Assembly (NCBI GenBank): GCA_002441265.1
Contig: DJVQ01000025.1
Location: 1,422 to 65,421 of the forward strand
Direction of reading: 5' to 3'
Origin: Syntrophaceae bacterium UBA6252
GTDB lineage: Bacteria; Desulfobacterota; Syntrophia; Syntrophales; UBA6807
DNA: 64,000 bases
In this document: positions 1 to 64,000 of the stretch, in pieces
How the letters are laid out: each line of letters opens with the position of its first letter
Numbering within the stretch: the stretch's first letter is position 1
Translations under genes and position numbers: made by a program
The notes under the pieces: model-generated
Told to the model about the DNA's origin: nothing
Database searches by the model: none
Seen by the model: the letters and a program-made list of their open reading frames with translations, nothing else

Positions 1-614
1 CCTTCCAGGTGGGCCCGGCCGATGTTCGTGATGAGACCGATGGTGGGACGGGCGATCCAGGCGAGCCTTTCGATCTCCCCCGGCCGGTTCGTTCCCATTT
101 CGACGACCGCCGCCTCGTGGCCGTCCCGGAGGCCGAAGAGCACCAGGGGAACCCCCACGAGGTTGTTCAGGTTCCCCGGGGTCACGAGCACCTTTTTCCC
201 GCGGGAGAGAATCGTTGCGATCATGTCCTTGGTGGTCGTCTTTCCCGAACTGCCCGTCACGGCGATGACGGGGATGGGGAAACGGTCCCTCCAGAAGCGG
301 GCGAGATCCCCCAGGGCCCCGAGGGTGTCCGCCACGGAAACGGCGAAGAAATCCTTCTCCCCCGGGCCCGTCCCGGGAATCGCCTTGCCCGTCTTCACGA
401 GAAGGCCCGCGGCGCCCTTTTCCAGCGCCTCCCGGAGAAACCCGTGCCCGTCGAACCGTTCGCCGGTGAGGGCGATGAAGAGATTGCCCCGTCCGATCCG
501 CCTCGTGTCGGTGGAGATGCCGAAGGACGAAGCCTCCCCGTTCCCCGCCGCGAGGGTGCCGCCGGTCGCCCGGAGGATCTCGGCCGCCGTGAAGGAAGGA
601 AGGGAATCATTCAT
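1..614 (-). CDS. murF: MurF (UDP-MurNAc-tripeptide--D-Ala-D-Ala ligase), N-terminal ~204 codons; continues past the left window edge
   Basis: Absent from the ORF track because it has no stop inside the window. Hand translation of the minus strand from ATG 614-612 gives MNDSLPSF. Further on it gives VIAVTGSSGK (Mur-ligase P-loop, ~241-270) and GHEAAVVEMGTNRPGEIERLAWIARPTIGLITNIGRAHLE (3-122). The start overlaps the murE stop by 8 nt. Position after murE fits the dcw cluster. Confidence 0.85.
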   Translation of the reverse strand, partial: MNDSLPSFTAAEILRATGGTLAAGNGEASSFGISTDTRRIGRGNLFIALTGERFDGHGFLREALEKGAAGLLVKTGKAIPGTGPGEKDFFAVSVADTLGALGDLARFWRDRFPIPVIAVTGSSGKTTTKDMIATILSRGKKVLVTPGNLNNLVGVPLVLFGLRDGHEAAVVEMGTNRPGEIERLAWIARPTIGLITNIGRAHLE

Positions 615-2139
615 CGCGAGCCCCCTCTCCGCTTCGCCTGCCGAGGGCCTCCCCCGCCACGAGCCGGTCGTCGAAGGGACGCTTCTCCGTCCCGATGATC
701 TGGTAGTCCTCGTGCCCCTTTCCGGCGATGAGGACGATGTCCTTTTCCCCGGCCATGGCGACGGCCCGGCCGATGGCCTCCCGCCGATCCGGCAGAACGA
801 CATACCCCTTCCCGTTGAAGGTCTCCTCGAAACGCTCCGGTCCGTATTTTCTCGGGGACACCACCCGGAGTCCTTCCTCGATCTCGGCGATGATGGCGAG
901 GGGATCTTCCGTCCTGGGATTGTCCGATGTGATGACGGCCAGATCGCTCGTTTCCGCGACCGCCTTCCCCATGAGGGGCCGTTTCGTCCTGTCCCGGTCG
1001 CCGCCGCATCCGAAGACGGTGATGATCCTGCCCTCCCGGAAGACCGTGAGGGTTTCCAGCACCTTCCGGAGGGCGTCCTCCTTGTGGGCGTAATCCACGA
1101 AGACGGCGGGCCCGCCCGGTCCGCCGACCTTTTCCAGCCGGCCCGGAACGGCGGAAAGGGCTCCGATCCCCTCCGCGATGTCCGGCGGGCCGATCCCCAC
1201 GGCCAGGGCCGCCGCGACCGCCGCCAGGATGTTGTAGAGATTGAATTTCCCGATGAGAGGGCTCTTCACCGGGAACGTCCCGGCGGGCGTCCTGAGAACC
1301 GCTTCGATCCCCTCCAGGGTCAGGTTCCAGGAAAGGGGGGCGATTTCCGCGTCCGCACCCGTTCCGAAGACCGTCACCGGTTCCCGGAGTTCCCCCATGA
1401 GCCGCATGCCCCAGGGGTCGTCCCCGTTGACGATCCGGCGTTCCTTTTCCCCCGTCAGGATCTCCTCGAAGAAGCGCTTCTTGGCGCGGAAATAGTCCTC
1501 CATGTTCCTGTGGAAATCGAGGTGGTCATGGGACAGGTTCGTGAACACGCCGGCGGCGAAGAGGCAGTCGTCCACCCGGAACAGATCGAGGGCGTGGGAG
1601 GAGACTTCCATGACGAGGTGGGTGATCCCCCCGTCCGCCGCTTCCCGGAGCAGCCTCTGGAGGTCCGTCGATTCGGGCGTCGTGTTGGGGGCCGGAAGGA
1701 CTTTCCCGGGAAACCGGTAACTGACCGTTCCGATCACCCCCGTCTCCCTGCCGGCGGACCGGAAGATCGACTCGAGGAGGTAGGTCACCGTCGTTTTTCC
1801 GCTCGTTCCCGTCACCCCGATCAGGCAGAGGTCCTTCGACGGGTTCCCGTAGAAATTGGCGCTGATCCGGCCGAGGGCCCGGCGGCTGTCCCCCACCCGG
1901 ATCTCCGTGACATGGGGCGGCAGGGACAGCTCCCTCTCGGAAACGACGAACGCGGCGCCCCGATCCACCGCCTGGGCGGCGAACCGGTGGCCGTCGGCCT
2001 TGAGCCCCGGAACGGCAACGAACAGGGAACCGGGGCGGCAGGCCCGGGAGTCGTAGCACACGTCGGCGACTTCCGTTTCCCCTCCCCGCCGGAGGGACAC
2101 GAGATTGATTCCCTCGAGGATGGTCTCCAGCTTCGCCAT
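607..2139 (-). CDS. murE: MurE (UDP-MurNAc-L-Ala-D-Glu--2,6-diaminopimelate ligase)
   Basis: ORF 607..2229. Start moved to internal ATG 2139 (MAKLETILEG), 5 nt after the ftsI stop. P-loop GVTGTSGKTT; DNPRTEDP near the C-terminus; dcw gene order. Confidence 0.93.
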   Translation of the reverse strand: MAKLETILEGINLVSLRRGGETEVADVCYDSRACRPGSLFVAVPGLKADGHRFAAQAVDRGAAFVVSERELSLPPHVTEIRVGDSRRALGRISANFYGNPSKDLCLIGVTGTSGKTTVTYLLESIFRSAGRETGVIGTVSYRFPGKVLPAPNTTPESTDLQRLLREAADGGITHLVMEVSSHALDLFRVDDCLFAAGVFTNLSHDHLDFHRNMEDYFRAKKRFFEEILTGEKERRIVNGDDPWGMRLMGELREPVTVFGTGADAEIAPLSWNLTLEGIEAVLRTPAGTFPVKSPLIGKFNLYNILAAVAAALAVGIGPPDIAEGIGALSAVPGRLEKVGGPGGPAVFVDYAHKEDALRKVLETLTVFREGRIITVFGCGGDRDRTKRPLMGKAVAETSDLAVITSDNPRTEDPLAIIAEIEEGLRVVSPRKYGPERFEETFNGKGYVVLPDRREAIGRAVAMAGEKDIVLIAGKGHEDYQIIGTEKRPFDDRLVAGEALGRRSGEGARDE

Positions 2140-2144
2140 AGCCT

Positions 2145-4118
2145 TTACTTCCCCGGGTGAAACCACACCCGGGCGACGGTATTTCCTTCCAGCGGCGTTC
2201 CCGGCTCCGGATTCTGGCGGACCGCCCATCCGCTTCCGGAAAGCCGGACATCCATACCCGTTTCCGCGGCGATTTTCAATACGTCCGCCATGGTTCTCCC
2301 CCGGAAGTCGGGGAAGACCGACGAAGATTCGCCGCGGACCACCGACAGCAGTTCCCCCGAGGAAACTTCGCGAATTCCCTTCGCCGGTTCCGCCGTTCCG
2401 GCGGTGGCAACAGTCCCCACCGGTTTGTCGAAGCCGCAGAGGATCTGTTCACCCACCCTGCGGAAAAGCGGCGCCGCGGCCTGCCCGCCCCACCGGCGGA
2501 ATTCCGGCTCGTCGAGCATCACGTAGATCACCACGCGGGGGTGGTCCGCCGGAAAGAAACCAATGAAGGAGGCGCCCACCTTCTTCTGGGAGTACTGCCC
2601 CGTTTCCCGGTCCAGCTTCTGGGAAGTCCCCGTCTTGCCCGCGACGGACACGTCGGCGATCCGGGCGCCTCTGCCCGTGCCGTCATCGGCCTCGACCACG
2701 TCCCTCATATAGGTCGTGATCCGCCAGGCCGTCTGGGATTTCATCACCCGGCGGACCGCCTCGGGTTCGAATTCGCGGACCACCTTTCCCGATTCGTCCA
2801 CGATCCCCCTCACGATCCGGGGCTTCATGAGAACCCCGTCGTTGGCGATGGCCGCCATGGCCGCCGTGAGCTGAATCGCCGTGACGGATACCCCCTGGCC
2901 GAAACCGATGGCGGCCAGGTCGACGGTGGTCCAGCCGTCCGCCTCCCGGAGAATGCCCATCGCCTCCCCGGGAAGGTCGATTCCCGTTTTCGCCCCGAAA
3001 CCGAACCGGGTGAGCCACCGGTGAAATCTTTCCGCGCCGAGCCGCTCGGCGATCTTGGCGCACCCTATGTTGCTCGAGTATTTCAGGATTTCCCGCGGTT
3101 TCAGCAGCTCGTACCGTTTCCCCTGGGCCTCGCGGATGGCCTTCCGGCCGACCACGTAAAACCCTTTTTCACAGTCGATCGCCTCTTCCTCCTCGACGAC
3201 ACCCTCTTCGAAGGCGGCCGCCATGAGAAAGGGTTTGAAGGTCGATCCCGGATCGAAGCTGTCCATGACCGCCCGGTTTTTTCTCACCGAGCGTTCGTAC
3301 TCGCTGAAGGTATTGCCGTTGAATCCCGGCTCGTTCGCCATGGCCAGCACCTCTCCCGTGGCGGGATCCATGACGATGACCAGCCCCGACCGGGCTCCCG
3401 TCTCCGATACGGCCTCACGGAGCCGCTCCTCGACGGCATGCTGGATCCGGGCGTCCAGGGTCAGAATCAGGTTGGAGGAAGAGAGGCTCCCTTCCCCTTC
3501 CAGGGGGGCGTCCTGGTAAAACCGCTGGCCTTTCGCGTCCCGGCCCCAGATCACCCTTCTCGGCGGTCGTTTCAGGAAGGAGTCGTAGGACAGTTCGAGG
3601 CCCTCCAGGCCCCTGGAATCGTAGCCCACGCAACCGAGGACATGGGCCGCAAGCGTCCGGTTCGTATAGAAACGCTTCGGTTCCTTCACCAGGTACAGGC
3701 CCTCCAGGTCGAGGGTTCGGATGCGTTCCGCCTGTTCCGGGGAAATCATCCTCCCCACCCAGGAGAACTGCCTGCCCTGGGGAAGCTTCTCCGCCGCTTC
3801 CTTCCGGCTCAGGCCCAGAATGGACGCAACTCCCGCCACCGCGGCTTTCCTGTCCTGAATCCGGGACGGGTCGGCCCACAGGGAATCCACGAGAAGGCTT
3901 GCCGCGAGCACCGAGCCGTTCCGGTCCAGGATCTGCCCCCGTTCGGGCTGAAGGGTCAGCACGGCGGTCTGCTGTTTCCGGGCGAGATGCTTCAGGGGCT
4001 CCCCAGAGAGATACTGGATCTGCACGGCCCGGGAAAGCAGGGCGACGAAAAGGAGCACGAAAAGCCCCAGAAGGAACCGGCTTCGGCGATGGAATCGATT
4101 CGTTTCTTCCTTGCTCAT
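2145..4118 (-). CDS. ftsI: Peptidoglycan D,D-transpeptidase FtsI (class B PBP) with C-terminal PASTA-like domain
   Basis: 657 aa with an N-terminal TM helix. Motifs SxxK (GSTFKP), SxN (YSSNIG) and KTG (AGKTGTS) are present. Overlaps the ftsL stop by 4 nt. Confidence 0.93.
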   Translation of the reverse strand: MSKEETNRFHRRSRFLLGLFVLLFVALLSRAVQIQYLSGEPLKHLARKQQTAVLTLQPERGQILDRNGSVLAASLLVDSLWADPSRIQDRKAAVAGVASILGLSRKEAAEKLPQGRQFSWVGRMISPEQAERIRTLDLEGLYLVKEPKRFYTNRTLAAHVLGCVGYDSRGLEGLELSYDSFLKRPPRRVIWGRDAKGQRFYQDAPLEGEGSLSSSNLILTLDARIQHAVEERLREAVSETGARSGLVIVMDPATGEVLAMANEPGFNGNTFSEYERSVRKNRAVMDSFDPGSTFKPFLMAAAFEEGVVEEEEAIDCEKGFYVVGRKAIREAQGKRYELLKPREILKYSSNIGCAKIAERLGAERFHRWLTRFGFGAKTGIDLPGEAMGILREADGWTTVDLAAIGFGQGVSVTAIQLTAAMAAIANDGVLMKPRIVRGIVDESGKVVREFEPEAVRRVMKSQTAWRITTYMRDVVEADDGTGRGARIADVSVAGKTGTSQKLDRETGQYSQKKVGASFIGFFPADHPRVVIYVMLDEPEFRRWGGQAAAPLFRRVGEQILCGFDKPVGTVATAGTAEPAKGIREVSSGELLSVVRGESSSVFPDFRGRTMADVLKIAAETGMDVRLSGSGWAVRQNPEPGTPLEGNTVARVWFHPGK

Positions 4119-4426
4119 TTCACGAAAATGACCTGGTCTCTTGCCGGGTAATTCATTTCCAGCCGCTCCCGGGCCAGGCGTTCGATCCTTTCCGGGGACC
4201 GCAGCGTGGCCCTTTCCACCTTGAGCCGCCGGTTCTCCTCCTGAAGAAGATCCCGCTCTTTCATTTCCCTGGCCAGGGCGTAATTGATCTGCTTCATGTG
4301 GAGCTGCAGCCCCACCTGAAACACGAGCGCCCCCAGGAGCAATCCTCCCGAAAGAAAAAGCCCCCAGACCATGGCCCCCGAAACCCCGTCCTTTTCCCCC
4401 GGAGGGGTCTTCTCCTTTCGCCGCAT
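4115..4426 (-). CDS. ftsL: Cell division protein FtsL-like (small bitopic coiled-coil protein)
   Basis: 103 aa with a single TM helix followed by a coiled coil (LLQEENRRLKVERATL). Sits in the canonical slot between rsmH and ftsI. Confidence 0.8.
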   Translation of the reverse strand: MRRKEKTPPGEKDGVSGAMVWGLFLSGGLLLGALVFQVGLQLHMKQINYALAREMKERDLLQEENRRLKVERATLRSPERIERLARERLEMNYPARDQVIFVK

Positions 4427-4430
4427 CCCG

Positions 4431-5366
4431 TCAGATCCTCTCCATGACCCGAAGCCTTGCGCTTCTGGCTCTGGGATTCCGCCGGACCTCCTCCTCCCGC
4501 GGCATGAGAGGCTTCTTCGTGAGAACGACGCCCTGTTTCTGCCGGCCGCAGGCGCAGCGCGGGAGTCCCGGGGGGCAGACGCAGGGATTCTCCAGGAGCC
4601 GGAAGGATTCCTTGACCATCCGGTCCTCCAGGGAATGATAGGAAATAACGAGAAAACGGCCTCCCCGGTTCAGGAGGCGGCTTCCCCCGTCGAGCGCTTT
4701 CCGAAGGCTATCCAGTTCCCGGTTCACGGCGATCCGAAGGGCCTGGAAGGTCTTCGTGGCGGGATGTCTTTTCCCGTGCCTTCTCCGCGGGGACACGGCC
4801 CCGGAAACGATTGCGGCAAGGTCGGACGTGCTCTCGATGGCCGACTCCCTCCGCCGCGCCATGATGGCCCGCGCGATCCCCCGGGCTTCCCCCTCTTCCC
4901 CGTACCGGTAGAGGAGATCCCTCAGGTCTTCCTCGGAGAGTCCGTGAACCAGGTCGAAGGCCGTCTGTTCCTCCCGCCGGTCCATGCGCATGTCCAGGGG
5001 CCCTCTCTGGGAAAAACCGAATCCCCTGCCGGCATGCTCCAGCTGGTGGGAGGACACGCCGAGGTCGAGGAGGATTCCGTCCACCTTTCCGATTCCCAGG
5101 TCCCTGAGCACTGTCTCCATATCCGCAAAATCCCCCCGGATGAGAACGACCCTCCCGCGGAAGGTCCGGAGCCGCTTCTCCGTTTCCCCGAGGGCCTCGT
5201 CGTCCCGGTCGATGCCGATCAGCCGGGCGTCGGGGGAACTCTCCTCCAGGATTCTCAGGGCATGGCCTCCTCCGCCCACGGTGCCGTCCACGTAGACGGC
5301 CCCTTCCGGCCGGGGCAGGAACGACAGGACCTCTTCCACGAGAACGGGCTCATGAAAGACGGACAT
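4431..5366 (-). CDS. rsmH: 16S rRNA (cytosine1402-N4)-methyltransferase RsmH (MraW)
   Basis: Begins MSVFHEPVLVEEV; SAM-binding DGTVGGGGHA; dcw position. Confidence 0.95.
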   Translation of the reverse strand: MSVFHEPVLVEEVLSFLPRPEGAVYVDGTVGGGGHALRILEESSPDARLIGIDRDDEALGETEKRLRTFRGRVVLIRGDFADMETVLRDLGIGKVDGILLDLGVSSHQLEHAGRGFGFSQRGPLDMRMDRREEQTAFDLVHGLSEEDLRDLLYRYGEEGEARGIARAIMARRRESAIESTSDLAAIVSGAVSPRRRHGKRHPATKTFQALRIAVNRELDSLRKALDGGSRLLNRGGRFLVISYHSLEDRMVKESFRLLENPCVCPPGLPRCACGRQKQGVVLTKKPLMPREEEVRRNPRARSARLRVMERI

Positions 5367-5368
5367 GA

Positions 5369-5818
5369 TCAGAAACCCAGGCGCTCGGCGATGGAATCAC
5401 AGGATTCGTCGATTTTGGCCGCCGTCTGGCTGAGGTGCCCGTCGAACAGCTCCCGGTTCCATATTTCAATGGTCTTCACCATGCCGACGAGGGCGATTTC
5501 CTTTTCCAGCCGCCCGTGCTTGCGGAGTTCCGGCGGGACGAGAAGCCGCCACTGGGCGTCGAAGGTGCAGTCGACCGCACCGGAAATGAAGTAACGATGA
5601 AACTCCCGGGTCTGCCGGTCGATGAGGGAATGGGTGGCCGCCTTTTCCTCGATAACCCGCCACTCCTCGAAGGGCACCAGGAGAACGTATTCCGCCCAGT
5701 TTGTCAGAACCACCTTCCTGCCGTACTTCTCTCCGAAAATCTCCCGGAGCCTGGCGGGAAAGGTGATCCTTCCCTTCTCGTCGATGGTGTGAAAATAACG
5801 CCCCCGAAACGCAGACAA
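5369..5818 (-). CDS. mraZ: Transcriptional regulator MraZ
   Basis: ORF 5369..5833 contains FRGRYFHTIDEKGRITFPARLRE and a second SpoVT/AbrB-like repeat. I prefer the TTG start at 5818 (MSAFRG) with GGAGG upstream. The GTG at 5833 lies inside the predicted operator. Confidence 0.9.
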   Translation of the reverse strand: MSAFRGRYFHTIDEKGRITFPARLREIFGEKYGRKVVLTNWAEYVLLVPFEEWRVIEEKAATHSLIDRQTREFHRYFISGAVDCTFDAQWRLLVPPELRKHGRLEKEIALVGMVKTIEIWNRELFDGHLSQTAAKIDESCDSIAERLGF

Positions 5819-5828
5819 GGACTGCCCC

Positions 5829-5853
5829 TCCACAATAATCCACTTTGCTCCAC
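5829..5853 (-). promoter_or_regulatory. Putative MraZ operator: three direct GTGGA repeats at exact 10-nt spacing
   Basis: The plus strand shows TCCAC at 5829, 5839 and 5849. On the minus strand this reads GTGGAgcaaaGTGGAttattGTGGA, directly downstream of the -10 box. Confidence 0.6.
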
Positions 5854-5862
5854 TTCTAAGTG

Positions 5863-5891
5863 ATCATAGGGAGGGGGGAAGGCTTTGTCAA
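5863..5891 (-). promoter_or_regulatory. sigma70-type promoter of the dcw operon
   Basis: On the minus strand: TTGACA (5891-5886), a 17-nt spacer, then TATGAT (5868-5863). Confidence 0.55.
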
Positions 5892-5903
5892 GGAAAAAAA
5901 AAG

Positions 5904-6950
5904 CTACTTTTCTTTTCGAATCTGATATTTTAAGACCGCTTCGCGGTGGTGGGATAAAGTGGTTGAAAAATGATGGGATCCATCGTTGCGGGCGACGAAG
6001 AACAGGTAGGGAACGGCGGCGGGCCGCAGGGCCGCGTCGATTGAGTCCACGCCGGGGTTGCAGATGGGGCCGGGGGGCAGCCCCTTGTGCACGTAGGTGT
6101 TGTGCGGCATGTTCTTCGAGAGGTGAGACTTCTTGAGGTTCCCGTCGAAATCGGGAATGTCGTAGATCACCGTCGGATCGCTCTGGAGCAGCATTCCCTT
6201 TTTCAGGCGATTGTGAAAGACGGCGGAAATGATGGGTTTCTCCTCGGACAGGGCCGCTTCCTTCTCGATGATCGAAGCGAGAATGACAATCTCCTCGAGG
6301 GTCATGCCGTGCCGTCTCGCAAGCGCTTCCCAGTCGGGGCGCTGGTGCTTCCGGAACTGCCGGACCATGAACCGGATGATCTCCTCCTCCCCCATGGAAC
6401 GGGTAAAAATGTACGTCTCGGGGTAAAGGTACCCTTCCACGCTATCCCCCTTGATTTTCAGGGAATCGAGAAGGCCGGGGTCCCGGGCGCGGGCGAGGAA
6501 GGTTTTATAATCCACGAGATTCCAGGCGGAAAGGCGTTCGGCCACCTGCCGGACCGTGAATCCCTCGGGAAAGGGAATCCGGTACCCCTTGATCTCTCCC
6601 CGGACGAGTTTCCGGAGGAGGTCGTCAGGGGAGTTGAGGAGGGAGATTTCGTATTCCCCCGCCCGGATGTGCTGGGGGGCCTTCCGGAGACGGGCGAGAA
6701 TAGAAAACAGGAACTCGTTCCCGATGACGCCCTTTTCCCTCAGGAGCGACATGGCGGTCCTGAAATTCGTGCCTTTGGCGATTTCCACCGTTACGGAACA
6801 TTCCCCGCAACGGGGATTGATGGGATTTCGGGCGTAATCGAGAAGGACGGACCAGGCGAGTCCGATCCCGGCCAGGCCGGCCATGGCAAGAAAAGCGATC
6901 ACGACGAGGCGGGAAGCGATGGAAGGGGAAAGGATCGACTTACCCGCCAT
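5904..6950 (-). CDS. mltG: Endolytic murein transglycosylase MltG (YceG family)
   Basis: 348 aa with an N-terminal TM helix. YceG-like core, with a C-terminal YLFFVARNDGSHHFSTTLSHH block. Confidence 0.88.
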   Translation of the reverse strand: MAGKSILSPSIASRLVVIAFLAMAGLAGIGLAWSVLLDYARNPINPRCGECSVTVEIAKGTNFRTAMSLLREKGVIGNEFLFSILARLRKAPQHIRAGEYEISLLNSPDDLLRKLVRGEIKGYRIPFPEGFTVRQVAERLSAWNLVDYKTFLARARDPGLLDSLKIKGDSVEGYLYPETYIFTRSMGEEEIIRFMVRQFRKHQRPDWEALARRHGMTLEEIVILASIIEKEAALSEEKPIISAVFHNRLKKGMLLQSDPTVIYDIPDFDGNLKKSHLSKNMPHNTYVHKGLPPGPICNPGVDSIDAALRPAAVPYLFFVARNDGSHHFSTTLSHHREAVLKYQIRKEK

Positions 6951-7368
6951 GCTTCCGGGTCTCCCGCCGGTTCAGGTAATCCTGGAGGATCAGGCACGCC
7001 GCAAGGCGGTCCACCACATTCCGCTTTTTCCCCGCCCGGACCTTCCGTCCCGCCAGGATGTCCTCCGCCTCCCGGGTCGACAGCGTTTCGTCCCACCGTT
7101 CCACGGGAACGGGAAAGGCGGACTCCAGTTTTTCAACGAACGCGTCCACCTTTTCGCACTGGATTCCCCTGCTTCCGTCCAGGCGGTAAGGGTAGCCGAC
7201 GACGATCCGGCCCACGGTGAATTCCCGGACGTACCGGCCGATTTCCGCGAGATCCCGCTCCTCGCCCCGGGACTGAACGGTGGCAACCCCCCGGGCGAGG
7301 ATCTCGAGTTCGTCGCACACGGCCACCCCGATTCTCTTCGCCCCGTAATCGATTCCAAGGATCCTCAT
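6940..7368 (-). CDS. ruvX: Holliday-junction-resolvase-like nuclease RuvX (YqgF)
   Basis: ORF 6940..7542 trimmed to internal ATG 7368 (MRILGIDYGAKRIGVAVCDE). The upstream part of the ORF runs into the repeat region. Confidence 0.88.
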   Translation of the reverse strand: MRILGIDYGAKRIGVAVCDELEILARGVATVQSRGEERDLAEIGRYVREFTVGRIVVGYPYRLDGSRGIQCEKVDAFVEKLESAFPVPVERWDETLSTREAEDILAGRKVRAGKKRNVVDRLAACLILQDYLNRRETRKHGG

Positions 7369-7645
7369 CAGGAACGCACTCAAAGGAAAATTCCCGGCGT
7401 GTCTTCTCCGGTGGGCTTCGCGGGAAGCCCCGGCAACGCCGGGTTCCCTCTCTCTTACCACAATAAGCGGCCCGGGTCCATTCCGCCCGGGTTTCGCGTT
7501 CCATCCGGGGCTGAAGCCCCGGACTACATCTGAAATTCGCATGAGCCGGAGCCCATACCGGCCGGTACTTCTCTCATGTAGTCCGGCCCTTCAGGGCCGG
7601 CGGCACGGTCGATAGATGTTCCTTCCTGAAAACGACCACCGTCAA

Positions 7646-7829
7646 GGGGCGCGAAACGGTTTTGGAGGCGAATAAGCGCCTTTTCGCAACGGTTCCTTTC
7701 GAAGCGGAACGGCCGCAACACCGCTTGTCCGAGCCGGAAAAGCCCCATAGGGCGAATCCGCGGTGTTGCAGTGGAGCGAGAAAACTGGAACCGTCGAAAA
7801 GCGGTTCCTGAGCCGGAAAACCGTCCGCG
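7646..7829 (+). repeat. Long-hairpin unit A1
   Basis: Inner stem GCAACACCGC/GCGGTGTTGC. Middle stem around AACGGTTCC/GGAACCGT. Outer stem ACGGTTTT/AAAACCGT. Confidence 0.8.
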
Positions 7830-7950
7830 ACCCCGGGGGAACAGCCACATCAATCCGCTCGCCCTCGTCCCGACCGGGGCTGAAGCCCCGGATTCCATCT
7901 GAAGAGTCTTCTCATCCATCGGGATTCTATCCCAAGGAACCGCCGTCGAA

Positions 7951-8133
7951 GGGCGCGGAACAGTTTTGGAGGCGAATCAACCGTCTTTTCGTCACGGTTC
8001 CTTTCGAAGCGGCACGCCCGCAACACCGCCTGTCAGAGTCTGATGGCCCCATAGGACAAATCCGCGGTGTTGCAGTGGAGCGAGAAAATTGGAACCGTCG
8101 AAAAGCGGTTCCTGAGCCGGAAAACCGTCCGCG
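7951..8133 (+). repeat. Long-hairpin unit A2
   Basis: Same scaffold as A1, with a different apical segment. Confidence 0.8.
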
Positions 8134-8315
8134 CCCCCCGGGAAGCAGCCACATCAATCCGCTCGCCCCCGTCCCGACCGGAACCCGCCGTTTGAAAAAC
8201 GTGCTCTATCGACCCGTTACCGGTTCGTCACGGGTTTCGTTGTGAATTGTCCCGTTTTCTGTTATCCAGGGGGAAAATGCAGGAAGGGCGATAGCCTTTC
8301 AAGGGAAAGGAACCG

Positions 8316-10244
8316 ATGAAGCACATCATCCTCGGAACGGCGGGTCACGTGGATCACGGGAAGACCTCCCTCATCCGGGCGCTCACCGGAATCGACACGG
8401 ACCGGCTGAAGGAGGAAAAGGAACGGGGAATCACCATCGAACTCGGCTTCGCGCGGATGACCCTTCCCGGCGGGCTGACCATCGGCATCGTGGACGTACC
8501 CGGCCACGAGCGGTTCGTGAAGCACATGGTCGCCGGCGCGGGGGGGATCGATCTCGTGGCCCTGGTCATCGCCGCAGACGAGGGGGTCATGCCGCAGACC
8601 CGGGAGCACCTGGACATCTGCAGCCTTCTCGGCATCCGCACCGGCCTCGTCGCCGTCACCAAGACGGACCTGGTCGACCGGGACTGGCTCGATCTCGTCA
8701 TCGAGGAAATCGGCGACTTCCTGAAAGGCACCTTTCTCGAGCCGGCGCCGATCGTCGCCGTTTCGGCAACAACGGGGGAAGGGCTTCCCGAATTCGTGTC
8801 GGCACTGGAAAAGGTCATCACACCCATGGAGGACCGCTCCGAATCGGGATTTTTCCGGCTCCCAGTAGACCGGGTGTTCACCATGAAGGGGTTCGGGACG
8901 GTCGTCACGGGAACCCTCGTGTCCGGGAAGATCCGCGTCGGGGAAACGGCGGACCTCCTCCCGCAGAAGGTCCGCGCAAAAGTCCGGGGGCTCCAGGTCC
9001 ACAACGAAGCCGTGGATACGGCCCTGGCGGGGCAGCGTACGGCGATCAACCTGCAGGGCATCGAAAAGGAGGCGGTGGAACGGGGCAACGTTCTCGCCGC
9101 CGTCGACACCTTCGAGCCGTCCTCCGTCATGGACGTCTCCTTCCGGTATCTGCCGTCGGCGGGAAGGAAACTGAAGACCCGGGCCGCGGTCCGGTTCCAT
9201 TGCGGAACCAGTGAAATCCTTGCCAGGATCGTCATCATGAACCGCCAGCAGATCGAGCCCGGCGAGGAATGCTACGGCCAGATCTTTCTGGAAGCGCCGG
9301 CTGTGGCCTCCGGCGGAGACCGTTTCGTTCTCCGGAGCATTTCCCCGGCGGCGACCATCGGCGGGGGGGTCATCCTGGACCCTCTCGCGAAGAAGTGGAG
9401 AGCCCGGGAAAAGAAACGGCAGAGCGAATGGGAAATCCTCCAGGGGGGAACGGGCCTCGAAAAGACGTCGGTGATTCTCCACAGAGCGGGCCTGGAAGGA
9501 ATCTCCAGGGAGCGGCTCGCCGTGAGAACCGGCATGTCCCAGGGAGAAATGAAGCGGATCCTCGACCAGCTTCTCTCCAGGAGGGAGGCCCTCCTGCTCG
9601 ACGGCGACCCCCCGAGGCTCTTTCACTGGGACGTTTACCGGAAGCTCCAGGAGGACATCCTCGCCGAGGCGACGGAATATCACAGGAACCAGCCTCTCCG
9701 GAAAGGCTGCTCCCGGGAGGAGCTGAGAATCCGCATCGGGGCATCCGTCGACGTCAAGCTCTTCAACCGGGCCCTCCGGGATCTCGAGGAGGGGAAAAAG
9801 ATCGTCTCCGAACAGGACACCGTCCGGATTCCCTCCCATGCCGTGGCACTTACCGGCGACCTCGAATCCCTGAGGGGGGAAATCGAGAACACTTACAGGG
9901 AGGCGGGTCTGGAACCGCCCCTGACCCGGGAAGTCCTGGAACGGAGCGGTGACCGAAAGGGCGGCGGCGCCAAGATCCTCGACCTCCTGACCAGGGAGGG
10001 AACCCTGGTCAAGGTCAGCGAGGAACTTTATTTCCACAGGGAGGCCCTGGAAGGGCTGGCGAAGACCTACACCGATTTCCTTCTCAGGGAAGGAACGGCA
10101 ACCCCGGGAACGTTTCGGGACCTGACGAACCTGTCCCGCAAATTCACCATTCCCCTCATGGAATACTTCGACAAGACCCGCCTGACCATGCGGGTGGGGG
10201 ATCACCGGGTACTGAGAGAGCGCAAGGAAGAAGGCAATGGATGA
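8316..10244 (+). CDS. selB: Selenocysteine-specific translation elongation factor SelB
   Basis: 642 aa. GTPase motifs [20 protein letters not shown] and TKTD, plus a long C-terminal winged-helix extension. A Sec-containing FDH lies in the same window. Confidence 0.93.
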
Positions 10245-11004
10245 CGGCAGAAACCTCGCGGGCGATCGGGAGGTTTACTGGTTCGACGGGTCCGGCCTGT
10301 CGAAGCGGTCCGTGTCCGTGATCCGGGAGTCGGTCCTCCGGGTCATTCTCAACGGCCGGGCGGTCGTGGAAATCGCCTGCCTCGGGACCCACGGGGAAGA
10401 ACTGGCGGTGGGCTTTCTCCGATCCGAGGGCCTTCTCGAACGGCGGGAGGATCTCCGGTCCGTCGCCGCGGCAGGCGGGGAGGTCCGGATCGAGGCAGCG
10501 GTGGCCGCCGGCAAAGCGCAAGGGGGACCGACCCTTCTCCTGTCCAGCGGTTCCCGGGAAACGGCGCGCAGAACGCCGGAACCGGTCGCCCTCTCGCCGC
10601 TTCCCTTCACGGCGCGGGACATTTCCACCCTCATGGAAGAACACCTCCGGGCCACGGAACTCCATGCCCGGACCCGGGGAACCCACGGATCCTCCCTGGC
10701 CGGGGAGACGGGAATCCTCATCACCAGGGAGGACATCGGAAGGCACAACACGATCGACATGATCGGGGGGCACCTGCTCCTTCAAAAGGAGGACGGAGCC
10801 GGGAAGCTCCTTCTGACCACGGGACGGCTTTCCTCGGAGATGGTCCGGAAGGTGTGGAACCTGGGGATCCCCGCCCTCGCCTCCCATGCCGCCGCCACGT
10901 CCGAAGGCATCGAAACGGCCGAAAGGGGCGGACTCACCCTGATGGGATGCGTCCGGAACGGTACCATGAAAATATACACCCATCATGAAAGGATTCGATT
11001 TTGA
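10237..11004 (+). CDS. fdhD: Formate dehydrogenase accessory sulfurtransferase FdhD
   Basis: 255 aa with the GRHNTIDM motif. Overlaps the selB stop by 8 nt. Confidence 0.85.
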   Translation: MDDGRNLAGDREVYWFDGSGLSKRSVSVIRESVLRVILNGRAVVEIACLGTHGEELAVGFLRSEGLLERREDLRSVAAAGGEVRIEAAVAAGKAQGGPTLLLSSGSRETARRTPEPVALSPLPFTARDISTLMEEHLRATELHARTRGTHGSSLAGETGILITREDIGRHNTIDMIGGHLLLQKEDGAGKLLLTTGRLSSEMVRKVWNLGIPALASHAAATSEGIETAERGGLTLMGCVRNGTMKIYTHHERIRF

Positions 11005-11957
11005 GCGTGAAAAACCTGTTCGTGCGGGACATCCAGCCCGCAAGCAAGATCGAGGACACGTTCCTCGTCGTGGAAAAAAATCTCGTCATCTCGCAGAAGG
11101 GAAGCCTTTACCTCAGCCTTCGCCTCAGGGACAAGACCGGTGACGTCGAGGGCAGGGTCTGGGATCGGGCCGCGGAACTCAACCGGATGTTCCAGAAAGG
11201 GGACGTCGTTTTCGTCCGTTCCCGGGCGGTCCGCTACCGGGAGGCGACCCAGCTCTCCATAACGGACATCGAAAAACCGGACCCCGCCGACGTCCGGATG
11301 GAGGATTACGCCCCCACCTCCCGTTTCGGCGCGGAGGAAATGTTCCAGGCGCTTCAGGCGTTCGTGGAGGGAATCGAAAACCCCTTCCTGAAAAGCCTCC
11401 TTCACGGCATCTTCGGGGATGCCGAGATCGCCGGTCTGTTCAAAAGAGCCGCCGCCGCGAAGGCCATGCATCACTTCTACGCGGGCGGGCTGCTCGAACA
11501 CACCCTTTCGGTGACCCGGATCCTCGATTTCCTTTCCCGTCACTACGAAAGGGTCAACCGGGATCTTCTCCTCACCGGAGGGATGCTCCACGACATCGGA
11601 AAGATCCACGAACTCAGCCCGAACGGCATGATCGATTACACCGACGAAGGCCGCCTCATCGGCCACATCGTCATAGGACTGGAACTGGTGGACCTGAAGA
11701 TGGCCGCCGTGCCCGACTTCCCGCCGGATCTCGCCATGGAACTCCGCCACATCCTCATCAGCCATCACGGCGCTTTCGAGTACGGGTCCCCGAAGCGTCC
11801 CAAGACCGAGGAGGCCCTCATGGTCTATTTCGCCGACGATCTCGACGCCAAGGTGAACGCATTTCAGGAATTCATCGACGATTCGAACGACGAGGAGTCG
11901 CGATGGACCCCCTTCCACCGCCTCTTCGAACGGTACATCTACAAGGGTCCCCGCTGA
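11001..11957 (+). CDS. OB-fold plus HD-domain phosphohydrolase (YhaM-like 3'-5' exoribonuclease family)
   Basis: 318 aa with a TTG start. N-terminal OB-fold-like segment. HD region LLEHTLSV ... GGMLHDIGK. Confidence 0.7.
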   Translation: MSVKNLFVRDIQPASKIEDTFLVVEKNLVISQKGSLYLSLRLRDKTGDVEGRVWDRAAELNRMFQKGDVVFVRSRAVRYREATQLSITDIEKPDPADVRMEDYAPTSRFGAEEMFQALQAFVEGIENPFLKSLLHGIFGDAEIAGLFKRAAAAKAMHHFYAGGLLEHTLSVTRILDFLSRHYERVNRDLLLTGGMLHDIGKIHELSPNGMIDYTDEGRLIGHIVIGLELVDLKMAAVPDFPPDLAMELRHILISHHGAFEYGSPKRPKTEEALMVYFADDLDAKVNAFQEFIDDSNDEESRWTPFHRLFERYIYKGPR

Positions 11958-12027
11958 AAGGACGAAATTCTTCCATGACTGGAAAACGGTGGGGAAGACG
12001 GGCTTCCCCTCCGGACAGGCCCCCGGT

Positions 12028-12720
12028 CTACGCCGGTCTGTCCCCGAAAAGGGCCCTTCCGATCCGGACGATGGTGGCACCCTCCTCCACGGCGACCTCG
12101 TAATCCTGGGTCATCCCCATGGAAAGCTCTCCCAGGGAGACCCCCGGAACCTCCTTTTCGAGGATCCTGTCCCGCAGCTCCCGGAGGGCTCTGAAGAAAG
12201 GCCTGGCCTGTTCCGGATCGTCGAACCAGGGGGGCATGGTCATGAGTCCCCGGACGGAAAGATGCTCCATGGCCGCCACCTCCCGGACGAGGGCCTCCGC
12301 CTCCTCCGGTGAAATCCCTCCCTTGGTCTCCTCGCCGCTGAGGCTCACCTGGATCAGGACGGGGGTCACGACGCCGGCGAGGCGGGACCGTTTGTCCAGC
12401 TCCGCCGCAAGGCCCGGGCGGTCCACCGAGTGAACCAGGTCGAAGAGGCGGACGGCGTATTTCGCCTTGTTCGACTGGAGGTGCCCGATCAGGTGCCACT
12501 CCGTCTTTCTTCCCATGGATGCGATCTTCCGTTTCGCTTCCTGGACATAGTTCTCTCCGAGGATGTCCACCCCCGCGTCAACGGCCTCACGGATCCGCGC
12601 ATCGTCCACCGTCTTGGTCACGGCCATGAGGCGGACCCCGGCGGGGTCCCTCCCCTTTCTCAGGGCCGCCTCGGCGATCCGGCGGCGCACCTCCCGGACG
12701 GCTTCATGGACCGAACTCAT
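12028..12720 (-). CDS. yggS: YggS-family pyridoxal-phosphate homeostasis protein
   Basis: ORF 12028..12783 trimmed to ATG 12720 (MSSVHEAV), a 4-nt overlap with the maf stop. Motifs MAVTKT and WHLIGHLQSNK. Confidence 0.88.
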   Translation of the reverse strand: MSSVHEAVREVRRRIAEAALRKGRDPAGVRLMAVTKTVDDARIREAVDAGVDILGENYVQEAKRKIASMGRKTEWHLIGHLQSNKAKYAVRLFDLVHSVDRPGLAAELDKRSRLAGVVTPVLIQVSLSGEETKGGISPEEAEALVREVAAMEHLSVRGLMTMPPWFDDPEQARPFFRALRELRDRILEKEVPGVSLGELSMGMTQDYEVAVEEGATIVRIGRALFGDRPA

Positions 12721-13355
12721 CGGCGCCCCCTTTCCGGGAAATGGACCGCTCCCACCCGCTTCAGCGCGCAGACGACCTCGCACAACGGAAGGCCGATCAC
12801 GTTGGTGCAGGAACCGTGAATCTCTCCGACGAACACCGCTCCCATCCCCTGGACCGCGTATGCGCCCGCCTTGTCATAGGGTTCGGGGGTGCCCGCGTAC
12901 CATTCCAGTTCATCCTCCGGAATCTCCCGGAACATCACCACGGACTCCACGGCCTCGGAAACCGCCGGCGGCCCCTCGCCGCGGAGAAGGGAGAATCCGG
13001 TGATCACCTGATGACTCCTGCCGCTCAGTTTCCGGAGCATCTCCTTCGCCTCCCCGGCGTTCCGGGGTTTGCCGAGCACCTCCCCGTCGACCACGACCAC
13101 CGTGTCCGCCCCGAGGACCCAGGAGGCGGGATGCCGTGCGGCAGCCATGCGGCTTTTTTCGAGAGAGAGCCGGATTGCATGATTCCTCGGGGTTTCCCCG
13201 TTCAGGAAGGTTTCCGGCACATCGCTCGGCGCTACGGTGAAGCGAAGCCCGAGGCTCCCCAGAAGTTCTCTCCTTCTCGGGGACGCCGAGGCCAGGATGA
13301 ATGCGGGTAGGGACACGACAGAAATCCTTTCTTTACGGCTTCGGAAAAAGTTCAT
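12717..13355 (-). CDS. maf: Maf-like nucleoside triphosphate pyrophosphatase
   Basis: 212 aa with ILASASPRRRELL and GAYAVQG. Confidence 0.88.
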   Translation of the reverse strand: MNFFRSRKERISVVSLPAFILASASPRRRELLGSLGLRFTVAPSDVPETFLNGETPRNHAIRLSLEKSRMAAARHPASWVLGADTVVVVDGEVLGKPRNAGEAKEMLRKLSGRSHQVITGFSLLRGEGPPAVSEAVESVVMFREIPEDELEWYAGTPEPYDKAGAYAVQGMGAVFVGEIHGSCTNVIGLPLCEVVCALKRVGAVHFPERGRR

Positions 13356-13356
13356 A

Positions 13357-13436
13357 TGCTGCGTTGCCCTTCTTCTCTCCTCCCTGCGGCGTACCGAAAG
13401 TACGCCTCGGTCCTCGCGATTCGGGCGCCTTGCCTT
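13357..13436 (-). repeat. Dispersed ~80-nt GC-rich intergenic element, copy R1
   Basis: Its reverse complement aligns with 35588-35668, 54693-54768 and 63910-63986. Shared blocks are GCGCCCGAATC, the hairpin GGCGTAC-N5-GTACGCC, and CGCCGCAGGGAGGAG..GAAGGGCAACGC. Confidence 0.7.
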
Positions 13437-13508
13437 TGGAGCTTCTTCCTTTGCCGTTATTTCCCGACTTTCTTCAAATCCGTCTTTCCTGACGATCCCC
13501 TTCGGGAT

Positions 13509-13910
13509 TCAGGCCTTTGCGGGCACCAGGGCGACCAGGACGCGCCGCGTCCTGGGACCGTCGAACTCGCAGAAAAAAAGAGACTGCCAAGTCCCGAGCA
13601 CGAGCTCCCCCCTCTCGACGAAAACCGCGGCCGAGGCCCCGAAGAGAGAGGATTTGATGTGGGCCGCCGAATTCCCCTCGCTGTGCCGGTAGCAGTTATT
13701 CCACGGAACGAGCCGGTCCATGGCCGCCAGGAGGTCCCGGGGAACGTCGGGGTCCGCGTTTTCGTTGATGGTGACCGCGGCGGTGGTGTGGGGCACGTAC
13801 ACGTGGCAGATCCCTTCGCTCACGCCGCTCTCCCGGACGATGTCCCGTACTTCCCCCGTGATGTCGATCATCTCGCTCCTGGCGCCGGTTTTAAGGGAAA
13901 ACTGTTTCAT
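13509..13910 (-). CDS. YjbQ/UPF0047 family protein (secondary thiamine-phosphate synthase-like)
   Basis: ORF 13509..14048 trimmed to ATG 13910 (MKQFSLKTG). Motifs HTTAAVTINENADPDV and NSAAHIKSSL. Confidence 0.8.
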   Translation of the reverse strand: MKQFSLKTGARSEMIDITGEVRDIVRESGVSEGICHVYVPHTTAAVTINENADPDVPRDLLAAMDRLVPWNNCYRHSEGNSAAHIKSSLFGASAAVFVERGELVLGTWQSLFFCEFDGPRTRRVLVALVPAKA

Positions 13911-14157
13911 GGAGCCCGCCTTCGAATGGGAATCCGTCCCCGGCGGATGCTTCCCCGGAAGGACGGTCACCCCACTATAATGAATGGAGGCGGATTTTTC
14001 AACAGAGCTCCCCGTCCGCAGGGGGTAGGAAGGCCGAACCAAGCCCACGCTTTCGAGAAAGGTAAAATATGACGGCTTCGTAAAAAGTGTTGAATTGGCC
14101 TTATTACAAGTTCGTCAAATATTCATCGTATGATGCAATATCTCTATGAAATACTTC

Positions 14158-14186
14158 TTGACAGAAACGGCCGTCTCTTTTAATGT
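14158..14186 (+). promoter_or_regulatory. sigma70-type promoter driving the riboswitch leader
   Basis: TTGACA (14158-14163), a 17-nt spacer, then TAATGT (14181-14186). Confidence 0.5.
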
Positions 14187-14211
14187 TTTATGTGAAACAC
14201 GTGGCTCTTTG

Positions 14212-14296
14212 AGAACCGATAAAGGCAAACTATCCGTAAGGGTAGGACGCAAAGCCATGGGTCCGCGGATGCGGATCGCCAGGCCGCCGAAGTTCT
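14212..14296 (+). promoter_or_regulatory. c-di-GMP-I (GEMM-I) riboswitch aptamer
   Basis: Reads AAAGGCAAAC-UAUCC-GUAA-GGGUA-GGACGCAAAGCC. The conserved GGCAAAC and GGACGCAAAGCC blocks flank a P2 hairpin with a GNRA loop, as in Vc2. P1 is AGAAC (14212-14216) paired with GUUCU (14292-14296). Confidence 0.7.
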
Positions 14297-14323
14297 TTCA
14301 TCGATTTCCCCGCACGGCGGGTT

Positions 14324-14360
14324 CCCTTTCCGGAAGGAAGGGGTTTCCGTCTTTCCTTTC
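14324..14360 (+). terminator. Candidate intrinsic terminator (riboswitch expression platform)
   Basis: 8-bp stem CCCUUUCC-GGAA-GGAAGGGG, followed by the U-rich tract UUUCCGUCUUUCCUUUCC. Confidence 0.4.
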
Positions 14361-14483
14361 CAGCGATATTGCTGTATCTTCCCCACGAAGAAGACCCGAT
14401 GAACGTGCAGGAAGTCCTCCGTGCCGATCGCCCGGCAGCGGTTTTCCAGGGAATCCGGAACCTTGACGGCTTCGAAAAAATCC

Positions 14484-14562
14484 CTACGCTTCGCTGCCCC
14501 TGAGCCCCCGGCCCCGAGGCGCACTGAAAGTACGCCCCGGCCCCGGGATTTCGGGCGCGCCG
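14484..14562 (-). repeat. Dispersed ~80-nt element, copy R2 (more diverged)
   Basis: Contains GGCGCACTGAAAGTACGCCCCGGCCCCGGGATTTCGGGCGCGCC. This aligns with R1 13388-13430. Confidence 0.55.
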
Positions 14563-14715
14563 GCCGCCGAGTTCTCAACCCTGCCGCCGGGGAAAGCGTT
14601 GTCTGGACTTTTTTGCGAGCCTGTCGACCGCTGAAACAGCCGGATTCCCGATCTCCCCGGGGAGCGGAAAGGGACAGGAACGCGTTTCCCGAACCATGGA
14701 ACGGGTCATGAAAGG

Positions 14716-15489
14716 ATGCGAACCGTGACAGTATTCCTCTCCATTGCGTCATTCGCTTTCGGGGCCGTCGTTGGAAGCTTTCTCAACGTGTGCATTCACA
14801 GGATTCCCAGGGGAGAATCCATCGTCCGTCCCCGCTCCCGATGTCCCTCCTGCGGCACGGCGATCTCCGGTTACGACAACATTCCCCTTGTGAGCTACCT
14901 CGTTCTCCGGGCCAGATGCCGTTCCTGCGGCGCACCCATCTCGGCGATCTACCCGGCCGTGGAGCTTCTCACGGCGGTCCTGTCCCTGGTCCTCTTCCGG
15001 AAATTCGGTCTCTCCCTGCCCTTCCTCGCATCCTTCGCCTTCTGCTGCGCCCTGGTGGCGGTCAGTTTCATCGACCTGGAACACAGGATCATTCCCGACG
15101 TCATCTCCCTTCCCGGGATTCCCCTTTTCGCCCTGTGCGGCGTCGGGATCATGGGATTGACCCTTCTGGACTCCCTCATCGGAATCGTGCTCGGCGGGGG
15201 CGTCCTCTACCTCGTCGCGACGGGGTACGAACTGCTGAAGAAGCAGGAAGGCATGGGAGGGGGGGACATCAAGCTGCTCGCCATGATCGGCGGTTTTCTC
15301 GGCTGGAAGTCCCTTCTGTTCGTTCTGCTCGTCAGTTCCCTCCTGGGGGCTTTCGTGGGAATCGCGGCCATGGTCTACAGAAAAGGGAACCTGCAGGACG
15401 CCGTTCCCTTCGGTCCCTTTCTGTCCGTCGCCGCCGTTCTCCACATTTTTTACGGAGAAGCCTTTGTCCGGTTTTTCATCGTACGCTGA
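14716..15489 (+). CDS. pilD: Prepilin peptidase / N-methyltransferase (A24 family, PilD/GspO)
   Basis: 257 aa, polytopic. Contains GSFLNVCIHRIP, the cysteine pairs CPSCG..CRSCG, and GGGDIKLLA. Confidence 0.92.
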   Translation: MRTVTVFLSIASFAFGAVVGSFLNVCIHRIPRGESIVRPRSRCPSCGTAISGYDNIPLVSYLVLRARCRSCGAPISAIYPAVELLTAVLSLVLFRKFGLSLPFLASFAFCCALVAVSFIDLEHRIIPDVISLPGIPLFALCGVGIMGLTLLDSLIGIVLGGGVLYLVATGYELLKKQEGMGGGDIKLLAMIGGFLGWKSLLFVLLVSSLLGAFVGIAAMVYRKGNLQDAVPFGPFLSVAAVLHIFYGEAFVRFFIVR

Positions 15490-15499
15490 AGAGGGTCCC

Positions 15500-15970
15500 A
15501 TGACGGGAGAGAAAAACAAAGGATTTACCCTGGTGGAACTCATGATCGTGGTGGTTCTCATCGCGATCCTCACCGCCATCGCAGCGCCGGCCTACCAGGA
15601 TTACATGGCGCGGAGCCGCCTGAACGGGGCGGCGAGGCTGGTCCTTTCGGACCTCGCGTCGGCCAGGATGGACGCGGTGAAGATGAACCGCCGGACTCAG
15701 GTCTATTTCGCGGGAGGATACGCATCCCCCGCGGCGTCCTACCGGATCTGCGACGACGCTTCCGGCGACGGAACGGTGGCCGACGGGGAGGGAAGGAACA
15801 TCACGAGAAACGTCCAGGATCATTTTTTCGACATTTCCGTGGGGTCCAACAACAATCCCATCTTCCTCCCCAACGGAACGGCGACCAACATGGCGACCAT
15901 CAACGTGTCCAACGGAACGGACACCCGGCAGATCACCATCACCATCGCCGGAAGGGTGTGGATACAATGA
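15500..15970 (+). CDS. Type IV pilin-like minor pilin (GspH/FimT-like)
   Basis: Begins MTGEKNKGFTLVELMIVVVLIAIL, a prepilin leader plus hydrophobic helix. Start taken at ATG 15500. Confidence 0.8.
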   Translation: MTGEKNKGFTLVELMIVVVLIAILTAIAAPAYQDYMARSRLNGAARLVLSDLASARMDAVKMNRRTQVYFAGGYASPAASYRICDDASGDGTVADGEGRNITRNVQDHFFDISVGSNNNPIFLPNGTATNMATINVSNGTDTRQITITIAGRVWIQ

Positions 15971-16359
15971 AAAACGGATTGAAGCCGGGAAAAAGCGCAA
16001 AGAACGAAGGGGGATTCACCCTTATCGAGGTGATGATCGCCATTCTTCTCCTCCTCATAGGCCTCCTCGGCGTGGCCGGAGTCGCCGCAACCATCATCCA
16101 GGCAAACGCTTTCAGCAGGCAGGTGACCACGGCCACGACCCTGGCGGAGGAAAGGATGGAGGCCCTGAAGAACACCCCTTACGCTTCACTGACGGCCGGA
16201 GCGGACACGCCGGCCCAGTTTCCCGGCTTCAACCGGACATGGGTGATCCAGACCGACGCACCCCTCACGGGCACTTCGACGGTCGTGGTGACCGTGTCGT
16301 TCCCGTGGAAAACCCAGACCCGGAATGTGCAGTTGCAGACGATTTTCAGAAAACCATGA
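15967..16359 (+). CDS. Minor pilin, PilV-like
   Basis: Prepilin N-terminus NEGGFTLIEVMIAILLLLIGLLG. Overlaps the upstream gene by 4 nt. Confidence 0.78.
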   Translation: MKNGLKPGKSAKNEGGFTLIEVMIAILLLLIGLLGVAGVAATIIQANAFSRQVTTATTLAEERMEALKNTPYASLTAGADTPAQFPGFNRTWVIQTDAPLTGTSTVVVTVSFPWKTQTRNVQLQTIFRKP

Positions 16360-17051
16360 GCAGGAAACACCTCGAAGAAAAACGAAAGTGCAAAGCCGGT
16401 TCCGGGGGATTCACCCTGGTGGAGACGCTCGTCGCCCTGTGCCTGGGGGTCCTCGTCGTCGCCGGGCTCGCCTCCTTCTTCAGGGCCCAGGGCGGGGCCC
16501 TGAAAATCCAGGAGGGAATCGTGGAAATACGCCAGAACCTTCGGGCGGCCATGGCCGCCATGACCGGCGAACTCCGGATGGCGGGATTCAATCCCCTGAG
16601 AAGGATGCCCCTGGGAATCTCGGCTGCGGGGGGCGACGCCATCACCTTCCGCCTGGACAGGAGAAGCGACCGGGACGGAATCGACAACGACGGGAACGGG
16701 TTGCGGGACAACAGCGATCCCGGGGAAAAGCACATCCCCAACGGAACCTCGGAGGATCCCAACGAGTGCATCACCTACCGCCTCTACAAACGGGGCGGGG
16801 AAACCGTCCTCGGACGCAGTTCCACCCGGAACGGTTTCCCCCAGCCGCTGGCGGAATGCGTGGAATCCATCCGGTTCTCGTATTACGGAGACACATCGGG
16901 AATCCCCCTGGCCGTCCCCGTGGCGGACCCGGGAAAGATCCGGTCGATCGGCATCGTTCTCACGGGACGGACGGCAAAGCCCGATCCGGTCACGGGAGAA
17001 CACCGGACCTTCACCCTTGCATCCAGGGTTTCCCCCTGGAATCTCCAGTAA
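16356..17051 (+). CDS. Minor pilin, PilW-like
   Basis: Prepilin N-terminus GSGGFTLVETLVALCLGVLVV. ATGA overlap with the upstream stop. Confidence 0.75.
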   Translation: MSRKHLEEKRKCKAGSGGFTLVETLVALCLGVLVVAGLASFFRAQGGALKIQEGIVEIRQNLRAAMAAMTGELRMAGFNPLRRMPLGISAAGGDAITFRLDRRSDRDGIDNDGNGLRDNSDPGEKHIPNGTSEDPNECITYRLYKRGGETVLGRSSTRNGFPQPLAECVESIRFSYYGDTSGIPLAVPVADPGKIRSIGIVLTGRTAKPDPVTGEHRTFTLASRVSPWNLQ

Positions 17052-17064
17052 CGGAGGCATCGCG

Positions 17065-18375
17065 ATGAACGAGCGGCAACTGAAGACAAAAGGCGGTTCC
17101 GAAAGCGGAATGGTTCTCGTGACCGTTATCCTCCTCCTGTCGGTGGTCACCCTCCTGGGGACCGCGGCCTACCTCCAGGCCTCAGGGAACCTGAGCCTCA
17201 GCGGAAACTTCCGGCAGGCGAAACGGGCCCTTTACGACGCCGACGGGGGAATCCAGTATGTCATCCAGAAAATGGAAGAAGACATCGGCACCCTTTTCTT
17301 CCTGCCGAGCCCAAGCATCGCCGGAACGGTGATCACCCTTCCGACGTACGCTGCGCCCTCGGGATTCTCCTTCACTCCCCCTTCGACGATGACCGACCGG
17401 GGCGGCAACCGGTACCGGTTCCGGGTCACCGGCCAGGCGCCGGGGAACGCCGTTTCGATCCTGGAGGCGGACATCCAGGCCGTGAGAAAACCCGTCTTCG
17501 AGTTCGGCCTCTTTGCCGACGGCGTGGTGGACCTGAAGTCCTCTTCCCATGTCTACAGCTACAATTCCGAGGACACGCCCGACCCGAACCCGGCCGACTT
17601 CCCCGGGGCCTCCACCGGAGAGGCGGACGTCGGGTCGAACACGGAAATCAGGGCCTACATGGACACCTATATCGACGGGGACACGGCCCTCGGAACGAAC
17701 GAAGCGGGAGACGATCCGGGAGACTGGACCGTCACGGGAGTCCCCGTCGTCACGGGCGAGGCGGGCGTGGCCATCGAACGGGTCGATCCCGACCCCCTGG
17801 GGGCCCTGACGCCGGGCAGCGACCTGTACAATCAGTTCAGCGACGTAACCACGAGCAACGACAACAGCCTCGTCGCCCAGCTCACGTCCTCCACAATCAT
17901 CGATCTCGGGAACGGGGAAACGATGACCCTCCTCGGAAAACCGGGAGGGGCCAACTATTACATCACGAGCCTCATCCTGAGGAATGGTTCCACCCTCGTC
18001 ATCGACGCCACCAGCGGCCCCGTGAACGTTTTCCTGAGCGGGACCCTCGATACGGAAGACGGGGACCTGGAGGCGAAAAACGGCTCCCAGATCAACAACA
18101 CCGCACTTCCCACGGACTTCAACCTCTATTCCAACTCCTCCCAGGCCATCGTCCTCAAGCACGGGAGCGAATTCAAGGGGATGGTCTACGCCCCGGCCGC
18201 GCCGGTCTCCCTGATGAACTCCGGAGACGTCTACGGCCTCATCTGGGGGAATACGGTGGACGTGAAGAACTCGGGGGAGTTCTACTTCGACACGGCGTTC
18301 CAGACCAAGTTCCCGTCGAACAAATACGGTCTCGATCTCGTCGCGTGGCGGGACGTCCGGGCCACCGTCCAGTAA
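17065..18375 (+). CDS. PilX-N-domain pilus-associated protein (large, non-cleavable anchor type)
   Basis: 436 aa from ATG 17065. N-terminus GMVLVTVILLLSVVTLLGTAAYLQAS. C-terminal motif VYAPAAPVSLMNSGDVYGLIWGNTVDVKNSGEFYFD. Confidence 0.65.
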   Translation: MNERQLKTKGGSESGMVLVTVILLLSVVTLLGTAAYLQASGNLSLSGNFRQAKRALYDADGGIQYVIQKMEEDIGTLFFLPSPSIAGTVITLPTYAAPSGFSFTPPSTMTDRGGNRYRFRVTGQAPGNAVSILEADIQAVRKPVFEFGLFADGVVDLKSSSHVYSYNSEDTPDPNPADFPGASTGEADVGSNTEIRAYMDTYIDGDTALGTNEAGDDPGDWTVTGVPVVTGEAGVAIERVDPDPLGALTPGSDLYNQFSDVTTSNDNSLVAQLTSSTIIDLGNGETMTLLGKPGGANYYITSLILRNGSTLVIDATSGPVNVFLSGTLDTEDGDLEAKNGSQINNTALPTDFNLYSNSSQAIVLKHGSEFKGMVYAPAAPVSLMNSGDVYGLIWGNTVDVKNSGEFYFDTAFQTKFPSNKYGLDLVAWRDVRATVQ

Positions 18376-18379
18376 GGGA

Positions 18380-19633
18380 ATGCCATCCGCCGCGACCGGG
18401 GCAAACGAGCGGGGCATCGTCCTTGTCACCGTCCTCCTTCTTCTTGCGGTCCTGACGGCCCTTGGAGCGGCGGCGGTCCTCCAGGGGACGGTGGACCTCC
18501 GGATCTGCGGAAATCACCTGGCGGGAATCCAGGCCCGATACGCCGCCGAGGCGGGAGCGAGCGTCGCGGCGGCGATCTTTCTCCAGGACCCCGGCGCTTT
18601 TCCGGAAAGGCGCACGGCGCAACGGTTGGGACTGCCGACGACCCCGCCGGCAAAGCCAAACCTCGGGAAAAATACGGCGTACTGGTGTCCCTCGATCACC
18701 TATGACCCGGCCGACCCGCCGGAATGGGCGGACATCCGGTGTCAGGGAACGGCCCTCGACACGGACAGCCTTGGCGACATCACCGTCCGGATGGGAGCGG
18801 CATACGGCAGCCGGTTCGACTGCGCCGCATTCGGGGAGGAATGGGTCCGTTTGTCCGGCCGGGCGTACACGGACAGTTATCTCTCCGTTCTATTCCCCTG
18901 GACGGCCGAAGGAGGCCGTCAGCGGGGCGACGTCGCAACGAACGGGACCGGCCCCGGGGCGATCACGCTCGCAGGCCGGGCGAAGGTCCATGGATCGGCC
19001 GTCATCGGCGCGAAAGGGTACACGGACGAGGGGATCCGCCTCTCGGGGAGGGCCGCGGAAATCACCGGCGAGAGAAAAGTGGCCGTCGTCCCGAAGGACG
19101 TGACGGCGGTCGCCCTCCCCCGCCGCGTCCAAAACGTTGCCCTGACCCCTTCCCTGACGCTCCCCGGGGGCAGCTACCGGATTTGCGGCATGAAACCGGC
19201 AGGGGGAACGAACATCCGGATCGGCGGCGACGTCACCCTGATCGTCGACGGGGACCTGTACACAACCGGGAAGTCGGAAATCCGGGTACCGCCCGGTTCC
19301 TCTCTGGCCCTGTACGTCGCCGGGGACATGCTCCTGTCGGGGACGGGAATCGTCAACGAAACGGAAATCCCGGAAAAGGTCAGGATACTCGGCGCCTCCA
19401 CCTGCCGGGAGGTGTCCCTCTCCGGCGGGTCGGCCCTCCACGCCGCCGTTTACGCCCCGCAGGCGGATATCCGGATATCGGGCGGGACCGAGCTTTTCGG
19501 CGCCGTTGTCGGAAAAACCGTCGACATCCGCGGTGCCGCCCGCGTTCATTATGACGAAGCACTTCGGGAAGCCGGCGGGGAAACCGTCCCGACCGGATTT
19601 CGAATCCTCTGGTGCAGGGACAACCCGACCTAG
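18380..19633 (+). CDS. Second PilX-N-domain pilus-associated protein (paralog-like architecture)
   Basis: 417 aa. N-terminus GIVLVTVLLLLAVLTALGAAAVLQGT. C-terminal motif VYAPQADIRISGGTELFGAVVGKTVDIRGAARVHYD. Confidence 0.65.
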   Translation: MPSAATGANERGIVLVTVLLLLAVLTALGAAAVLQGTVDLRICGNHLAGIQARYAAEAGASVAAAIFLQDPGAFPERRTAQRLGLPTTPPAKPNLGKNTAYWCPSITYDPADPPEWADIRCQGTALDTDSLGDITVRMGAAYGSRFDCAAFGEEWVRLSGRAYTDSYLSVLFPWTAEGGRQRGDVATNGTGPGAITLAGRAKVHGSAVIGAKGYTDEGIRLSGRAAEITGERKVAVVPKDVTAVALPRRVQNVALTPSLTLPGGSYRICGMKPAGGTNIRIGGDVTLIVDGDLYTTGKSEIRVPPGSSLALYVAGDMLLSGTGIVNETEIPEKVRILGASTCREVSLSGGSALHAAVYAPQADIRISGGTELFGAVVGKTVDIRGAARVHYDEALREAGGETVPTGFRILWCRDNPT

Positions 19634-19673
19634 GAAGAACCCGCGCCCATACCCGGCGCGTCCCGGAAACCTC

Positions 19674-19702
19674 TTGACAGGGTTAAAGGATCATTATAAA
19701 GA
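19674..19702 (+). promoter_or_regulatory. Candidate sigma70 promoter for the mini-gene
   Basis: TTGACA at 19674-19679. The -10 is either TATAAA (15-nt spacer) or TAAAGA (17-nt spacer). Confidence 0.4.
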
Positions 19703-19733
19703 AGTCAGAATTCCCAAGGAGGAAACACCGGTC

Positions 19734-19913
19734 ATGGGAACGGAGAAAAGGTACTGTTCCATATGCGCGTGGAGGGGCACCTGCCAGAAAAGGTTTTCCG
19801 TGAAAACCGATTCTTTCGGCATGGTCTACTGCCCGGATTTTTCCCGGGACCTCTCCATCCGGACAGATGAGGCGGAGGAGCTGATCCGGAAGGAGCGCGA
19901 GGAAAGGGGTTGA
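19734..19913 (+). CDS. Small Cys-rich hypothetical protein (59 aa)
   Basis: Sequence [36 protein letters not shown]... RBS AAGGAGG lies 11 nt upstream. Candidate promoter of its own and a clean terminator follow. This is the internal part of track ORF 19506..19913. Confidence 0.6.
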
Positions 19914-19945
19914 AACGCCCTTTTTCCGAAGGTGTGACATCGAAG

Positions 19946-19971
19946 GTTGGCCCGGCCAGGGCCAACTTTTT
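19946..19971 (+). terminator. Intrinsic terminator
   Basis: Stem GTTGGCCC-GGCCA-GGGCCAAC followed by TTTTT. Confidence 0.7.
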
Positions 19972-19998
19972 CATTTTCTGGGACAAAGAGGAACATTC

Positions 19999-21663
19999 AT
20001 GAAGAAGCGGCTTTGTTCTCTCATCGGAAATTCCATCGCGTCGTGCATGAAAGGGGACGTTTTCCCGGAAGCTCCCCTTCCGCCCTTCGAAGTGGAGCCC
20101 CCCAAGGAGAAGGCCCATGGGGACTATGCGACCAACGCGGCCATGGTGCTCGCCTCTGCGGTCCGCAAGAATCCCAGGATGATCGCCGGCGCCATCGTGG
20201 AGCATCTGGAAGATCCCCGGGGCTGGATCGAAAAAATCGAAATCGCCGGTCCGGGGTTCATCAACTTCTTCATGAAACCCGCCACGTGGGCCGAACTGCT
20301 TCTGGACGTGGACGAACTCGGGGAACGCTACGGTTCGTCCGACATGGGACAGGGGAAACGGGTCCAGGTGGAATTCGTCAGCGCAAACCCCACCGGTCCG
20401 CTGCACATCGGCCACGGGAGGGGTGCCGTCGTCGGCGACGTCATCGCCAGCCTCCTTTCCGCCACCGGTCATAAGGTGTCCCGGGAATACTACATCAACG
20501 ACGCGGGGAACCAGATGGACACCCTGGGACGGTCGGCCTATCTCCGGTACCGGGAACTCCTCGGGGAAGAGATCGTCTATCCCGGCGAATGCTATCAGGG
20601 GTCCTACATCATCGATCTCGCGAGGGAGATCGTCGAGAAAAGGGGAACGGAATTCCTGGAAAAGGACGAGAAGGAGTGCATTCCCTTCTTCAGGGATTAT
20701 GCGGGGAGTTCCATCCTAGAGGGCATCAAGGAGGACCTGCGGGTCTTCGGCATCGTTTTCGACGAGTATTTCAACGAAAGCGAGCTTTACAGGGAAGACG
20801 GCGTCCGGAAGATCCTGGAGGATCTGGAACAAAAAGGATTCATCTACCGGGAAGGGCCGACGCTGTGGTTCCGGACGACCGGATTCGGCGACGAGAAGGA
20901 CCGGGTCGTGATCCGGGAGAACGGGGAACCCACGTATTTCGCGGCCGACATCGCTTATCACCTGAACAAGTACGGGCGGGGCTTCGACAGGGTCATCGAC
21001 ATCTGGGGAGCGGACCACCACGGGTACATCCCCAGGATGTACGCCGGCATCCAGGCCCTCGGCTATTCCAGGGAGGCCCTGGAAGTGGTTCTTGTCCAGC
21101 TCGTCAATCTTCTCCGTGAAGGGAAACCCGTGGCCATGTCCACCCGGTCCGGGGAGTTCGTGACCCTCCGGGAGGTGGTGGACGAAGTGGGCAAGGACGG
21201 CGCGCGGTACAACTTTCTCATGCGCCGCTCCAACAGCCATCTGGATTTCGATCTCGAAATCGCCAAGAAGCAGTCGAATGAAAACCCCGTCTACTACGTC
21301 CAGTACGGCCACGCGAGAATCTGCAGCATTCTCAGAACCGCCGCCGAAAAGGGATTTCCCCTGCCCCGGCGGGGCGAGGTAAACCCCGGGCTTCTCGTCC
21401 TTCCGGAGGAAACCGACATCATCCGGACCATCGACCGGTTCCCCGAGCTGGTGGAGGGGAGCGTGAAGGCCCTGGAGCCGCATCGGATCCCTTTTTACCT
21501 GAACGACCTGGCCGCCCAGTTTCACAGTTACTACAACAAGTGCAGGGTGATCTCGGAGGATCGGGAACTTTCCCTGGCAAGGCTGTTCCTGGTGAACTGC
21601 GTCGGCCTCACCATGCGAAACGCTCTGGGGATCCTCGGCGTGACCGCGCCGGAAAAGATGTAG
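19999..21663 (+). CDS. argS: Arginine--tRNA ligase
   Basis: 554 aa with the HIGH motif ([14 protein letters not shown]) and a KMSKS-like MSTRSG. Confidence 0.95.
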
Positions 21664-21747
21664 GTCCCGAAGGAGGAAATCGGTCGTCCCGTCTCCGGGG
21701 CTTTTGCCTTTGCCTTTTGAAAAAGCGTTATTGGGACTTCTTGCGGA

Positions 21748-22404
21748 TTGATCATGGGATTGGGCAAGGGAAGACGTTTTCAGTTCACCCTCGGGAAAGT
21801 GGGGTTCGTCTTCTTCCTTTTCGGCATCTCCGCCCTTCTCCTGCTTTCCTTTCTCTTCGGGATCCTTGTGGGCAGGAACATCGACACGTATCCCGAAAAG
21901 ATCGCCAAGGAAATCCCCGCGGCGGTGACGAAAAAGATCGCGGGAGCCCTCCAGGGGGAGAAGGAGCCGGACGCAGGGAAGGAAACGAAGCCCGCCGGGG
22001 AAGAAGGAAAGAAGGGGGAGGCGCCCTTTCAGTATCGGTATTACGAGACCCTGACGGAGAAGAAGGACACCCCGCCGGCGGCGGCGGAACAGCCCGCCCC
22101 GGCCCCGGCCCCGGCCCCGGCCCGGACGGAAGGACCAAAGGAAACCGTGAAGCCTCCGGCGGTCCGCTACACGGTCCAGGTGGCCTCTCTCCGTGAAAGG
22201 TCCGGCGCGGAAGAAGTCCGGAAGGACCTCGTCTCCCTCGGATTCCGTCCCGTCATGGATACGGTGGTGTTGAAGGGCCGAGGCACCTGGCACCGGATAC
22301 GCCTCACGGGATACGGAAGCTTCGAGGCGGCGAAGGAAGCGGCGGCGGCGGTGGAAAAGAAACTCCGCGGAACCCGCTGCATCATCCGAAAGGAAACATC
22401 CTAG
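21748..22404 (+). CDS. SPOR-domain membrane protein
   Basis: N-terminal TM helix, a Pro/Ala/Glu-rich linker, and a C-terminal SPOR-like domain (YTVQVASLRERSGAEEVRKDL...WHRIRLTGYGSFEAAKEA). The start may be ATG 21754. Confidence 0.75.
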   Translation: MIMGLGKGRRFQFTLGKVGFVFFLFGISALLLLSFLFGILVGRNIDTYPEKIAKEIPAAVTKKIAGALQGEKEPDAGKETKPAGEEGKKGEAPFQYRYYETLTEKKDTPPAAAEQPAPAPAPAPARTEGPKETVKPPAVRYTVQVASLRERSGAEEVRKDLVSLGFRPVMDTVVLKGRGTWHRIRLTGYGSFEAAKEAAAAVEKKLRGTRCIIRKETS

Positions 22405-22504
22405 GGAAAAGGTGCGACCCGTATAACAGGATTCGGGCGCTTCGGCCGCGGAACTTTTATCTTCGCCGTTCGAAAAAATTTTTCAGACCTTTTGCGAGTT
22501 CGTT

Positions 22505-23836
<1,332 letters not shown>

Positions 23837-23900
23837 ATACCCTTATCTTATGTTATAAAAAGTATTTACGAAAAATTTTCTGGAGGTGACATCGGGCCAC

Positions 23901-24143
23901 ATGGCAGCTAAAATCAGATTGACAAGGATAGGCGCAAGGAAAAGACCTTTCTACCGGATCGTCGTCGCCGACGGCAGGGCTCCGAGGGACGGCCGGTTTT
24001 CGGAGGTCGTGGGAACCTATGACCCGAAGAAGGATCCGGCTGAGATCCGGTTCAAGGAGGACCGGGTGAAAGAGTGGCTCTCCAGGGGAGCGGAACCGTC
24101 GGAAACGGTTTCCAGTCTCCTGAAAAAGAAGGGAATCCTCTAG
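23901..24143 (+). CDS. rpsP: 30S ribosomal protein S16
   Basis: Begins [24 protein letters not shown]. Start trimmed to ATG 23901. Confidence 0.95.
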
Positions 24144-24244
24144 AAAAATAGAGGCCTGGCGCGTGGAAATTGACGGGTTTTTCGTTGTTCAATCGCCGTG
24201 AATAAGGTATGTTATATACACCACAACCTGCGGAGGGGACTACG

Positions 24245-24475
24245 ATGAAAGATTTGATCAAGTACATCGCACAGGCGCTGGTGGATCGTCCGGAAAACGT
24301 TGATGTCTCGGAGGTGGCGGGCGAGCAGACTTCGGTGATCGAACTGAGAGTCGCAAAGGAGGACTTGGGAAAGGTCATCGGCAAACAGGGAAAGACCGCA
24401 AAGGCCATGCGGACGATTCTGAGCGCGGCATCGTCCAAGCTGCACAAAAGAGCGGTCCTGGAGATCATCGAGTAG
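24245..24475 (+). CDS. KH-domain RNA-binding protein (YlqC/UPF0109)
   Basis: Begins [17 protein letters not shown]; KH motif [13 protein letters not shown]. Sits in the slot between rpsP and rimM. Confidence 0.88.
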
Positions 24476-24979
24476 TTGAGCGGTTTTTTTGAAATCGGAA
24501 CCGTCCGAAGAGTCGTAGGACTCAAGGGTCGTTTTTTCGTGGCCGGCCATCTGGAATCGCCGGAAATCCTGGAGGACGCCACGGAAGTCCGAATCGATCA
24601 GCGGGACGGCCATGCATCGTGGCACCGCATTGAATATGCACGGTTCTCAAAAAAAGGCATTGCGCTGGAGGTGGAGGGAATAAAAAGCCGGGAAGCGGCG
24701 GAAAGCCTGATCGGGAGCATCGTGTTTCTTTCGGCCGACGGCATGGAGGAACTCCAGGAAGGCGAATATTACTGGAAAGACCTGATCGGCGTGGCGGTCT
24801 TTTCGGAAGAGGGGGAATGGCTCGGAAACATCGAGGGCATCTTTCCCACGGGAAGCAACGACGTGTATGTCTGCACCGGAGGTGCCCGGGAAATCCTGAT
24901 CCCCGCCATCGATGAGGTCGTCCGGAAGGTGGATGTGGGGAAACGGACCATGGTCGTTCATCTTCTGGAAGGGCTGTAA
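24476..24979 (+). CDS. rimM: Ribosome maturation factor RimM
   Basis: 167 aa with a TTG start and a PRC-barrel C-terminus. Fits the rpsP-rimM-trmD order. Confidence 0.88.
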   Translation: MSGFFEIGTVRRVVGLKGRFFVAGHLESPEILEDATEVRIDQRDGHASWHRIEYARFSKKGIALEVEGIKSREAAESLIGSIVFLSADGMEELQEGEYYWKDLIGVAVFSEEGEWLGNIEGIFPTGSNDVYVCTGGAREILIPAIDEVVRKVDVGKRTMVVHLLEGL

Positions 24980-24982
24980 GGA

Positions 24983-25747
24983 ATGCTCCGGTTTGATGTT
25001 CTCACCATCTTTCCGGGGATGTTCGCGTCCCTCACCGATTTCAGCCTCATCCGCAAGGCCCGGGAAAAAGGGATTCTCCGCGTAGACGTTCACGACATCC
25101 GGGAACATGCGGAAGACAGGCACCGCATGACGGACGATTACCCCTACGGCGGAGGCGGCGGCATGGTCATGAAGATCGAGCCCGTCGCAAAGGCCCTTCA
25201 AGCCGTTCTTTCGGAAAGTGAAAGCGGGGAAAGACCCGTTGTCGTTCTCCTGACCCCCCAGGGGGAGACGTTCAACCAGGGGATGGCGGAGGAACTGGCC
25301 CGTTTCAGCCGGATCGTCCTCATCTGCGGGCATTACGAGGGCGTGGACGAGCGGATCCGGGAACATCTGGCGGACCGCGAGATTTCCATCGGCGATTACG
25401 TCCTCACCGGCGGGGAGCTTCCCGCGATGGTGGTGATCGACGCCGTATCGCGGCTTATCCCGGAATTTCTGGGAAACCGGGAATCGGCCCGGCAGGACTC
25501 CTTCTCCTCCGGACTGCTGGAATATCCCCAGTACACACGGCCCCGTTCCTTCCGGGGATGGGAGGTCCCGGAGGTCCTGCTGTCGGGAAACCACCGGGAA
25601 ATCGAGGCCTGGAGGAAGGCGGAATCCCTCCGGAGAACCCGCCTCAGAAAGCCGGAGCTGCTGGAAGGCGCCGATCTCACCGAGGAGGACCGGAAGATCC
25701 TTTCCCGATACCGGGCGGAGGAAACGCCGGAGAAGAATTCCCCGTAA
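24983..25747 (+). CDS. trmD: tRNA (guanine37-N1)-methyltransferase TrmD
   Basis: 254 aa with [12 protein letters not shown] and YPQYTRP. Confidence 0.95.
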
Positions 25748-25786
25748 ACCCGGCTCCCCGGGCGGCGGGACGTACCGGCGGCGGTC

Positions 25787-26347
25787 ATGTGCAGGCTCTA
25801 TATCGCTCTTTTGCACTATCCCGTCTACAACAGACGGAAAGAGGTGGTCGCCACGGCGGTGACCAACCTCGACATTCACGATATTGCAAGGGCCGCCATG
25901 ACCTTCGGGGTCGGGCGGTTTTATATTGTCACCCCCGTGGAGGAACAGCGGGAACTGGTCCGGCGCATCGCGGACCACTGGAGGAAAGGTTTCGGGAGCC
26001 GGTACAACCCCTCCCGGAAGGAAGCCTTTCGCACCCTCGCCGTGGTCCCTTCCCTCGAGGAAGCGCAGGGGGACATCGCCGGGGAAACGAACATGCGCCC
26101 GGTCACCGTCGCCACGGGAGCCTCTCTGAACGGACCGTTTCTCCGGTTTTCGGAGATGCGGGAGCGAATCCGCTCCCGGGAGGAGCCCCATCTGATTCTT
26201 TTCGGAACGGGGTGGGGCCTGGCGGATGAGGTCGCAAGGACGGCGGACCACCGGCTGGAACCCGTCCGGGGCGCCTGCGAATACAACCACCTGTCGGTTC
26301 GATCCGCGGCCGCCATCGTACTGGACCGGATCGCGGGGCGGGAATGA
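25787..26347 (+). CDS. Predicted SPOUT-like RNA methyltransferase (Methyltrn_RNA_4/DUF2168-like)
   Basis: 186 aa with ALLHYPVYNRRKEVVATAVTNLDIHDIARAAMTFGV. Embedded between trmD and rplS. Confidence 0.6.
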   Translation: MCRLYIALLHYPVYNRRKEVVATAVTNLDIHDIARAAMTFGVGRFYIVTPVEEQRELVRRIADHWRKGFGSRYNPSRKEAFRTLAVVPSLEEAQGDIAGETNMRPVTVATGASLNGPFLRFSEMRERIRSREEPHLILFGTGWGLADEVARTADHRLEPVRGACEYNHLSVRSAAAIVLDRIAGRE

Positions 26348-26415
26348 AGAGACGACAAGGAAGCCTTGATTCGACTTTTGCCGATTTCGTCAAATATTGA
26401 AGGAGGATACATCCA

Positions 26416-26763
26416 ATGAACGTCCTGGACATGCTCGAAAGGGAACAGATGAGGGGGGACATTCCCCCTTTCAAATCAGGGGATACGATCAAGGTCTACG
26501 TCCGCATCGTCGAAGGGCAGAAGGAACGCCTCCAGCTTTTCGAAGGCGTGGTGATCCGGAAAAGGGCCGGCGGCAGCCGCACCAATTTCACGGTCCGGAA
26601 AGTCTCTCACGGCGTAGGCGTTGAAAGGACCTTTCCCGTCCACTCCCCCATGATCGACCGGATCGAGGTGGTGAGCCGCGGCAAGGTCCGCCGGTCAAGA
26701 CTGTTCTATCTCCGGGCCCTGAGAGGGAAGAAGGCCAAGGTCAAGGAAATCGGCCGGCGGTAA
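26416..26763 (+). CDS. rplS: 50S ribosomal protein L19
   Basis: 115 aa with [28 protein letters not shown]. Confidence 0.96.
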
Positions 26764-26879
26764 GGAACGCCGCCGGGAAACGGACCGGACGCCCCGGGCA
26801 TCCCCGGCGGGGAAAGCCCCGGGCCCGGAGGGCTCGGGCCCGCCCGCTTCAAGGAAAGAGCGGCCCGAGGGAGGAACCT

Positions 26880-27506
26880 GTGGTCCTTACGGGAAGCCGT
26901 CCCGGGATGGATGTCCATGAATCGGAGGCGCGTAGCCTCGGGTTCCGCTGGATCGCCGGAATCGACGAAGCGGGCCGGGGACCCCTGGCGGGACCGGTGG
27001 TCGCGGCGGCAGTCATCCTGCCGGACGGGTACCGCAACGGCGACATCAACGATTCCAAGGCCCTTTCCCCGGCCAGGCGGGAAACCCTCTACGGCGTCAT
27101 CGGTCGGGAAGCCGTCGCCATCGGGATCGGCGTCGTCGGTCCCGGGGACATCGACCGGATGAACATCCTTCAGGCGACGCTGCGCGCCATGAGAGAGGCG
27201 GTCGAAAACCTCTCCCACCCGTACGACTGTCTTCTCATCGACGGCAGGAACTCCCTTCCGCTGCCCATCCACCAGAAAACCATCATCGGGGGCGACGGCA
27301 AAAGCCTCTCCATCGCCTCGGCATCCATCGTCGCCAAGGTTTTCCGGGACCGGATCATGGACGAGATGGATCTCCGGTACCCCCTTTACGGCTTTCGGAA
27401 ACACAAAGGATACGGGACCCCGGAGCACCGCCGGGCGATCCGGGACCACGGCCCCTGCGACATTCACCGCCGGTCCTTCCGGTTCAGAACGGATGATCTC
27501 TCCTGA
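26880..27506 (+). CDS. rnhB: Ribonuclease HII
   Basis: GTG start with GGAGG 5 nt upstream. Motif [17 protein letters not shown]. Confidence 0.93.
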
Positions 27507-27882
27507 AAAAAGGCCCCGCGGGACGGGGGCCGCGGGAAAAGCCGGCGAAGACCTGGCCGCCGCCTCCCTGGAAAGGGCGGGATACGACATCCTCTGCCGG
27601 AACTACCGCTGCCGCCACGGGGAACTGGACATCGTGGCCAGGGAGGGGAGGCATCTCGTTTTCGTCGAGGTGAAAAGCCGCCGTTCGCTCCGTTTCGGAG
27701 AACCCCACGAGGCGATCGACTCGAGAAAGCGGCGCCGGATGTCCCGGGCCGCTCTCCACTACCTGCAGCATCACGGGGGGACGGAACAGGACGCGCGCTT
27801 CGATGTTCTTTTCGTCCGATTCACCGCCGGCGGCGGAACGGAAATCCGCCTGATCCGGAACGCCTTCGAGGTCTGTCCGTGA
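27493..27882 (+). CDS. yraN: YraN-family (UPF0102) endonuclease-like protein
   Basis: 129 aa with [25 protein letters not shown]. Confidence 0.88.
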
Positions 27883-28721
27883 AAGGAACGCTCTTCATCG
27901 TCGCCACGCCCATCGGAAACCTGGAGGACATCACCCTCCGGGCCATCCGCGTTCTCCGGGAGGCGGGGCTCGTGGCGGCGGAGGACACCCGCCGCACGGC
28001 AAAGCTCTTTCAGGCCCACGGGATCCGGACGCCCCTCACCAGCCTCCATGACTGGAACGAACGGGAAAAAAGCGCCGCCATCATGGAAAAGCTCCTTGCC
28101 GGAATGAACGTGGCCTGCGTATCCGACGCGGGGACTCCCGGGATTTCCGATCCCGGATACGTCCTCGTGAAAACGGCCATCGAAAAAGGCATTCCCGTCG
28201 TTCCCGTGCCGGGGCCGTCGGCGATCATCACCGCCGTCAGCGTGTCGGGGCTTCCCATGGACCGGTTCGTCTTCTTCGGCTTTCTGCCGTCGAGGGCAAG
28301 CCAGCGCAGGAAATTCCTGGCGTCCCTCGCCGACGAGGAGAAAACCATGATTTTTCACGAATCCCCCCGCCGCCTGCGGGAGGCGCTGGAGGACCTCGGG
28401 GAGCTTCTCGGGGACCGGGAGATCGTCGTCGCCCGGGAACTGACGAAACTGCACGAGGAAATCCTGAGGGGGACGGTCTCGGAGGTGCGCGACCAGTTGA
28501 AGGACAATCCTCCCCGGGGGGAAATCACCCTTCTCGTTTCGGGCAGGCCGAAAAAATCCGCTCCGCCGGAGCCGGGAGACGCGTTGCGCGACCGGATCCT
28601 CGAACTCGCCGGGGAAGGCGGCGCATCGGTGCGGGACCTGGTTTCGCGCCTCACCGAAGAAACGGGACTCCCGCGGAGCATGATGTATCGGGAAGCCCTC
28701 CAGGTCCTGAAGAAGAAATAA
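27879..28721 (+). CDS. rsmI: 16S rRNA (cytidine1402-2'-O)-methyltransferase RsmI
   Basis: 280 aa with GTLFIVATPIGNLEDITLRA (tetrapyrrole-methylase fold). Confidence 0.92.
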   Translation: MKGTLFIVATPIGNLEDITLRAIRVLREAGLVAAEDTRRTAKLFQAHGIRTPLTSLHDWNEREKSAAIMEKLLAGMNVACVSDAGTPGISDPGYVLVKTAIEKGIPVVPVPGPSAIITAVSVSGLPMDRFVFFGFLPSRASQRRKFLASLADEEKTMIFHESPRRLREALEDLGELLGDREIVVARELTKLHEEILRGTVSEVRDQLKDNPPRGEITLLVSGRPKKSAPPEPGDALRDRILELAGEGGASVRDLVSRLTEETGLPRSMMYREALQVLKKK

Positions 28722-28926
28722 AACGTCATCCTTCCGGTACGTCCCGCCCCCCGCAGAACCGCACGTCAGGCAAATTTCCTTCGTTCCAACTGTCTCATGT
28801 AGCCCGGCCCTTCAAGGCCGGCGGCCTTTGACGCACCGTTGCCCGCAACGCCGGGGCTGAAGCCCCGGACTACATTTGAAGATTCTTATCATCCATCGGG
28901 ATTTTACCGCAGACAACCGCCATAGA

Positions 28927-29109
28927 GGGGCGCGGGACGGTTTTGAGGGCGAATAATCGCTTTTTCGCTAACGGTTCCTTTCGAAGCGAAACGCCCGCAA
29001 CACCGCTTGTACCGGCACGGAGACCCAAAGGCCGAATCCGCGGTGTTGCAGTGGAGCGAGAAAATTGGAACCGTCGAAAAGCGGTTCCTGAGCCGGAAAA
29101 CCGTCCGCG
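28927..29109 (+). repeat. Long-hairpin unit B1
   Basis: Same scaffold as A1/A2. The apical segment is identical to B2. Confidence 0.85.
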
Positions 29110-29309
29110 GCCCCCGGGAACCGCCACATCAACCCAACGTCCCTCGTTCCAACCGGGGCTGAAGCCCCGGACTACGTTAAAAACCCCATCGCCCCCCGGA
29201 ACCGCCACATCAACCCGACGGCCCTCGTCCCGACCGGGGCTGAAGCCCCGGACTACGTTTGAAGGTTCTTATCATCTCCCAGAATTTTACAGCGGGAAAT
29301 CGCCGTCGA

Positions 29310-29492
29310 GGGGCGCGGGACGGTTTTGGAGGCGAATCAACCGCCTTTTCGTCACGGTTCCTTTCGAAGCGAAACGCCCGCAACACCGCTTGTACCGGCA
29401 CGGAGACCCAAAGGCCGAATCCGCGGTGTTGCAGTGGAGCGAGAAAATTGGAACCGTCGAAAAGCGGTTCCTGAGCCGGAAAACCGTCCGCG
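29310..29492 (+). repeat. Long-hairpin unit B2
   Basis: Best-paired copy. Outer stem GCGGGACGGTTTT/AAAACCGTCCGC; middle stem AACCGCCTTTTCGTCACGGTTCC/GGAACCGTCGAAAAGCGGTT; inner stem GCAACACCGC/GCGGTGTTGC. Confidence 0.85.
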
Positions 29493-29611
29493 TCCCCCGG
29501 GAACAGCCGCATCAACCCGACGGCCCTCGTCCCGACCGGGGCTGAAGCCCCGGACTACGTTTGAAGGTTCTTATCATCTCCCAGAATTTTACAGCGGGAA
29601 ATCGCCGTCGA

Positions 29612-29656
29612 GGGGCGCGCGACGGTTTTGGAGGCAAATCAACCGCCTTTTCGTCA
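29612..29656 (+). repeat. Truncated unit B3 (5' arm only)
   Basis: GGGGCGCGCGACGGTTTTGGAGGCAAATCAACCGCCTTTTCGTCA, ending on the stop codon (29654-29656) of the minus-strand small ORF. Confidence 0.8.
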
Positions 29657-29887
29657 GCCTTTTTCCAGGGCCCGTTCCATCTCCTCCGCCAGGGCCCCGT
29701 AGGTCGATTGCATCAGGGTTTCCAGGGTTTCCGTCTGTTTCCTCATGGGAAGCCACTGGAGGACGTGCTCCTGGTCCCGCCAGATCCGATCCCGGGCCTC
29801 GTCGGCCCGCTGCTGCACCTCCGCCGCCATGTCCCTGCCGAACCGCTCCTCGTATTTCCGGATGATCTCGAGATACTTTTCCTTCAT
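29654..29887 (-). CDS. Small helical hypothetical protein (77 aa, or 87 aa if it starts at 29917)
   Basis: C-terminal part of track ORF 29654..30268: MKEKYLEIIRKYEERFGRDMAAEVQQRADEARDRI... Lies directly downstream of gspE on the same strand. The purine-rich stretch GGCGGGGAG lies upstream of ATG 29887. Confidence 0.5.
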   Translation of the reverse strand: MKEKYLEIIRKYEERFGRDMAAEVQQRADEARDRIWRDQEHVLQWLPMRKQTETLETLMQSTYGALAEEMERALEKG

Positions 29888-29943
29888 GAACTCCCCGCCT
29901 TTTCGAAAATGTTTCATCCCGGGGACGGCCCGCACCTCCGCCG

Positions 29944-31632
29944 TCACGCCCGGGTGATCCGCAGCACTTCCTCCACCGTCGTCCGGCCGTTCAGAATTTT
30001 CCCGATGCCGTCTTCCATCAGGGTCGTCATTCCGTTTTTCACGGCCGTCTCCCGGATGACATTGGCATCGGAGGTCTGGCCGATGATCTTCTTCAGGGGG
30101 TCGTCGAGGACCATGATCTCGAAAATGGCCTTCCGCCCCCGGTATCCCGTGTTCAGGCAATGGGCGCAGCCCTTCCTGCGGTAGATCTCCTTCCCCTCCA
30201 GGAGGGCCGCCCCCCCGTCCCCGAGGCCCGCCAGGTCCTCCCTGGCGGCCCGGTAGGATTCCCTGCACTGCTCGCAGAGGACCCGGACGAGGCGCTGGGC
30301 GATGATGGCGATCACCGAGGAGGACACGAGAAAAGATTCGATCCCCATGTCCGTGAGCCGGGTGACCGCGCTGGCCGCGTCGTTCGTGTGAAGGGTGGAA
30401 AATACGAGATGTCCCGTGAGGGACGATTGAATGGCGATCTCCGCGGTCTCCCGGTCCCGGATCTCCCCGACGAGGATTACGTCCGGGTCCTGGCGCACGA
30501 TGGATCGGAGCCCCCTGGCGAAGGTGAGATCGATCCGGGGATTCACCTGGATCTGTCCGATCCCCTCGATCTGGTATTCCACGGGGTCCTCGATGGTGAT
30601 GATGTTGATGTCGGGGCGGTTGATCGTCGAAAGGGCCGCATAAAGGGTCGTCGTCTTTCCGCTTCCCGTCGGGCCGGTGACCAGGATGATCCCGTAGGGG
30701 GACCGGATCAGGCCGTCCATGACGGAAAGCCGGCCGGCGTCGAGGCCCAGGTCCGTGAGACGGAACATGGAAGCCGACTTGTCCAGGAGCCGGAGGACCA
30801 CCCGCTCTCCGAAGGCGGTGGGAACGATGGACACACGGATGTCCACCAGGTGGTCGCCGATGCGGATCTCGATTCTCCCGTCCTGGGGCAGCCGCTTCTC
30901 GGCGATGTTGAGCCGGGACATGATCTTGATCCGGGAAACGAGGGGGGATTGAACCCGTTTCGGGAGGGAGAACATGTTGTACAGGATGCCGTCCATGCGG
31001 TAGCGGACCGCCACGGAACCGTGATAGGGCTCCATGTGGACGTCGCTCGCCTTGTCCTTCACCGCCCGGGAAAGAATGAGGTTCACGAGCCGGATCACCG
31101 GGGCGTCGCTCGTGTCGTCCAGGAGATCGGCCCGCTCCTCGATTTCCGACAGGATCCGGTCGGGGGATTCGCCGTTCATGTCCTGGATGAACTCCTCCGC
31201 CGAGTCCCCGGCGATGTCATAGAGCCGGTTGATCGCCGCGAGGATCACGCCGTGGGGGGCCGCGACGACCGAAACGGGGCCGGTCCACCCGAGGGCCCGT
31301 TTCAGGTCGTCCACCGCCTCGAACCGGGTCGGGTCGGCGGTGACGATGAACCGCCTCTCGCCCGCCGAAAGGGGCACGATGCGGTTCTTCCGGAGATGGA
31401 ACACGGGAACCTCCCTCTGGAGGCCTTCCCATTTCTCATTTGCCGGAAGCTCCCTCCAGAACGGAATCCCCATCCCCTCCGCCATCCGGGAAAGAAGCTC
31501 CTCCGGAATCTCCTTATTCCGGACAAGGGTCTCCACGAGTCCCTCCCCCTTTTCCGTGGAAGTGTCGCGGGTCCCTTCCAGGGGGTCAATGGGCGGGAGG
31601 GGGATTTTCCAGTGCAGGCTTCCTTCGCTCAT
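29944..31632 (-). CDS. gspE: Type II secretion ATPase GspE
   Basis: ORF 29944..31911 trimmed to ATG 31632 (MSEGSLHW). Walker A GPTGSGKTT; tetracysteine CEQC..CAHC. The upstream extension is out-of-frame overlap with gspD. Confidence 0.92.
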   Translation of the reverse strand: MSEGSLHWKIPLPPIDPLEGTRDTSTEKGEGLVETLVRNKEIPEELLSRMAEGMGIPFWRELPANEKWEGLQREVPVFHLRKNRIVPLSAGERRFIVTADPTRFEAVDDLKRALGWTGPVSVVAAPHGVILAAINRLYDIAGDSAEEFIQDMNGESPDRILSEIEERADLLDDTSDAPVIRLVNLILSRAVKDKASDVHMEPYHGSVAVRYRMDGILYNMFSLPKRVQSPLVSRIKIMSRLNIAEKRLPQDGRIEIRIGDHLVDIRVSIVPTAFGERVVLRLLDKSASMFRLTDLGLDAGRLSVMDGLIRSPYGIILVTGPTGSGKTTTLYAALSTINRPDINIITIEDPVEYQIEGIGQIQVNPRIDLTFARGLRSIVRQDPDVILVGEIRDRETAEIAIQSSLTGHLVFSTLHTNDAASAVTRLTDMGIESFLVSSSVIAIIAQRLVRVLCEQCRESYRAAREDLAGLGDGGAALLEGKEIYRRKGCAHCLNTGYRGRKAIFEIMVLDDPLKKIIGQTSDANVIRETAVKNGMTTLMEDGIGKILNGRTTVEEVLRITRA

Positions 31633-33724
31633 CGTCGATCCTGAGGCGGTTTCTCCGGTAGGTCTCGATGACCTGATCTTCCGTTTTCTGAATGTCTTCC
31701 TTCTTTTCGTCGTAGAGCTTCCGGGCTTCCACGGGGGTTTCCACGATCCGCGGCGTGATGAAGATGTAGAGGTTCCTCCGTTCCCGGGAGCTGCTCTGGT
31801 ACTTGAACAGCCAGCCGATGACGGGGATGTTGCCCAGGCAGGGGACGGAATAGTCGGTGTTCGTGATGTCGTCGCCGATGAGCCCGCCGATGACCACCGA
31901 ATGGCCGTCATGGATGGTCACCGCCGTTTTCGCCGTCCGCTTCAGCGTCGTCGGCCGGTCCGTCTGCTGGTTCACTTCCGTCACGAGCTTCGTCACTTCC
32001 TGGTAGATCTGGAGCCGGACGAACCGCTCCTGGCTGATCTGGGGGGTGATCCGAAGGGTCACGCCCACGTCCTTGTATTCGTAAGTGCTGTAATCCAGAT
32101 CGGCGCTGGAGGTCTCGCTCCGCGTCTGGTAGGGAACGTTCTGTCCCACCGTGATTTCCGCCTCCTCGTTGTCCAGGGTCAGGATCTGGGGCCTCGAGAG
32201 AATGTGGACGTCCTGGTCCTTCTGGTATGCCTGGACGATGGCCCCGATGCTCGGGAAAAGGATGTCCCCCACCTGGAGGGACTCGCCGAGAACCCCCAGC
32301 GAAAACCCCTCGGGAAGCCCCTTCGTGGAGAGCTCGGAGAGTCCGGTGTACCGGCCCCCGCCGCTGAATCCTCCCCCGTAGATCTTCGTGCGCCCGGACT
32401 CGGAGGAGATGTAGTCGCCGCCCATCCACTCCACGCCCAACTTGAACCCCTTGTCCACGGTCACTTCCATGATGAGGGCCTCGATGTAGACCATGGGCCT
32501 CGGAATGTCGAGCCGGCTGATGATCTCCTCGAGCACCCGGTAGTCATCCTTGCTGGCGGTGATGACCAGGGAATTCGTCGCCTTGTCCGGCACCACCTGG
32601 ATGTCCTTGGAGAGCGCCGGGGTCTTCCCCTGTTCCTGGGTTTTCGACTCCTTGGAGGGCAGGTTCATCAGGACCTTGGCCAGGGATTCCGCATCGGCGT
32701 TCTGAAGGTTGACGACCCGTACCCGGGCCTCGCTCCGGGGAGCCTCCCGGTCCAGGAGCCGGACGAGTTCCCGGATCTGGATGGTGTCGTTTTCGCTCGC
32801 CAGGGTGATCACCGAGTTGGTCCGCTCGTCGGCAACGATCTGGACGGAGGCGCTGTCCATTCCCCTGCGGATCTTCACCTTCTGCTGGAAGATGACGGTC
32901 AGCGACTTCACCAGCTCCGGCGCGGACCCGTACTGGAGGGGGATGACGGAAATCTGTTCCTGGACGCCCTCCACGTCCAGCGCGGAGATGATCCCGAGGA
33001 TCCGGCTGATGTTGGAAAGAAGGTCGGTGATAACCAGCATGCCCGTGGGGGGGTACGCCAGGATCACGCTCGATTTGGAAACGAGGGGCGTCAGGACCTT
33101 TTTCAGTTCTTCCGGGTTGGCGTAGCTGAGGGTGATGACCTGGGTGATGACCCGGTCCGCCGGGCTGACCGCCTCCTGCTTCAGGCGGGTTTCCGTGCTT
33201 TTCACGGGGGCGTCCCGGATGGGGATGATCTTGATGATGTCCCCCGCGGGAACGGCGGTGAACCCGTAAACCTCCAGGACGGACTCGAAAACCTTGTAGG
33301 CCTCCTCCACCGTCAGTTTCTTGGGGGAAACGATGGTCACGTTCCCCCGGACATCCCGGTCGACGACGAAATTCTTCGACGTGAGTTCGCTCATGAACTT
33401 GATCAGGACCCGGATGTCCACGTTGTCGAAATCGATGGAGATCTCTTTCCCCTGATTTTTCCCCTTTTCGGACGGGTCGGCCTTCTTCGTCACCGCCCTG
33501 GCATTCCCGGGCGTTCCCGTATCCGCGGGTTTCACGACCGGCCGAGGGGGGGCTCCCGTCCCGTTGGCGGGAATCCCCACCGCCCGGCCGGAAGTCTCCG
33601 CGGCGAAAACCGGTCCCGCAGGAACGAGAAGGAGACAAAGCAACAAGATCGCGACGACGGCCCGGGCCGGCCGCCCCGCGATCGGCACGGACGATGACAA
33701 CACCAAACCGGCAATCCTCCTCAC
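31586..33724 (-). CDS. gspD: Type II secretion secretin GspD
   Basis: 712 aa with a signal peptide, N-domains, and the secretin C-domain VPCLGNIPVIGWLFKYQSSSRERRNLYIFITPRIV. Confidence 0.92.
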   Translation of the reverse strand: MRRIAGLVLSSSVPIAGRPARAVVAILLLCLLLVPAGPVFAAETSGRAVGIPANGTGAPPRPVVKPADTGTPGNARAVTKKADPSEKGKNQGKEISIDFDNVDIRVLIKFMSELTSKNFVVDRDVRGNVTIVSPKKLTVEEAYKVFESVLEVYGFTAVPAGDIIKIIPIRDAPVKSTETRLKQEAVSPADRVITQVITLSYANPEELKKVLTPLVSKSSVILAYPPTGMLVITDLLSNISRILGIISALDVEGVQEQISVIPLQYGSAPELVKSLTVIFQQKVKIRRGMDSASVQIVADERTNSVITLASENDTIQIRELVRLLDREAPRSEARVRVVNLQNADAESLAKVLMNLPSKESKTQEQGKTPALSKDIQVVPDKATNSLVITASKDDYRVLEEIISRLDIPRPMVYIEALIMEVTVDKGFKLGVEWMGGDYISSESGRTKIYGGGFSGGGRYTGLSELSTKGLPEGFSLGVLGESLQVGDILFPSIGAIVQAYQKDQDVHILSRPQILTLDNEEAEITVGQNVPYQTRSETSSADLDYSTYEYKDVGVTLRITPQISQERFVRLQIYQEVTKLVTEVNQQTDRPTTLKRTAKTAVTIHDGHSVVIGGLIGDDITNTDYSVPCLGNIPVIGWLFKYQSSSRERRNLYIFITPRIVETPVEARKLYDEKKEDIQKTEDQVIETYRRNRLRIDDERRKPALENPPPAH

Positions 33725-33848
33725 GGTTTTTTCTCCGACGATTTTCCGGAAGCGTTCGCCGCTTCACGGATTCTGTAGATCCTTACCATCTTTTCCCCCC
33801 GATTTCACATCTTTCTTCCGCACCGGGCCCGGGACTTTAACAAAGCCG

Positions 33849-34694
33849 TCACTCCTTGAAGACATATTTCAGGGTTTCCTCGTTCCCCTTCCGTTTCAGG
33901 TTCAGCGTGATCTCGGAGCCGTCCTTCAGACCCTGGTACAGTTCGAGAAGCCGCTCGGGACTTTCGAGGGCCTGGTTGTTCACCCCCTGGATGACGTCCC
34001 CGTTTTCGAGCCCGATCTGCTGGAAAACGCTTCCGGGCTTGATCCGGGTAATGAGAAACCCGTCCGCCTTCCCCGCGGTGAAATACGGACGGATCCTCGC
34101 CTCCGTGAGGATTTTGGACATGTCGCCGAGGGCCGTGTCGATTTCGCTTTTCCTCACGGAGACCACGCTCGCCTTCGACGCCTCCCGCCCCTGGCCCTCC
34201 CCGGGTTGCGAATCGCGGGGCTCCTCCATGGAGAGCACCTCGTCCTCGCTTCCCACCCGGAGAACCACCACGCCCCGGAGAATCCTGAGAACCCGGGCGG
34301 AGGCCACCGTGTCGCCGATCCGGTACAGGTCCTGCTTCTTTGCGTCCTTTTCCTCGATCACGGCGAAGCCGCCTCCGGCGTCGTCCGACACCGTTCCCAG
34401 GAGGGCCAGTTTGAGCCGGGTGGGCTTCAGCCCCGTGACGTCGATCTCCCTCCTGTCCTCCCCCGCCCTGGCAACCGTTCCGAAGAGGTTCCGTTCCCAG
34501 ACGATGCGAAAATCGTCGAGCGCCGGTTTCTGAATTTCCTGCGCCGCCCCCGGCGCCTGCCCCTTTTCCCCTTCCGCCGTCCGCGCCGGCACTCCCGTGA
34601 AGACCGCCTTGTAGGCGATGTCCACGGCCAGGCCGGAAAAACAGGCGATCAGAAAGAGCACAAGGGGAATCCGGTACTTGAGGCCGAGCGTCAT
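33849..34694 (-). CDS. gspC: Type II secretion protein GspC (TM helix plus C-terminal PDZ)
   Basis: 281 aa. PDZ-like GFLITRIKPGSVFQQIGLENGDVIQGVNNQ. ATGA overlap with the gspN stop. Confidence 0.8.
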   Translation of the reverse strand: MTLGLKYRIPLVLFLIACFSGLAVDIAYKAVFTGVPARTAEGEKGQAPGAAQEIQKPALDDFRIVWERNLFGTVARAGEDRREIDVTGLKPTRLKLALLGTVSDDAGGGFAVIEEKDAKKQDLYRIGDTVASARVLRILRGVVVLRVGSEDEVLSMEEPRDSQPGEGQGREASKASVVSVRKSEIDTALGDMSKILTEARIRPYFTAGKADGFLITRIKPGSVFQQIGLENGDVIQGVNNQALESPERLLELYQGLKDGSEITLNLKRKGNEETLKYVFKE

Positions 34695-35524
34695 TTCAGT
34701 CTCACCGTCGGTGTTTCCATCGTCCCGCCGACAACGGCGGACAGGTCCTGATTCAGCGGCGGGATCCGGAGGGTTCCCGTCAGGGCGATCCGGCTTCGCC
34801 GGAGATCACGGGCCAGGTGAACGGCCCCCTTGAAGGACCCGCTGACCTGGTTTCCCGAAAAGGTGATCTTCTCCACCTGGACCGTGCGTTCCTCCAGGGA
34901 AAAGGCCCCTTCCAGGACATCGAAGGGAATGCTTGCAAGACCGGCCACGGCCCGGGCAAGCCCGATGTTCCCGTCCGTCATGCGGAAGCTCGCCCTCCCT
35001 TTGCCTTCGGCGAAACGCTCCGGCCTGCCCGTGAAGGCCGCCTCGCCGCTGAGCCGCCCCTTGACGGGCCGTTCCCCCAGGAGTTCCGTCTTTCCGAGGG
35101 CCGCCAGATCGATGCCGGAAACGGCCAGGGAGAGGGAAAGCGGGTTCCCCCCGGTCTTCCCCTCCGCGGGCGCGGCCCGCCCGGAAAAATCCCCCCCGAA
35201 GGCCCGCCCGCGAAACCGGACGGCGGGAACGCCCCGGAGAAGGGCGGACGGATCGGGGGCCACCCCGACCCGGTCCAGCCGGATTTCCTCACGCTTTGGC
35301 CCCCTGTTCCGAATGACGACGTCATCGAGCCGCAGCGTGGCGGGAAATCGCAGCGACAGGGTCCGGAAGGCCAGTTCGAGGCCCGGTGCGCGGTCTTCCC
35401 ACAAACGGTGAACGGAAAAGGCCACCCTCTCCGCCGGGAACAACGCATAGACGAAAAACGCCGTCGCCGCGACGGCGAAAAGAACGTACAGGATCAGGAT
35501 GCTTCGCTTCGAGAATGTCTTCAT
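34691..35524 (-). CDS. gspN: Type II secretion protein GspN-like
   Basis: 277 aa with an N-terminal TM helix (ILILYVLFAVAATAFFVYALF) and a periplasmic beta-rich body. Position between gspM and gspC. The family call is from memory of Geobacter/Leptospira-type GspN. Confidence 0.65.
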   Translation of the reverse strand: MKTFSKRSILILYVLFAVAATAFFVYALFPAERVAFSVHRLWEDRAPGLELAFRTLSLRFPATLRLDDVVIRNRGPKREEIRLDRVGVAPDPSALLRGVPAVRFRGRAFGGDFSGRAAPAEGKTGGNPLSLSLAVSGIDLAALGKTELLGERPVKGRLSGEAAFTGRPERFAEGKGRASFRMTDGNIGLARAVAGLASIPFDVLEGAFSLEERTVQVEKITFSGNQVSGSFKGAVHLARDLRRSRIALTGTLRIPPLNQDLSAVVGGTMETPTVRLK

Positions 35525-35587
35525 ATCCTCAGGAACCCGGCAAAGCGTTCAATGTCCTCTCCGGACGGCCAAGTAAAAAGCATCGCA

Positions 35588-35668
35588 GGCAAGGCGCCCG
35601 AATCCCGGCGACCGGGGCGTCCTTCCCCGTGCGCCGCAGGGAGGAGAAGTCAAGGGCGACGCGGCATA
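35588..35668 (+). repeat. Dispersed ~80-nt element, copy R3
   Basis: GGCAAGGCGCCCGAATCCCGGCGACCGGGGCGTCCTTCCCCGTGCGCCGCAGGGAGGAGAAGTCAAGGGCGACGCGGCA, in the gspM-gspN gap. Confidence 0.7.
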
Positions 35669-35676
35669 CGGTCTTG

Positions 35677-36252
35677 TTACGAAGCCGTCCCCGGCAGGCG
35701 ATAGGTCACCACCTGAACCAGCACCGCCAGTTCGCCCGATTCCCTTTTGCCCTCCCGGATGGAAATGCGGCGGACCCGGACCAGCCGGTCCCCGTCCTCC
35801 AGGTAAAACAGGAATTCGGCAAGCTTTTCCAGGGATACCCCCTCGACCCTCATTTCCACGGTGGATTCCTCGTAGCCGGACCCCTCCGCATCCATCGCCT
35901 CGGAGGGCTTCATGTACTGGATCCTGTCCTTGATTCCCGCCCTGCCGGCGACGCTCTCGAGATAGGAAAACAGGGTGAATCCCCGCTCCCTGGCGTCGAG
36001 CGCCTTTCGAACGACCGCCTCTCGAGCCCGGAGGGCCTCGAATTCCTTCCGGAGTCCCCGCATTTCCCTCAGCGTCTCCTCGTAACGCCGGATGGAACGT
36101 TCCGTGTTTTCCCGCTTTTCCATAAGCGGAAAAACGATTCCCTGAAAAACGAGGAAAAGGACCAGAAGGGTGCCGCCGATCCCCACGGCCAGGGTTTCCC
36201 GCCGGGACATCCTCGGCCATTTTTTTAAAAGCCGGCGCAGCCAGTTTTCCAT
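35677..36252 (-). CDS. gspM: Type II secretion protein GspM-like
   Basis: MENWLRRLLKKWPRMSRRETLAVGIGGTLLVLFLVF, a TM helix, then a periplasmic domain. Alternative starts are ATG 36291 and GTG 36309 (the latter overlaps the gspL stop by 4 nt). Confidence 0.7.
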   Translation of the reverse strand: MENWLRRLLKKWPRMSRRETLAVGIGGTLLVLFLVFQGIVFPLMEKRENTERSIRRYEETLREMRGLRKEFEALRAREAVVRKALDARERGFTLFSYLESVAGRAGIKDRIQYMKPSEAMDAEGSGYEESTVEMRVEGVSLEKLAEFLFYLEDGDRLVRVRRISIREGKRESGELAVLVQVVTYRLPGTAS

Positions 36253-36305
36253 TGACGATTTCCCTGTAAACCTTCCGGAAATCCTATGCATCCGGAAGGA
36301 TTTCC

Positions 36306-37742
36306 TCACTGCTTCAAGTCAAGCCTCAAATCGAATCCCACCCGGTTTTCCCGCCCCTGGACGCTTGCCGAGGCAATGGAAACGGCTTTGAAAAAGCCGG
36401 ACCGTTCCAGGGCGACCTTGATCTGGTCCACGGCATTGAAGCGGTCCGTTTCCCCCCGGATCTCCACCGTCTGGCCGTCATAGCTGAACCCCCGGATGAC
36501 GAAATCGAGACCGGGATCGATGAGCCGGGAAATTTCCCGGAGAAGGACGAGGACCGAACCCCGGCCCTCCCCGTCCATCCGGCCGGGAGAACGCTTCCGC
36601 ATATCCAGGAGGGCCGTTTTCATCTGCTGCAGAGGATCGACGACCCGGGTCACCTGGGGCAGGGTCTGCCGGAACAGGAGGTTCACTTCGTCCTTCAATG
36701 CCTGGAGACGATTCTGGCCTATGGAGTAACCAAGATGGAAATCGATTCCCAGGAGAATCAGGAGGGCAAGAAGGATCACCGCGGCGGAAACAGCCTGTTT
36801 TTTCAGCTCCCGATGAGGCCTACGGGGGGCGAAAACGTCCCGGGCGAGGTTGAGCCCCTCCTCCCTCTTCAGCCCCCGCAGGGCCAGCGCGAGGGCCTGG
36901 TCCATCCGCAAGGGATTCCACAGGCCCCGAAGCTCCGTTCCCATGGGAATGGATTCCAGCAGGGCGAGATCGACCGGTTCCACGGGAATATCCGGAAAGG
37001 GGGAAGGCCGGCCGGCGGTGTTTCCCCCCTCCGCGCCGATTCCTCCGACAAGGATGCGGCCGGGCATGGACGGGATGTCCCCTCTCCAGAAGAGGGAAAG
37101 ACAGGTGTTCCGGATCTCCGGGAAGGGAATCGGCGACGTTCCTTCCGGGGAATGGCCGGAGTGGAGGAAACGAACGGCGAGGACACGCCCCCCGTGGAAG
37201 AGAACGAGGGTCCATCCGCCGTCCCCCCCGTGAACGTACAGGCCCGTTTCCCCCGTCTTTTCCCTGCCCGCCAGGCGCAGCGCGACGGGCACGGGGCCGG
37301 CGTCGATCACCGAGGCCTCCGCGCCGGCGTTCTTCAGAAGTTCCACCCGGTCGCGGACCACCGCCCGGGAGACGGACACCGCCAGAACCTCCGTGACGTC
37401 GGACCGGCTGACCACCAGGTGGTCGTGAAGTTTCTCCCCTTCGCCCCACGGGGAGAAACGTTCCATTTCCATGGGGAGCACTTTCTCGATCTTCTTCAAG
37501 TCGGAGAAGGGAAACCGGAGGCGGTGAAAGACGCAGTCCGCCGGGGAAAGGGCGGTGACACAGGTCGCCTCCCGCCATTCCTCCCTCCCGAAAAGTCCGG
37601 AAAGCGCGGCGGCGACGCCGTCGGGGCCGTCCACGGCGATCCGCTCGGCGCCGAGGATCTCCGGTCCCCGGAAACCCGCGGAAATCCGCACGGCCGTCAC
37701 CGTGTCCCGCCCGATATCGAGGCCGACGATCGTCTCAGCCAT
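36306..37742 (-). CDS. gspL: Type II secretion protein GspL (actin-like N-domain, TM, periplasmic C-domain)
   Basis: 478 aa. Begins MAETIVGLDIGRDTVTAV (PilM/GspL-like), with a TM helix near residue 320 and a ferredoxin-like C-terminus. Confidence 0.78.
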   Translation of the reverse strand: MAETIVGLDIGRDTVTAVRISAGFRGPEILGAERIAVDGPDGVAAALSGLFGREEWREATCVTALSPADCVFHRLRFPFSDLKKIEKVLPMEMERFSPWGEGEKLHDHLVVSRSDVTEVLAVSVSRAVVRDRVELLKNAGAEASVIDAGPVPVALRLAGREKTGETGLYVHGGDGGWTLVLFHGGRVLAVRFLHSGHSPEGTSPIPFPEIRNTCLSLFWRGDIPSMPGRILVGGIGAEGGNTAGRPSPFPDIPVEPVDLALLESIPMGTELRGLWNPLRMDQALALALRGLKREEGLNLARDVFAPRRPHRELKKQAVSAAVILLALLILLGIDFHLGYSIGQNRLQALKDEVNLLFRQTLPQVTRVVDPLQQMKTALLDMRKRSPGRMDGEGRGSVLVLLREISRLIDPGLDFVIRGFSYDGQTVEIRGETDRFNAVDQIKVALERSGFFKAVSIASASVQGRENRVGFDLRLDLKQ

Positions 37743-38707
37743 CAGGTCTCCCGCCAGGCCAGAAGCCGCATCACATCCGCTTCCCCCCTTTGAAGGATTG
37801 CCTCGGTCCTTTTTCGGACATCCCGGAAACTCCCCACACAGCGAAGCCGGAAAACGGAACTCTGAACCGTGAGCATGGAAGGAAGGGTGATTCCCGTCAT
37901 GCCGGTCACCTTGTCATACCACCGGACCTTGGACAGATCGTGGCCGGAGTCCTTTCGGTACGCGTCGAGGGCGGCGGCCCGTTCTTCATCCATGGACTCG
38001 GACAAGGCCATGAGAACGGGAACCGGGGCCGTATTGATGTTGATGTTCCCTTCCCCGTAAACGGTCACGTAATCCCGCAGCCCGAGACGTTCCGCCGTCC
38101 CCTCGAAAAGTTCCCTGGTGACCCCCCGGACGAGGCGGAGTTCCTCGATCCGGCCCAGGGGCCCGTTCTTGCAGGAATAAGGGGATTCGAGGGCGCGATA
38201 ATAGGAATTCTCCGCGCCGAACCCCGTCGGTTCGTCGTCGCCGTCGATCCAGTCCTTGAGGGCGTCCACCAGGTCCCGGACCTCCCTTTCCTGCAATTGA
38301 AACCCGGGAAGGCTGAGCAGCCGGGTGAGGATCCCCCGGATTTCGGCATTGTACTCATTTCCCTCGACCAGGCCGTTGATGGGGATCTTACCGGATTCGT
38401 CCTCTATTTTCAAAAGGAACCTCCCCTCGGAAAAAAGAACGGCCGACTGGGCGGACAGGACCTCCGCCCGTGCCCAGGATTCATTGAGCGTGTCCACCGA
38501 GGCGTCGTCCTCCTCCAGAAGGGCCTTCCCGAGGAAATAACCTGATTTGGAGACATAAAGCGCCCGGATGCCGTCGGCCAGGTTCGCCGCCTCGTAAACC
38601 TGCGCCCTGGAGGTACGGTTCAGGTCGAGGGTGAGGGGAATCATGACCCCGAGAACGAGGAGGACGAGAACGATGGCGACACCCCTCGAATTCCTGACGG
38701 CGCTCAT
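37742..38707 (-). CDS. gspK: Type II secretion minor pseudopilin GspK
   Basis: ORF trimmed to ATG 38707 (MSAVRNSRGVAIVLVLLVLGVM). ATGA overlap with the gspJ stop; TGATG overlap with the gspL start. Confidence 0.8.
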   Translation of the reverse strand: MSAVRNSRGVAIVLVLLVLGVMIPLTLDLNRTSRAQVYEAANLADGIRALYVSKSGYFLGKALLEEDDASVDTLNESWARAEVLSAQSAVLFSEGRFLLKIEDESGKIPINGLVEGNEYNAEIRGILTRLLSLPGFQLQEREVRDLVDALKDWIDGDDEPTGFGAENSYYRALESPYSCKNGPLGRIEELRLVRGVTRELFEGTAERLGLRDYVTVYGEGNININTAPVPVLMALSESMDEERAAALDAYRKDSGHDLSKVRWYDKVTGMTGITLPSMLTVQSSVFRLRCVGSFRDVRKRTEAILQRGEADVMRLLAWRET

Positions 38708-39351
38708 CCCCGTTCCGCTCCGAGGGGAATGAAGACGGACGTCCGGAAGGAAAAGGGACGGTCCTCGTTCCCCGGGTTGAGAAGCTTCAGATCCAGGACC
38801 ATCCGCTCGGGAATTTTTCCCTTCGTTTCCCCCCCGGCGGATTCGGTATCCCAGTCCTCGTATTCCTCGCCGTTCCGGTAAAAGAGGAACTTCAGGGATG
38901 CGACGCCCTCGCACAGGACGAAACCGCCCCCTTCCTCGTCCCGGGAATCGGGGTCCCTGTACGGGATTTCCCGGCGAACGAGATCGTACCCCTTCTTCTC
39001 CCTCCCCTCCCGGAGGGAGTACCGGACCTCGGACAGGCCCGGAAATCCCGCTTCCAGAAAGGGAACGGTGGAAGCCGACAGAAAACGGAGCTCCTGTCCC
39101 GCTTCCGGGAAGAATCCCCCGCCGGACCGCAGATAGAACAGATCCCCCGCCGGCGCCATCGACGCAAGATCCTTCGCCATCGTGGAAAAGGTGCTCCCCG
39201 CCGTCCGGTACGCCCGGTCCTCGTTGACCGTCGCCGAAACGATCCTTTCCGTCCCGCCGTAGGCCCCGTAGACGAGGGCGACTATCACGGCGAGGATCGC
39301 CACGGAAAGGAGGATCTCCATCAACGTGAATCCCGCCTCCCGTTTTCGCAT
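38704..39351 (-). CDS. gspJ: Type II secretion minor pseudopilin GspJ
   Basis: Prepilin N-terminus MRKREAGFTLMEILLSVAILAVIV. Confidence 0.8.
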   Translation of the reverse strand: MRKREAGFTLMEILLSVAILAVIVALVYGAYGGTERIVSATVNEDRAYRTAGSTFSTMAKDLASMAPAGDLFYLRSGGGFFPEAGQELRFLSASTVPFLEAGFPGLSEVRYSLREGREKKGYDLVRREIPYRDPDSRDEEGGGFVLCEGVASLKFLFYRNGEEYEDWDTESAGGETKGKIPERMVLDLKLLNPGNEDRPFSFRTSVFIPLGAERG

Positions 39352-39404
39352 CGCTGGATCACCGGGCGGCGCCATCGCCCCGCCGTCCTTTCTTCCCTTG
39401 CGGC

Positions 39405-39812
39405 CTATCGGTACAACTCGATGACATAGGGACGGAAACCGGCTCCCTTCATGGACACGGAAACGATCCGTTTCCGGATCTTAGCGATCTGCGTTTCCTC
39501 GACCGTCGTTTTCCACTGGAAGTCCGACCAGGGTTCCTCAAAGGTTCCCGTCTCCTCCTCCGGGGCATTCCCTCCCTGCGATTCCAGGAGAGCCATTTTT
39601 CCCCGGGCCAGGAGGGCGGCCGTCGTGAGAAACCGGGCCTCCCCGCTCATGGATACGCTCTGGGCCTGGTTCTGGAGGGCCGCCACCAGCACCAGGACGA
39701 GAATGGCCAGGGCGATCATCACTTCCAGGAGGGTGAATCCCCATGCCCCCTTTACGGCAGGATCACGACGCCGTATTTCTTTTTGAGTCTTTCGAAGACA
39801 TCGTCCATGCAT
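39405..39812 (-). CDS. gspI: Type II secretion minor pseudopilin GspI (unusually long leader)
   Basis: Contains GAWGFTLLEVMIALAILVLVLV. The nearest start codon is ATG 39812 (alternative 39827); no ATG, GTG or TTG lies closer. Confidence 0.75.
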   Translation of the reverse strand: MHGRCLRKTQKEIRRRDPAVKGAWGFTLLEVMIALAILVLVLVAALQNQAQSVSMSGEARFLTTAALLARGKMALLESQGGNAPEEETGTFEEPWSDFQWKTTVEETQIAKIRKRIVSVSMKGAGFRPYVIELYR

Positions 39813-40657
39813 TTCTTCTGTTTCCACTGGGCCGTCATCACCCGGACCTTTTCCGCCGCGGCTTCGAACGTCTCCTTTTCCCCTTCCTTCCGGTCATCCA
39901 GCTGGATGATGTGGAATCCGAACTGCGATCGGATGGGTCCGCCGGTCTCCCCCTTTTTAAGGGAAAAGGCCGCGTCGGCGAAAGGCTTCACCATCCGCTC
40001 CCGGGTGAAGTAGCCGAGATCGCCTCCCTTGAATTTCGTTCTCGGGTCGTCGGAATATTCCTTCGCCAGTTTCCAGAAGCTTTCGCCCGCGCTCGCCTTT
40101 TTGCGCACCAACTCGGCCTTTTCCAGGGCCTGCTTCACTTCCGCATCCCCCGCTTCGGGGGTAAGGGCGATCAGGATGTGCCTGGCCCGGACGGACGGCG
40201 GCTTGGTGAATTGTTCCGGGTGCTCCCTGTAATAGGACGCCATCTCCTCATTCGTCGGTTCGCCGGTGCCGGAACATCTTCTTGCCAGGTACTCCTGGGA
40301 AAGAATGCCGTTGATTCCGTCCTCTATCCTGGCCTTCACCGCCTCTTCCCGGTCGAGTTTGTCATCCCGCGCGGCCATGGCATAGACGAGGATCTGGACC
40401 TGCCGCTCCACAAAGGCCCGGCGGGTCGCGGGATCCTCGAGCATCTTCTGGATCTCCGGATGAAGCTCCCGGATCCGTGCCTCGATTTCTCCTTCCGTGA
40501 TGACCTTGTCCCCTATTTTCGCCACAACGGCCGATTCCCCCTTTTTCGCCGGGGCATCTCCCGCTGCGGCGAAGACCGTTGCACCGCCGAAGAAACACAA
40601 AATCATGAAACAGAAACCTGTCCGAAACAACAAAGTCATACGTTTTACTCCTTCCAT
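39752..40657 (-). CDS. Periplasmic parvulin-type peptidyl-prolyl cis-trans isomerase (PpiC/PrsA/SurA-like)
   Basis: 301 aa with an N-terminal signal/anchor. Parvulin core ARHILI...GGDLGYFTRERMVKPFADAAFSL...FGFHIIQLDD. Confidence 0.88.
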   Translation of the reverse strand: MEGVKRMTLLFRTGFCFMILCFFGGATVFAAAGDAPAKKGESAVVAKIGDKVITEGEIEARIRELHPEIQKMLEDPATRRAFVERQVQILVYAMAARDDKLDREEAVKARIEDGINGILSQEYLARRCSGTGEPTNEEMASYYREHPEQFTKPPSVRARHILIALTPEAGDAEVKQALEKAELVRKKASAGESFWKLAKEYSDDPRTKFKGGDLGYFTRERMVKPFADAAFSLKKGETGGPIRSQFGFHIIQLDDRKEGEKETFEAAAEKVRVMTAQWKQKKCMDDVFERLKKKYGVVILP

Positions 40658-40676
40658 CCGTACTTTCGCGATTCAC

Positions 40677-41219
40677 TCATGAGAGGGAGTCCCCGTCCCC
40701 CGTTTCGATTCCCGACCCGTCGTAGGAGACGTACCGGTCCGCCGTCCTGAGGTCCCCCAGGAAGGGTTCGACGAACAGGGACATCGCCCGTTCCCCTTCA
40801 CGGAAATGAAGGACCACGGGATCCACCATGCCGTTTTCATAGAATCGGACGGCCGTTTCCCCGTCCGCCACCTTCACCCCGCGGCGGTATTCGACATCGC
40901 CGAACGACACCCCCGCAGGAAGGGAATATGCAATCTCCGGGCCGTCTCCTTCCCCCCGAAAGGCCATTTTCCCCTCGTTCAGGTAGATCCGAAGGGCGAT
41001 GTCCCGGTGTTCCCGGACCGCCTGACAGCGGAGATCCCGGGTAAGCCCCGTCAGGTGCCGGCGCACCTCGCCCAGGCCGTCCCCCGCCCCTTTGGCCCGG
41101 ATGGCGGGAAAGACCATGAAGAAGGTCAGTCCCACGATCCACAGAACCACGGCCAGCTCGATCAGGGTGTAGCCCCGGTCATTCCACGTCGTGATTGGTG
41201 ATATCCTGGTTCTTGCCAT
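40677..41219 (-). CDS. gspH: Type II secretion minor pseudopilin GspH
   Basis: Prepilin-like N-terminus [24 protein letters not shown]. 41-nt overlap with the gspG 3' end. Confidence 0.78.
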
Positions 41220-41619
41220 CCCCCCCGGGCTCTCCGTCCGCCCCGTAGGAAATCAGGTCGTACTCCCCGCCGGTTCCGGGGCACAGGTAGACATAATCGT
41301 TCCCCCAGGGGTCCCTGGGGATCTTGCCTTTTTCCAGATATCCCCCCTCGCGCCAGTTCTTCGGAAGTTCCCCGACGGTGGGAGCCTGGACCAGGGCCTG
41401 AAGCCCCTGTTCCGTCGAGGGGTACTCCCCGTTGTCCAGCTTGTAGAGCTTGAGCGCCGTGTCGAGGCTTTCCACCTGGATGCGCGCCTTCGTCCGTCTC
41501 GCTTCCTCGGGGCGTCCCATGATCCGGGGCACGATCAGCCCGGCCAGGATGCCGAGGATCACGATCACCACCATGAGTTCGATCAGCGTAAAACCCTTTT
41601 CGTTTCGTCTGTGACCCAT
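41179..41619 (-). CDS. gspG: Type II secretion major pseudopilin GspG
   Basis: ORF trimmed to ATG 41619. [31 protein letters not shown]; GspG signature DPWGNDYVY. Confidence 0.92.
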
Positions 41620-41701
41620 GCCGTTCCTCCGTGCATTTCCCGCTCGTCCGGTTTCCGCCGCTCTTCTGCGCGCCGTGCGTGGGCGCGGCGGACGTTTCAT
41701 C

Positions 41702-42931
41702 TTAGCGGATCAGCTGGTTCATTTCAAATATGGGCAGTAGAATGGCAACCACGATGAAGGCCACAAGGGCCCCCATGACCAGGATCATCACCGGCTCGAG
41801 GAGGGAGGTGAGGACCACCAGCCTGGACGACGCTTCCTCCTCGCAGCTTCTGGAAACTTTCAGGAGCATGGCCTCGAGGGACCCGCTCTGCTCGCCCACG
41901 GAAATCATCTGGATGACGAAAGGCGGGAACAGCCCGCTCTCGGAAAGGGTTCCCGCGAGGCTTTTCCCTTCCGACACGTCCTCCCTGGTCTTCCGGATCG
42001 CTTCGGCCATGGGGCCGTTGTGAACCACCCTCTGGGCGATCTCCAGGGCCGTAAGGAGGGGAACGCCGCTTCCGAGAAGCGTACCCAGGGTGTGGCTGAA
42101 TCTGGCCAGGAGGATCTTGTGGAAGATGTTCCCCGTGAGGGGGATCTTCAGCTTGATCCGGTCAAGGGTGAAGGCCCACCGGCCGTACTTCCGGACGGCC
42201 AGGCGAAGGGCGAAGAACGCCCCGGCGGCTGCGATCAGCATCCCCCACCACCAGGAACGGACCACGTCGGACGTTCCGATGAGGATCTGCGTGATCAGGG
42301 GGAGATCCTGATGCATCTCCTGGAAAATCGAGGCGATCTTCGGAATGATGAAGGTGGTGAGAAAGAAAAGCACGGAGGCGCCCACGAGAAACATGAAAAC
42401 CGGATAGGCGAGCGACGCCAGCACCCGTCCCCTCAGGGCCTGCTGCATCTCCGTGTAGTCCGCCACCCGCTCGAGAACGAGGTGAAGGGTGCCCGACGTT
42501 TCGCCGGCCCGGACCATGTTCACGTAGAACGGGGAAAACACGCGGGGATACCGGGCAAGACTCCCGGCGAAGCTTTCGCCCTCGTTGATCTCCTCCCGGA
42601 TTTCCGCAAGGATCTTCTTCAGCCGGGAATTCGCCGTCTGGGCAAGAAGGGAGGACAGGGACTGGACCAGGGGAAGGCCGGCGCCCAGCAGGGTGGCCAG
42701 TTCGCGGGTCATGGCGGAAAGATCGCGGCCCGCTATGCTGCGGAACCGCAGCAGGGCGAACTCCCGCTTCCGCTGGGGGCCTCCCTCCTGCTCCGACGTT
42801 TCCCCGATCTCGACGGGATAAAGACCTTCCTCCCGGAGTTTCTGTTTCGCCGCGGCAAGGCTCTCCCCGTTCAGGATCCCTTTCCGCTTCCGGCCCTTTT
42901 CGTCCAGGGCCTGGTACTCGAAAACCGGCAT
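41702..42931 (-). CDS. gspF: Type II secretion inner-membrane platform protein GspF
   Basis: 409 aa with duplicated T2SS-F domains and 3 TM segments. Confidence 0.92.
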
Positions 42932-43087
42932 GTTCCTCCTTCGCTTCCCCCTGCGTCCCTTTCCTCCCGGGACGGGGACGCACGTTCCCGGGGGGCCGGC
43001 CCCGGAAAATGCGGCCCTGCCCGGAACAGCCTGTTTCCGGAAGGGTAAATAATTCCTCGAACGCTTTCAAGGAAAATCGGAAGCCCC

Positions 43088-43744
43088 TCAGCGGCTCACG
43101 GTGACTCCCTTCCGCTCGCAGCAGGTTCTCACGGGACAGCGGCTGCACAGGGGCGACACGGGCCGGCACAGCGTCCGGCCGAAAGCCACGAGGAGGGTGT
43201 TGTAGGAAGCCCAGAAGGGTCTCGGAAGCTTCCGCCGGAGGGCTTCCTCCGTTTCGTTCGGGGTCTTCGTGGAAACGTAGCCGAAACGGTTGGAGATGCG
43301 GTGGACATGGATGTCCACGCAGATCCCGTCCTTGCCGAAAGCGAGGGTGACGACGAGGTTGGCCGTTTTCCTTCCCACCCCCTTGAGGGCGAGCAGACCC
43401 TCCAGGGAGGACGGAACCCGGGAGTCGTGATGCTCCAGCAGCTCCCGGCTCACGCCGAGGATGGTCCGCGCCTTGTTCCGGTAAAACCCGACAGGATAGA
43501 TCGTCCGGGCGATGGTCTCTTCCGGGAGACGAACCATGGCGGCGGGGGTGGACGCCAGGGAAAAGAGGCGTTCCGCCGCTTCTCCGGAAACCTCGTCTTT
43601 GGTCCTCAGGCTGAGGAGCGTGGCGATCAGGACCCGGTAAGGGTCCCGGTCCGTCCGGACCCTCTCCGCCACAAGGGGAAGCGGGTCCTCCCTGAGCGCC
43701 TCCTTCAGGATTCCGAGAACGGAAACGAGGGTTTCCGTTTCCAC
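43088..43744 (-). CDS. nth: Endonuclease III (Nth)
   Basis: ORF 43088..44113 trimmed to GTG 43744 (VETETLV), 3 nt after the fdhE stop. HhH motif LKGVGRKTANLV. FeS ligands C-X6-C-X2-C-X5-C (CRPVSPLCSRCPVRTCC). Confidence 0.88.
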   Translation of the reverse strand: METETLVSVLGILKEALREDPLPLVAERVRTDRDPYRVLIATLLSLRTKDEVSGEAAERLFSLASTPAAMVRLPEETIARTIYPVGFYRNKARTILGVSRELLEHHDSRVPSSLEGLLALKGVGRKTANLVVTLAFGKDGICVDIHVHRISNRFGYVSTKTPNETEEALRRKLPRPFWASYNTLLVAFGRTLCRPVSPLCSRCPVRTCCERKGVTVSR

Positions 43745-43746
43745 GG

Positions 43747-44640
43747 TTATTCGTACCCTTCCTCGTTCGCCAGGATGTCGAGGTGGATCGTGGCGAGGTC
43801 TTCCACGTCCAGGCATGCGGGCCGGTTCATCTTCCGGAAATCCACCGTTTTGATGTACCGGTTGCAATTGTTGCAGACATCGACCCGGTACTGCTCCTCC
43901 CCCTCGACGGAGAAATAGGCCAGGGTGTCCTGGTCGTCGTTCCCGCAGAAGGGGCACTTGAGCCGCAGGTAGGACCACTCGTATCCGCACTGGTTGCAGA
44001 AAAGAAAACGCACCCCTTCCTCGTTGCGGATCTCGGCGAGTTTCGGCTCCCTCCCGCAGATGGGACAGAATCCTTCGTTCCACCCCCTCTTTTTCAGGAG
44101 GGGGGCGTACCATTCGGCGATTTTCTCCAGGGACGGCCGGAGGCTTTCCTCTACGAACAGAGACAGAAGATCGAAGACTTCGTCCCCGTCGTCCTCCGTC
44201 TCCTCCTCCTCGCCGGCGCCTTCCCTTTCCTCCGGAATCGCTTCCGGGCCTTCCGTAAAGGAATCCCGGACGATGGTCTCGTAGGAGAGGGCCCCCGACG
44301 CAAGTTCCTCGAGAATCCGCGCCGATTCCTCGGGCGATTTCTTCTTTCCGATCTCCAGGAGGTCCCGGAAATAGGCTTCCGGCGCTTCCAGGTTGAGATC
44401 GCCTCCCGCGAAATCGACGAGCGGGAATCCCCCGCTCATCTTCTCCCCGGCGATCCGCTCGTCCAGGGAGATGAGGGAAGCACCGGTGCTCCGGCGGTGC
44501 TTCTCCCGGAGGATCAGGACCTCTTCAAGGATATCCAGCAGTTCCCCGTAATGGGGTTGTTCATGTTTGTAATGCTCGATGGTTTTCAGGGATTGCCCGA
44601 GTATGGCCGCCATGGGCAGGTTAACCTCTTCTTTTTTCAT
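43747..44640 (-). CDS. fdhE: Formate dehydrogenase accessory protein FdhE
   Basis: Four CxxC pairs (CPICG, CNQCG, CPFCG, CNNC). Start trimmed to ATG 44640. Confidence 0.88.
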   Translation of the reverse strand: MKKEEVNLPMAAILGQSLKTIEHYKHEQPHYGELLDILEEVLILREKHRRSTGASLISLDERIAGEKMSGGFPLVDFAGGDLNLEAPEAYFRDLLEIGKKKSPEESARILEELASGALSYETIVRDSFTEGPEAIPEEREGAGEEEETEDDGDEVFDLLSLFVEESLRPSLEKIAEWYAPLLKKRGWNEGFCPICGREPKLAEIRNEEGVRFLFCNQCGYEWSYLRLKCPFCGNDDQDTLAYFSVEGEEQYRVDVCNNCNRYIKTVDFRKMNRPACLDVEDLATIHLDILANEEGYE

Positions 44641-44712
44641 ATTCTTTATTCCCGTCGGATTCAATGTCCGAACAGGTATCTGTACTTAAATCATTCCATC
44701 TCTTTCGGCAAG

Positions 44713-44748
44713 AAAAAAAGGGCCCGGCTCCGGGAAGGAGTCGGGCCC
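44713..44748 (-). terminator. Intrinsic terminator after fdnI
   Basis: On the minus strand: GGGCCCGACTCC-TTCC-CGGAGCCGGGCCC followed by TTTTTTT. Confidence 0.65.
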
Positions 44749-44765
44749 TTGCCGGGGAAAAACGG

Positions 44766-45443
44766 TTATGCGTGATGGGAGGAAGGTTTCTTCTCTTCCC
44801 CGTAAACGACAAGCTTGCCCGACTCCTCCATCTCATGGAGCCACTTGGGATGCTGCTTCTTCACCCAGGCCCGGGTGACCCATCCCGTCACCATGGCCGG
44901 AAGGGACCCCGGCGAACCGATGGTCCCCAGGTAGAGGTGGACGAAAAAGAACGGGAAGATGACGAGGAATCCCAGAGCGTGGAGGAAATACATGAACCGG
45001 ACGAGATTCATGTTGAGGGACAGGGGAAACCACATGATGAGCCCGCTCACCACCATGACGGCGCCGAAAAGCGCCACGGTGATGAAGAACATCTTCTGGC
45101 CGGGGTTGTATTTCCCCACCTCGGGAACGTGGTCCACGTGCCACAGGTAGCCGCCCGCCGTCTTGATCCATTCGATGTCCTCGGGAAACGAGAACACGCC
45201 CGCCTCCCGCCACCACATGAGAATGGAAAAGAAGAGGGACACGGCGAAGAAGAGGCCCGTGAAATTATGGATCAGCTTCAGGTTCTTCAGCCCTCCCACG
45301 GGAACGGCAAGGAAGTTCAGAGAGTGGAACATCATGCCGAGACCCGTGATCATGAGGAGGATGCAGGAAATGGCCAAAGACCAGTGAACGATCCTCTCAA
45401 ACGCGTCGGTTGCCTTGATCATGCCTTTTTTCATGTTCCTCAC
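44766..45443 (-). CDS. fdnI: Formate dehydrogenase gamma subunit (cytochrome b556)
   Basis: 225 aa with 4 TM helices. ERIVHWSLAISCILLMITG has a conserved His. Confidence 0.85.
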   Translation of the reverse strand: MRNMKKGMIKATDAFERIVHWSLAISCILLMITGLGMMFHSLNFLAVPVGGLKNLKLIHNFTGLFFAVSLFFSILMWWREAGVFSFPEDIEWIKTAGGYLWHVDHVPEVGKYNPGQKMFFITVALFGAVMVVSGLIMWFPLSLNMNLVRFMYFLHALGFLVIFPFFFVHLYLGTIGSPGSLPAMVTGWVTRAWVKKQHPKWLHEMEESGKLVVYGEEKKPSSHHA

Positions 45444-45449
45444 CTCCCG

Positions 45450-46232
45450 TTACTGGGCCGACGAATCCCCGGACTCATCCGGAGACTTGGGACCGTGGAT
45501 GATGTAGTGGAGGAAGGATCCCAGAAGAACGCCCCCCGCCGCAAGAAGGCTCAGGGGCTTCAGCCAGTCTTTCCACGCGATGACGGTAAGCGGCACCCTG
45601 GGTTTCTCCGGCAGCTTCGCATACAGGGAGACCTTTTCCGGAAGCACGTAGACGAAATGGGTTCCCCCTACGAATTTGTCGCCGTAGACGGTCGCGTCCC
45701 CGCCGACTTCCTTCGCCCGGGCCGCCGCGACGGCAAGGATCTTCTCCTTTTCTCCGAAGAGGAGGGCTCCCGTGGGACAGGCCTTGACGCAGGCCGGAAT
45801 CATGCTGTTCTCCACCCGGGACTGGCACATGTCGCACTTGGCCACCTTGTCCGTCGCGGGATCGTACTTGGGAACCTCGAACGGGCAGGCGAAAATGCAC
45901 TCCTTGCAACCGATGCACTTTTCACGGTCGAGGCCGACGGTGCCGAACGCCGTGTAGTGAAGGGCGCCGCTGGGGCACACCTTGACGCAGGCGGCGTCGG
46001 TGCAGTGCATGCAGGCCTCGTTCCGGAAAAACCACTTCACGCCGTTTCCGTTGGAGACTTCCTGAAAATGCATGAGCGTCCAGGTGGTGGGCTGAAGCGC
46101 CGGCGGATTCTGGTAGGTCCCGGTGTTTCTGGTCTGCCTCGCGGGAAGCTGGTTCCATTGCTTGCAGGCGAGCTGGCAGCCCCGGCACCCGGTGCATTTC
46201 GAACCGTCGTACAGTTTCACATATTCCGCCAT
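45450..46232 (-). CDS. fdnH: Formate dehydrogenase beta (4Fe-4S) subunit with C-terminal TM anchor
   Basis: CTGCRGCQLAC, CMHCTDAAC, CIGCKECIFAC and CDMC..C cluster motifs. Confidence 0.9.
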   Translation of the reverse strand: MAEYVKLYDGSKCTGCRGCQLACKQWNQLPARQTRNTGTYQNPPALQPTTWTLMHFQEVSNGNGVKWFFRNEACMHCTDAACVKVCPSGALHYTAFGTVGLDREKCIGCKECIFACPFEVPKYDPATDKVAKCDMCQSRVENSMIPACVKACPTGALLFGEKEKILAVAAARAKEVGGDATVYGDKFVGGTHFVYVLPEKVSLYAKLPEKPRVPLTVIAWKDWLKPLSLLAAGGVLLGSFLHYIIHGPKSPDESGDSSAQ

Positions 46233-46233
46233 G

Positions 46234-49200
46234 TTACTTCACCCCCTTTCTATCGACATTCACCATGAACGCCTTGCTCTCCGGGATCATGGTGTTTGGA
46301 TCCCCGATGAACGGGGTCAGGAGGTTTGCCGAATCGCCGAACGTGAACACCTCCGGTTTCTTGTCGTCGTGGGAGTATTTCCGCATGGCCGTGGTGACCC
46401 ACCCGTAATGCCACGGGATACCCACCTGGTGGATCGTCTGGCCGTTGATGTCGAAGGGTTTGAACCGGGCCGTGACAATGGCCACCGCGTCGACTTCCCC
46501 CCTCACCGACCGGACCACGACGGAATCGCCGTTGCCGATCCCCTTCAGCTTCGCCAGTTCCTCGCTCATCTCGACGAACATGGAGGGCTGCATCTCCGCA
46601 AGCCAGGAACACCAGCGGGTCATGAGGCCCGTCTGCCAGTGCTCGCTCACCCGGTAGGTGGAGCAGACGAAGGGGAACCGGGGGTCGCATGTGGCCCGCA
46701 GATCGAGTTCCGTGCCGCCCACGTCGAAACGGCGGATCGTCGGATTGATGAACTGCGGGGAAAGAAGGTTCTTGTCGATGGGGCACTCGAGCGGCTCGTA
46801 GTGCTCCGGGAAGGGCCCGTCGGCAAGGCCGGGCCCGAAGATGGACGCCACGCCGTCCGGTTTCATGATGAAGGGCGGACGACCCGCGCCGGGCGCCGCC
46901 ACACCGTCGGGAACGTCTCCGGTCCACTTGGCGCCGTCCCAGATAATGACGGGATGTTCCGTGTCCCAGGGCAGTCCCGTCTCGGGATCGACGGAAGCGC
47001 CGTTGTAGATGATCCGCCGGTTCACGGGCCAGCTCCAGGCCCACTCGGGGTAGATGCCGATGGGAGTGGTGTCTTTCCTGCTTCTCCTGGCGGCCATGTT
47101 GCCCTTTTCCGTGTAGGAATTGCAGTAGAGCCAGTTTCCGGAGGAGGTGGAACCGTCGTCCTGGAGCAGGGCGAACGAGGGAACGAGAGACCCCTTCTTG
47201 TAGAGAACGCCGTTGATTTCCTTATCTTCCAGGAAATACCCGTTGATCTCCTTCGCGATGGCATGGGCGTCCAGGTGGGTGACCCTGCCGAAGGCGTCCT
47301 TGGGACCGTAATCCCAGGTCAGCTTCGTGACGGCCTCCTTCAGGGGGCCGCCTTCCTTCTCATACAGCTCCCGCACCTTGAGGAAGAGCTCCGAAATGAG
47401 TTCCCCGTCGGGGGTCGCCTCTCCGGGGGAGTTCACCGCCTTGTAGCGCCACTGCATCCACCGGCCGCTGTTGGTGATGCTCCCTTCCTTCTCGATCGAG
47501 GCGGAGCAGGGAAGCATGAAGACCTCCGTCTTGATCTTCGCCGGGTCCATCCCCGGGCCTTTCCAGAAGGAACCGGTCTCGCTGTCGAAGATGTTGACGT
47601 TCACCATCCAGTCGAGCTTGGCCATGGCCTGTCTTGTCTTGTTGGAACTCGCACCGCTGCAGGCCGGGTTCTGCCCCCAGGAAAAGAAACCCGTGAACTC
47701 TCCCTTGTACATGGCGTCGAAGAGGCTGAGCCAGGAATAGTTCTTTCCGTCGTCCAGCCTGGGGAGCAGATCGTAGGCTTCCTCCGGCGCGACGTTCGTG
47801 CCGTAGAAGGCGCGGAGCAGGCTCGTGATGTACTTGGAATAGTTCTTCCACCAGTTGAGGCTCTTCGGCTCGGTGGTGGCCGGCGTGCTCTTCTCGATGT
47901 AGTCCTTGAGGCTCGGGAGAGAGGCCAGCGGAGCCCGGAGATAGCCGGGCAGGATGTGGAAGAGAAGCGCGTAATCGGTGGACCCCTGAACGTTGGACTC
48001 GCCCCGAAGCGCGTTGACGCCGCCGCCGGCGACGCCCATGTTGGCCAGCAGCGTCTGGATGATGCTCATGGCCCGGATGTTCTGGACCCCCACGGTGTGC
48101 TGGGTCCAGCCCATGGCGTACAGGATGGTTCCCGCCTTTCCATTCTGCCCCGTCGCCGCATAGGTCTTGTAGACCTGGAGGAGCTTGTCCACCGGCGTTC
48201 CCGTGATCTTGGAGACCAGTTCGGGCGTGTACCGGTCGTATTGTTTCCGGAGAAGCTGGAACACGCAGTTGGGATCCTGGAGGGTCGGGTCCTTCAGGAT
48301 GACCCCGTCGGCGCCCTTCTGGAAGGACCAGGTGGACTTGTCGTACTTCGTGCCGTTGAGGCCCGAGAACACGCCGTCGTTCTCCCCGGGAAGCCTGAAC
48401 GCGGGATTCACGAGGAATGGGGCGTTGCTGTAGAATTTGACGTATTTTTCGTTATAGAGGTTGTTGTCCAGGATGTACTTGATCATTCCGCCCAGGAAGG
48501 CGATGTCCGTCCCCGATCTCAGGGGGGCGTACAGGTGGGCCCTCGACGAGGTCTGGGTGAACCGGGGATCGACGTTGACGAGCGTCGCCCCCTTCTCCAT
48601 GGCCTTCTGGATGTACTTGAAGGAAATGGGATGATTGGAAGCGGGGTTGCTTCCCATGGCCAGGATACAGTCACTGAACTGAATATCGATCCAGTGATTC
48701 GTCATCGCGCCGCGTCCGAACGACTCTGCCAGAGCCGCTACCGTGGCGCTGTGTCATATCCGGGCCTGGTGCTCGATGTAAACCAGACCGAGGGACCGGA
48801 GGAATTTCTGGTAGATGTAGCATTCCTCGTTGTCCATGGCGGCACTGCCCACGGAGGCGATGCCGTTGGTCCGGTTGACCTTCTGGCCTTTTTCGTTGAA
48901 TTCGGTGAAGCTCTTGTCCCGGCTGTCCTTGATCCGGCGGGCGATTTCGTCGAGGGCCCACTCCAGGGAAACTTCCTTCCACTCGGTGGCGTACGGTGCC
49001 CGGTAAAGCGGTTTGTCCAGGCGGCCCTTGTTCACGGACAGCTGGTAGATGGACCCCCCCTTGCTGCACAGGGACCCCTGGCTGATGGGATGGTCCGGGT
49101 CGCCTTCCGTGTTGACGACCTTTCCTCCCCGCGTGGAAACAATGATCCCGCACCCCACGGAACAATAGGGGCAGATCGTCGTGGTTTCCTTCGCGTACTG

Positions 49201-49311
49201 GATCTTCAGCGGCTGCGCATGGGCCGCGACGGGCTTCAGACTGACCCCAAGCCCCCCCGACACCAGTGCAGCGCCCGAAACTTTGAGGAAACCTCTCCTA
49301 GTCACCTCCAT
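46234..49311 (-). CDS. fdnG: Formate dehydrogenase alpha subunit, selenocysteine-containing, Tat-exported
   Basis: Track ORFs 48754..49404 and 46234..48705 are one frame joined through TGA 48756-48754: ...YIEHQARI-U-HSATVAALAESFGRGAMTNHWIDI. Tat motif TRRGFLK. FeS motif CPYCSVGC. Start at ATG 49311. Confidence 0.92.
48754..48756 (-). other. In-frame UGA read as selenocysteine
   Basis: The context ARI-U-HS matches the conserved Sec/Cys position of FdnG/FdhF-type enzymes. selB is present at 8316. Confidence 0.85.
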
Positions 49312-49517
49312 ATCGCTGCGCTCCTTTCTTTGGATTTGAGCTGTCTCCTTTCCAAACACGGGAGGCGCAGCCGTTTCCGGCGACACCCAATGTCCATTCT
49401 TCATGGAGAAAAATTCTCTTTAGAAGTAATGGATCGGAGAGGTTATACTGGTTGCCGACCTCTGTGAAAGAACAAACAACAGAAAGCCCAAAGAATGTGG
49501 GCCTTCAGAATCGCTTA

Positions 49518-49546
49518 TTCATAGCGGGTCGCAATATCTCTGTCAA
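49518..49546 (-). promoter_or_regulatory. Candidate sigma70 promoter for fdnGHI
   Basis: On the minus strand: TTGACA (49546-49541), a 17-nt spacer, then TATGAA (49523-49518), in the only AT-rich stretch of the region. Confidence 0.45.
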
Positions 49547-49604
49547 GGAATTTTTTACCCATTCATTTATATGATTCAATTACATAAATGAAAAAGAGGT
49601 CCGT

Positions 49605-50054
49605 TCAAACCCCCTTGCCGAAGGCGTCCTCCAGGGCTTTTTCCTCCCCCGCACCCCCCTCCATCCCCGTCCAGAAGACCTCGATCCGGTCGATGAGGCA
49701 AAGCGCCTGGAGGGGATTCATTTTCTCCACTTTTTCGGAAAGATATTCCACGTCGATTCCCCGGTGGGTCCCGAGCTTTTCGTACTTCTCCACCTCCTCC
49801 AGATCCCAGGCGAGGAAGGAGGGCCACCGGTCGAAACGCTTCGGATCGTAACGGGCGTTGCGCAGGGCGTCGCACAGGAGAAGGATCTCGTCCCTGTCGA
49901 AGATCCCCTCGAGGGATTTCCACGCCCACCGGAGAAGGGCGTCATAACGGCCGAGATCCCGCTGCAGAAGGTCCCGGGGATCCCCCCGTCTGCCGTCCAC
50001 CCGTTCCCGGACGGGTCCATCCAGGGGAAGGGATACGATTGGTTTTTCCTCCAT
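49605..50054 (-). CDS. Hypothetical protein (149 aa)
   Basis: C-terminal part of ORF 49605..50300 from ATG 50054 (MEEKPIVSLPLDG). No family recognised. Same strand, directly downstream of the GT2 gene. Confidence 0.5.
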   Translation of the reverse strand: MEEKPIVSLPLDGPVRERVDGRRGDPRDLLQRDLGRYDALLRWAWKSLEGIFDRDEILLLCDALRNARYDPKRFDRWPSFLAWDLEEVEKYEKLGTHRGIDVEYLSEKVEKMNPLQALCLIDRIEVFWTGMEGGAGEEKALEDAFGKGV

Positions 50055-50071
50055 GCCGTCGTCCTCTCTCA

Positions 50072-50785
50072 TCATCGGAAAAGATTGTATTTCAGAATGC
50101 ACCAGAGGGCCCGGAAACCGTCCCTCCAGCCGATCTTTTTGCCGTCCCTGTAAGTCCGCCCGTAGTAGGAAACAGGCACCTCGCAAATCCGGAGGTGTTT
50201 TTTCCCGGCGATTTTGGCGGTGATCTCCGGTTCGAAGCCGAACCGGTTCTCCTCGATGGTGATTCCCTCCAGGGCCTCCTTCCGGAACACCTTGTAGCAC
50301 GTCTCCATGTCGGTCAGCGCAAGGCGCGTCAGCAGGTTGGAAAGAAGGGTGAGAAACCGGTTGCCCGCGTAATGCCAGAGGCGGCCGGTCCGCCGGTGCC
50401 CGCGATCGGCGAACCGGGACCCGTATACCACATCCGCCCGGTTTTCGAGAATGGGCCCAAGGAGCCGGAAATAGTCCCGGGGGTCGTACTCCAGGTCGGC
50501 ATCCTGGATGAGAACCACGTCCCCTTTCACTTCCCGAAACCCCGTCCGCAGCGCCGCGCCTTTTCCCCGGTTCGCCTCATGGAACAGGGCCCGCACCCGG
50601 GGGTCCCCGTACGCTCTGAGAAAATCCCCCGTGCCGTCGGCGGAACCGTCGTCCACGACAAGAACCTCCTTTTCGAAGGGCGCCGACAGAACGGCATCGA
50701 GGACCTTTCCGATGGTTCCCGCTTCATTGAAGACGGGAATAACGACGGACAGAAGGAATCCTTCTCCGGAGGACATCGGCTTCAT
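50072..50785 (-). CDS. Family-2 glycosyltransferase (polyprenyl-phosphate sugar synthase-like)
   Basis: ORF trimmed to ATG 50785 (ATGA overlap with the upstream stop). Motifs VVIPVFNE, VVDDGSADGT and IQDADLEYDP. Confidence 0.85.
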   Translation of the reverse strand: MKPMSSGEGFLLSVVIPVFNEAGTIGKVLDAVLSAPFEKEVLVVDDGSADGTGDFLRAYGDPRVRALFHEANRGKGAALRTGFREVKGDVVLIQDADLEYDPRDYFRLLGPILENRADVVYGSRFADRGHRRTGRLWHYAGNRFLTLLSNLLTRLALTDMETCYKVFRKEALEGITIEENRFGFEPEITAKIAGKKHLRICEVPVSYYGRTYRDGKKIGWRDGFRALWCILKYNLFR

Positions 50786-52164
50786 GCTTTCCCCCTTTTC
50801 CTCGTTTTTCCCGTCCCGCTTTCCTTTGCGGCCAGCGGGATCGTCCTGTCCAGTTTCAGAGTGATGCCGTAAAAGCAGACGATGACCGCCACGCCGTAAA
50901 GCTGAAGCATGGTCCGGTGAATCGTCATCTGATTCTGGAGAAAGAGAAAAGCGTCGGTACAGGTGAACACGAAGAGCGAGAACGCGACGGAAAGAACGAG
51001 GAGAACGAGAAGGGCCGTTCCCTGCCGGTCCCTGAGATATGCGCCGCCGCAGGTCAGAAGGACGGCAATCACGAAAATCCAGAAAATGGAATGGGTGGGC
51101 CCCAGGAGGACGGTATCCAGGAGGATACGCCATGCTTCGGGATGCCAGGACAGGGACTGCCCGCCGGGCGTGACCCCCAGCCCGTGGATCGCCTTGAAAA
51201 TCAGCCAGGGCGCGAGAAGGGAGAGGCCGGACAGAAAGAGAAGCATCTTCCTGCCGTCCTCCTTCCCGAGGGCGCGAAACGGCCCGCTCCCCGACCCCAG
51301 GAGGAGGCCTGCCGCCGCAATGAGAGGCGGAACGGCGATGACGAGACCGTCGTTTTTCATCCAGGCGGTCCCCGCGGCGAGGAGCCCGGCGAGAAGCCAC
51401 TTCCTGCCAAGAAGCGCCGCCACGGAACCGGTGAAGAACGCCTCGACGGCAATGTCGCCGTACCCGGCAACGGCATGGATCGCCTGAAGGGGCGGGGTGG
51501 CGACGACAAAGGCCCCGGCGGCGGCGAGCCACCTTCGTCCGGAGAACCGCATCACGGCAAACCAGACCGTAGCAACCACCAGTCCATAGAACACGAGCCC
51601 GTCCGCCCGGGCGATGAAGTCATCCCAGCCTCCCGCGATGACCGCCGCCGATGCCCTCCAGACGGGAATGCCGAGCGGGTAATGCTTCGCCCCCGTGAAC
51701 CCCAGAAACACGGGTGACGCGGAATCGAACGACCAGTTCACCCCCCCGAAGAGGGACCGGGCCCTTCCGGACCAATGGGTCATGGCATCCTCGAAGTAGA
51801 GAGGGGTCTGCCACAAAACGGCGAGGATGAACAGAATCTTGCCGGCAAGGATCAAAAGAAGAACGGCTTCATACCATTTGAGCGAAAAGGAAGGCGTTCG
51901 CGGCATGACGGCCCCACGGTTCCGGAAACACAGGAAAACGCCCGCCGCCGCGGCGGCCGAAAGGACCCCGACCGACATCTTCAGGGAGACTCCGGCGAGA
52001 AGAAGGAGGAAGATCGCCGTCGTCCCGATCCCCCCGCCCGCGAGGACGGACAGGGTAAACGCTTCCCCGCGAATCCCCGGGGACGGCTCTTGGCGGGAAA
52101 GCGGCCATCCCAGGCCGAACCAAAGGAAAACCTGCGCAATGAGAGCGGCGAACGAGGCGGTCAT
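50782..52164 (-). CDS. Polytopic membrane protein, ArnT/PMT (GT-C)-like glycosyltransferase
   Basis: 460 aa with about 11 hydrophobic segments. Coupled to the GT2 gene. The family call is by architecture only. Confidence 0.5.
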   Translation of the reverse strand: MTASFAALIAQVFLWFGLGWPLSRQEPSPGIRGEAFTLSVLAGGGIGTTAIFLLLLAGVSLKMSVGVLSAAAAAGVFLCFRNRGAVMPRTPSFSLKWYEAVLLLILAGKILFILAVLWQTPLYFEDAMTHWSGRARSLFGGVNWSFDSASPVFLGFTGAKHYPLGIPVWRASAAVIAGGWDDFIARADGLVFYGLVVATVWFAVMRFSGRRWLAAAGAFVVATPPLQAIHAVAGYGDIAVEAFFTGSVAALLGRKWLLAGLLAAGTAWMKNDGLVIAVPPLIAAAGLLLGSGSGPFRALGKEDGRKMLLFLSGLSLLAPWLIFKAIHGLGVTPGGQSLSWHPEAWRILLDTVLLGPTHSIFWIFVIAVLLTCGGAYLRDRQGTALLVLLVLSVAFSLFVFTCTDAFLFLQNQMTIHRTMLQLYGVAVIVCFYGITLKLDRTIPLAAKESGTGKTRKRGKA

Positions 52165-52174
52165 GACGTTCCTT

Positions 52175-53041
52175 TCACCGCGTTTCCCCCGGTCGTTCCC
52201 CCCGTTCCGCCGGGGGTTCGAGAAACAGACGATTCTGCCGGATCACGATCCGCCAGGGTTGGTCCGTCCCTTCCGGGGCGGCGGAAAAGGGCACTTCGGC
52301 AAGTTCGTATCGCGCGATGTATCCGCGGAAGTCTGACAACTGCCCGTCGGACCACTTCCCGCCCTTGACCCGGTCCGCCACGGTCCCCGCAAACCATTCC
52401 TTCGTTTTCCCGATCAACAGGACGGGCCGGGTCTTTCCGGCGTATCGCAGAAATCCCGCCTCATCCGCAACGGTCGTGACATACAGGAAGGACCAGGCGA
52501 CGAGAAAACCCAGGGTCACGGAAAGGAACCATCTCCGGTAGAATGAAAAGAAGACGGCCGTGGAAATCAGAAAAACGAGGGCGAGGAGATTTTCCCAGGG
52601 AAAAGAGAACAGGGTGTGCCCGAGAAGCGCGTTCACCGTGCTCATGATCCACGGTTCCGGCGTCGTGAAGATCCCCCATTCGTCCGCGAGATCCGGTTTC
52701 CGGATGGAGGTCCGGACCTCTCCCAGTCCCTCCAGGAAAACCGCCGAGGCCTTGTCCTTCCATACGGGGTACTTCCTCATGTCATAGGGGGCGCTTCCCC
52801 CGTGGGTGATTTCCAGGGTCCGGTAACGGATGCGGTCCGGAGATTCCCAATAGACAAAGAACCGCGTGCCGGCCAGGGGAGCTTCGATGTCCAGGACGTT
52901 TCCGTCCAGAACGGCGTCGTTGGCGATCCGGACCGGCTGCGCATGCCCCGGCGGCGCCCCGGCGCCGAAAAGAAGAACCGCCAGGACGAACCACGATCGC
53001 AACAGAAAGGAACCCATGGATTTGAGACCCCGCCGCTTCAT
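52175..53041 (-). CDS. Hypothetical membrane protein
   Basis: From ATG 53041 (MKRRGLKSMGSFLL). Signal peptide, a periplasmic domain, then 3-4 TM segments. No family recognised. Confidence 0.5.
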   Translation of the reverse strand: MKRRGLKSMGSFLLRSWFVLAVLLFGAGAPPGHAQPVRIANDAVLDGNVLDIEAPLAGTRFFVYWESPDRIRYRTLEITHGGSAPYDMRKYPVWKDKASAVFLEGLGEVRTSIRKPDLADEWGIFTTPEPWIMSTVNALLGHTLFSFPWENLLALVFLISTAVFFSFYRRWFLSVTLGFLVAWSFLYVTTVADEAGFLRYAGKTRPVLLIGKTKEWFAGTVADRVKGGKWSDGQLSDFRGYIARYELAEVPFSAAPEGTDQPWRIVIRQNRLFLEPPAERGERPGETR

Positions 53042-53228
53042 GCCGCAACCACGCTTTTTCCGGAAAATCCGTTCCGGCCCGACCCCGGAAAAACGGACCG
53101 CCGATCCTGTCGGGCCGGCAGGGAAGCCTTTACGTTCCATCCTCCCGGTGGTATACATCAATCAAACTCTTTACTAACCGAGAAAAGGACGCCGTTCAAG
53201 ACAAAATAACTTCCCGAGGGAGGATCCC

Positions 53229-53795
53229 ATGAAGAAAACCGCGACTACGATTCTGTTTCTATTCCTGGTTGCGTGTCTTTATTCCTGTGAGACGACGCAG
53301 ACCGTCAAATCCACCATCACGTCCAAAGTGGCCGCGCTGACCGCGTCGGTCGACGAGAATCTTTACGCGCAGGTTCCCGGAGAATACCAGGGCCCCGTGA
53401 AAAAGGCGGAAGAGGAAGTCCGGGCGGCGGAGGCCCGGGTCGCCCTGGCCAAACAGAAGAAGGAACTTGCCGACGCCCGGTCCAAGCTGGCGGGATACGC
53501 CCTCGATCTGGAAGAGGCGGACGGAAAGATCTCGAAAATCTCAGTCGATACGGCGAAGGTCCAGGCCATGATCGAAGCGGGCGTGGGGGAGAGCGAGAAG
53601 AACGAAAAGCTCCTGTCCGACCTTCGGGTGAAGAAAGCGAAGACCGAAGCGGACAAGGCGCAGACATCCTCGAAAATGACGGGGACGGAGGAACACATCC
53701 GGAACCTGGAACGGGAGATCGCCTCCGCGGAGGAGGCCCTTTCCGGAACGGAAACCGCCGCGCCCGCATCCGGAACCGCGCCCGCGGAAAAGTGA
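53229..53795 (+). CDS. Coiled-coil lipoprotein
   Basis: MKKTATTILFLFLVAC has a lipobox Cys. The rest is Ala/Glu/Lys-rich coiled coil. Confidence 0.65.
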   Translation: MKKTATTILFLFLVACLYSCETTQTVKSTITSKVAALTASVDENLYAQVPGEYQGPVKKAEEEVRAAEARVALAKQKKELADARSKLAGYALDLEEADGKISKISVDTAKVQAMIEAGVGESEKNEKLLSDLRVKKAKTEADKAQTSSKMTGTEEHIRNLEREIASAEEALSGTETAAPASGTAPAEK

Positions 53796-53821
53796 CGCCC
53801 GTTCTGGGGGAACCCGGTCGC

Positions 53822-54499
53822 TCATGAGAGGATGGAGGATTTCCGTTTTTTCTGGTGATGGCCCACGACGACCCCGATCATGAGGCCGCACAGGAGGACA
53901 AGCGCTCCCGTCAGAAACCAGCGGGTTTCGAGGGATGACGCAAGGGCGTCGTTTTCCCGCCGGACCTTCTCGTACAGCCCCTGAAGTTCCTCCAGCCGGG
54001 CCTTGGCCTGCCGATGGGAGGCCTGCAGATCGAGGAATCCCGCGGCGCCTTTTTTCAGGTTGTCGTATTCCCCGCGGACCTTGTCCAGGTCCTCCCGGGC
54101 TTTCTTCAGCTCGGCGGACAGGGTTTTCTCCCGCTGGACGGCGGCCTGGTAATCCTTATCCAGCTGGGGAAGCTTCTCCCTGAGTCCCATGGTCTCCTTT
54201 TTCCAGTTTTCCGCCTGGAGCGACCAGGGCAGGCGGTTCCGGAGGAGATGGCGCGTGAGGATCCACCCCTCCTGGGCGGAGGCCCCTCCCAGCCGCACGT
54301 GGCTCCATTCTTCCTGTACTTCCAGGACCTCGACGGGCTGGCCGGAGTTCGGCATGGCGACGATCCGGTACTCCACCCCGGGGCCGACCCTCAGGGTCAC
54401 CTGAAAGGTATCGGTCACGTAGGCCGTCTGATTTTCCGCCCACGCGGAAGGAACCAGGAGGAACCAGACCGCTGCGGCCGCGATAAGGATTTTCTTCAT
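53822..54499 (-). CDS. SH3-domain protein with coiled coil and C-terminal TM anchor (YgiM/TIGR04211-like)
   Basis: Signal peptide, SH3_3-like YVTDTFQVTLRVGPGVEYRIVAM...WSHVRL, a coiled coil, and a TM helix near the C-terminus. Confidence 0.7.
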   Translation of the reverse strand: MKKILIAAAAVWFLLVPSAWAENQTAYVTDTFQVTLRVGPGVEYRIVAMPNSGQPVEVLEVQEEWSHVRLGGASAQEGWILTRHLLRNRLPWSLQAENWKKETMGLREKLPQLDKDYQAAVQREKTLSAELKKAREDLDKVRGEYDNLKKGAAGFLDLQASHRQAKARLEELQGLYEKVRRENDALASSLETRWFLTGALVLLCGLMIGVVVGHHQKKRKSSILS

Positions 54500-54692
54500 G
54501 TTTCCGCCTCCTGTCCTGACGATGCCGCCGTCCTGAAACAGCCGGTTCCGAGACGTTTCACGGGTTCGTCCGTCTTTTCCCTTGCCGGAGAGGGAGCCCT
54601 CCGGTCCTTTTCATAACACGGTTTGGCAAATCGCCGAAAGTCTGAAAAACGTTTTTTTTCTTCCGGCGGCTCTCTTGAAAGGCCGCCGGGGG

Positions 54693-54768
54693 GACGCCCG
54701 GATCCCGGAGAACGGGGCTTGCCGCTTCGCACGCCCGGGGGATAAGGGATGAAGAACGGCGCGGCGCG
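54693..54768 (+). repeat. Dispersed ~80-nt element, copy R5
   Basis: GACGCCCGGATCCCGGAGAACGGGGCTTGCCGCTTCGCACGCCCGGGGGATAAGGGATGAAGAACGGCGCGGCG. Aligns with R4. Confidence 0.6.
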
Positions 54769-54790
54769 GGGACGTTCCTCGAAGCCGCCA

Positions 54791-57397
54791 TCAGATGAAA
54801 CGGAACAGTTGGGCCCTGAGGGCATCGACCCGGGCCTTCTCCTCCGTCAGCGTATAATACGTGCTTTCCCCCTTCCCGCCCGAGGTCGTCTCGGACAGAA
54901 CGATTTCCCAATCCTGCAGGAAACGCAGGGCGTTCTGGAAGTTGACGTGGGACAGGGCCTCAGTCTTGGAGATCTCCCCCTTCTTGTACATCTTCGATCC
55001 CAGTTTCTGCATCGCCTTCAGGAAATCCTTCTCGGCCCGTTTCCGGTTCCGCAGGTAGGCCGTGCCGCGCAGGGCGATCCAGTAGGACTCGATGTAGTTG
55101 TGGATCAGGCCGTAATAAGGAGCGAGCCCCAGCCGGCCTTTTCCCTTGACCTCGATCCACGCGTCGCCGTCGTCCTCCAGATGCCCTTCGATCATCCCCC
55201 GTTCGCGCATGTAGCCGATGGCGTCGTTGACTTCCTCGGTGTCGTCGACGCCGTCGTCGAAGACGAACTCTTGACGGAACATCCTCTTGAAAAAGCGGTA
55301 GTCCCCCAGGAGATCCTTGAGGGACACCCGGTCCTCCACGGAGGACAGGATGCCAGCCGCGACAAAGGACAGGGGCATGAAGAAGTGAAGGATGTTGTTC
55401 TTGTAATACTCCAGGTTCATCCGTTTGTCTTCATCCATGGAATAGATCGTCTCGCTCAGTTCCTCCATGCCTTCCTCCTCCTCCGGACCCATCCTGGAAA
55501 CGAGGCCGAGGGACTCGAAACTGGCAAGGGCGTCGTTGACGGCCTTCTCGCGGTTGGCGAAGGTGGCGGCGAGCCTGGCATCCCGGCGGGACAGATACTC
55601 GAGGAATTCCCCGGCGATGGCGAGAAGGTCCACGTGGGAGATGCCCCTCCGGAAATGGGAGAGAAGAACGGACGCGGTGAGCGAGAACGGGGTCACCACC
55701 GTGACCCGGTTGATCCGGGCGGCCAGGTCGTAGCTGATTTTCCGGTAGAAGGCCCGGCGGTCCGTGATGTCCATCGATTCGAAGGACGCTTCCTGGGAAG
55801 CGAGATAATCCTTGAGAAGGATCGGATCGCCGATGTTCAGGTACACGCTTCCGTATCGTTTTCTCAGAAATTTCCTGCTCCGGAAGAGCGCCTTCGTGTT
55901 TTCCCGGACCTTCGATTCCCCGCCGATCTCCCTCAGGTAGGATTTTTCCTCGATGACCCGGTCATATCCGATGTAGGCGGGGATGAGCGCCAGATTCTCG
56001 CAGGCCCCCTCCCGGAAGGCCTGGATCACCATGGAAATGAGACCGAACTTGGGCAGGACCATCTTTCCCGTCCGGCTTCTTCCCCCCTCGATGAAAAATT
56101 CGATGGGGAACCCTTCCTCCAGGAGGACCTTCAGATATCTGGAAAACACTTCCGCATAAATGCCGTCGCCCTTGAAGCTCCTCCGGATGAAGAATGCGCC
56201 GGACTTCCGGAAGACGTGTCCCAGGGGCCAGAACATGAGATTGGTTCCCGCGACGACGAAGGGAAGCTGGATGTTGTTGTGGTAAAACACGTAGGAAAGA
56301 AACAGGTAATCGATGTGGCTCCGATGGCAGGGAATGACGATGAAGGGCATTTTTCTCGCGATGCCCCGCATCCTGGCAAGCCCGTCGCGGTCGATCACGA
56401 CGCCGTCGTAGATGTCGTTCCACAGCCACGTGAGAAATATGTCCCACAGTCCCGTGTACGTCTCGTTGTAATCGGAAGCGATCTCATACAGGTATCTCTC
56501 CGACTGGTGGACAATCTCCTGGGAGTCCCTCCCTTCCCGGTCGGCATGTTCCCGGATGAAGGACAGGAAATCGGGGTCCCTCAGGACCCTCCCGATCAGT
56601 TCCTCCCTCGATTTGACGACAGGCCCCACGATGGACCTTTTTTCCCCGTCGATCCGTTCGATCAGCCGTCTCCGGAGCATGTAGGAAGTGGTCTCCGCGG
56701 TGCGGCTGCTGTTCTTGTCCAGGAATTCCCATAGATCGAGGGGCTCCGAGATGACGGCGAAGGCCTTCTTCGAAAACCGGAGGAAATTGATCATCCGCCG
56801 GAGAGGACCCGGATTTTCCACCTCTCCGAAGAGAAGGTCGAGAAACGTCTTTTCCTTTCTCTCCCTCCGCCTTCCGTAGGCCACCAGGATGGGAACGACG
56901 AACACCGGCCCGGCTCCCGCGGCCCGCGCCCTGATGAGTTGAAGGAGCGGGTCCCGGACGTAGCGGCTTCCGAAATACTCGGAACCTCTCAGGTAGATGA
57001 TGGAGCTTTTCCCCTCCGTGGTGACCCTTCCGAGGTATTCCAACCGGTCGGGATCGTGAAAGGGCAGGCTGAAGAGGGAGCGGATCGCCCTGGAGAACGG
57101 CTGCCACAGGGCCATGTTGACGCCGTGGCTGTATTCGGGAACGGGAAGATCCTTGCGGAGCGCCAGATTTTCGAGGATCAGCGTGTTGAGCTGGCTGCCG
57201 TTTTTCAGGGCGTAGACCACTGTCCCCTTCCGGGAGAGGGCGCGGATCTCCTCCACCGATTCCTCGGCGATCACGACGCGGTCGAGAAACCGGCGTAAAA
57301 AATAAAACAGAAGGGAGTGACGCCTCGGATACAGGGCTCCGGTGTAAACCTCCCGGAAACGCCTTCCCAGGGCGTCCATGCGGTCGCGAAGGCTCAT
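54791..57397 (-). CDS. plsB: Glycerol-3-phosphate acyltransferase PlsB
   Basis: 868 aa with the HX4D motif (CHRSHIDYL) and FFIEGGRSRTGK. Confidence 0.9.
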   Translation of the reverse strand: MSLRDRMDALGRRFREVYTGALYPRRHSLLFYFLRRFLDRVVIAEESVEEIRALSRKGTVVYALKNGSQLNTLILENLALRKDLPVPEYSHGVNMALWQPFSRAIRSLFSLPFHDPDRLEYLGRVTTEGKSSIIYLRGSEYFGSRYVRDPLLQLIRARAAGAGPVFVVPILVAYGRRRERKEKTFLDLLFGEVENPGPLRRMINFLRFSKKAFAVISEPLDLWEFLDKNSSRTAETTSYMLRRRLIERIDGEKRSIVGPVVKSREELIGRVLRDPDFLSFIREHADREGRDSQEIVHQSERYLYEIASDYNETYTGLWDIFLTWLWNDIYDGVVIDRDGLARMRGIARKMPFIVIPCHRSHIDYLFLSYVFYHNNIQLPFVVAGTNLMFWPLGHVFRKSGAFFIRRSFKGDGIYAEVFSRYLKVLLEEGFPIEFFIEGGRSRTGKMVLPKFGLISMVIQAFREGACENLALIPAYIGYDRVIEEKSYLREIGGESKVRENTKALFRSRKFLRKRYGSVYLNIGDPILLKDYLASQEASFESMDITDRRAFYRKISYDLAARINRVTVVTPFSLTASVLLSHFRRGISHVDLLAIAGEFLEYLSRRDARLAATFANREKAVNDALASFESLGLVSRMGPEEEEGMEELSETIYSMDEDKRMNLEYYKNNILHFFMPLSFVAAGILSSVEDRVSLKDLLGDYRFFKRMFRQEFVFDDGVDDTEEVNDAIGYMRERGMIEGHLEDDGDAWIEVKGKGRLGLAPYYGLIHNYIESYWIALRGTAYLRNRKRAEKDFLKAMQKLGSKMYKKGEISKTEALSHVNFQNALRFLQDWEIVLSETTSGGKGESTYYTLTEEKARVDALRAQLFRFI

Positions 57398-57432
57398 GAT
57401 CCCGTCCCGGGGCCGGCGGTTCTTCTCCCCAT

Positions 57433-59205
57433 TTACAGGCTGCTCCCGTGAAATTCATCGGGGAACCGGTCCTTGAGGCGGCCCCACACAAATTCCTCGA
57501 TCTCCTCCCCGGTGACCCGTTTCATCGCCTCGTCCACCAGTTCCCGGCATTCCTCCCGGCTCACGTTCCGGATGATGTGTTTCACCTTGGGAATGGCAAG
57601 GGGGGTCATGCTCAGTTCATCCAGCCCGAGTCCGATGAGGACCATGGTGCATATGGGATCGCCCGCCATTTCACCGCACATGGCGATGCGGATGCCCGCC
57701 TCGTGCCCCGCCCGCACGACGCGCCGGATGAGGCGCAGAATGGCCGGATGAAGCGGTTCGTACAGATAGGTGACCCGGTCGTTCACCCGGTCGATGGCCA
57801 GGGAATACTGAATGAGATCGTTCGTTCCGATGCTGAAGAAGTCGACCTCCCGGGCGAGTGCGTCGGCCATCATGACCGCCGAGGGCACCTCGATCATGAC
57901 GCCGATCTCCAGTTTCGACCCGAAAGGGATTCCCTCCCGGCGCAGGTCTTCCCGCACTTCCTCGAGGATTCTCTTCGTCTCCCGGATTTCCTTCACGCCG
58001 GAAATCATGGGGAAGAGGATCCGGGTGTTCCCGATGGCGCCGGCCCGCAGAATGGCTCTCAACTGGGACTTGAAAAGGTCCACTTCCTGGAGGCAGAACC
58101 GGATGGCCCGAAGTCCCATGGCGGGGTTCATCTCCTCCGCAAGGCGGGGGTCGGAGATGAACTTGTCTCCGCCGAGGTCGAAAGTCCGGATGGTGCTCCA
58201 CTGAACCCCCGGATTTTCCACAAGCCTCCGGTAGTTCTCGAAGTGCTCCTCCTCCGTGGGAAGGCGGTCCCTGTTGATGTAGAGGAACTCGGTCCTGTAC
58301 AGGCCCACACCGTCCGCACCGTGGGCGAGAACGGAGGGAATCTCCTCGATGAACTCGATGTTGGCGCCGATGTGGACGAAGTGGCCGTCCCGGGTCACCG
58401 CCCGGAGATGGGCGTCGCGGAGATAGCGCTCGCTCATGGCCCAGTAATGCTTTTTCTTGTCGGCGTACCGTTTCAGGACCTCCGGGTCGGGATTGACGAT
58501 CACCACCCCCGCCGTGCCGTCGATGATCACCGTGTCCTCGTTCTGGACGTTCGCCGTGATCTCCTGCAATCCGACGACTGCGGGGATCTCCATGGATCGG
58601 GCCACGATGGCCGTGTGAGAGGTCTTGCCCCCCATGTCCGTGGCAAACCCGAGGACCTTGTCGGGACTCATCTGGACCGTGTCGGCGGGAGACAGGTCCC
58701 GGGAGATGACGATGCACTCCTCCTGGATTTCCGAGATGCTGTCCGGTTTCCCGGCCGACAGGTTCCTGAGTACCCGCTGGGTAACGTTTTCCACGTCGGC
58801 GATCCGCTCCCGGAGATATTCGTCCTCCATCTTGCTGAAGAGGTCCCGGTATTTGAGCAGCGTGAGCCGGAGGGCCCATTCGGCATTGATCCGCTTTTCC
58901 CGGATGAAATTCACCGTGTCCCTGCGGTAGGACCGGTCCTTCAGAATGAGCGTGTGAACGTCGATGAAACGGGACTCGATCCCTTCCCGGCTCGCCATCT
59001 TTTCCCGGATGCCCGCCAGCTCCTGTTCGGCGCTTTTCAGGGCCTTCCGGAACCGCCGGATCTCCTCGGCGACCTGGGAGGCCTTGACAAGATGGTACGA
59101 AGGGGCGGCCATGTCCTGATGGTTCAGCACAAAGGCCCTGCCGCTCACGATTCCCGGGGACACCCCGATTCCCTTGAAAACCGATGTCGTTTTGGGTTCG
59201 TTCAT
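57433..59205 (-). CDS. ptsI: PEP--protein phosphotransferase (PTS Enzyme I)
   Basis: 590 aa with GGKTSHTAIVARSMEIPAVVG and CGEMAGDP. Confidence 0.95.
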   Translation of the reverse strand: MNEPKTTSVFKGIGVSPGIVSGRAFVLNHQDMAAPSYHLVKASQVAEEIRRFRKALKSAEQELAGIREKMASREGIESRFIDVHTLILKDRSYRRDTVNFIREKRINAEWALRLTLLKYRDLFSKMEDEYLRERIADVENVTQRVLRNLSAGKPDSISEIQEECIVISRDLSPADTVQMSPDKVLGFATDMGGKTSHTAIVARSMEIPAVVGLQEITANVQNEDTVIIDGTAGVVIVNPDPEVLKRYADKKKHYWAMSERYLRDAHLRAVTRDGHFVHIGANIEFIEEIPSVLAHGADGVGLYRTEFLYINRDRLPTEEEHFENYRRLVENPGVQWSTIRTFDLGGDKFISDPRLAEEMNPAMGLRAIRFCLQEVDLFKSQLRAILRAGAIGNTRILFPMISGVKEIRETKRILEEVREDLRREGIPFGSKLEIGVMIEVPSAVMMADALAREVDFFSIGTNDLIQYSLAIDRVNDRVTYLYEPLHPAILRLIRRVVRAGHEAGIRIAMCGEMAGDPICTMVLIGLGLDELSMTPLAIPKVKHIIRNVSREECRELVDEAMKRVTGEEIEEFVWGRLKDRFPDEFHGSSL

Positions 59206-59211
59206 TCCCGC

Positions 59212-59481
59212 CTAAGCTTCCCCGAATTTGTTCTCGATGATTTCCGCGATCTTCTCCATGGCTTCCCGCGCATCCCCGCCTTCGGCGTTCACCGTGATGA
59301 CCCCTCCTTTGGGACAGGCGAGGGTGAGGATTCCGAGGATGCTTTTCCCGTTCACCCGGATTCCGTCCTTCTCAAGGAAGATTCTGGACTTGTACTGGCT
59401 GGACACATTCACGAGAAGCGCCGCAGCCCTTGCATGAAGTCCCAATTCGTTTTTGAGGACAAAGGACCTTGTTTCTTTCAT
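59212..59481 (-). CDS. ptsH: Phosphocarrier protein HPr
   Basis: 89 aa from ATG 59481. GLHARAAA (His15 region) and GKSILGI (Ser46 region). Confidence 0.92.
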   Translation of the reverse strand: MKETRSFVLKNELGLHARAAALLVNVSSQYKSRIFLEKDGIRVNGKSILGILTLACPKGGVITVNAEGGDAREAMEKIAEIIENKFGEA

Positions 59482-60227
59482 GAGATCAACGCCAGACCGA
59501 AGGCCGCGATCGCGGTCCCATAGACGGCATACAGAATGGAAACCCTTTCGCGGACGAGAAAGTGAACGACGAGAAGGAATCCGAAAGCCGCCAGGGATTC
59601 CCGCCAATACATTTCGAGGCCGCCCGCGTAAGAAAAGGCGCCCGGGGAAAACCCCCCGTACAGGGCGGCCGGGAGAAGAACGGCCCACCGGAGCCGGACC
59701 GTCCACCGGGGGAGTTCGAGTTTCCGGAGAAAGGACGTTGCGCCCTGCCCGTCACGGAAACCCTCGAAAAAACCGCCGACACGGATATAGCCGTGGAGGG
59801 CATTGTAAACGAGAAGCCCGGCAAGGATGCCCCAGGGATGACCGTTCGCCGCCAGGAGAACGGCGAGAACCATGGAAAACGGTTTCAGCGCCCCCCAGAA
59901 GAAAGGGTCTCCCAGGGCCGCGTAAGGACCGGCCAGCACCTCCTTCAGACGGACCGCCCGGGTTTTCTCTTCCCCCGGCGCGGACGCCCCTTCCTCCAGG
60001 ACCGCCACCGAACCGAGAATGGGTGCCGAAAGACAGGGATTGCATTGAAATCTTTCGAGGTGCCGCATAAGGAACGCCCGCCGGAACGACCCGTCGCCCT
60101 CTTTCTTCTCCAGAAGAGGAAGAAGGGAAAATGCGAATCCCACGTTCTGCAGCCGGTCCATGTTCCAGCACGAATGGATCAGAAAAGACCGGAACAGAAT
60201 ATTGCAGGGTCCGGAAAAACCGACCAT
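59478..60227 (-). CDS. PTS mannose/fructose/sorbose-family EIID-like membrane component (orphan)
   Basis: LFRSFLIHSCWNMDRLQNVGFAFSLLP, RHLERFQCNPCLSAPILG and GPYAALGDPFFWGALKP line up with E. coli ManZ blocks. Start taken at ATG 60227. Confidence 0.8.
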   Translation of the reverse strand: MVGFSGPCNILFRSFLIHSCWNMDRLQNVGFAFSLLPLLEKKEGDGSFRRAFLMRHLERFQCNPCLSAPILGSVAVLEEGASAPGEEKTRAVRLKEVLAGPYAALGDPFFWGALKPFSMVLAVLLAANGHPWGILAGLLVYNALHGYIRVGGFFEGFRDGQGATSFLRKLELPRWTVRLRWAVLLPAALYGGFSPGAFSYAGGLEMYWRESLAAFGFLLVVHFLVRERVSILYAVYGTAIAAFGLALIS

Positions 60228-60464
60228 CGGTACACACCTTAAAAGGGATTCCGCCCGCCGGCCAGAACCCCTGAAAACAACTTCCTGTTTCCTTTGATAT
60301 TTGCAGATGTCCTCCACTAACACGATTGCCTGGGGAAGTCAATGTCCGGAGCGGTTCCGGCGTCCCTTTCCCTGCGGGTTTCCGCCCCCTTCGCCCCTCC
60401 ATCCGGAACGGCGGCCCGGGGGAGGATTCGGGCCATTTTTTTGTCATTTTCCGCCGTTTTTCTA

Positions 60465-60493
60465 TTGACAGCATCCAGTGAATCTGGTAGGAA
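60465..60493 (+). promoter_or_regulatory. Candidate sigma70 promoter for the PxxKW gene
   Basis: TTGACA (60465-60470), a 17-nt spacer, then TAGGAA (60488-60493). The hairpin GATCCGCC-CG-GCGGATC lies in the leader (60521-60537). Confidence 0.4.
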
Positions 60494-60571
60494 TTCCGAC
60501 GCTTAAATAAAAGGACGGAAGATCCGCCCGGCGGATCGGCGTCGACAATCCGAGAAAAGGGGGTGATTCCC

Positions 60572-60856
60572 ATGCTTTGCGTATCGGTCAAGAAAGGGGT
60601 TGATTGCGCCTTCATGACGAAAAAGGGTTGCGGCTACAACGGCGGCAGCTGCCATGAAATCGTCGAAAAATGTGAAGGCTGCGGCAAGATCATCATGCAT
60701 ACGGAGAAGAAATACTGCTCCGTCTATCCCGACCCGGCGAGCAAATGGTCCATGGGTGGCTGCAGGACGGCAACCCACATCAAGAAAGCCGTGGCCGAGC
60801 AGGCCCAGAAGATCAATCCGCTGAAGGCCTCGAAACGGGCCGCCCACGGAAGGTAA
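60572..60856 (+). CDS. PxxKW-family cysteine-rich small protein
   Basis: 94 aa from ATG 60572, with RBS AAGGGGG. MLCVSVKKGVDCAFMTKKGCGYNGGSCHEIVEKCEGCGK...CSVYPDPASKWSMGGC contains 10 Cys and the PASKW motif. Confidence 0.75.
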   Translation: MLCVSVKKGVDCAFMTKKGCGYNGGSCHEIVEKCEGCGKIIMHTEKKYCSVYPDPASKWSMGGCRTATHIKKAVAEQAQKINPLKASKRAAHGR

Positions 60857-61023
60857 ATCGCAGTTCTCAGCGCGCACAGGACGCAAGGAAGAACACAGTC
60901 GCACGGGGGACCCGAGCGGGAGTGAACCTCCGTCTTCAATGAAGAGCGGGTCCCCGGGGGCAGGGAGAGGCCTGTCTCCGGCGGGCGGACCGGTTCGGAT
61001 CACGGAACGTCTCCGTGTGCGGC

Positions 61024-61401
61024 CTATGTGAGGATGGACTGGATTTCGAGAAGCGCCCGCTTCACTTCCGCAAGAAGATGCCGGTCGTCCGGCGCTGCAG
61101 GGGGGGGAGATGCCTCGGGAAATTCCTTTCCCGTCCGGAGTTCGGCGAGACGTTTCTTCGCGCCGGCGATGGTGAAGCGTTCCTCGTAGAGCAGAAACTT
61201 GACGGAAAGAAGCGTTTCCACGTCCTTTCGCCGGTAGAGCCTCTGGTCCGATTTCGTCCGCAGGGGCCTCACCGCCTTGAACTCCGATTCCCAGTAGCGG
61301 ATCACGTAAGGTTCGACGCCTACGATCCGGCTCACCTCTCCGATCCGGAAGTAGGATTTTCCGGGAATCTGAACCTCCCGATTCGCTGGAAGATCGTTCA
61401 T
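61024..61401 (-). CDS. MerR-family transcriptional regulator
   Basis: 125 aa with the [28 protein letters not shown]. 4-nt overlap with the pheT stop. Confidence 0.85.
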
Positions 61402-63809
61402 GTGCCTCGAACTTTCCCCTTTGTCCCGGCGATGAGCCGGTCCACAATCCTTTCATGGACCTGGGTGACCCGGTCGTCGGTGAGGGTCCCCTCGGGGGAC
61501 CGGTAGGTCATCCGCACGCCGATGCTCATCATGCCGTCGGGAATCCCCTTTCCCAAGTATACATCGAATATCTTCGCAGATTCCAGCTCTTTTTCCCCCG
61601 ATTCGTTCACGATCCGGAGGATATCGGCGCTTTCCATGGCCCCGTCTACGAGAAGGGCCACGTCCCGGCTCACCGCCGGATACCTCGTGATTTCCCGGAA
61701 CCTGATCTCCCGCCCTCCCAGCGCCAGGAGGCGGGCAAGATCCAGCTCGAAGGCGACCACGCGCTGCCGGATGTCCATCCGGTCCAGAACGGCGGGGTGA
61801 ACTTCCCCGAGAAAGCCGAGGGGTTCCCCGCCGGCCTCCAGCCGGCAGGATCTCCCGGCATGAAGGAAGGGCGGACAGTCGCCCGACCGGTACAGGATCT
61901 CCCCCGTCTTCAGGACCTGGAACATCCTTTCCAGGAGCCCTTTCACGTCGTGAAAGTCTCCCTCCTCGCCCTTTTCGTTCCATCTCCCGCTGTAGCGAAG
62001 ACCCGTAAGGACGCCCCCGATCCGCTCCTCCTCCTCGGGAAGGACGCCGGGACCGCGATCATAAAAAACGCTTCCCGACTCGAAAAGCTTCAGGTCGGGA
62101 TTCCCCGCGTGAATGTTCCTTCTGACCCCCTGCAGGAGTCCGGTGATGAGGTTCGTTCTCATGACGGAAAGGTCTTCCGCCAGGGGATTCCGGATCCGCA
62201 CGAATCTACGCCATCGGTCGTCCTCCGGGAGTCCGAGGACGTCCGCCGAAAGGGGGGAAATGAAGCTGTAGTGAATCGTCTCCGAATAGCCGGAGCCGTT
62301 CAGGACCGCCCGGAGAAGGGAAAGGGCCTTCTTCCGGCCTTCTTCCCCCTGGGTTCCCGCCATGGGGGGCACGGTCACGGGCACCTTGTCATACCCGGCA
62401 ATGCGGGCCACCTCCTCGATGAGGTCGACTTCCCGGGCAAGATCGACCCGGCAGGTGGGAGGGGTGACTGCATATTCCCCCTTCCCCCGGGCATCGATTT
62501 TCATCCCCAGGCCTTTCAGGGCCTTCTTCACCTGTCCCGAGGTCAGGCCGGTACCGAGCACCCGGTTGACCCTCCCGATCCGCAGGGGAATGTCCTTCGC
62601 GGAGGCGACCTTCTTCGGATACTCGTCGATCAGGCCGCGGCAGACCCGCCCTCCCGAGAGTTCCGCCAGGAGACGGGCCGAGCGGTTCAACGCCCACAGG
62701 ACCCCCTCGGGGTCGATTCCCCGCTCGAAGCGGTAGGCCGCCTCGGTGGACATGCCCAGCCGTTTCGACGAACGCCGGATGCTGGAAGGCGAGAAATAGG
62801 CGCTTTCGAGGAGAATGGTTTCGGTGTCCTCCTTCACTTCCGAGTTGAGCCCTCCCATGATGCCCGCGATGGCGACGGGTTTCACCCCGTCGCAGATCAT
62901 GAGGGTCTTTCCGTCGAGGATCCGCACCTTTTCGTCCAGGGAAACGAATTCCTCTCCGTCACGGGAGCCCCGGACAACGATCCGGCCTTCCTCGAGGTAC
63001 CGGAAATCGAAGGCGTGCAGGGGCTGGCCGCACTCGAGCATGACGAAATTGGTGACGTCGACGGCGTTGTTGATGGCCCGCATGCCCGCCGCCTCGAGAC
63101 GGAGGCGCATCCACCCCGGCGAGGGCCCGATGGTGATGCCCCGGACCATACGCGCCGTGTACCGCGGGCACAGGTCGGGATCCTTGATTTCCACCGACGC
63201 GAAATCCCCGATGTCCTCATCCGATTCGGCAATGGAGACGTCCGGGTACCGGACCCGCTCGCCCGTCAGGGCCGCCACCTCCCGCGCCATGCCGAGAACG
63301 CTGAGGCAGTCGGGACGGTTCGGGGTGATGCTCACCTCCAGGACGGTGTCTTCCAGATTCAGGGCGGCCGCGAGATCCCGGCCCAAAGCGAGGCCTTCGG
63401 GAAGGACGAGAATGCCTGACGTGTCCCCGCCGATGCCCAGTTCCTCCTCGGAGCAGAGCATCCCCTCGGAAAGCTCCCCCCGGATCCGGGAGCTTTTGAT
63501 CGTATAGCCTCCCGGCAGGCCGGCGCCCACGCGGGCCAGGGGCACGAGAATTCCCTCCCGCACGTTGGGTGCGCCGCAGACGATGGGCAGGGGCGCGCCC
63601 CCCGTCGTGACCTCGCACAGGGAAAGGGTTTCCGAATTGGGGTGGGGCCGGACCGAAAGGATCTTCGCGACGACGACCCCGGAAAAGCCGGGGCTCACCG
63701 TTTCAACGGACTCCACCTCGAACCCGGCCATGGTCAGCCGGTCGGCGAGCTCGCCGGGGTTCATGGAAATCCGGATGTAATCCCGGAGCCAGTTGAGACT
63801 CAGTTTCAT
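61398..63809 (-). CDS. pheT: Phenylalanine--tRNA ligase beta subunit
   Basis: 803 aa. Begins [12 protein letters not shown], with the tRNA-binding, B3/4, B5 and C-terminal FDX-ACB layout. Confidence 0.95.
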
Positions 63810-63909
63810 GAATTCGAATCCCCCTTAAGGTGGAAGCGTTGGAATCGATGAAGTCAAGAAAGCCTGAACAACGCCTGTCCGGACAGCGACGGGAAAAGCC
63901 CCGGGGGCA

Positions 63910-63986
63910 CTGCGCCCGGATCCCGGAAACCGGCGCGCGCTTCCGCTGCGCCGCAGGGACGAGGGATGAAGGGCGACGCGGCAAGG
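63910..63986 (+). repeat. Dispersed ~80-nt element, copy R4
   Basis: CTGCGCCCGGATCCCGGAAACCGGCGCGCGCTTCCGCTGCGCCGCAGGGACGAGGGATGAAGGGCGACGCGGCAAGG, upstream of pheT. Confidence 0.65.
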
Positions 63987-64000
63987 GAACCTTTCGGGCG

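Follow-up and report, generated by a model that had tools for sequence, protein, structure and literature searches.

GTAG-tagged REP hairpins at the tips of a long palindrome form intergenic repeat arrays in uncultured Syntrophales-like bacteria

Introduction

GTAG-tagged REPs are short (20-40 bp), GC-rich stem-loops with a 6-13 bp stem and the sequence GTAG at one end (PMC3733652). The tag is usually more than 90% conserved within a family, and degenerate families exist (PMC3733652). REP families typically exceed 100 copies per genome and are extragenic (PMC3733652; PMC2817692), and a head-to-tail arrangement is rare among GTAG REPs (PMC3733652). REPs in BIMEs have regular spacing, alternating orientation and short linkers (PMC2817692), while in REPINs two inverted REPs with a short spacer form one hairpin (Bertels & Rainey 2011, PMC3116915).

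Some REP families occur together with a second palindromic repeat. The GTAG-15 dimers of Anabaena variabilis lie inside long palindromes and the CGTC-1 dimers of Halothiobacillus neapolitanus inside 41-bp palindromes (PMC3733652). Long-hairpin MITEs form another group of intergenic repeats, which includes ERIC (~127 bp), Correia (104-157 bp) and Chunjie of Geobacter uraniireducens (178-235 bp), the last of which carries terminal inverted repeats of 21 bp and direct repeats of 9 bp (PMC3184786).

Here we describe two repeat arrays in a stretch of 64,000 nucleotides from Syntrophaceae bacterium UBA6252, referred to below as the window, and related repeats in metagenome assemblies. A first-pass annotation of the window had proposed that the arrays could be a non-autonomous mobile element, a small RNA gene family or a protein-binding array. 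It had not recognised their GTAG-headed hairpins as members of the GTAG-tagged REP class.

Results

The gap between ruvX (6940-7368, - strand) and selB (8316-10244, + strand) measures 947 nt, which the first-pass annotation had put at ~950 nt; all of its coordinates hold. Array A spans 7505-8180 of this gap, and array B spans 28799-29656, 21 kb away in the same orientation. The same composite unit recurs in both, as had been claimed, and consists of a GTAG/CTAC-tagged 7-bp GC hairpin followed by a spacer, a 184-nt imperfect long hairpin (LH) and a ~43-nt tail (Table 1). Array B sits downstream of rsmI. No gene was called within either array and, in line with the earlier description, no transposase, cas gene or reverse transcriptase was found within 10 kb of them. 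There was no sign of an array regulating ruvX or selB.

Table 1. Coordinates of the repeat modules in arrays A and B (positions in the window).
Feature	Position	Strand	Details
REP hairpin variant a	7505..7527	-	CCGGGGC/GCCCCGG, loop TGAA, plus ACTAC
REP hairpin variant b	7578..7600	+	GTAG-T-CCGGCCC TTCA GGGCCGG
Left spacer, unit A1	7601..7645	+	Related to CGGCACCTTGCCGGAAACG..CACCGT spacer, extra ~18-nt insert
Long hairpin LH, copy A1	7646..7829	+	ssDNA fold
Tail module	7830..7873	+	GGGGAACAGCCACATCAATCC...CCCTCGTCCCGA
REP hairpin variant a	7874..7896	-	Degenerate tag ATTCC
S1 spacer	7897..7950	+	ATCTGAAGAGTCTTCTCATCC...CCGCCGTCGAA
Long hairpin LH, copy A2	7951..8133	+	
Tail and CCGG, array A right edge	8134..8180	+	Tail 8134-8176, CCGG 8177-8180
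REP hairpin variant b, array B left edge	28799..28821	+	GTAGC-CCGGCCCTTCAAGGCCGG
Unit B1	28851..29152	+	REP-a 28851-28873, S1 spacer, LH 28928-29110, tail
81-nt short unit	29153..29233	+	REP-a, last ~20 nt of LH, tail
Unit B2	29234..29535	+	REP-a 29234-29256, S1 spacer, LH 29311-29493, tail
Truncated unit B3	29536..29656	+	REP-a, S1 spacer, first ~44 nt of LH

Array A contains just two LH copies, 304 nt apart and 94% identical over 136 nt. The module order repeats as first described, with a tail after each LH, and the terminal CCGG comprises the first 4 nt, the sole remnant, of the next REP hairpin; the ortholog of this right edge retains CCGGGGCT where array A has CCGG. The left spacer of the first unit is unlike that of the second. 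At other loci, the CGGCACCTTGCCGGAAACG..CACCGT spacer neighbours variant-b hairpins, and the tail module abuts a variant-a hairpin in every case.

Array B is made up of two complete units, an 81-nt short unit and a unit that breaks off ~44 nt into LH. The short unit, also present in L023 and L035, is a deletion derivative of the full unit. The truncated unit ends at the stop codon of a 77-aa ORF (29654-29887, - strand), and the boundary is identical in the ortholog L015. Tandem Repeats Finder reported array B (period 383) and did not report array A.

The short REP hairpin consists of an 18-nt hairpin (7-bp stem CCGGSSC/GSSCCGG, 4-nt loop) and a 5-nt tag. In the window, CCGGGGCTGAAGCCCCGG with ACTAC occurs six times, always on the + strand, where shuffles predict 0.01 (7505, 7874 with its tag degenerated to ATTCC, 28851, 29153, 29234 and 29536). 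The facing form, GTAG+N+CCGGCCCTTCARGGCCGG, is found at 7578 and 28799. The hairpin at 7505-7527, in which the canonical 5'-GTAG-hairpin reads on the - strand, forms a dimer with that at 7578-7600, their GTAG tags pointing inward. These two had been described as an inverted pair: they do face each other, and the 7505/7576 arms are 84% complementary across 25 nt, but they are two compensatory stem variants of one family and not one sequence inverted.

Among 76 such hairpins, pooled from several assemblies at loci selected for LH content, the inner stem is GG/CC in 43, CC/GG in 24 and non-complementary in nine, and 68 carry a CTTCAG loop. The tag is an exact GTAG in 43 (57%), GGAA in nine and GCAG in four, with other sequences in the remainder. 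Dimers of REPs take all three arrangements (tags facing inward, tags facing outward, head to tail), and tandem clusters are seen as well. The association of REP with LH is obligate: all 72 REP hairpins in 289 kb of these LH-selected, pooled loci lie within ~155 nt of an LH, and REPs are absent from 58 of 58 LH-free intergenic gaps scanned.

The first LH copy in array A, which had been proposed as a ~185-nt imperfect hairpin, forms one long imperfect hairpin as ssDNA, with an energy of -48.7 kcal/mol (z = -4.29) that none of 200 shuffled sequences matched. When it is folded as RNA within a 246-nt context, z is -1.95 for the + strand and -0.29 for the - strand. LH size ranges across copies from 168 to 195 bp and apex length from 9 to 35 nt, the latter a variation that central deletions in a DNA palindrome would be expected to produce. 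The pairwise difference is 0.104 in the left arm and 0.072 in the somewhat less variable right arm, an asymmetry partly confounded by the fetching of copies with a right-arm 20-mer. A less variable right arm is not predicted for a purely selfish palindrome.

Whole elements fold as ssDNA into three separate hairpins, REP, LH and REP (z = -5.0 and -3.9). The right flank (tail and REP-a) mirrors the left flank (REP-a and spacer) of other loci, and the element is thus a palindrome with its GTAG tags outward. At the type-II loci L011, L013 and L024, inverted REPs with GTAG outward bracket the LH, with a ~250-nt spacer.

A scan of metagenomes with a 20-mer from the LH right arm retrieved 22 loci from six assemblies, in which nhmmer detected 25 full and ~10 partial LH copies; a translated-repeat search yielded two further assemblies, for a total of eight. 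Overall, ~30 full or partial LH copies are dispersed over ~15 independent intergenic loci in these eight assemblies, with at least 15 full LHs at 11 loci in one metagenome assembly. Carriers among the retrieved assemblies are confined to a narrow lineage of uncultured Syntrophales-like bacteria. The sources of this lineage are digesters, sludge and sediment. One activated-sludge assembly has four loci on three contigs of similar coverage (~20x), two of them orthologs of arrays A and B (flanks 95-98% identical) and two additional. Short-read contigs end at the arrays, as expected for a multi-copy repeat.

All copies are intergenic, lying between convergent genes at seven of the 15 loci, divergent genes at four and co-directional genes at four; at the co-directional loci, LH is antisense three times and sense once. 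The orientation of LH is independent of the neighbouring genes, which are unrelated housekeeping genes with no recurrent family among them.

Array content varies from strain to strain. The ruvX-selB gap of a strain with ~97% identity (L023) contains one LH, in the opposite orientation, and a short unit, while the array B ortholog is without the 81-nt unit and has a nested insertion. The LH is broken at the identical base by the same ~165-nt element at three unrelated loci (L015, L016 and L008), which points to copying between loci. The repeat is also restricted by lineage: in a species with 88% SelB identity, LH, tail and REP all lie upstream of selB, and in a sister species with 77% SelB identity the 304-nt ruvX-selB gap is empty and no REP or LH was found in 22 kb. 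No insertion or excision leaving a clean empty site was captured within a species.

Searches for other identities were negative. No match was obtained in the arrays with Rfam 15 at gathering thresholds, which upholds the earlier statement that LH is not a named RNA family; at E up to 10 the output was noise, the best sub-threshold score being 18.9 bits against a threshold of 37, for the REP hairpin only. The 6S RNA family, similar in size and shape, gave no match at its gathering threshold, and no tRNA or tmRNA origin was found. Plasmid, phage and viral-contig searches returned no match to the unit. A coding role was rejected, as no genes were called in the arrays and the length of the unit is not divisible by 3. 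The long ORFs in the unit are high-GC artefacts; a search with one of them returned just three spurious database proteins, which were useful for fetching further copies. The one match to a 23-mer from LH in a genome collection fell within coding sequence in a Rhodoferax MAG; its surroundings showed no similarity, and it is attributed to chance.

In 357 kb, which covers only a fraction of any one genome and ~84 kb of the 298-kb source contig, we detected no HUH + YxxxNP motif, no tnpA or tnpB, and no tblastn match at E <0.1 to approximate RAYT/IS200 query sequences. A weak RAYT tblastn match beside a REP cluster in L025 is PanC, with Pfam Pantoate_ligase in the orthologous gene. No IS-like gene adjoins any LH copy. 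Target-site duplications, which the first-pass annotation had suggested recording, were looked for and no consistent direct repeat was found at the boundaries of 25 LH copies.

Discussion

The arrays fall inside the already known REP/BIME/REPIN class of selfish intergenic DNA and are not a new type of system, since their GTAG-headed hairpins belong to the GTAG-tagged REP class (PMC3733652). The possibility of a match to a described family had been raised earlier. It is borne out for these short hairpins, but the unit as a whole matches no Rfam family and no annotated plasmid or phage element. What sets these arrays apart is the placement of the REP hairpins at the ends of a ~300-bp palindrome whose 185-nt core is conserved.

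We compared the arrays with the GTAG REP/BIME clusters of E. coli, Pseudomonas, Stenotrophomonas (SMAG) and G. uraniireducens (GTAG-11; Di Nocera et al. 2013, PMC3733652; Nunvar et al. 2010, PMC2817692). Both have GC-rich stem-loops of the same size and shape with a terminal GTAG, alternative complementary stem residues, intergenic locations, all three dimer orientations, tandem reiteration together with adjacent DNA, and lineage specificity. Classical REPs are mostly single or paired, whereas the hairpins described here were not seen alone or as plain dimers away from the 185-nt palindromic core. Their inter-REP modules are ~260 nt long and are themselves conserved repeats, compared with tens of nucleotides in known clusters; apparent copies number tens rather than hundreds, the tag is intact in only 57%, and no RAYT was seen in the 357 kb searched.

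Similarity to REPINs (Bertels & Rainey 2011, PMC3116915) is found at L011, L013 and L024, where inverted REPs bracket a self-folding sequence, and extends to the non-coding, dispersed nature of the elements and the compensatory stem changes between paired REPs. The REPs here fold apart from the core rather than as one continuous hairpin, the spacer is ~250 nt with a conserved long hairpin in place of a short linker, and the window units are head-to-tail and not inverted. The element may work like a REPIN by analogy without being a canonical member of that group. Only the mosaic, modular logic is common to BIMEs: spacing in the window is regular (302-304 nt), but orientation is direct and the linkers are long conserved modules. 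As with GTAG-15 and CGTC-1, a REP family is constantly found with a second palindromic repeat and neither occurs without its partner. The topology is reversed here, with the palindrome between the REPs, and the palindrome is ~4 times longer.

In our view, the arrays are probably clusters of a lineage-specific, non-coding and non-autonomous GTAG-REP repeat that would be moved in trans by a RAYT-type enzyme. Of the options in the first-pass annotation, the non-autonomous mobile element best fits a repeat that is dispersed, intergenic and strain-variable at ~15 loci. The basic element, a ~300-bp palindrome that resembles an outsized REPIN, consists of a 5'-GTAG-REP hairpin, a spacer, the 185-nt LH, a second spacer and a REP hairpin-CTAC-3'. 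The GTAG-tagged hairpins at its ends are probably recognised on single-stranded DNA by a RAYT-type HUH/Y1 tyrosine transposase whose gene lies elsewhere in the genome; this enzyme would then copy or move the element among intergenic sites. Head-to-tail reiteration, through recombination or slippage at common REP hairpins or through one-ended HUH processing, could have generated the mosaic, BIME-like arrays in the ruvX-selB gap and downstream of rsmI. LH would be a conserved core or cargo and not a gene, and any effects on neighbouring genes (transcript hairpins, termination or protein binding) would be secondary. The anatomy has statistical support, and dispersal to ~15 loci, lineage restriction, the REP-LH association, the free orientation of LH and the variation among strains are observed; we infer that the intermediate is a single-stranded hairpin and which kind of enzyme mobilises it.

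Several observations count against this explanation. No RAYT/IS200-like gene was found in the 357 kb, which covers only a fraction of any one genome. The window units are head-to-tail and not in the inverted arrangement of REPINs, and GTAG is exact in 57% of hairpins compared with >90% in most described families. The tally of at least 15 full LHs at 11 loci, from one assembly, is far below >100 copies per genome, and no clean empty site was seen within a species. REPs were not seen singly or simply paired, so LH rather than the REPs may define the mobile unit.

A rather unlikely alternative is that LH is an independent MITE, its arms being long terminal inverted repeats acted on by a conventional transposase encoded elsewhere, and that the REPs are mere neighbours, either because LH inserts preferentially beside REPs or because REPs accumulate beside LH. 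LH does behave as a discrete module, which can face either way with respect to tail and REP at an orthologous site, and the copies at L018, L027 and L029 have no recognisable REP on one side. It resembles ERIC, Correia and Chunjie (PMC3184786) in its 168-195 bp size, its non-coding intergenic location, its single stable long hairpin and its nested and tandem copies, and REP-targeting IS elements are documented (PMC1525189). The arms are indeed inverted repeats throughout, but none of the 25 copies is flanked by a target-site duplication, no related or adjoining IS-like gene is present, no IS with matching ends occurs among the 22 loci fetched by the right-arm 20-mer, and the element is not A+T-rich and has GTAG-hairpin termini. 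Moreover, LH-adjacent sequence consists of a few repeated spacer modules, the palindrome runs through to the REP, and association of all 72 REPs with LH, none of them alone, is unexpected for an independent target family.

A further reading, which we consider unlikely, is that REP-LH-REP is a distinct HUH-mobilised class whose 185-nt core is essential rather than passive cargo. LH could serve as a strand-specific ssDNA or RNA structure, such as a scaffold for recognition or priming by the mobilising enzyme, or alternatively as a guide-like RNA analogous to IS200/IS605 right-end RNAs. This would explain why REPs are never without LH, the near-invariant right arm, and why the hairpins at the two ends of head-to-tail units point the same way. 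The units bear some resemblance to miniature IS200/IS605 derivatives (palindrome-associated transposable elements): like Y1-transposase substrates, head-to-tail units have similar subterminal hairpins of one orientation at either end, and conservation is highest in their 3' half (right arm, tail and hairpin). LH differs from IS200/IS605 omega-RNA scaffolds in being a simple long hairpin without an Rfam match, and the 3' hairpin in the arrays is followed by a conserved spacer and not by a variable guide.

It is quite unlikely that LH is a multi-copy structured small RNA or cis-acting RNA with REPs as its processing or stabilising ends, and the earlier proposal of a small RNA gene family was not sustained. 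The LH strand folds slightly better than its complement as RNA (mean -2.1 kcal/mol, 18 of 25 copies) and has three conserved G-U pairs, but this strand bias is equally strong with DNA parameters, and such a small asymmetry consequently does not discriminate. The right arm is nearly invariant, including its internal-loop sequence and the perfect local hairpin GGAACCG-TCGAAAAG-CGGTTCC, and one small apical hairpin has compensatory changes. Against this, the covariation term is just -0.1 kcal/mol, with double changes in 3 of 50 pairs, and apex length is hypervariable. Rfam yielded no family, no sigma-70-like promoter was found at the LH copies, and terminator-like sites there were no more frequent than in shuffles, the sole one being the right-arm local hairpin on the - strand. 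Left flanks vary from copy to copy, leaving no common upstream region, and orientation follows no rule relative to flanking genes, LH being inverted at the orthologous selB locus.

That selection keeps the arrays as host-serving DNA sites, whether for binding by nucleoid proteins, gyrase or a regulator or as bidirectional terminators or insulators, appears very unlikely. In E. coli, binding of IHF and gyrase to REPs and BIMEs has been reported, as have effects on termination and mRNA stability (PMC3733652, PMC2817692), the GGAACCG/CGGTTCC motif is repeated several times in LH and tail, and convergent pairs are over-represented (7 of 15 loci, against about a quarter expected). Copy number, orientation and presence nevertheless vary among strains that are 95-98% identical and between sister species while the flanking genes are unchanged. 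At four loci the flanking genes are divergent, a setting in which terminators would serve no purpose, terminator-like counts equal those in shuffles, and there is no linked candidate for a binding protein. Such a role could also arise if the host later made use of a selfish element, and is thus not fully exclusive of a RAYT-mobilised repeat.

Neutral local duplication restricted to two loci, which the first-pass annotation had named as a refuting outcome and which would suit two arrays 21 kb apart in the same orientation, is refuted by the ~15 independent loci on many contigs in eight assemblies and retains next to no probability.

Conclusion

In conclusion, GTAG-REP/REPIN-type elements are extended here to an uncultured Syntrophales-like lineage. 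Their arrays break short-read assemblies of this lineage and are the source of spurious entries for "hypothetical proteins" (P0121-P0123) in public databases. Should a cognate RAYT come to light, the lineage could show what defines the REP mobile unit and how head-to-tail arrays arise.

Organization of the arrays

The gap between ruvX and selB spans 947 nt, and the high degree of organization that the first-pass annotation ascribed to it was confirmed. A short hairpin, CCGGGGCTGAAGCCCCGG followed by ACTAC, faces a hairpin of the form GTAG-N-CCGGCCCTTCARGGCCGG, as had been read from the sequence; the former occurs six times in the window, always on the + strand, against 0.01 expected from shuffles. 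The first of the long hairpins (LHs, 184/185 nt) is a single imperfect hairpin whose single-stranded DNA fold (-48.7 kcal/mol, z = -4.29) is equalled by no shuffle. Each LH of array A is followed on its 3' side by a tail of ~43 nt, and the described repetition of this order also held, with CCGG after the second tail as the sole remnant of the next hairpin at the right end of the array. Array B, rightly recognized as the same composite unit, contains this unit twice in full, once in a short form of 81 nt and once broken off ~44 nt into its LH. Consistent with the first reading, no genes are called within either array, their 10-kb flanks carry housekeeping genes only, and no transposase adjoins any array; array neighbours include genes for RecJ, enolase, sigma factors, response regulators, PanC and type II secretion (T2SS).

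In array B, the final LH breaks off precisely at the stop codon of a 77-aa ORF, unannotated and without Pfam match, whose TGA comes from LH sequence (CCTTTTCGTCA/GCC). This boundary is old, since the orthologous array L015 has the identical junction, and the original 3' end of the ORF may have been replaced by the repeat.

Features in the window and in retrieved loci of related bacteria (L numbers)
Feature	Position	Strand	Remark
ruvX end	7368	-	
selB start	8316	+	
Array A	7505-8180		ruvX-selB gap
Array B	28799-29656		
CCGGGGCTGAAGCCCCGG-ACTAC hairpin	7505, 7874, 28851, 29153, 29234, 29536	+	pattern search of window
Facing hairpin GTAG-N-CCGGCCCTTCARGGCCGG	7578, 28799		pattern search of window
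First LH, array A	7646-7829		
Second LH, array A	7951-8133		
Last LH, array B	29613-29656		truncated
77-aa ORF	29654-29887	-	
LH tip region	7725-7759, 8030-8063, 29007-29039, 29390-29422		alignment columns 85-119
Second repeat	13335-13457		solo, maf-yjbQ gap
Second repeat	35561-35607, 63949-63973		partial matches
Second repeat	L023 9000-9122 + 9168-9290		tandem duplicate, ortholog of maf-yjbQ gap
Second repeat	L015 6512-6676; L016 1631-1791; L008 3510-3671		nested in LH
c-di-GMP-I-GGC riboswitch	14215-14292	+	RF03167, 68.7 bits
Moco/tungsten-cofactor riboswitch	49329-49451	-	RF01055, 70.9 bits
Molybdopterin oxidoreductase	46234-49311	-	two ORFs
GC-rich hairpins, sister species	L030 9697-10000		ruvX-selB gap

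The LH arms are strongly conserved across copies, with a variability of 0.072 in the right arm versus 0.104 in the left, a modest gap that is partly confounded by the retrieval of copies with a right-arm 20-mer. The apex between GCAACACCGC and GCGGTGTTGC is of variable length, with at least five variants spanning 9 to 35 nt, a pattern that central deletions in a DNA palindrome would create. Tips can differ between copies of a single array, and some hold a small GCCC/GGGC hairpin of their own; a small apical stem, CCG/CGG in the first LH of array A, is changed in a compensatory manner to CAG/CTG in the second.

Two riboswitches also lie in the window, the c-di-GMP-I-GGC one upstream of a prepilin peptidase and pilin gene cluster and the Moco/tungsten-cofactor one upstream of a molybdopterin oxidoreductase. 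The oxidoreductase is called as two ORFs (185 and 823 aa) 48 nt apart; because selB is also in the window, one possibility is an in-frame UGA read as selenocysteine.

The basic element

The short hairpins form one family with a 7-bp stem and a TTCA loop, and 43 of 76 carry a 5' GTAG tag. Their inner stems vary in a compensatory manner (GG/CC, variant a, in 43; CC/GG, variant b, in 24; non-complementary in nine). Such hairpins, tags and compensatory stem variants have been described for GTAG-tagged REP families and sub-families (PMC3733652). The coupling of REP to LH is obligate: in 289 kb, each of the 72 short hairpins has an LH no more than ~155 nt away, and 58 intergenic gaps devoid of LH are all free of such hairpins.

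LH flanks are assembled from a few spacer modules that recur. To the right, the tail is paired with a variant-a hairpin, or else a second spacer with a variant-b hairpin; to the left are mirror images of these modules, or the S1 spacer trailing a preceding hairpin. The basic element is therefore a palindrome of ~300 bp with its GTAG tags outward, of which the window arrays are a head-to-tail derivative whose adjacent units have one hairpin in common. As single-stranded DNA, the whole element folds into three separate hairpins (z = -5.0 in locus L024, -3.9 at window 7574-7900).

Distribution and strain differences

SelB homologs assign the window to uncultured Syntrophales/Thermodesulfobacteriota, in which its close relatives number only four (98, 88, 81 and 77% identity). 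Among genome representatives, the sole match to an LH 23-mer was due to chance, and a 20-mer metagenome scan recovered 22 loci in six assemblies. The copy census suggested in the first-pass annotation, carried out on these loci with a profile of the four LH copies in the window, returned 25 full and ~10 partial copies at 80-95% identity. A spurious ORF across the repeat matched three database "hypothetical proteins" of 160-245 aa (P0121, P0122, P0123), which led to two further assemblies; these proteins are translations of the non-coding arrays, false gene predictions that arise from the long open frames of GC-rich repeats. With orthologs merged, ~15 independent loci in several assemblies carry the element, which is thus dispersed; the alternative of a neutral duplication confined to arrays A and B is ruled out.

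One activated-sludge assembly holds orthologs of both arrays (flanks 95-98% identical) and two more loci, spread over three contigs of similar coverage. The element is also lineage-restricted. LH, tail and hairpin precede selB in the relative with 88% SelB identity, but at 77% identity the ruvX-selB gap measures 304 nt and 22 kb contain neither hairpin nor LH; this sister species has GC-rich hairpins of its own in that gap, such as GACGGCCC..GGGCCGTC. Short-read contigs end inside or beside arrays A/B (L003, L005, L006, L007, L033, L034), and arrays are probably under-represented in MAGs because repeats fragment such assemblies.

All copies are intergenic, between convergent (seven loci), divergent (four) or co-directional (four) gene pairs; genes were assigned by a crude caller based on GC3, and its output was compared with the gene calls around arrays A and B. 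LH is antisense at three co-directional loci and sense at one, and its orientation therefore obeys no rule relative to genes. The arrays also vary between strains. L023, the ortholog of array A, has one short unit and just one LH, which is reversed, with tail and hairpin orientation unchanged, while L015 lacks the 81-nt unit and has an insertion of ~165 nt nested in its first LH.

This insertion is a second dispersed non-coding repeat (~124 nt, or ~165 nt with a 40-nt extension) with terminal inverted repeats (G)ACGGCTTCGKAAAAAG...CTTTTTMCTTTGCCGT(C) and an internal GGCGTAC..GTACGCC hairpin. It occupies one identical LH base in three unrelated loci (L015, L016, L008). The simplest account is that an LH first acquired the insertion and then spread to further sites by copying; alternatively, the ~165-nt element inserted site-specifically at all three.

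Nature and proposed mobilization

The first reading recognized no named RNA family, and searching the arrays against Rfam bore this out, with zero matches at gathering thresholds and noise only at E-values up to 10. Folding favours the LH strand over its complement by a small margin, which is the same whether RNA or DNA parameters are used, and covariation is negligible (term -0.1 kcal/mol; double changes in 3 of 50 pairs). Within the repeat, we found no sigma-70-like promoter, no relation to tRNA and no more terminator-like sites than in shuffles. Searches of plasmids, phages and viral contigs gave no match. The element also falls short of the definition of a MITE, with neither target-site duplications around the 25 copies nor a parent IS at the retrieved loci.

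The short hairpins have the stem-loop structure that defines GTAG REPs. The arrays resemble BIMEs in their mosaic, modular clusters and the inverted copies recall REPINs, but the element departs from the strict definitions of both in its long, conserved linkers, in the direct orientation of the window units and in REPs whose fold is separate from that of the core. The nearest parallel is offered by the few REP families constantly paired with another palindrome (PMC3733652 section 7), in which the topology is the reverse. The single unusual feature is the restriction of REP hairpins to the ends of a 300-bp palindrome around a conserved 185-nt core, and it leaves a slim chance that this core plays some part in the mechanism.

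From established REP/RAYT and IS200/IS605 biology (PMC3333891, PMC3116915, PMC3733652), the GTAG-tagged terminal hairpins would be recognized on single-stranded DNA by a putative RAYT-type HUH tyrosine transposase, presumably the product of a single gene at another genomic site, and this enzyme would spread the entire REP-LH-REP palindrome. No RAYT-like ORF was found in 357 kb of sequence. Head-to-tail arrays could be built by recombination or slippage between shared hairpins, or by one-ended HUH processing, and palindrome instability may account for apex trimming and short units. In conclusion, the element is very probably a dispersed, selfish non-coding repeat, and we lean towards the fuller account, in which it would be a non-autonomous REPIN/BIME-like element mobilized in the REP/RAYT manner.

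Follow-up and report, generated by a model that had tools for sequence, protein, structure and literature searches.

The question raised by this locus is why a long repeated unit fills the space between an rsmI-like methyltransferase gene and a small minus-strand ORF of 77 aa, and why its last copy is cut exactly at the stop codon of that ORF. The locus, called array B here, lies in a stretch of 64,000 nt (the window) that was analyzed as a whole. On balance, array B is considered rather likely to be made up of head-to-tail copies of a non-autonomous, lineage-specific repeat that belongs to a Syntrophales clade, with the unit anatomy, site history and Y1/HUH route of mobilization set out below.

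Array B is bounded on the left by the rsmI-like gene (27879..28721, plus strand; a PF00590 gene call) and on the right by the 77-aa ORF (29654..29887, minus strand), which is located downstream of gspE, is conserved in three protein clusters and has no Pfam family. Adjacent to rsmI, a degenerate, 5'-truncated unit (28722..28798, plus strand) was recognized by eye against the full units as a remnant of the 3' basal stem together with a tail. There follow a type-C GTAG-tagged hairpin (28799..28821, plus strand; GTAGC CCGGCCC..GGCCGG), inverted with respect to the next hairpin, and that next hairpin itself, which is of type G and whose minus strand reads GTAG-T-CCGGGGCTTCAGCCCCGG (28851..28873, minus strand). 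The first full unit continues with the B1 linker (28874..28927, plus strand; defined by alignment), core B1, an imperfect palindrome of ca. 190 nt with a rod-like fold (28928..29114, plus strand; 204 bits in the sense and 25 in the antisense direction in nhmmer), and the B1 tail (29115..29152, plus strand; from the unit alignment), which runs into a type-G hairpin (29153..29175, minus strand). A “short-form” spacer (29176..29233, plus strand) that features a 3' basal stem remnant and a tail without a core then makes up an 81-nt module with the type-G hairpin after it (29234..29256, minus strand). The second full unit comprises the B2 linker (29257..29309, plus strand), which resembles that of B3 in the unit comparison, core B2 (29310..29497, plus strand; nhmmer and unit comparison), which is a mosaic with a B3-like 5' arm and a remainder equal to B1, the B2 tail (29498..29535, plus strand) and a type-G hairpin (29536..29558, minus strand). 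The third unit, B3, consists of a linker (29559..29611, plus strand) and the first 45 nt of a core, i.e. the 5' arm (29612..29656, plus strand; nhmmer profile positions 1-45), and its last three letters, TCA (29654-29656), double as the stop codon of the 77-aa ORF. A second cluster of the same family, array A (7505..8170, plus strand), has two full units and occupies the divergent ruvX-selB intergenic region.

An earlier note on this DNA, made by a reader of the letters alone, had described much of this layout, and most of its measurements stood. The tagged hairpins that it had placed at 28851, 29153, 29234 and 29536 (motif CCGGGGCTGAAGCCCCGG followed by ACTAC) were recovered with the 23-mer CCGGGGCTGAAGCCCCGGACTAC, which matched at these four sites and at 7505 and 7874 in array A (two mismatches), that is, six matches compared to a chance expectation of 0.01. 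The distances from hairpin to hairpin were 302, 81 and 302 nt; of the two periods formerly given, 302 nt was right, and the “301” is actually 302. Tandem Repeats Finder reported a period of 383 (302+81) with 1.9 copies for array B and a period of 81 with 1.9 copies at 29110-29259, in keeping with the duplicated tail-plus-hairpin module that had been remarked upon at 29176-29256. B1 and B2 had been said to have the same 3' arm and apical segment and to differ in their 5' arms and linkers; the counts were 0 differing positions over 28971-29109 (139 positions) and 26 within 28874-28970. The third copy, reported to end on the TCA stop codon, indeed matched B2 at 97% identity across 29494-29656, and the homology then ceased at the TCA.

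One unit of the family consists of a GTAG-tagged hairpin, a linker of ca. 55 nt, a core of ca. 190 nt and a tail of ca. 40 nt that leads into the next hairpin. The hairpin is a GC-rich segment of 18 nt followed by ACTAC, and its minus strand thus reads GTAG-T-hairpin, an arrangement that is the signature of GTAG-tagged REPs (PMC3733652). Two types of hairpin were distinguished, G (CCGGGGC..GCCCCGG) and C (CCGGCCC..GGGCCGG); both were seen in both orientations, and the changes between their stems compensate one another such that pairing is preserved. The core starts with GGGGCGCGGGACGGTTTT, ends with AAAACCGTCCGCGNCCCC and is asymmetric with respect to its own profile (ca. 200 bits sense, ca. 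25 bits antisense). In nearly every copy, a hairpin was located 49-59 nt past the core. The 81-nt short form, in which the hairpin is joined to what is left of the core's 3' basal stem and then to a tail, is a second unit type: it was found with its own diagnostic bases at four other loci (L027, L015, L050 and L052; loci are numbered with the prefix L), and 29176-29256 is one instance of it.

The family amounted to about 40 copies, found on metagenome contigs and in one Syntrophales MAG. A loop-anchored pattern returned 26 metagenome loci with ca. 30 copies, including x2 and x3 arrays that run head-to-tail with periods of 271-317 nt. Further copies were present in L042-44 and L050-52, and in one metagenome the copies were distributed over nine large contigs. 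In the species-representative collection, the sole genome match was the Syntrophales MAG L009, which has one core, devoid of hairpins, between convergent genes; in this other species, the core is kept as a module of its own, and its flanks differ. The nearest named sequences to the RuvX of the window were also Syntrophales MAG proteins. At 4640-5000 of L009 (the relative Syntrophales bin292), a direct repeat of ca. 50 nt (GGGCCTGACG...GAAGATGAAGG) was noted on both sides of the core, and a strong bidirectional terminator-like hairpin follows the core. A profile search of all fetched DNA yielded no further full-length diverged copies, and the method by which copies were found is therefore not the sole reason for the strong 3'-arm conservation. 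L050 and L051 were considered as divergent copies and rejected, as their apparent divergence consisted of homopolymer indels only. A protein search for distant copies that used the spurious ORFs of the repeat returned close relatives only, and neither BLAST against plasmids and phages nor a pattern scan of viral contigs gave a match to the repeat. Within 5 kb on either side of the copies, the only protein family that recurred across loci was made up of spurious ORFs from the repeat itself; the other ORFs common between loci reflected the synteny of orthologous loci.

All copies were intergenic; the genes around them were convergent, divergent or in tandem, and the copies pointed either way. 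The earlier note had placed both arrays at the boundaries of highly conserved operons; such boundaries are not marked specifically, as copies were found beside many unrelated genes and in all types of context. Throughout the ca. 300 kb examined, every genuine type-G or type-C hairpin lay within 400 nt of a core, and GTAG-type hairpins in the 64-kb window were confined to arrays A and B. Because the hairpins are all near cores, hairpin and core are regarded as one composite element, not as two independent families. Seven GTAG-plus-hairpin sites were counted in the window, and the GTAG/CTAC tag was present on 44 of the 74 REP-like hairpins in the loci. Unrelated features of the window were a molybdenum/tungsten cofactor riboswitch (49329-49451, minus strand; 70.9 bits in Rfam), a c-di-GMP-I-GGC riboswitch aptamer (14215-14292, plus strand; 68.7 bits in Rfam) and a perfect hexamer repeat, GCCCCG x4.7, at 22096-22123 (Tandem Repeats Finder).

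The history of the site was read from an allelic series composed of contigs from the three homologue clusters of the 77-aa ORF. In the empty allele (L036/L037, 78% protein identity), the convergent genes rsmI and the small ORF share an overlap of 14 nt, and neither intergenic DNA nor a core separates them. In L042 (91% identity), a spacer of 465 nt contains one full unit and a truncated unit in the order 5'-truncated unit, type-C hairpin, full core, tail, type-G hairpin, linker and 5' arm, with the arm ending ..TTTTCT|TCA at the stop codon. The window and L019 have two full units and the same truncated unit, in spacers of 932 and 929 nt, respectively. The right junction was identical in every occupied allele (L006-8, L019, L042 and the window), which argues that it was made by a single insertion. 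Judged from these aligned junctions, the truncated copy is an old, fixed structure and not a recent one. Copy number varies between relatives (0, 1+ and 2+ units), as the earlier note had predicted for a dynamic element; the junction of the truncated copy is common to all occupied alleles.

Both genes at the site end differently in the occupied and the empty alleles. The C-terminus of RsmI reads KKK* in the window versus KKKKDLTRS* in L036 and is thus 5 aa shorter, and the gene has a new TAA located 5 codons earlier than the stop of the empty allele; on this side, homology with the empty allele ends at ca. 28725. There are two readings of the left border of the insert: either it retains old terminal codons of the ORF as a relic, or a 5'-truncated unit starts there. 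The pentamer CGTCA, which is found at both flanks in the window, was tried as a target-site duplication of the whole insert and rejected, as the left copy is missing in L019 and L042. In L036, gspE and the small ORF are separated by a peptidase S8 gene (616-2550), which the window lacks at that place. The sequence of events read from these alleles begins with rsmI and the 77-aa ORF convergent and overlapping. One insertion then put repeat DNA directly after the stop codon of the ORF, and RsmI gained its earlier stop. That the element was inserted against the 3' end of the small gene, one of the possibilities in the earlier note, is supported by the empty L036/L037 and the occupied L042. An insertion at any other point of the overlap would be expected to disrupt the coding sequence of one gene or both; that the last copy is cut exactly at the stop codon is therefore most likely the outcome of selection, together with a 3-nt overlap, TCA.

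The other possibility in that note was that the terminus of the gene derives from the repeat, i.e. that the element provided the 77-aa ORF with its stop codon and its last residues. This is unlikely, though a real contender. The match to a full unit ends with the TGA triplet (..TTTTCGTCA|CGG in B2 versus ..TTTTCGTCA|GCC), and the C-terminus of the small ORF is unlike that of the empty allele and one residue shorter (..ALEKG* or ..LENG* in occupied alleles versus ..ALSKNA* in the empty one). However, the coding homology with the empty allele continues to the penultimate codon, the stop is no more than one codon away from its original place, and the 3 nt common at the junction could easily be microhomology. 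Because the stop has been displaced by one codon at most, the TCA is best read as a 3-nt overlap of repeat and target at the junction, and a repeat-derived terminus is not needed.

With insertion against an existing stop codon as the preferred history, the nature of the inserted unit was considered. It is improbable, but worth weighing, that the ~190-nt core is a multi-copy structured ncRNA gene, or acts in a sequence-specific manner as single-stranded DNA (e.g. as the guide or bridge partner of a recombinase), such that the hairpins would be processing or stabilizing elements and the arrays tandem gene copies. The predicted fold of one unit is very stable, rod-like or four-way (-141 kcal/mol, z = -5.3); the internal loops and the 3' arm are almost without variation between copies; and the core remains discrete in the second species (L009) despite flanks that differ, its basal and central stems showing changes that compensate one another. 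Pairs with a change in both partners numbered 7, a count that 2 of 500 shuffles reached; the shuffles gave 3.9. On the other hand, shuffled controls scored equally in covariation and had an equal percentage of paired cells, and departures from pairing were symmetric with respect to strand (G-U versus A-C: 81 versus 106 cells, and 17 versus 19 polymorphic pairs). Rfam provided no family match at gathering thresholds or at E<=10; the chance matches below threshold were to the small hairpin only. No sigma-70-like promoter was found in the scan, inspection by eye together with scanning disclosed neither sigma-54 nor sigma-70 promoters in the linker or core, and the linkers upstream of the core vary between subfamilies. 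The orientation of the core with respect to neighboring genes was unconstrained; in tandem-gene contexts, it was antisense in three of four. As a whole, this does not fit a structured ncRNA family, for which supporting covariation, a strand-specific signature and a promoter and terminator of its own would be expected. Taken together, the absence of an Rfam match and of a promoter, the variable linkers, the free orientation, the control-level covariation and the strand symmetry favor a selfish element that acts at the DNA level, and this is probably what the repeat is.

Other identities for the core were tried and rejected. A coding gene was dismissed because of non-triplet indels between copies, despite a long plus-strand ORF through the 3' arm and tail; for an integron attC site, the R'/R'' consensus (GTTRRRY / RYYYAAC) is missing from the core ends; and no resemblance to domain V of a group II intron was seen by eye. 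The strong conservation of the core between copies and between two species, especially in the 3' arm, could indicate a function beyond selfish spread. A side effect of the core for the host may be transcription termination or insulation: the minus strand of each core has a hairpin followed by a T-tract, and such a structure could terminate the gsp operon.

As to how a probably selfish element came to form an array, core B2 is the informative copy. Up to 29354 it is B3-like, with 5 mismatches over 163 nt; from there on, it does not differ from B1 (0 mismatches over 139 nt). The array doubled its full units, from one to two, through a tandem duplication that rebuilt a full core, B2, from the 5' arm of the truncated copy and the remainder of B1. 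Array B additionally acquired the 81-nt short form, and, once a repeat is inserted, recombination between units may alter copy number and even orientation. L019 has no 81-nt module and has a different apical segment, and a 165-nt member of a second repeat family, Y, is nested in one of its cores. Family Y (ca. 125-165 nt) has inverted ends of ca. 25 nt (CGGCTTCGTAAAAAGCCCATATGC.. / ..GCCTATGGAGCTTTTTACTTTGCCG) and was observed in many fetched loci; its copies include 13336-13457 (plus strand), 35561-35687 (minus strand) and 63879-63983 (minus strand) in the window and 6513-6678 in L019. At the site of array A, the orthologous ruvX-selB spacer of L027 (3400-3900) has one core in the opposite orientation and a short form, compared to two tandem cores in the window, and in a more distant relative the spacer measures 304 nt and contains no core. 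L045 was considered as an empty site for array A and rejected, as its ruvX side was too diverged to place the borders.

The point at which B2 switches and the point at which B3 is truncated agree within 1-2 nt (28971 / 29354 / 29656; TCA|CGG), a coincidence that is not predicted by plain unequal crossing-over. The rsmI-side border of the insert starts ACGGCGTTCCT in L019 and ACGGCGTACCT in L042 and resembles the sequence just past TCA|CGG. The likeness among switch, truncation and border is either a coincidence or a hint of a specific joining site. A further proposal, regarded as highly doubtful, is that the core functions as a single strand of RNA or DNA and specifies the site of its own joining, TCA|CGG in the 5' arm; the end of array B and the B2 switch, both at this position, and the CGG..TTCCT-like start of the rsmI-side border would fit. 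Were it true, arrays would represent integral numbers of circularly permuted units, and a novel recombinase or HUH enzyme would be expected.

An artefact of short-read metagenome assembly, in the array or its copy number, is exceedingly improbable as the explanation: the DNA of the window does belong to a metagenome-assembled genome, short-read contigs do stop inside the repeats (three at 157 nt after rsmI and three at 51-82 nt after the small ORF), and copy number does differ at another site of the family (one core in L021 versus two cores plus short forms in L050), but both outer junctions were reproduced base for base in independent samples, L006, L007 and L008 (three other samples) have the identical junction of gene and repeat, L019 (a close relative, assembled independently) likewise has two full units followed by a truncated one, with its own substitutions, nested insertion and apical segment, and B1, B2 and B3 differ at many positions, as an artefact of collapse or expansion would not yield. 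Array B is real; its interior copy number is less certain.

Mobilization of such a non-autonomous repeat is most likely of the Y1/HUH type, by analogy, given the likeness of the tagged hairpins to REPs or IS200/IS605-type ends. A Y1/HUH (RAYT-like) enzyme would act in trans on single-stranded DNA. A regular-expression search for Y1/RAYT motifs over ca. 300 kb of fetched loci gave no match, and no transposase of any kind was found there. By eye, neither a target-site duplication nor a clear target motif emerged at the site-B junctions, which overlap by at most 3 nt (TCA), and no direct repeat flanks the cores; one empty site, L036, aligned well enough for this comparison, too few to define a target.

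GTAG-tagged REP elements and REP clusters, or BIMEs, were reportedly studied by Nunvar in 2010 and by Bertels and Rainey in 2011. Some families of GTAG-tagged REPs are regularly tied to longer palindromes, and REP clusters may be reiterated together with flanking DNA (Di Nocera 2013, PMC3733652). The array hairpins share with these elements (a REP being a GC-rich palindrome of 20-40 nt with GTAG at one end) their short, GC-rich palindromes with a GTAG tag at the 5' foot, their two stem variants that retain pairing, and their extragenic location. Occasional inverted pairs, as in BIMEs, occur at 28799/28851 and 7505/7578, and, as in REP clusters, units are reiterated with adjoining DNA and a hairpin is tied to a longer palindrome. 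There are also differences. The hairpins here are mostly head-to-tail with fixed spacings of 81 or 302 nt, an arrangement that is rare among classical REPs (PMC3733652), and the regular alternation of a BIME was not seen, inverted pairs being present only at array edges. In the ca. 300 kb and the 64-kb window, hairpins were never found away from a 190-nt core or a short form, in contrast to REPs scattered at high copy independently of other repeats; there is ca. one site per 30-90 kb, compared to hundreds of scattered singletons; and no RAYT gene was found in the fetched loci.

The core also invites comparison with MITE-like palindromic repeats such as ERIC/IRU, Correia/NEMIS, RUP and BOX. Like these, it is an intergenic imperfect palindrome of 100-300 nt with terminal inverted repeats (the core ends given above), is dispersed, multi-copy and lineage-restricted, would form a long hairpin if transcribed, and shows polymorphism of empty versus occupied sites. 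Unlike these, it has no direct repeat or target-site duplication flanking its copies, no related full-length IS was found within 5 kb on either side, a tagged hairpin accompanies nearly every copy, and it forms head-to-tail arrays in which units share hairpins. PATEs derived from IS200/IS605 resemble the element in the direct hairpins on both sides of a unit, the tetranucleotide 5' of the hairpin foot, and the lack of inverted ends at the outer borders and of target duplication; they differ in that, here, no cognate TnpA or TnpB was found, the one aligned empty site defined no target tetranucleotide, and adjacent units share one hairpin. Tn3-type ends (TIME) were rejected: the core begins GGGG, but no 5-bp duplication was found. 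Because its hairpins are not dispersed alone and do not alternate, and no target-site duplication was seen, the element is best filed outside REP, BIME and MITE in the strict sense, as a variant within that general kind.

For genome analysis, short-read assemblies of this lineage are interrupted at these repeats, and copy numbers in its MAGs are to be regarded as uncertain. The finding also adds a Syntrophales repeat family whose tagged hairpin, of REP type, is obligatorily linked to a long palindrome and whose units run head-to-tail, which is unusual among REPs; it is a test case for how Y1-type enzymes, or whatever mobilizes it, process composite substrates. The alleles at rsmI provide a natural series, from empty to one unit to two units plus modules, of repeats colonizing a site with no spare DNA, where the insertion re-terminated both genes and later expanded to an array.
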